Below are positions 1 to 16,121 of a stretch of DNA of 16,121 nt, in pieces (the stretch's first letter is position 1; each line of letters opens with the position of its first letter). The notes under the pieces were generated by a model, which was not told the origin of the DNA, did no database searches, and worked only from the letters and a program-made list of their open reading frames with translations. Made by a program: the position numbers and the translations under genes. Origin of the DNA: a virus (taxonomy: Duplodnaviria > Heunggongvirae > Uroviricota > Caudoviricetes); the IMG/VR virus record IMGVR_UViG_2795385955_000003; one strand, given 5' to 3'.

Positions 1-912
1 TCCCAGATATACGGCATCACAGCGGGATACAACGGGGCAGGCGCACTGGCGGCCGACGTCCGACAGCTGTACCAACGTACGGCCGCCATGGCTGGCACCG
101 GCAGCATGTCAGTAGATGCGCGGATCCGCCTAGACCGTCTGGCACAACTGGCTGGTGCAGGCACGCTGTCGGCGCAACTACTCCAACAGTTCACCCGAAG
201 CGCCACATTCGGCGGCGGGGGCACCTTGGCCGCACAGGTAACGCAGGCGTACGCCCTGGGCGCGGCCCTCGCCGGTGCAGGCACACTGGCAGTCCAGATA
301 GCCCAGAAGTACCAACTAGGTGCGGCATTCGCCGCAACCGGCACCCTCCAATGCGGAGCAGCGTTCCCGGCGATGTCCCCGGTACGCACCGACATCACAA
401 CGACCGGGTCCTACACCTACAACATCCCGTACTGGTGCCGCTACATCGACTATGCCTACCTACCCGGAGGGGGCGGCGGTGGCGGCGCCCAATTTTCCTT
501 CACCCCAGCACAGGGCGGCGACGGCGGCCAATGGGTGTACGGAACCTGGGAACGCGGCGTCGATTTCCCATGGACCGCCACGCAAATCACCGGCTCTATC
601 GGAGTCGGCGGCACGGCAGGCACCGGGGGAGGTAACGGAGGCAACGGCGGCCCCACCACCGGCATCGTCAACGGCTCCACCCTCGTCACCGCACCTGGCG
701 CAACGGGACGCGGCGGCATCGGCACACAGTCCGGCGACCCCGTCGGCGGCGGAAACGCCAACTCCAACCGCGACGTCTCCCTCAACGGCCAGACCTACAC
801 CGGCGGCACAGGCGACGGCGCCGCTCCCGGCTCAGGCGGCAAGGGCGGCGGCGCATTCAGCAACGGCAACGCGGGTGCCCGCGGCGAAGCCCACTTCTAC
901 GCAAGGCAATAG
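1..912 (+). CDS. Minor tail protein, 5'-truncated by the window; N-terminal 20-aa repeats and C-terminal glycine-rich domain
   Basis: Frame 1 is open from base 1 (SQIYGITAGYNGAGALAA...) through the track ORF 88..912. Contains GxGTL repeats and a YTYNIPYWCRYIDY..PGGGGGGG Gly-rich domain typical of actinophage tail proteins; sits upstream of the lysis genes. Confidence 0.8.
   Translation, partial: SQIYGITAGYNGAGALAADVRQLYQRTAAMAGTGSMSVDARIRLDRLAQLAGAGTLSAQLLQQFTRSATFGGGGTLAAQVTQAYALGAALAGAGTLAVQIAQKYQLGAAFAATGTLQCGAAFPAMSPVRTDITTTGSYTYNIPYWCRYIDYAYLPGGGGGGGAQFSFTPAQGGDGGQWVYGTWERGVDFPWTATQITGSIGVGGTAGTGGGNGGNGGPTTGIVNGSTLVTAPGATGRGGIGTQSGDPVGGGNANSNRDVSLNGQTYTGGTGDGAAPGSGGKGGGAFSNGNAGARGEAHFYARQ
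28..348 (+). repeat. Six degenerate 20-aa (60-bp period) protein repeats
   Basis: YNGAGAL, MAGTGSM, LAGAGTL, FGGGGTL, LAGAGTL and FAATGTL start at exact 20-codon intervals (28, 88, 148, 208, 268, 328). Confidence 0.85.
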
Positions 913-920
913 GAGACCAC

Positions 921-1271
921 ATGGCAATTCAAGTACCCCAGACGCGGCAATCACTCGCCGACGCATGGAAAGCTCTAGGCAACTGGTTTGGGTGCGCGAC
1001 CGGCGCGCCCGGCACCTCACAGACACCCTCCAACGAGTCCACCGGCGGCGGCTACGCCCGCGCCCAAACCACCTGGACATCCGGCTCAGGCGGAAACGTG
1101 ACCGGCTCCGCGGTCAGCATCGCAGTCCCGGCATCCACCATCACCCACGCCATCATGGCGTCCGCCGCAGCAGTCGGCGCAGCCAACATGATCGACAACT
1201 GCGCCGTCACCCAAGCCATCTTCTCCACCCCGGGCAACGTGGTTCTCACCCCTTCGCTGGGGATCGCGTGA
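921..1271 (+). CDS. Minor tail/virion protein (116 aa)
   Basis: AGGAG RBS at 911-915, ATG at 921; Ser/Thr/Gly-rich beta-type sequence within the tail module. Confidence 0.7.
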   Translation: MAIQVPQTRQSLADAWKALGNWFGCATGAPGTSQTPSNESTGGGYARAQTTWTSGSGGNVTGSAVSIAVPASTITHAIMASAAAVGAANMIDNCAVTQAIFSTPGNVVLTPSLGIA

Positions 1272-1618
1272 CCGCACCAGCCAAAGCCGACGGAATACTG
1301 CAAGTCGTCGTGTGGCCCGTCTACATCGGGCTGGCGGGTGAAGACGGCCGCGAACCCCTACACCCGGAGTATCGCCGCGGCCAGATCAATTGGCAGCCAA
1401 CCCCCAACGGCACTATCGAGGGCTCGGCAGTCGTCCACACCCCCGCAGGCCGGTACCCGTTCTTCACGTACTGGATGGAGCCGACAGGCGGCGCGCCGGT
1501 GGGAATGTCCCAACCCGAGCACCCTCTGGTATTCGACATCCGAACGGTAGTCGATATCCGGCCCATCAAAAACGGCGACCTATTCGTCACCAACGAAATA
1601 CGGCGCGCTGGACTGTGA
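1268..1618 (+). CDS. Hypothetical phage protein, probably tail-associated (116 aa)
   Basis: GTG at 1268 overlaps the upstream stop (GTGA). This is the real 3' part of track ORF 320..1618 (VTAPAKADGILQVVVWPVYIGL...). Confidence 0.75.
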   Translation: MTAPAKADGILQVVVWPVYIGLAGEDGREPLHPEYRRGQINWQPTPNGTIEGSAVVHTPAGRYPFFTYWMEPTGGAPVGMSQPEHPLVFDIRTVVDIRPIKNGDLFVTNEIRRAGL

Positions 1619-1812
1619 TACGGGAAGTGCTCGCCCTCTGCGACGAGTACGGAACCGACCTCCCCGCCTTCAACGAAGGCCACCCCGAGGACCGGTGTCC
1701 GATCTGCGGACGCCCCGTCGTCGACCACACCATCCGCGGCGGCATCACAGCCAAGTGGCCCCACCGCCGGGCCGTCCTATTCAGCGCCCTCGTTCTCTGG
1801 CGTCTCCCCTAA
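1615..1812 (+). CDS. Small hypothetical protein with CxxC..H motif (65 aa)
   Basis: GTG at 1615 overlaps the upstream stop (GTGA); CPICGRPVVDH motif; 3' part of track ORF 1390..1812. Confidence 0.65.
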   Translation: MIREVLALCDEYGTDLPAFNEGHPEDRCPICGRPVVDHTIRGGITAKWPHRRAVLFSALVLWRLP

Positions 1813-1828
1813 AGCATTGGAGCACAAC

Positions 1829-1963
1829 ATGTTAAGTCAGGGTTCCCATTCCCACGCCCTCGCCATTTTGACCGGAATAGCGACCGGCGCTCTCGTCGGC
1901 ATCGGACTCGGCATCGCCCTGTTCGTATACGAGGCCAAGCACGACATGGAAGCGAGCTACTGA
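1829..1963 (+). CDS. 44-aa single-pass membrane protein (absent from the ORF track)
   Basis: GGAG at 1819-1822, ATG at 1829. MLSQGSHSHALAILTGIATGALVGIGLGIALFVYEAKHDMEASY* has one hydrophobic stretch; the stop ends 1 nt before the lysA ATG. Confidence 0.7.
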   Translation: MLSQGSHSHALAILTGIATGALVGIGLGIALFVYEAKHDMEASY

Positions 1964-1964
1964 C

Positions 1965-3257
1965 ATGTCCTTCACCTGGCTCGCAGACCACCCACTGCGC
2001 ACCCGGGAACAAGTAGCACGTGAAATACATGCCGTCGCACTACAACGCGGCCTAGACGAGCTAGCCACCGTCATCGCCTGCATGACCGTAGCCGTCGAAG
2101 TCGGAGCTGACGACGACGACGGAAACCGCCAATGGTGGTGCCCCGCAAACCAATCAGACTCAGAAACGCTCAACTTCCCGCACGACTCAGAATCCGATGA
2201 CGCGGACTCATCCGGCTACTTCCAACAGCGTCCCCCATGGTGGGGCACACCCGCACAACGCATGACACTCGCCCAGTCCGCCGACCTTTTCCTAAGTCGA
2301 CTGTCCGGCGACTACCACACCGCAGCCGGAAACCCCGCACTGGCAGGGCAATTCGCCCAGCGCGTCCAGGGATCGGCATACCCCGACCGCTACGCGCAGC
2401 ACTGGGACGAGGCATGGGACGTCGTGCGCCGCGCCCTCGCAACCACACCACCCGAAGGAGACAACGTGGGCTACACGGGAGACCCCGTCTGGCTGGAAGA
2501 CGTACTACGCGCAGCACTCGGCGACCGACTGGTCGTCGAGGCAGGCTGGAAAGACCGCGGCACCGGCGGCCAGATGGGCGACATCTGGGGCGTGATGATC
2601 CACCACACGGGCAACGACCGGGAGACCGTCGCAGGCATCCGCGACGGACGCTCCGACCTCGCCGGGCCACTGTCGCAGTGCCTCATCACCCCAGACGGCA
2701 AGTGCCATCTCATTGCCGTCGGCCCCTGCAACCACGCCGGGATCGGCAAGTATCCAGGCATCGCCGCCAACACCGGCAACCAGCGGCTCATCGGCTTCGA
2801 ATGCGCGTGGCCGACCATCCAGCCGGACGGCAGCTTCGACAAAGGACAGCGGTGGCCGGACGCACAGATCATCACCATGCGCGACGCGACGGCCGCCGTC
2901 CTCACCAAGCTCGGCTACGGCGCCGACCGCGTCATCGGCCACAAGGAGTATGCGACCGCCGCGCCAAACGTGAAGTGGGACCCGGGCAACATAGACATGG
3001 GCTGGTTCCGCGGCGAGGTCGCCAAGGACATTGCCGGGTACCAGTTCCCAGGCGAGACACCTGGAGTCCAGCCGCCCGACCCGTCGCCAACCGCGATTCC
3101 CGCGGACTTCGACAAGCAGACCTTCCAGCAGATCAACGGACGCTGGGAGATGCTGGGATGGCAGACGCTCATCGAGGCAGTCGCTGAGATTCGTGACCAC
3201 CTCACCGGGTCGACAGACGTCGGTAAGTCTGGATTCAAGCTCGGGGCGAAGCCGTGA
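1965..3257 (+). CDS. lysA: Endolysin (lysin A): N-terminal lysozyme/transglycosylase-like domain, Amidase_2 domain, C-terminal cell-wall-binding region
   Basis: Amidase Zn-site motifs VMIHHTG, NHAG, IGFEC, GHKE and KWDPG. The N-terminal SSGYFQQ..WG...AQRVQGSAYPDRYA motif is typical of mycobacteriophage lysins. First large gene of the lysis cassette. Confidence 0.92.
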   Translation: MSFTWLADHPLRTREQVAREIHAVALQRGLDELATVIACMTVAVEVGADDDDGNRQWWCPANQSDSETLNFPHDSESDDADSSGYFQQRPPWWGTPAQRMTLAQSADLFLSRLSGDYHTAAGNPALAGQFAQRVQGSAYPDRYAQHWDEAWDVVRRALATTPPEGDNVGYTGDPVWLEDVLRAALGDRLVVEAGWKDRGTGGQMGDIWGVMIHHTGNDRETVAGIRDGRSDLAGPLSQCLITPDGKCHLIAVGPCNHAGIGKYPGIAANTGNQRLIGFECAWPTIQPDGSFDKGQRWPDAQIITMRDATAAVLTKLGYGADRVIGHKEYATAAPNVKWDPGNIDMGWFRGEVAKDIAGYQFPGETPGVQPPDPSPTAIPADFDKQTFQQINGRWEMLGWQTLIEAVAEIRDHLTGSTDVGKSGFKLGAKP

Positions 3258-4420
3258 ACGGCCCCGACGGCAATTGGATCGGGTACGGCCCCGGCGACGT
3301 TAGCCCAGAGGTAACCAACATCGAGCGACGGCTCCTGCGCGCCTACCCGAAGAACAGCCACGCAGCGGAGCACGGCGTGATGCTCGACGACCGCTACACG
3401 GACGGCACCGCGGCGGCCGTGCAGGACATCACCCGCTTCATGAACAACGACCCTGTGGAAGTGGAGCGGTTGCGCCGCCTGGATATCACCACGCCCCTGC
3501 GCGACGACGGCGTCGCCAACCTGGCGGTACGAAAGGCCATCGGCGCCTACGTCGCGCCGGTCCACCAGTCCAAGTACCCGATCCAGGGAGTCTGGGCAGA
3601 CTCGCGGGCCTTCCTCAACCCACCCGACGCGCACAGCTTCAACAAGGCCACCGACCAGTTCCGTGACGAGTTCATGCGCCTGTACCGGCCCATGGCGGGC
3701 GCCAACATCTGGCTCCTCGGCTACTCCATGGGCGGCGTCTCGGTGCAGAAGTGCCTCACTGCGCTGCCGCCGGAGTGGCGCCAGTTCGTGCTCGGCGTCA
3801 CCACCTTCGGCGACCCATCCATTCCCGCCGAGGGAAGCCTGCTCGGAAACGACCCGGGCGAGGGCATCTCGAAACTGCCGCAACCGCAATGGGTACGGGA
3901 CCGCTACTGGTCGTACTCCATCGACGGCGACTGGTACCCGCGCGCCCGCGGCCTGCTGTTCCCGCTGTACCAGGTCCTCACCCGCGCCGAGCTGACCCTG
4001 GACTTCGCCATCTACCTGTTCACAAAGTTCCCGCAACAGGCATTCCAGGAACTACTCGGCCTCGCGCCAAGTGACGACCCCCTGCACGGCGCGCTGTCCG
4101 GCCTCGCCGGACTCATGACAACCGGCCCGGCAGGGACCATCGGCCAGCTGCTCAACCCCGTGCAGCTGCTGTCCCTGCTACCGGACCTGGTGTACCTACT
4201 GTTCGACGCCATCAAGTTCATCGCCACCAACGCACACGGAAAGTACGGGGACCCGGCATATGCGCTGTGGGACGGCATGACTGCCGTCGACCACGCCGCC
4301 GCCAACATCCGCCGCGTGGCCCCGAAAGGCTGCACCCTCGTCCTGCTCCCGGGCACATGGTCCAACTGGGACCAGCTATTCCAATTCGACGTCGCTGCCC
4401 AGCTCCAAACTCCCGCCTAA
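3254..4420 (+). CDS. lysB: Lysin B (mycolylarabinogalactan esterase, cutinase-like alpha/beta hydrolase) with N-terminal peptidoglycan-binding-like region
   Basis: GYSMGG nucleophile elbow (GxSxG), FGDP, DGDWY and AHGKY motifs; N-terminal GDVSPEV...DGVAN..VRKAIG region; GTGA overlap with lysA. Confidence 0.9.
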   Translation: MNGPDGNWIGYGPGDVSPEVTNIERRLLRAYPKNSHAAEHGVMLDDRYTDGTAAAVQDITRFMNNDPVEVERLRRLDITTPLRDDGVANLAVRKAIGAYVAPVHQSKYPIQGVWADSRAFLNPPDAHSFNKATDQFRDEFMRLYRPMAGANIWLLGYSMGGVSVQKCLTALPPEWRQFVLGVTTFGDPSIPAEGSLLGNDPGEGISKLPQPQWVRDRYWSYSIDGDWYPRARGLLFPLYQVLTRAELTLDFAIYLFTKFPQQAFQELLGLAPSDDPLHGALSGLAGLMTTGPAGTIGQLLNPVQLLSLLPDLVYLLFDAIKFIATNAHGKYGDPAYALWDGMTAVDHAAANIRRVAPKGCTLVLLPGTWSNWDQLFQFDVAAQLQTPA

Positions 4421-4473
4421 TCGGCGGGCCTGTCCAGCAACTGTGTAAATGCAACTGTTGAAAGGGATTTGAC

Positions 4474-4851
4474 ATGAAGGACACCTCACTGTTGGGCATC
4501 AAGACGTGGAGTGATCTCCGCGCCTTCATACACACCGCAATACCCGGGCTGGCCGTCTTCCTGGTCACCATGGGGATTCTGACGGCCACCAAAGCGAATC
4601 TGGTTGCGGCACTGCTGCTTGCGGTGTTCGACTCGACCCTGTCGCACATCAACACCGCCGATGGCTTCCGGCGCTGGGTGTATCCCGTCCTCGGCACCGG
4701 TGCCACCCTCCTCATCGGGTGGGGCATCTTCACTCAGGACCAGATCGCGCCCTGGCTTGCGCTCATCCCAATTCTGTTGGGGGGCGGGCTCGCAGCGGCC
4801 AACACCAACACTACGCCCAGCATCGTTCCGACGAGCGGCCCGGCTGAGTGA
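4474..4851 (+). CDS. Holin (about 4 TM segments, two similar halves)
   Basis: Hydrophobic 125 aa after lysB; RRWVYPVL..LLIGWGI and terminal GLAAANT resemble actinophage holins; AAAGGGA RBS upstream. Confidence 0.8.
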   Translation: MKDTSLLGIKTWSDLRAFIHTAIPGLAVFLVTMGILTATKANLVAALLLAVFDSTLSHINTADGFRRWVYPVLGTGATLLIGWGIFTQDQIAPWLALIPILLGGGLAAANTNTTPSIVPTSGPAE

Positions 4852-5258
4852 GCGGGGGAGTGGGCGCTGACTCCTGGATGGACCTAGCCGCCCTGACCAT
4901 CGCGGCCGTCGGCGGCTGGGGCACCGCGTACATCACCTCGCACTTCTCCAGCCGCAAGCACGTGACCGCCGTCAACAAAAGCGTCGACGCGGTCGAGGCG
5001 AAGTTGGCAGGAGTGGAGGAGCAGGTAGTGAACTCGCACGAGACCAACCTGCGCGACGACGTGGACCGCGCAGTCCGCGGCGTCGAGTATCTGGTCGACA
5101 GATTCGCCGATGCCATGCGCGACCTGCGCGGTATCCGCGAGGAGATGTCCGACCTGCGCAAGGAAGTTGGCGGCCTGCACGGCGACGTTCGCGAGCAGAA
5201 CCGCAGACACACCGCCCTGTACGACCGGGTGACTGATCTGGAGGACCGCCGCCCCTAG
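4848..5258 (+). CDS. Membrane-anchored coiled-coil lysis-cassette protein (DUF2746-like)
   Basis: One N-terminal TM segment, HETNLRDDVD motif, then heptad coiled coil; GTGA overlap with the holin. Confidence 0.72.
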   Translation: MSGGVGADSWMDLAALTIAAVGGWGTAYITSHFSSRKHVTAVNKSVDAVEAKLAGVEEQVVNSHETNLRDDVDRAVRGVEYLVDRFADAMRDLRGIREEMSDLRKEVGGLHGDVREQNRRHTALYDRVTDLEDRRP

Positions 5259-5273
5259 ACCCACGCGATAGCT

Positions 5274-5309
5274 GGAAAACGCCCCGGCCTTCGGGCCGGG
5301 GCGTTTTCC
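5274..5309. terminator. Bidirectional intrinsic terminator ending the late operon
   Basis: Perfect 16-bp stem GGAAAACGCCCCGGCC / GGCCGGGGCGTTTTCC around a C(UUCG)G tetraloop, 15 nt after the last lysis gene. Confidence 0.92.
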
Positions 5310-5336
5310 CGTACCAGCCGGTTGCCTCCACGCATC

Positions 5337-5353
5337 GTATAGCGCGCTATACT
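5337..5353 (+). promoter_or_regulatory. Palindromic operator copy 1 overlapping the -10 (TATACT) of the HTH gene
   Basis: GTATAGCGCGCTATAC is a perfect 16-bp palindrome (5337-5352). TATACT at 5348-5353 lies 6 nt before ATG 5360. Confidence 0.8.
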
Positions 5354-5359
5354 GCGGGC

Positions 5360-5581
5360 ATGGGTGCAACGTCGGATGCGCAGGAGGCAGCCCGGTTGGC
5401 TGTCCGACGTCTGGCACGTCGCCGTCACCGCCACGAGACAACGCGCAAGCGCCTCGATGCTGAGTTTTACGCGGCGATAAAGGCAGCCCGGGACCTGGGC
5501 GTCGGTGCAACGGCGCTGGCCCGCGATGCCGAAGTGACACGCGACGGCATATACAAGATTTGCCAGACTTCCTCCGATTAG
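5360..5581 (+). CDS. Small helix-turn-helix DNA-binding protein (73 aa), probably leaderless
   Basis: Basic N-terminal helix, then ATALARDA-EVT-RDGIYKI HTH pattern; no SD, -10 hexamer 6 nt upstream. Confidence 0.8.
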   Translation: MGATSDAQEAARLAVRRLARRRHRHETTRKRLDAEFYAAIKAARDLGVGATALARDAEVTRDGIYKICQTSSD

Positions 5582-5603
5582 CTGTCCTTCTGCTGACTTC
5601 CAT

Positions 5604-5626
5604 AGTGCACGGTGTTACCGTGCACT
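5604..5626. promoter_or_regulatory. Perfect inverted repeat upstream of the ESX cassette (operator or hairpin)
   Basis: AGTGCACGGT-GTT-ACCGTGCACT, 10-bp arms, in the gap between the HTH stop (5581) and ATG 5666. Confidence 0.55.
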
Positions 5627-5665
5627 CAATGGCATAGCGGAGTACTTCAGATTAGGGCGGGGCCG

Positions 5666-5977
5666 ATGTCCGACGACAAACTCAAAATTGATCTGGAGGC
5701 GCTGGACAAGCTGTCCCCGGAGCTGGGCGATATTGCTAAGCGGGTGAACGCTAAGGCAGCCAGCCCGGCGAAGATCGCAGCTGGGGAGGCGCCGTCGTTG
5801 GTGGCGGTGCGTGAACTGGTTACCCAGGCGATTCCGGGTTTGCAGCGGGCGTTCGCGGGTCGCTGTTCCAACGTCGCGGACCTGTCGGTACAGACCAAGA
5901 ATGGGTTCGGGGACACCGAGGAACACGTGACACGGCTGATCGCCTCGGTGACCGGGCTATCGCGGGGTGATCGGTAA
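5666..5977 (+). CDS. WXG100-like / type VII secretion target protein (103 aa)
   Basis: ATG at 5666 (MSDDKLKIDLEALDKLSPEL...). About 100 aa, helical, with an FxxxE (FGDTE) variant of the C-terminal YxxxD/E ESX secretion signal; coupled (TAATG) to a WxG protein. No WxG motif of its own. Confidence 0.7.
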   Translation: MSDDKLKIDLEALDKLSPELGDIAKRVNAKAASPAKIAAGEAPSLVAVRELVTQAIPGLQRAFAGRCSNVADLSVQTKNGFGDTEEHVTRLIASVTGLSRGDR

Positions 5978-8199
5978 TGGCCGGGTACTCGCTGCGGCTG
6001 CTGCTGTCCACCAAGCCGGAGAACGCCATCGAAGGTATGCGCCAAGCGATCCTGGCCGCCACCGAATTGCAGGCCGAGGCCAAGTCCTACAAGCACGCCA
6101 TCGACCGGCCCGGCGGGCAGGAATGGCAGGGCAAGGCCGCCACCGCCGCCCAGGACACCGCAGCCGCCGACGAGAAGGTGGTCTACGGGGCCACCGAGCA
6201 CGTCCGCGATGAAGGCAACGAGGCGTTGAATACGTTGGCGTTCAAGGTCAAAGAGAGCCACAGCAAGCCAGTTCAGATCTACAACGATATGACCAGCCAC
6301 GGCTACACGGTCTCCGAAGACCTCAAAGTGGACTGGATCGTGCCGCCCCGCGCCACCCCCGAACTCATCGCGCAGGGCAAGAAAGTCGCCGAACGCGTCA
6401 CCCGCGAGATCCGCGCCGCCTATGACACATGGTGGGCCGCCGAAGAAGAAGCCCAAGCGGAAATCCGGGCCATCATCAGCGAGCTGAACACCTCCTACAA
6501 CCCCATCGGCGGTCTGACGGCCAACGCCGGACACCTCGATGGCGCCTACTTGCAAGGCGGCACCCAGTGGGACAAAGACGTTTTGGGCCGGGTGCAGGCC
6601 GCATCCACGCTGGATGCTCAGCAGCTCCAAGACCTCGCGGCTGGCAAAAAAGTCGATATCGGGTCGAACCGGATGCAGTACCTGTACCAGTTCGCGCACT
6701 CCTTCGACGGCAAGTCCCCCGCCGAGATAGCCGCCATCAAAGACGGCTTACCGCCCGCCCAACGCGACGCCATGACCCGCGCCCTCGCGATAGTCGCCAA
6801 CGACCAGGTCCGCTCCGGGGTGGAGAACACCAGCGGTGTCACCGAGGCCACCAAGAAGAACTTCATCCCCGGCGCTGGATCACTGGCCAACCTGTCCGAT
6901 GGCATGGCCGCCGAGATGACCCGTGGTGATCGGGTCGCTAGTGGCCCGCTCGGTGTTGGACCCGCCGCCGACAAGGCCGGGTTGCCGAACATCGAACTGC
7001 GCGGCGTTGACGACATGCAAGCGATGGCCAAGATCTTCGACGGCGCTGGCCCCTACCTCAACGGCTCCGAAGCCGGAAAGGCGATGCTGGATGCGGCCAG
7101 CCAGTACTCCAACGCTGACATCGACAGCCACTCGGCCGACAAACCCACCCACCTGACCTCCGATGCCCATGGCCCGCTGACTAACGCCCTAGCCGACATC
7201 TATAAGAGCGGGGCGCAAGATCAGGTGGGGGTGCACGAGATCGTCACCGGTGAGCCCACCGAGGGTGAGAAGTTCCTCCGCGGTGTGCTGGGTGAGAACT
7301 ACGGGGATCAGTCCGGCAAGGTCGATGACACCCTGGCCTGGGCTGGCGATCACTCCCAGAAGGGGGCCGAGGTCGCCAACCAGGTGGGTCACTACATGGC
7401 CGAGCACAAAGACGAATTGCAGCACATGGCCGGGGGCGGCAACTTCGCCCAGAACAACCCCGAAATGGCCGGAACCACAGCCAAAGTCGAGGGTGAGTAC
7501 CTGAGCCAGTTCGCCGATTCGGACCCCACCCATCGGCAAGACCCCGGCATCAAGCCGTTCACCAAGGCCGACGAGATGCGGGACATGATCTCCACCTTCG
7601 ACAAGGGCCAATACTCCGGCGACATCATCAACGAAGCCGGACATCAACAGCACCAGCAGCTCCTCAACGACGCCGCCCGCACCGGCTCGGACCTAGATCT
7701 CAACGCCGCCGGGCGACTCTCTCAGGGCCTGGCCGATGGGGCACTGGACTCGGTCGCTGACAAACCCGCCGACGAAGGCATGGAAGCTGCCAAGAAACTA
7801 CTGGGCAAGCTGCCCCACGTGGGCGATGCCATCGAAGTCCTTGACACCGCACAAAAACACATCGACGATGCGTCGAAACTACCCGAGGGCTTCGCCCAAA
7901 ACCTTGCCCAGTCAGGCAGTTTCGGCAACATTCAGGCATACCAAACCAGTGTCCTCGATGCCCTTCTGCAAGCGCACCCCGGCATTGCCAACGACCCCGA
8001 CATCGGCAAGTACATCAATAACGGACACCTCGACATCTCCTCCCTAGATGAGCAGGGCGTACGCCAGGCGAAGTCTGATCTGTCGAACTGGTTCCAGCAC
8101 ACCGCCCCACGGGATTACAACTTCAACATGGAGCACTGGAACGACCAACAGGACATGGGACGCCGATACCGCGACTGGGGACCAGGGACTAGCAAGTGA
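5977..8199 (+). CDS. ESX-secreted polymorphic-toxin-like protein (740 aa): N-terminal WXG100-like domain, long helical body, unrecognised C-terminal domain
   Basis: WQG at residues 50-52 within a helix-hairpin N-terminus; lies between a WXG100-like gene and a coupled lipoprotein gene. No catalytic toxin motif recognised by eye. Confidence 0.72.
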   Translation: MAGYSLRLLLSTKPENAIEGMRQAILAATELQAEAKSYKHAIDRPGGQEWQGKAATAAQDTAAADEKVVYGATEHVRDEGNEALNTLAFKVKESHSKPVQIYNDMTSHGYTVSEDLKVDWIVPPRATPELIAQGKKVAERVTREIRAAYDTWWAAEEEAQAEIRAIISELNTSYNPIGGLTANAGHLDGAYLQGGTQWDKDVLGRVQAASTLDAQQLQDLAAGKKVDIGSNRMQYLYQFAHSFDGKSPAEIAAIKDGLPPAQRDAMTRALAIVANDQVRSGVENTSGVTEATKKNFIPGAGSLANLSDGMAAEMTRGDRVASGPLGVGPAADKAGLPNIELRGVDDMQAMAKIFDGAGPYLNGSEAGKAMLDAASQYSNADIDSHSADKPTHLTSDAHGPLTNALADIYKSGAQDQVGVHEIVTGEPTEGEKFLRGVLGENYGDQSGKVDDTLAWAGDHSQKGAEVANQVGHYMAEHKDELQHMAGGGNFAQNNPEMAGTTAKVEGEYLSQFADSDPTHRQDPGIKPFTKADEMRDMISTFDKGQYSGDIINEAGHQQHQQLLNDAARTGSDLDLNAAGRLSQGLADGALDSVADKPADEGMEAAKKLLGKLPHVGDAIEVLDTAQKHIDDASKLPEGFAQNLAQSGSFGNIQAYQTSVLDALLQAHPGIANDPDIGKYINNGHLDISSLDEQGVRQAKSDLSNWFQHTAPRDYNFNMEHWNDQQDMGRRYRDWGPGTSK

Positions 8200-8945
8200 C
8201 ACCACTTCACGCACGTGCGGTGTTCGCTGCCGCAGCGTCCCTGCTGATGGCCTCGTGCACACACGACACACCGAAAGCGCCTGCCCCGTGGGATTCCAAC
8301 GACCGCACGACCGTCCGGTGGATACCCAACCCTGCCGCTGACCTCATGTCTCCCGAGGGCACCTTCATCCGCGCCGCGATGGAGTCCTGGCGGGCCGCTC
8401 AAGTAGGCCAGGGGCAGGGTATGGATGCAATCAGTGCCGGGGGATACCCCGGCTTCGACCATGCCTTCAACAACGTCTGGAAAGCCGGAGAGGTCGGCGG
8501 CACCGTCCGATTCGAGCACCCCCTAGTCGGTACCGACTACTACGAGGTCGTCGCGCTAACCCGAGACGGCGACCGGTACAAGGCGGGTGTCTGCAACTAC
8601 ACATCGCAAATGGCAGGGCAGCTCGAAGACGGTCAATACTCAGGCCCCGGACCTAAACCGATGAATGGCGGCGAATGGATCACCTTCGGCCCCGACCCGA
8701 AACTCCCCGCCGACCAACAACATGCACCACCTGCTCAGCAAAAGGGTCCAGCCGAGCGACCCACGGACAACGTGTTCGGCACGTGGGTTCTCTTCGACTA
8801 CGACCCACGGATCGCGACCACCTTGCCGCAGTGCGTGAAGTTCGCACCGGGTACACCGACGAATCTTCCCGACCCCAAGAAGCGGTCCGACCCGCCACCG
8901 ACCCTGCCGCCCGACCCTGGCTGGCCCGAGGGCAGCAAGGCGTAA
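8196..8945 (+). CDS. Lipoprotein, putative cognate immunity protein (249 aa)
   Basis: Signal peptide with lipobox LMASC (Cys21); GTGA overlap with the effector; two further Cys and a Pro-rich C-terminus (PPPTLPPDPGWP). The immunity role is inferred from position only. Confidence 0.72.
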   Translation: MTPLHARAVFAAAASLLMASCTHDTPKAPAPWDSNDRTTVRWIPNPAADLMSPEGTFIRAAMESWRAAQVGQGQGMDAISAGGYPGFDHAFNNVWKAGEVGGTVRFEHPLVGTDYYEVVALTRDGDRYKAGVCNYTSQMAGQLEDGQYSGPGPKPMNGGEWITFGPDPKLPADQQHAPPAQQKGPAERPTDNVFGTWVLFDYDPRIATTLPQCVKFAPGTPTNLPDPKKRSDPPPTLPPDPGWPEGSKA

Positions 8946-9002
8946 CCTGTGGCCAAGTTCGGGCACGGGCGCATCTCTCCGCTTTTTATCGGCGCCGCCT
9001 AC

Positions 9003-9452
9003 TTAACATCCTGCGGCGTCCGCTAAGTCGCGCTGCCTGTCGGTCCGTTGTGTTGGTGCCGTTGCGCAAGCCCGGTCTACCTCACGGCCGCCGCGGTTGT
9101 TGTTGGACTGTGCTTGGTTGACCCGCTCTAGGCGGGTTGGACACACGTAGCGCATCCCGCGCCGGACGATGGCCATGGTGCCGTCAGTGTCGGCGGCGAT
9201 CATCGACTCGAATTCGTCGACGGTCTTGTCGCAGTTGGCCACGGTTAGCTCGTACAGGCGCGCCATGTCGGGTGACGCCTCCGGGCTGGAGGCCATGATC
9301 TCTGCCTCCCATCCACTCATGTCGACGGCCGCCTGGGGCAGTATCGCTGGCTTCTGCGGCACGGTGGCCGTCGCTTCCTGCACCGTCCCACCGCTGCACC
9401 CCGCGGTCACGGCCGCTGCAACCGCCATGTACAGCCCCCACCTAATTCTCAT
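9003..9452 (-). CDS. Lipoprotein (149 aa), probably leaderless
   Basis: MRIRWGLYMAVAAAVTAGC lipobox (Cys19), four further Cys; TAAAGT -10 on the minus strand (9464-9459), 6 nt before the ATG. Confidence 0.78.
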   Translation of the reverse strand: MRIRWGLYMAVAAAVTAGCSGGTVQEATATVPQKPAILPQAAVDMSGWEAEIMASSPEASPDMARLYELTVANCDKTVDEFESMIAADTDGTMAIVRRGMRYVCPTRLERVNQAQSNNNRGGREVDRACATAPTQRTDRQRDLADAAGC

Positions 9453-9506
9453 GGCCGAACTTTAAACCGGGGTAGCCGCGATAAGGGGGCGTTGACGATA
9501 AACCTC

Positions 9507-9535
9507 TCGACAAAACGTATAGCACGCTATACGTT
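9507..9535 (+). promoter_or_regulatory. Promoter with palindromic operator copy 2
   Basis: TCGACA (9507-9512)-N17-TACGTT (9530-9535). AACGTATAGC-AC-GCTATACGTT palindrome at 9514-9535 spans the spacer and the -10. Confidence 0.78.
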
Positions 9536-9574
9536 CAAGCAGGATTGCCAGCGAACACTAGGGAAGGTCCCACC

Positions 9575-9892
9575 ATGTCAATTGCAAGCACTGCAATCAC
9601 GCTGACCGCGGACGAGCTGGATGCAGTCAGCCGCTCCATGCTTGTTCACGAACCGCACTCGGACGTACGTCCGGCATTCGACTGGGTCGGCCGGGGTCAC
9701 CTGCCGCCGTGTCTGGCCTACCGCGGCGACCGTGTCGTCGAGTTCGGATACGAGGTCGCGGTGGTAGTGGCGGCCCGGCAGGGAGGTGGCGACGTCGACG
9801 CGATCCGTAGGGCCATCGAATCCCTCGGGCCTTGTCATCGCCAGGGCCGTATCCACTTCTGGCCCCGCGTGATTCCCGCGGTTGCCGACTGA
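9575..9892 (+). CDS. Hypothetical protein (105 aa)
   Basis: GGAAGG RBS at 9562-9567, ATG at 9575 (MSIASTAITLTADELDAV...); flanked by a promoter and a terminator. Confidence 0.72.
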   Translation: MSIASTAITLTADELDAVSRSMLVHEPHSDVRPAFDWVGRGHLPPCLAYRGDRVVEFGYEVAVVVAARQGGGDVDAIRRAIESLGPCHRQGRIHFWPRVIPAVAD

Positions 9893-9909
9893 ATCCTCCT
9901 GGTTACTTC

Positions 9910-9950
9910 TCACCCCCGTCCCATGTGGGCGGGGGTGATTTCTTTTTCTT
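9910..9950 (+). terminator. Intrinsic terminator
   Basis: TCACCCCCG(T)CCC-ATGT-GGGCGGGGGTGA stem followed by TTTCTTTTTCTT, 17 nt after stop 9892. Confidence 0.82.
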
Positions 9951-9961
9951 CATGCTCACGC

Positions 9962-9991
9962 TTGCCTAAAACGTATAGTGCGCTATACATT
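9962..9991 (+). promoter_or_regulatory. Promoter with palindromic operator copy 3
   Basis: TTGCCT (9962-9967)-N18-TACATT (9986-9991); GTATAGTGCGCTATAC at 9973-9988. Confidence 0.78.
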
Positions 9992-10030
9992 CGAGCTATC
10001 GGTCAAGCAAACATCAATCAGGAGGAAATC

Positions 10031-11215
10031 ATGACCGCACCAACACTGCCCGCAATACCCGCCCGCACCCTGCGCAACGCCAACATCGGAAACCTCATCA
10101 CGCTGCTGGAGCAGCAGCACCGGCAGAAGGTAGACGTAGTCATGCCCGTCTCCGACGTCCGGTTCACCAGCGGCAACCTGGTCATCTCGGACCAGGCACC
10201 CGACATCAACGACGAAGGCGTCACCGACTTCAACGGGACCTACCGGATGACCGACCGCTCCGACAGCCAGCTCGGCGACGTCCTCGACATCCCCACCCGC
10301 TACGTCCGCAAGCTGCGCGCACAGCACCTGGAACTGATGGACACCAACGTCAACGAACTGGCCCGGGTACACGACCCCGCCAAGAAGGTCCTCGTGCGCA
10401 TGCTGTCGGGCAGCGACCCCATGTACCCCGGCACCCACGGCATCGTCCGCGCTGTGCTGTCAGACCGGTACGGCATCCGCGACAACCTCGACACCGTGCT
10501 CGCACTGCTCGACGGGATGCGCGCGGCCGGTCTCGGCGCCCAGCACATCCGTGGCGCCGACCTGTCCGATGAGCGGCTATACCTGCGAGTCACCGCGCCG
10601 GAGCTGGAGGTCGTCGCACCCAAGCTGCTGGAGGGCTACCGTTCACCGTGGGCAGGCACCGCACACGGCGGCGAAGCCGCCAACACCCTGCCCGTCGTCT
10701 ACGCAGGAATGCTGGTCACCAACAGCGAGACCGGCGGCGGCGCACTCACCATCACCCCAGAGCTGCGCATCAAGATCTGCGACAACGGCCTCACCATCAA
10801 CGCCGACGCCATGCGCAAGATCCACCTCGGCAAGAAGCTCGACGACGGCAAGGTCAACTGGTCGGCAGACACCATCGACGCCGCCAACGACCTGATCAAG
10901 AAGCAGGTCCGCGACGCCGTCGCGTCCTTTATGAACGTCGACTACGTGAAGACCGCCATTGAGAAGCTGGAGGAGACCAGCGGCACCCCGCTCACTGCCC
11001 CGGCCGACGTGATCGAGGTCGTGGCCAAGAAGCTGTCCTACAGCCAGGACGAACAGCGCGGCATCCTCGACCACTTCATCAAGGGCGGCCAGATGACTAC
11101 GGGCGGTGTTATGCAGGCCGTCACTTCATACGCCCAGCTGATTGCCGACGTCGACCGGTCCAACGAGTTCGCGGCCACCGGTGTGGACGCCATGCTCGTG
11201 GCGGCCGGACGATGA
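10031..11215 (+). CDS. DUF932-family protein (394 aa)
   Basis: GGAGG RBS at 10021-10025, ATG at 10031. RAVLSDRY..DN and G..VTNSETGGG..ITP..RIKICDNG motifs recognised as DUF932-like. Confidence 0.75.
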   Translation: MTAPTLPAIPARTLRNANIGNLITLLEQQHRQKVDVVMPVSDVRFTSGNLVISDQAPDINDEGVTDFNGTYRMTDRSDSQLGDVLDIPTRYVRKLRAQHLELMDTNVNELARVHDPAKKVLVRMLSGSDPMYPGTHGIVRAVLSDRYGIRDNLDTVLALLDGMRAAGLGAQHIRGADLSDERLYLRVTAPELEVVAPKLLEGYRSPWAGTAHGGEAANTLPVVYAGMLVTNSETGGGALTITPELRIKICDNGLTINADAMRKIHLGKKLDDGKVNWSADTIDAANDLIKKQVRDAVASFMNVDYVKTAIEKLEETSGTPLTAPADVIEVVAKKLSYSQDEQRGILDHFIKGGQMTTGGVMQAVTSYAQLIADVDRSNEFAATGVDAMLVAAGR

Positions 11216-11601
11216 GCGCCGAGGCGCGGTGCCCGCTGTGTGCGGACATCATGGCTGAGCCTGAGGTACGTAACTCGCTGTCTCGGTTCGTCGACTCCTA
11301 CATCTGCAACCGGTGCGGGACCGCCGAGGCCCTGCTCAACATCTCTCAAGAGGCGCGGCGTTGCCTGTACTTCGACGAGGTCGCAGGCACCATGCTGGTC
11401 ACCGAAGACGAGCCGGGGCACTACCCGTTCGCAGCGACCTTCCCGGAGGGTGCTAAGGCCCTCGCGTGGATCGCGGTGTACGTGAAGGCCGTTAATGCGC
11501 GCCTTGGGCTCAGCGAGACGGACGCCGAGGGCATCGTGATCAGCTCGATGTTCGGGGTACGACAGAAGTTCATCGACGCGCACTACGTGGGTCGAGGCTA
11601 G
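11212..11601 (+). CDS. Zinc-finger-like hypothetical protein (129 aa)
   Basis: CPLC...ICNRCG (two CxxC pairs); ATGA overlap with the DUF932 gene. Confidence 0.72.
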   Translation: MSAEARCPLCADIMAEPEVRNSLSRFVDSYICNRCGTAEALLNISQEARRCLYFDEVAGTMLVTEDEPGHYPFAATFPEGAKALAWIAVYVKAVNARLGLSETDAEGIVISSMFGVRQKFIDAHYVGRG

Positions 11602-11621
11602 TACCGAACACCCCAGAGAGA

Positions 11622-11659
11622 AGAAGGGGAGGACCGCCGATAGGTGGTCCGCCCCTTCT
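11622..11659. terminator. Hairpin between convergent genes
   Basis: AGAAGGGG-A-GGACCGCC-GATA-GGTGGTCC-G-CCCCTTCT: 16-bp interrupted stem between stops at 11601 (+) and 11661 (-). Confidence 0.7.
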
Positions 11660-11660
11660 C

Positions 11661-12251
11661 CTACTTTCCGTCAAGCAAGCCCGGCAGGTCCGCCCGCAGG
11701 GTGGTGAACTCCCTGCGTAGAGTGCTGATTTCGTCCCGAACAATGTCGGTCTGCTGATCCACCGCCCCAGTCAAGTCTTGTAGGTGAAGACCAATCGCAA
11801 CTAATGCTCGCGCCTGTGCCCACTGGATCTTCAAGTCCGGGGGCAGTACGTCGGGGTCCACGTCGGTGAGAACTGCGTGCGGCTTTTGAAGTGAGCTGAG
11901 GAGCGCATCTCGTGGAACGCGCCTGTCGTCCTCGGCCATGGTGGTGTTCCCTTCGCTCGGTGGGTCGACTAGCCGCAGTAGCGGCCGTTGGTGTTCCTGG
12001 GCGACTTCTTGTTGCAACGCCTCGCCCACACACTTCGCGATGTGATCTGCGAGGCCCCGTATGGCGTCATCGGTAACGTAGTACTTCGCCGCCTGCCGCC
12101 CAATCCTCATCCGTTCGGCAATCAGGTCCAGATGGCTCGAAACATCCTCACGAGCAACCTCTTGGGACACTGCCAATCCGTGGAAGTCGGCGAGGTAACG
12201 GACCAGTAACGTCGCGCGGTCGTCGAGCCAGGGCGAACGGCGGGGCGGCAT
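11661..12251 (-). CDS. Hypothetical protein (196 aa), possibly two fused ORFs with an internal start at 11939
   Basis: Track ORF directly downstream of the integrase; internal GAAGGGA SD plus ATG at codon 105. Confidence 0.65.
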   Translation of the reverse strand: MPPRRSPWLDDRATLLVRYLADFHGLAVSQEVAREDVSSHLDLIAERMRIGRQAAKYYVTDDAIRGLADHIAKCVGEALQQEVAQEHQRPLLRLVDPPSEGNTTMAEDDRRVPRDALLSSLQKPHAVLTDVDPDVLPPDLKIQWAQARALVAIGLHLQDLTGAVDQQTDIVRDEISTLRREFTTLRADLPGLLDGK

Positions 12252-12300
12252 GCGGTTGGACCTTACCGGTGTTGACTCACGTTATTTTGGTAACGCCCAG

Positions 12301-13272
12301 TTACGCCGGATTGGTCAGCCCGGCGGACGCAATAGCTGTCACCGAACCGCCCGCAGAATGTCCGGCCCACCGCCGCGACATCGCCCTTGCAGGTGGCCCG
12401 GCTGCGGCCGCCATCATCGCGGCGCGCTTCTCGTCGTCATCCACCGCCGTATAGATCTGGGTAGTGGCGACCGAGGAATGCCCCAACAGCTCCTGCACGG
12501 CGCGGATGTCGCGCGTGCCGCGATAGGCCCTGGTGGCGAAACGGTGCCGGAGTTTATGCATGGTCCACACTCCCGGCATCGCGGCGGCACAAAGAGTGCC
12601 GACCCAGCGCGGCGACAGATGCCCATCGTCGTCGCCCGGGAACAGGTACCCCTCCGTGCCTAGGCCCGGAGTGTGTCCGCCTGGCCCGGCCATGATCATC
12701 TCGGCCACGTAGTCCGAAATCGGAACTATCCGCTGCTTGCCGCCCTTGCCGTGCACCACCAACGAGTAACCGACCAGGTCCTCCACGAGGTCCTGGGTGT
12801 GCACCCGTGCCACCTCCCCGCGCCGCAGCCCAGCATCATTGGCGAGATACAGCATCTCCATAGTGCGGTCGTCGGCCGCGAGAATCGATTCCTTCCAGAC
12901 GCGGTCCGGCGCTGGTCTCGGTGTTGGTGGCTCGGGTGCGACGGCCTCCATTTGGGCCGCTGGGTTGGTCGGCAAGTGTCCCTTGGCGTACGCCCAGCTG
13001 AAAAACCCGTTAGTCGTGTTGCGATAACTTCGACGAGTTTCCCTTTGCCAGTGTGCTTGCTCAGCAAACCAATCGACCAGAGTCTCCTCGGTCACTTCAT
13101 GCGGTGCACCGCCTAGCCCCCGTGCTAGCCGATGCAGATGAGCCATACGCGTTTTGACCGTATCCAGAGACTTTCCATCAGCCTCCATGTAAGTCCGGTA
13201 CTTCGCGATAATCCCTTGCCACGCTTCCGGTGCGGGTGTTGGTGCCGGGCCGGTCCCCCTCTTATTTGTCAT
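12301..13272 (-). CDS. int: Tyrosine integrase of the prophage, lacking an N-terminal arm-binding domain (323 aa)
   Basis: Full catalytic set GLRRGE (R), HGKGG (K), HKLRH (HxxR), LLGH (H) and TQIY (Y); short N-terminus; about 230 bp from the att core. Confidence 0.9.
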   Translation of the reverse strand: MTNKRGTGPAPTPAPEAWQGIIAKYRTYMEADGKSLDTVKTRMAHLHRLARGLGGAPHEVTEETLVDWFAEQAHWQRETRRSYRNTTNGFFSWAYAKGHLPTNPAAQMEAVAPEPPTPRPAPDRVWKESILAADDRTMEMLYLANDAGLRRGEVARVHTQDLVEDLVGYSLVVHGKGGKQRIVPISDYVAEMIMAGPGGHTPGLGTEGYLFPGDDDGHLSPRWVGTLCAAAMPGVWTMHKLRHRFATRAYRGTRDIRAVQELLGHSSVATTQIYTAVDDDEKRAAMMAAAAGPPARAMSRRWAGHSAGGSVTAIASAGLTNPA

Positions 13273-13395
13273 TGAGTGCGTACCGTAAATCCCGCATAAA
13301 AATTCACAGATACTCCAAAGCTATTTGTTACCAAACTGAGAGATTCATTCACCTGGCAGACGAATCTGGCAAACATCCGTCGCCAGATTCCGTTG

Positions 13396-13536
13396 CTACG
13401 CAGCGGCGGTGTGGCGCCTGGTGGACCACCGCCGTTCTCGCTGCTCAGAGAGGTCGGTAGGCTCAGTGTCTATGCAGGTCAACGGGTTTCGAACACCTAA
13501 CCAGAAGGTTAGGGGTTCGAATCCCTTCGGGCGCAC
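13396..13536 (-). other. Orphaned 3' end of the phage repressor gene, split at attP (46 codons ending AAA*)
   Basis: The minus strand through the core reads VRPKGFEPLTF-WLGVRNPLTCIDTEPTDLSEQRERRWSTRRHTAAA*. The C-terminal AAA resembles an ssrA/Clp degron. Confidence 0.78.
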
Positions 13537-13538
13537 CA
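13502..13538 (+). repeat. att common core: 3' half of tRNA-Arg (probably ACG); not a complete tRNA
   Basis: CAGAAGGTT-AGGGG-TTCGAAT-CCCTT-CGGGCGC-A-CCA gives the variable loop, T-arm, acceptor 3' strand and CCA. The complementary 5' GCGCCCG and the D-arm are absent upstream. Isotype is recalled from the mycobacterial tRNA-Arg(ACG) sequence. Confidence 0.88.
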
Positions 13539-13605
13539 TCTATTAGCGAGAATGAGGATTTGGTGGTGGCCGACACGCCCATAATCTGACACTTTCCCGC
13601 TATTT

Positions 13606-14769
13606 TCAGCCGCCACTTTGGGCGTACTGCTCTAGGGCTTCTCTCGCGTCTGGCCCGCGTGTGCGCCGTACCAGGTAATGGGTCTCAGTAGTCAGCCGGT
13701 TGGCGTGGGATAGCTGCTGCTGGGCGCCATCCGGCCCGAGTGCGTCTCTTACAACCGTGGCGACCGTCCGCCTGAATGAGTACGGCGTAACCCAGCTCAG
13801 ATCATCAGGGAGTGCCGCCCGCAGCGCGCGCCGCATATTGGCCAGGCTCATCCAACCGCCGTTGCGATTGGCGAAGAGAGGACCGTCGATGCCCGATTCG
13901 CCGATCAGCGCTACGACCGACTCCACGCCGAACTTGGGCAGTAGAACGGTGTGCGGTGGCGCATCGCCTTTCCGGGTGTCCTGGCGGTGTAGAGGCTTGC
14001 CGGCAATGCGTCCGTGATCAATCAGGGTGCCGGTGAGGGCCACCTCTGGTGGGTCGGCAAGGACATCCACTTCTGATACCCGTATGGCCAGCACTTCATT
14101 GGGGCGCCCGCCCGTCGCGGCCAGTAGGTCTACGAATGCAGGTAGTAGCCGACCAGGCTTCGGGCCAGGGCCGGTTCGGTCGGCATAGGCCCGAACCGCC
14201 GCGCGGACCCGTACAAATTCGGCTGGCGTCGCTGCGCGGATGGGCTTCCGGGTCGTCTTGATCTGCTTAGCCTCGCGTATCGGGTTAACGGGCATTACGT
14301 CGAATCGGCACGCCATCGAGTACATACCCATGAGCACCATCCTCAGCCGTTTGGCTTGACTCTTGGATGCCATGCCTTGGATGTAGTTGTGTGCCTCTTG
14401 GGTCTCCAGCTCGGTGACCCGCAACGAGCCCAGTTGCGCATCACCGTGCGTCCTCCACACCGCCCGATACTGATCAACCGTCTGTTGCTTAACACCGTCC
14501 TCGGCTGCCTTTGCTTCGACCCATAGGTCGAACAGGTCGCCGAGGGCGGTTTTTTCATTCACTACCTGACCAGACTTCGGTGGGCGCCGTTTTACCAAGT
14601 GCCGCTGCAAGATACGGCGCGCGTCCTCGGCAGACTTATCACTCGACCGTTCCACCCGCCGTCGCTTGCCATCTGAATCACGGACATAGGTGCTGGCGAA
14701 AAACTTGCCACCAGAAGACCGTTCGGTGATGCGGCCATGCTCGCCAGGCCGCAGGCGTTCCCTAGGCAT
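13606..14769 (-). CDS. int: Tyrosine integrase with N-terminal arm-binding-type domain (387 aa)
   Basis: MPRERLRPGEHGRI...YVRDSDGKRRRVERS N-terminus; GGRPNEV (R), YSFRR (Y in place of the HxxR His), QLSH and THY. ATG 14769 overlaps the regulator stop (ATGCCTAG). The track start at 14790 is an alternative. Confidence 0.88.
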   Translation of the reverse strand: MPRERLRPGEHGRITERSSGGKFFASTYVRDSDGKRRRVERSSDKSAEDARRILQRHLVKRRPPKSGQVVNEKTALGDLFDLWVEAKAAEDGVKQQTVDQYRAVWRTHGDAQLGSLRVTELETQEAHNYIQGMASKSQAKRLRMVLMGMYSMACRFDVMPVNPIREAKQIKTTRKPIRAATPAEFVRVRAAVRAYADRTGPGPKPGRLLPAFVDLLAATGGRPNEVLAIRVSEVDVLADPPEVALTGTLIDHGRIAGKPLHRQDTRKGDAPPHTVLLPKFGVESVVALIGESGIDGPLFANRNGGWMSLANMRRALRAALPDDLSWVTPYSFRRTVATVVRDALGPDGAQQQLSHANRLTTETHYLVRRTRGPDAREALEQYAQSGG

Positions 14770-15373
14770 CGTTGTCGACTTCCCATCCACGGTTGGACAT
14801 CTCCGTGGCGAGTCGGTCTAGGTTTGCGCGGTCGAGGTCAATCAAGGCATGTATAGATGCTGGATTCGCGTCTTCGGCGCCGTGATCCAGATGGTTCTGA
14901 GCCATCGCCGCCACCCTTTCGGTACTAGCGATTGCGGATTGCAATTCGTGCCGACGCCGCGATAGTTGAATGCGCCGCATGTTCTCTCGCTCGGCGTCGA
15001 TCTGGGCTGGGTCAACGGCGCCCTCGATTGAGGCCCGACGGACCTCTCCTGAGAACCACCGCGCCGCAGCAATTGAGCGGGCGGGGCGATTGGGCAGCAT
15101 CTCAACTTCACCATCAGGCAGGTCGGGGTAGAGCAGCGCTACGGGCGGCATATCCAGTGCGGCAGCCAGCACGACCAGTTCGGCAACGCCAAGAACACTG
15201 CCACGGTGGCCCGAGTCCAGCTTTGAGATGACCGTGGCGGGTACCCGGTAGCCGAGTTCCGCCGTCCGCTCACTCAGCCATGTGGCCGATCTGCCGCCGC
15301 GGGCCTCCTTCATGGCCTTACCTACCCGCTTGACCAGCTCGGACGCCCAATTGTCATCTCGATCATTCACCAC
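14762..15373 (-). CDS. Xre-type HTH transcriptional regulator (203 aa), probably leaderless
   Basis: VGKAMKEARGGRSATWLSERTAELGYRVPATVISKLDSG..ELVVLAAALD HTH. GTG 15373 is preceded by TCGACA-N17-CATACT-N6; the track start at 15439 is probably too long. Confidence 0.8.
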   Translation of the reverse strand: MVNDRDDNWASELVKRVGKAMKEARGGRSATWLSERTAELGYRVPATVISKLDSGHRGSVLGVAELVVLAAALDMPPVALLYPDLPDGEVEMLPNRPARSIAAARWFSGEVRRASIEGAVDPAQIDAERENMRRIQLSRRRHELQSAIASTERVAAMAQNHLDHGAEDANPASIHALIDLDRANLDRLATEMSNRGWEVDNDA

Positions 15374-15484
15374 ACGCCGAGTATGCGCGGTTTTCTTGCG
15401 TCTGTCGAATTTTGGCGTAGAGTCAGACGTGTCACGCAAGATTCACGAAGGTTCTCTTCGTACCACGAATAACCAGGAGGGAAG
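15374..15484. promoter_or_regulatory. Overlapping divergent promoters with inverted repeats
   Basis: Minus strand: TCGACA (15408-15403)-N17-CATACT (15385-15380). Plus strand: TTGCGT (15396-15401)-N16-TAGAGT (15418-15423). Inverted repeats TCTTGCGT (15394-15401)/ACGCAAGA (15434-15441) and CGTCTGTC/GTCAGACG (one mismatch). Confidence 0.65.
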
Positions 15485-15655
15485 ATGAACGATTGTCCGG
15501 CCGTGCAGCGGGCCCTCGGCGGCGTTAGCAGGTCGACAGTGCGGCGTTTGTGGCGTTCGGGCCAGCTCAAGTCTGTGCAGATCGGATCACGCAGGTTCTC
15601 GACAGATGGCCAGATAGCCGCCTACATAGCCCAGTTAGAAACCGTCGCGGTATGA
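15485..15655 (+). CDS. xis: Excisionase-like HTH_17/MerR-type DNA-binding protein (56 aa; absent from the ORF track)
   Basis: AGGAGG RBS; MNDCPAVQRALGGVSRSTVRRLWRSGQLKSVQIGSRRFSTDGQIAAYIAQLETVAV* shows the xis pattern (SRSTV..L..SG.L..V.IG.RR). Confidence 0.85.
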   Translation: MNDCPAVQRALGGVSRSTVRRLWRSGQLKSVQIGSRRFSTDGQIAAYIAQLETVAV

Positions 15656-15819
15656 GCACACGGCCCCAAGAAGGTCACGCCGATCTTGGCTTGATCGAGG
15701 ACGACCACACTCCAGAAATGCGAATGGCCCCGACCAGTACCGCCAAGCACCAGGTCGAGGGCCACTCCGACTACCTATCTGAGAACAGGAGTCACCATCA
15801 TGATAACCAGCAGTTCTGA
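15652..15819 (+). CDS. Small hypothetical protein (55 aa)
   Basis: ATGA overlap with xis; 3' part of track ORF 15550..15819; no recognisable motif. Confidence 0.4.
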   Translation: MSTRPQEGHADLGLIEDDHTPEMRMAPTSTAKHQVEGHSDYLSENRSHHHDNQQF

Positions 15820-16121
15820 CACTGAGCAACCCTCTCGGTGTCCCGTAGGCATGGCTGACCGGCTGGCGGAAACCACCGGAGCAGGGGCATGCCCCGTACC
15901 GCCGGGGGCTGTCGAGGTGAGCCGGTGGTACATCACCGAAGGGGATTTCAGCAAGCCCTACACCCGCACCATCGAGGGAAAGCCTGTAGCCCTTGAGGAT
16001 TGGGTGCGTTTCGTGCCCTCGTGCATCCAATCATCCAATGGAACAACACGTTCCGTTGTTGTGGCGTTGGAACGTACCAGCTATGACGGTCGCTGGCTGG
16101 ACACCGGCCTCGGGCTCAACG
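15800..16121 (+). CDS. Hypothetical protein, 3'-truncated by the window
   Basis: AGGAG RBS near 15787-15791, ATG at 15800, frame open to the window end (MITSSSDTEQPSRCPVGMADRLAETTGAGACPVPPGAVEVSRWY...). Confidence 0.68.
   Translation, partial: MITSSSDTEQPSRCPVGMADRLAETTGAGACPVPPGAVEVSRWYITEGDFSKPYTRTIEGKPVALEDWVRFVPSCIQSSNGTTRSVVVALERTSYDGRWLDTGLGLN

Follow-up and report, generated by a model that had tools for sequence, protein, structure and literature searches.

A recurrent palindrome in cargo promoters of MabK-type Mycobacterium abscessus prophages and a small HTH protein as its candidate repressor

KorA of the IncP plasmids is a small helix-turn-helix (HTH) dimer acting on a 12-bp palindromic operator that lies over the -10 of several promoters, including that of its own operon. 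Aca genes are located downstream of acr genes in the same operon. The cargo genes of prophages, the so-called morons, are usually pictured as independent units of promoter, gene and terminator. Mycobacteriophages have immunity systems built on integration-dependent repressors of the BPs type with palindromic operators, or on cluster A repressors with stoperators (PMC4557955, PMC9934374), and phage D29 encodes Gp36, a small MerR-like repressor that exists alongside the immunity functions, uses GC-rich direct repeats and tunes several transcription units (PMC12266134). Here, we analyse the right arm of a Mycobacterium abscessus prophage of the cluster MabK type, which has prophiT37-1 and prophiGD43A-5 among its relatives, and describe a palindrome in it whose copies we read, with a probability of about 0.55, as operators of one self-regulated 73-aa HTH repressor throttling six cargo promoters.

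The stretch of DNA analysed (IMG/VR record IMGVR_UViG_2795385955_000003, 16,121 nucleotides, hereafter the window) revealed three exact matches to GTATAG-N4-CTATAC, at 5337-5352, 9517-9532 and 9973-9988, compared to none in 200 dinucleotide-preserving shuffles; scanning the window with up to three mismatches yielded no fourth copy. Six of the nine GTATAG hexamers of the window derive from these palindromes, with 1.8 being expected by chance. All three sites are intergenic and overlap -10 elements of the mycobacterial TANNNT type, so that the initial annotation was right about their positions and their placement, while a strict scan for E. coli-type consensus promoters called none at these palindromes. 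Operator 1 (5337-5352, GTATAGCGCGCTATAC) overlaps the -10 TATACT at 5348-5353, which is accompanied by a -35-like TTGCCT (5322-5327) at a non-canonical spacing of 20 nt. It lies downstream of a symmetric hairpin (5274-5309; RNA fold of -37.5 kcal/mol, z -7.2) that is kept in all relatives and, as a predicted bidirectional terminator, would end the lysis cassette and insulate the HTH promoter. Operator 2 (9517-9532, GTATAGCACGCTATAC) forms the core of the 22-bp palindrome AACGTATAGCACGCTATACGTT, flanked on one side by a lipoprotein-like gene running leftward (9003-9452) and on the other by a rightward gene for a 105-aa protein; the rightward promoter consists of TCGACA (9507-9512), 17 nt and TACGTT (9530-9535), and on the minus strand a mirror-image TACGTT (9514-9519) points towards the lipoprotein gene. 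Operator 3 (9973-9988, GTATAGTGCGCTATAC) is part of the promoter TTGCCT (9962-9967), 18 nt, TACATT (9986-9991), and follows a plus-strand intrinsic terminator (9910-9938, a 12-bp stem and then a T-run) ending the 105-aa unit. With sites 1 and 3 behind hairpins and site 2 between divergent genes, the earlier proposal of independent promoters is well borne out, each operator-like site lying in a promoter of its own.

Whole-prophage scans of eleven complete relatives gave five or six sites per prophage, always drawn from the same set of six promoters: five exact palindromes in prophiT37-1, and six sites each, in the same six places and with one mismatch allowed, in prophiGD43A-5 and nine complete IMG/VR records. 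A provirus that is 89% complete displayed four, and a reversed control pattern gave no match in the same scans. The regulon of three sites originally suggested was thus real as far as it went, but too small, since there are six per prophage, three of them outside the window. By placement, the operator covers the -10 of six promoters per prophage, including that of the HTH gene; binding there by the HTH protein is our inference. The HTH gene occurs in 12 palindrome-bearing MabK-type records as well as in the partly sampled divergent prophage L058, and directly adjoins operator 1 in all of them. The MabQ prophage prophi79-1 shares the toxin cassette, but shows neither a palindrome nor the HTH gene; phage Typha encodes a homologue of phrog_1362, but has neither a palindrome upstream of it nor the HTH gene. 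A search of plasmids and GTDB species genomes did not find the gene either, and the protein has only three matches among 1.8 billion protein representatives. Motif and HTH gene therefore go together throughout the relatives, as the initial annotation had asked to see, the gene being found only in palindrome-bearing prophages, though these form one related group in which co-occurrence is confounded by shared ancestry.

Across the units, the -35 (TCGACA, TTGCCT or TTGCTT) is located 4-5 nt upstream of the palindrome, and the -10 is made of the final three palindrome bases followed by NNT. In four units, leaderless transcripts are predicted, with the ATG 7 nt downstream of the -10. The target promoters have good -35 and -10 elements, and the HTH gene's own promoter a poor -35. 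In L058, whose HTH protein is 59% identical, both half-sites are kept at all three sites while the flanks have drifted, and at operator 1 the half-sites are kept across HTH variants of 59-99% identity; as they never change among the relatives, there is no covariation with the variants. The left half-site is conserved to the same degree as the right one and is symmetric to it. Sigma-A promoters require no specific sequence in the spacer, and equal conservation of a half-site that the sigma factor does not need argues for a dimeric binder. Judged from its sequence and position, the palindrome is operator-like, resembling a repressor site inside a promoter core.

The candidate repressor is encoded at 5360-5581 (plus strand) by a predicted leaderless gene, the ATG of which coincides with the predicted +1, 7 nt past the -10. 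Its 73-aa product matches phrog_686 (E 2.7e-6, residues 7-71 on profile positions 10-72 of 76), and two variant proteins do so at E 1.4e-4 and 4.1e-4, which makes for a weak but consistent match to the family. The family phrog_686 comprises small phage HTH DNA-binding proteins. An AF2 model (pLDDT 83) has four helices, with helices 29-45, 50-57 and 61-72 behind a long N-terminal one and the last two forming the HTH. Neighbours among AFDB clusters are small HTH proteins, resolvase HTH domains and sigma-70 region 4 (TM 0.74-0.88, E 0.02-0.1), and matches in the PDB are weak (Spo0J, Z 8.1; KorB, Z 6.1). Pfam HTH families (HTH_3/XRE, HTH_31, MerR, HTH_7 and others) gave no hit to the 73-aa protein at E <= 10; for the variant P0003, the best was HTH_31 with E 0.018 and 15.8 bits, under the cut-off of 27. 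The HTH assignment of the initial annotation is hence backed by the phrog_686 match and the predicted fold, but not by a Pfam HTH family, and the protein is predicted to be a helix-turn-helix DNA-binding protein. A ribbon-helix-helix identity of the Reg576 type was rejected, the model being all-helical and devoid of an N-terminal beta-strand. With a site directly before a small HTH gene, the suggested design of an autoregulated repressor fits, and the 73-aa protein is the likely repressor of the palindrome promoters.

Promoter 1 would serve, besides the HTH gene, an ESX/WXG100 polymorphic toxin cassette (5666-8945, plus strand), which comprises a WXG100-type gene (5666-5977), the gene of a 740-aa toxin with EspA-like TPR_23 (5977-8199) and a putative immunity gene (8196-8945), and is 91% identical to that of prophi79-1. 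The spacer between HTH gene and cassette (5582-5665) contains a hairpin with a 9-bp stem at about 5603-5625; since it has no clear -10, HTH gene and cassette are probably transcribed together from promoter 1. The HTH gene of prophiGD43A-5 has no gene behind it on that strand. To the left of operator 2, the minus-strand gene at 9003-9452 encodes a 149-aa lipoprotein-like protein with a signal peptide and a ...VTAGC lipobox, conserved at 56-97% among relatives; to the right, the 105-aa protein (9575-9892, plus strand; leadered, with the Shine-Dalgarno sequence AGGGAAGG) shows no family match and is conserved at 70-100%. Operator 3 precedes genes for a 394-aa phrog_1362 protein and a coupled 129-aa CxxC...CxxC protein (phrog_6105, Zn-ribbon) at 10031-11601 on the plus strand. 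The former (E 6e-97 to phrog_1362, conserved at 91-99%) has homologues in 244 phage records, including lytic myoviruses of cluster C. Its earlier label DUF932 found no Pfam match (PF06067) even at E <= 10 and survives only as a likeness to language-model neighbours, the nearest clusters having DUF932 in 12-30% of their members. Beyond the window, the sites stand ahead of a BrnT-like toxin-antitoxin pair, an operon of secreted protein, YrlA array and Ro in which the Ro gene is followed by that of a 76-aa regulator-like protein, and a block with a second toxin-immunity cassette that ends in DUF5642 and SUKH-1 immunity-type genes. By its predicted functions, the cargo is mostly of the lysogenic-conversion type (toxin-immunity, toxin-antitoxin, Ro/Y-RNA, lipoproteins).

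We propose that the palindrome, filling the spacer between -35 and -10 of a sigma-A-type promoter and contributing the first -10 bases, would most likely be bound by a dimer of the leaderless 73-aa protein. Occupying the -10, this dimer would obstruct RNA polymerase and so repress its own promoter as well as throttling the five others. The six promoters would drive accessory units, none of them lytic or immunity genes: the HTH gene with the ESX toxin cassette, the divergent lipoprotein and 105-aa genes, the phrog_1362/Zn-ribbon pair, the BrnT-like toxin-antitoxin pair, the secreted-protein/Y-RNA/Ro genes, and the block ending in the second toxin-immunity cassette. The outcome in the lysogen would be a low steady-state expression of cargo independent of copy number, with a transient overshoot when the DNA enters a cell lacking the 73-aa protein. 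Such a design resembles that of KorA in its small, presumably autoregulated HTH protein, in the palindrome on the -10 of dispersed promoters of one mobile element, and in the proposed overshoot on entry followed by steady repression. It differs in belonging to a mycobacterial prophage and not a plasmid, in governing cargo cassettes and not genes for replication, transfer or partition, and in having no evident co-repressor comparable to KorB. Two language-model look-alike clusters of the 73-aa protein have Pfam KORA in 47-49% of their members, which is a lead only, and KORA (PF16509) itself gave no Pfam match to the protein. With Aca, the locus would share a small HTH protein that represses the strong promoter of its own gene via an inverted repeat over the core promoter; the Aca operon layout does not apply, as the HTH gene comes first behind a terminator, WXG100, toxin and immunity genes follow downstream and the operator recurs at five more promoters. 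Like Gp36 of D29, the candidate would be a small phage repressor outside immunity that tunes several transcription units, whereas here there is no MerR match and the sites are AT-rich inverted repeats in promoters.

Phage-encoded repression through short repeated sites would also be common ground with mycobacteriophage immunity systems. The present prophage uses an integration-dependent XRE repressor for this purpose, yet in prophiT37-1 the repressor-excise control region (1-470) carries repeats of the ATGCGCAT type and lacks the GTATAG palindrome, all palindromes of that prophage lying elsewhere; the motif would govern cargo and not lytic genes. An operator of the lysis/lysogeny switch was thus dismissed, there being no palindrome at the repressor or early lytic promoters of prophiT37-1, and so were cluster A stoperators, which are asymmetric, 13-14 bp long, in one orientation and many per genome, whereas our sites are symmetric, six per genome and inside promoters. 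A control region with other repeats and no palindrome makes it plausible that a second circuit exists next to the immunity switch, in line with what the initial annotation had supposed. For the MabK prophage prophiGD43A-5, Dedrick et al. (2021, PMC8092301) reported RNA-seq evidence that its toxin-immunity locus is expressed during lysogeny, from which it follows that repression, if any, is partial and that the locus is not simply off after entry. Two papers on these prophages (PMC8092301, PMC9934374) mention neither the motif nor a role for the HTH gene, which is annotated as hypothetical.

Another phage protein might read the palindromes, which we regard as unlikely: the 76-aa protein, the N-terminal domain of a 196-aa protein (11661-12251, minus strand, co-transcribed with the integrase) or the XRE-type immunity repressor. 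Wherever palindrome-bearing prophages were checked for them, all three proved conserved, the immunity repressor at 84-99% and the N-terminal domain at 49-65% identity. The 76-aa protein is even encoded within an operon that a palindrome would control, but its family is broad, with members of 47-75% identity on 26 non-MabK viral contigs that lack this palindrome within 6 kb. In prophiT37-1, the 196-aa protein carries an HTH annotation, and its N-terminal domain is confidently predicted to form four helices; it has, however, neither a family match nor a meaningful structural match, and integration separates its gene from the repressor promoter in the prophage. Against the immunity repressor speak its own control region without palindrome in prophiT37-1 and its activity in the lysogen, where the palindrome-linked toxin locus of the relative is expressed (PMC8092301).

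A circuit working mainly at entry, with strong promoters that are active in a naive cell until they become silenced and with a cargo for anti-defence or establishment, we consider distinctly improbable. Overshoot is inherent in negative autoregulation by a sensor-less repressor, and this much of the proposed burst on entry remains plausible; good target promoters next to an HTH promoter with a poor -35, the presence of phrog_1362 in lytic cluster C phages, implying that it can act during infection, and the DUF932-like neighbours of that protein would fit as well. The subsequent shut-off, however, is at odds with the lysogen expression of the relative's locus (PMC8092301), and the idea of an anti-defence or establishment module is poorly matched by a cargo that is mostly of the lysogenic-conversion type and for which PADLOC matched no defence or anti-defence family. 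Very unlikely, finally, is a motif without any dedicated phage binder, be it a promoter module copied among cassettes or the site of a host factor. Conservation of the right half-site, overlapping the -10, could partly reflect promoter function, but the left half-site in the spacer is invariant and symmetric to it; simple copying of a module is made less likely by the lack of any relationship among the sequences flanking the six sites. All IMG/VR records with multiple copies are of this MabK-type prophage, and a 102-kb provirus record contained no additional palindrome in its roughly 25 kb of flanking host DNA.

Repression by the 73-aa protein thus being our preferred reading, at least six cargo units of this M. 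abscessus prophage, which is of clinical relevance, would be joined by one operator into a regulon that appears separate from the immunity switch. More tentatively, the protein may be a sensor-less master regulator of all lysogenic-conversion modules, independent of the immunity repressor; if so, the whole cargo would switch on together after one knock-out, or through an antirepressor of the phage acting at induction. If the 73-aa protein is the repressor, its deletion or overexpression would tune the toxin-immunity, toxin-antitoxin and Ro/Y-RNA cargo jointly and so test the effect of this cargo on the host, and operator and repressor could together be used as a compact system for regulated promoters in M. 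abscessus.

The palindrome GTATAG-N4-CTATAC has exactly three matches in the window, at 5337-5352, 9517-9532 and 9973-9988 (operators 1, 2 and 3), and a rescan found the positions (5337, 9517, 9973) and sequences in the initial annotation to be correct. Dinucleotide-preserving shuffles gave no match in 200, no extra copy was found in the window at up to three mismatches, and six of the nine GTATAG hexamers in the window fall within the three sites, against a chance expectation of 1.8. The everted form CTATAC-N4-GTATAG was not found in the window.

A strict E. coli-consensus scan called no promoters in the window, and the promoter assignments are therefore a reading by the rule TANNNT, the mycobacterial -10 consensus in transcription start site maps of M. 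tuberculosis and M. smegmatis. Read in this way, promoter 2 comprises TCGACA (9507-9512), a spacer of 17 nt and TACGTT (9530-9535), promoter 3 comprises TTGCCT (9962-9967), 18 nt and TACATT (9986-9991), and promoter 1 has the -10 TATACT (5348-5353) with a poorly spaced -35. At all three sites the palindrome occupies the spacer, and its final bases begin the -10. As a dimer on the palindrome would cover the -10, the geometry is that of repression by occlusion, not activation, and spacers of 17-18 nt speak against a mechanism of MerR type. In the 73-aa HTH gene (5360-5581, plus strand) the ATG comes exactly 7 nt past the -10 of site 1, making its mRNA leaderless on this reading. Site 2 forms the centre of a longer, 22-bp palindrome, whose mirror TACGTT on the opposite strand faces the lipoprotein-like gene (9003-9452, minus strand), so that this site can serve divergent promoters. 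A hairpin of -37.5 kcal/mol precedes site 1, and a hairpin followed by a T-run precedes site 3.

Upstream of this region lie tail-fibre genes, lysin A (Amidase_2), a cutinase-like lysin B and a holin, and downstream a tyrosine integrase and then a second integrase. The DNA around sites 2 and 3 is 97% identical to prophiT37-1 and 88% identical to prophiGD43A-5, both M. abscessus prophages of cluster MabK whose immunity depends on integration. Gene order and identity together identify the window as the right arm of a MabK-type prophage, with lysis cassette, accessory region and integrase. The ESX/WXG100 polymorphic toxin cassette (5666-8945; TPR_23, EspA-like) is 91% identical to that of the unrelated MabQ prophage prophi79-1, and a published account describes such swapping between MabK and MabQ prophages (PMC9934374). 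Past the integrase and a remnant of the repressor 3' end, the stretch 13396-16121 holds small ORFs and, on the minus strand at 13606-14790, the second tyrosine integrase, an arrangement in keeping with two elements stacked at one att site.

The 394-aa phrog_1362 protein behind operator 3 (10031-11215) displays 91-99% amino acid conservation among relatives, far more than its neighbours (HTH protein 59-64%, lipoprotein 56-79%). Homologues occur in 244 phage records, lytic cluster C myoviruses among them, and in phage Typha the homologue likewise adjoins the integrase. The 105-aa gene (9575-9892, plus strand) has a homologue with 92% amino acid identity in prophiGD43A-5 (MW584167; L044:12039-12350), also on the plus strand behind operator 2; in MW584167 this stretch is instead assigned to a minus-strand gene, 114, probably a strand mis-call.

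The initial annotation had proposed a regulon of three sites. These stand, but whole-record scans extend the set to six places per prophage, three of them outside the window. prophiT37-1 carries five exact palindromes; with one mismatch allowed, prophiGD43A-5 and nine complete IMG/VR records carry six sites each, in the same six places, and an 89%-complete provirus record carries four. A reversed control pattern gave no matches in the whole-record scans. Single-site matches to the 15-base pattern in IMG/VR metagenomes lacked an HTH homologue and were set aside because their count is within chance expectation. Place D, on the minus strand, is directly upstream of a BrnT-like toxin-antitoxin pair. 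Place E, on the plus strand 48 bp from D, precedes a leaderless ORF that lacks annotation and encodes a secreted protein; YrlA-like Y-RNAs, arranged in an array, and a Ro-like gene come next. Place F is upstream of prophiT37-1 genes 51-59, a block ending in DUF5642 lipoprotein and SUKH-1 immunity-type genes. Sites D and F are present in relatives, and in units 1, D, E and F the ATG follows the -10 by 7 nt, in leaderless fashion.

Some details of the units at D and E were also recorded. The annotated start of the BrnT-like toxin gene (prophiT37-1 gene 47, L067:1571-1580) is a GTG; 9 nt further upstream, in the same frame, an ATG stands exactly 7 nt past the -10 of operator D, which matches the leaderless layout seen in the other units. 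The leaderless ORF directly behind operator E (L067:1665-1994, prophiT37-1 23664-23993) encodes 109 aa; the product has a signal peptide, its tail is rich in Gly and Ser, and it has no Pfam or PHROG family match; about six YrlA-like modules and the Ro-like gene come after it. Just before the Y-RNA array, prophiT37-1 (L067:2048-2068) and all MabK relatives carry an everted perfect palindrome, GCTATACCGCGGTATAGC, with the half-sites of the operator in opposite order. A variant, CTGTACCCCGGTACAG, occurs in one non-MabK contig (L094:3668), near a homologue of the 76-aa protein encoded after the Ro gene.

Alignments of 10-13 distinct versions per site revealed half-sites that are invariant except for position 11 of site 1 (C, T or G). 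The more distant prophage L058 (GCA_015023905.1), with an HTH protein only 59% identical and a different holin family, has kept the three right-arm sites with both half-sites intact, while their flanks have drifted. The operator family is thus real and conserved. Sigma-A promoters require no specific sequence in the spacer. The left half-site is located there and is nonetheless conserved and symmetric, which points to a dimeric binder. Prophages with a 64%-identity HTH variant have an imperfect self-operator, GTATAGCGCG[T/G]TATAC, and five perfect target operators; the imperfect site may tune the set-point of the repressor. A further hairpin with a 9-bp stem (GTGCACGG..CCGTGCAC) at 5603-5625, between the HTH gene and the WXG100 gene, is seen in the window and in prophiT37-1 and is weak in L058, which has TTGACA there; this region may be an attenuator or an internal promoter.

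The 73-aa protein matches no Pfam family, KORA included, but matches phrog_686, "HTH DNA binding protein" (E 2.7e-6). In its predicted fold (pLDDT 83) a three-helix HTH comes after one long helix. The neighbours in AFDB, small HTH proteins of actinobacteria, align with TM 0.74-0.88, and neighbours by language model are small HTH_23/HTH_7/KORA-type proteins. Sequence search and Foldseek gave no significant PDB match; weak ones are to the HTH of resolvase, Spo0J and KorB. The family is tiny, with three matches among 1.8 billion representatives and two clusters by word search, too narrow for a covariation test of HTH and half-site.

Motif and HTH homologue, whose co-occurrence the initial annotation had taken as a check, were found together: the gene lies directly behind operator 1 in all palindrome-bearing prophages examined (twelve MabK-type and L058), which form one lineage, so that the association is confounded with descent. 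prophi79-1, with the same toxin cassette, has no HTH gene and no site even at one mismatch; Typha has no HTH gene, and the promoter of its phrog_1362 homologue is of ordinary type and lacks the palindrome. The gene was found in none of the plasmids searched and in none of the GTDB species genomes, apart from one spurious Rhizobiaceae match. Such co-occurrence and narrow distribution bear the signature of an autoregulated repressor with a private operator.

The sites could instead be read by the 76-aa protein, the XRE immunity repressor or the 196-aa protein (11661-12251, minus strand), which we regard as unlikely for the three together. The 76-aa family is broad, and 26 of its non-MabK members have no such palindrome nearby; BLASTP gave no match between this protein and the 73-aa one. 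The XRE repressor is conserved in all relatives and the 196-aa protein is present in all of them, and the attempt to rule out either by absence consequently failed. The XRE repressor's own control region, however, has ATGCGCAT-type repeats and not the palindrome. In prophiT37-1 the repressor/excise control region (L007:290-470) displays repeated ATGCGCAT/TATGCGC motifs, likely the operators of this integration-dependent repressor. The 196-aa protein has an N-terminal domain of four predicted helices, conserved in relatives, but its fold search gave no meaningful match and profile comparison with the 73-aa family none at all. A dedicated repressor for the operator family, with the 73-aa protein as the candidate, is plausible.

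The closest system in logic is KorA of IncP plasmids, a small HTH protein with a short palindrome placed at the -10 of several promoters, its own among them; without a KORA Pfam match, the 73-aa protein is an analogue and not a member. Unlike the genes of Aca proteins, the 73-aa gene is first in its unit, has no acr partner and would have five further target promoters. Reg576-type proteins are RHH, whereas the 73-aa protein is predicted to be all-helical. In contrast to cluster A stoperators, the sites here are symmetric and inside promoters, and Gp36 of D29 differs in being MerR-like and binding direct repeats (PMC12266134). Full-text literature searches, and the MabK papers themselves, yielded neither an account of the motif nor a function assigned to the 73-aa gene.

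Toxin-immunity, toxin-antitoxin, Ro/Y-RNA and lipoprotein genes make up the cargo, together with the widely distributed phrog_1362 gene. This cargo belongs to the lysogenic-conversion class, and PADLOC defence models matched none of its proteins, so the gene content does not support the anti-defence or establishment role suggested initially. A burst on entry followed by shut-off had also been envisaged. From RNA-seq of strain GD43A (GEO GSE161710), Dedrick et al. 2021 (PMC8092301) report that prophage promoters drive expression of the prophiGD43A-5 toxin-immunity locus in the lysogen, while most of this prophage is silent; entry is therefore not followed by a shut-off of the circuit, and of that proposal a brief overshoot is the part that may stand. 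In prophiGD43A-5 the toxin cassette runs leftward, with operator 2 and the lipoprotein gene upstream of it, and its 160-bp gap shows no clear -10 for a separate promoter. A sensor-less, negatively autoregulated repressor should keep the expression of its targets low and independent of copy number, with a brief overshoot on entry. The proposed mechanism is classical; what is new is its use, the protein family and the operator.
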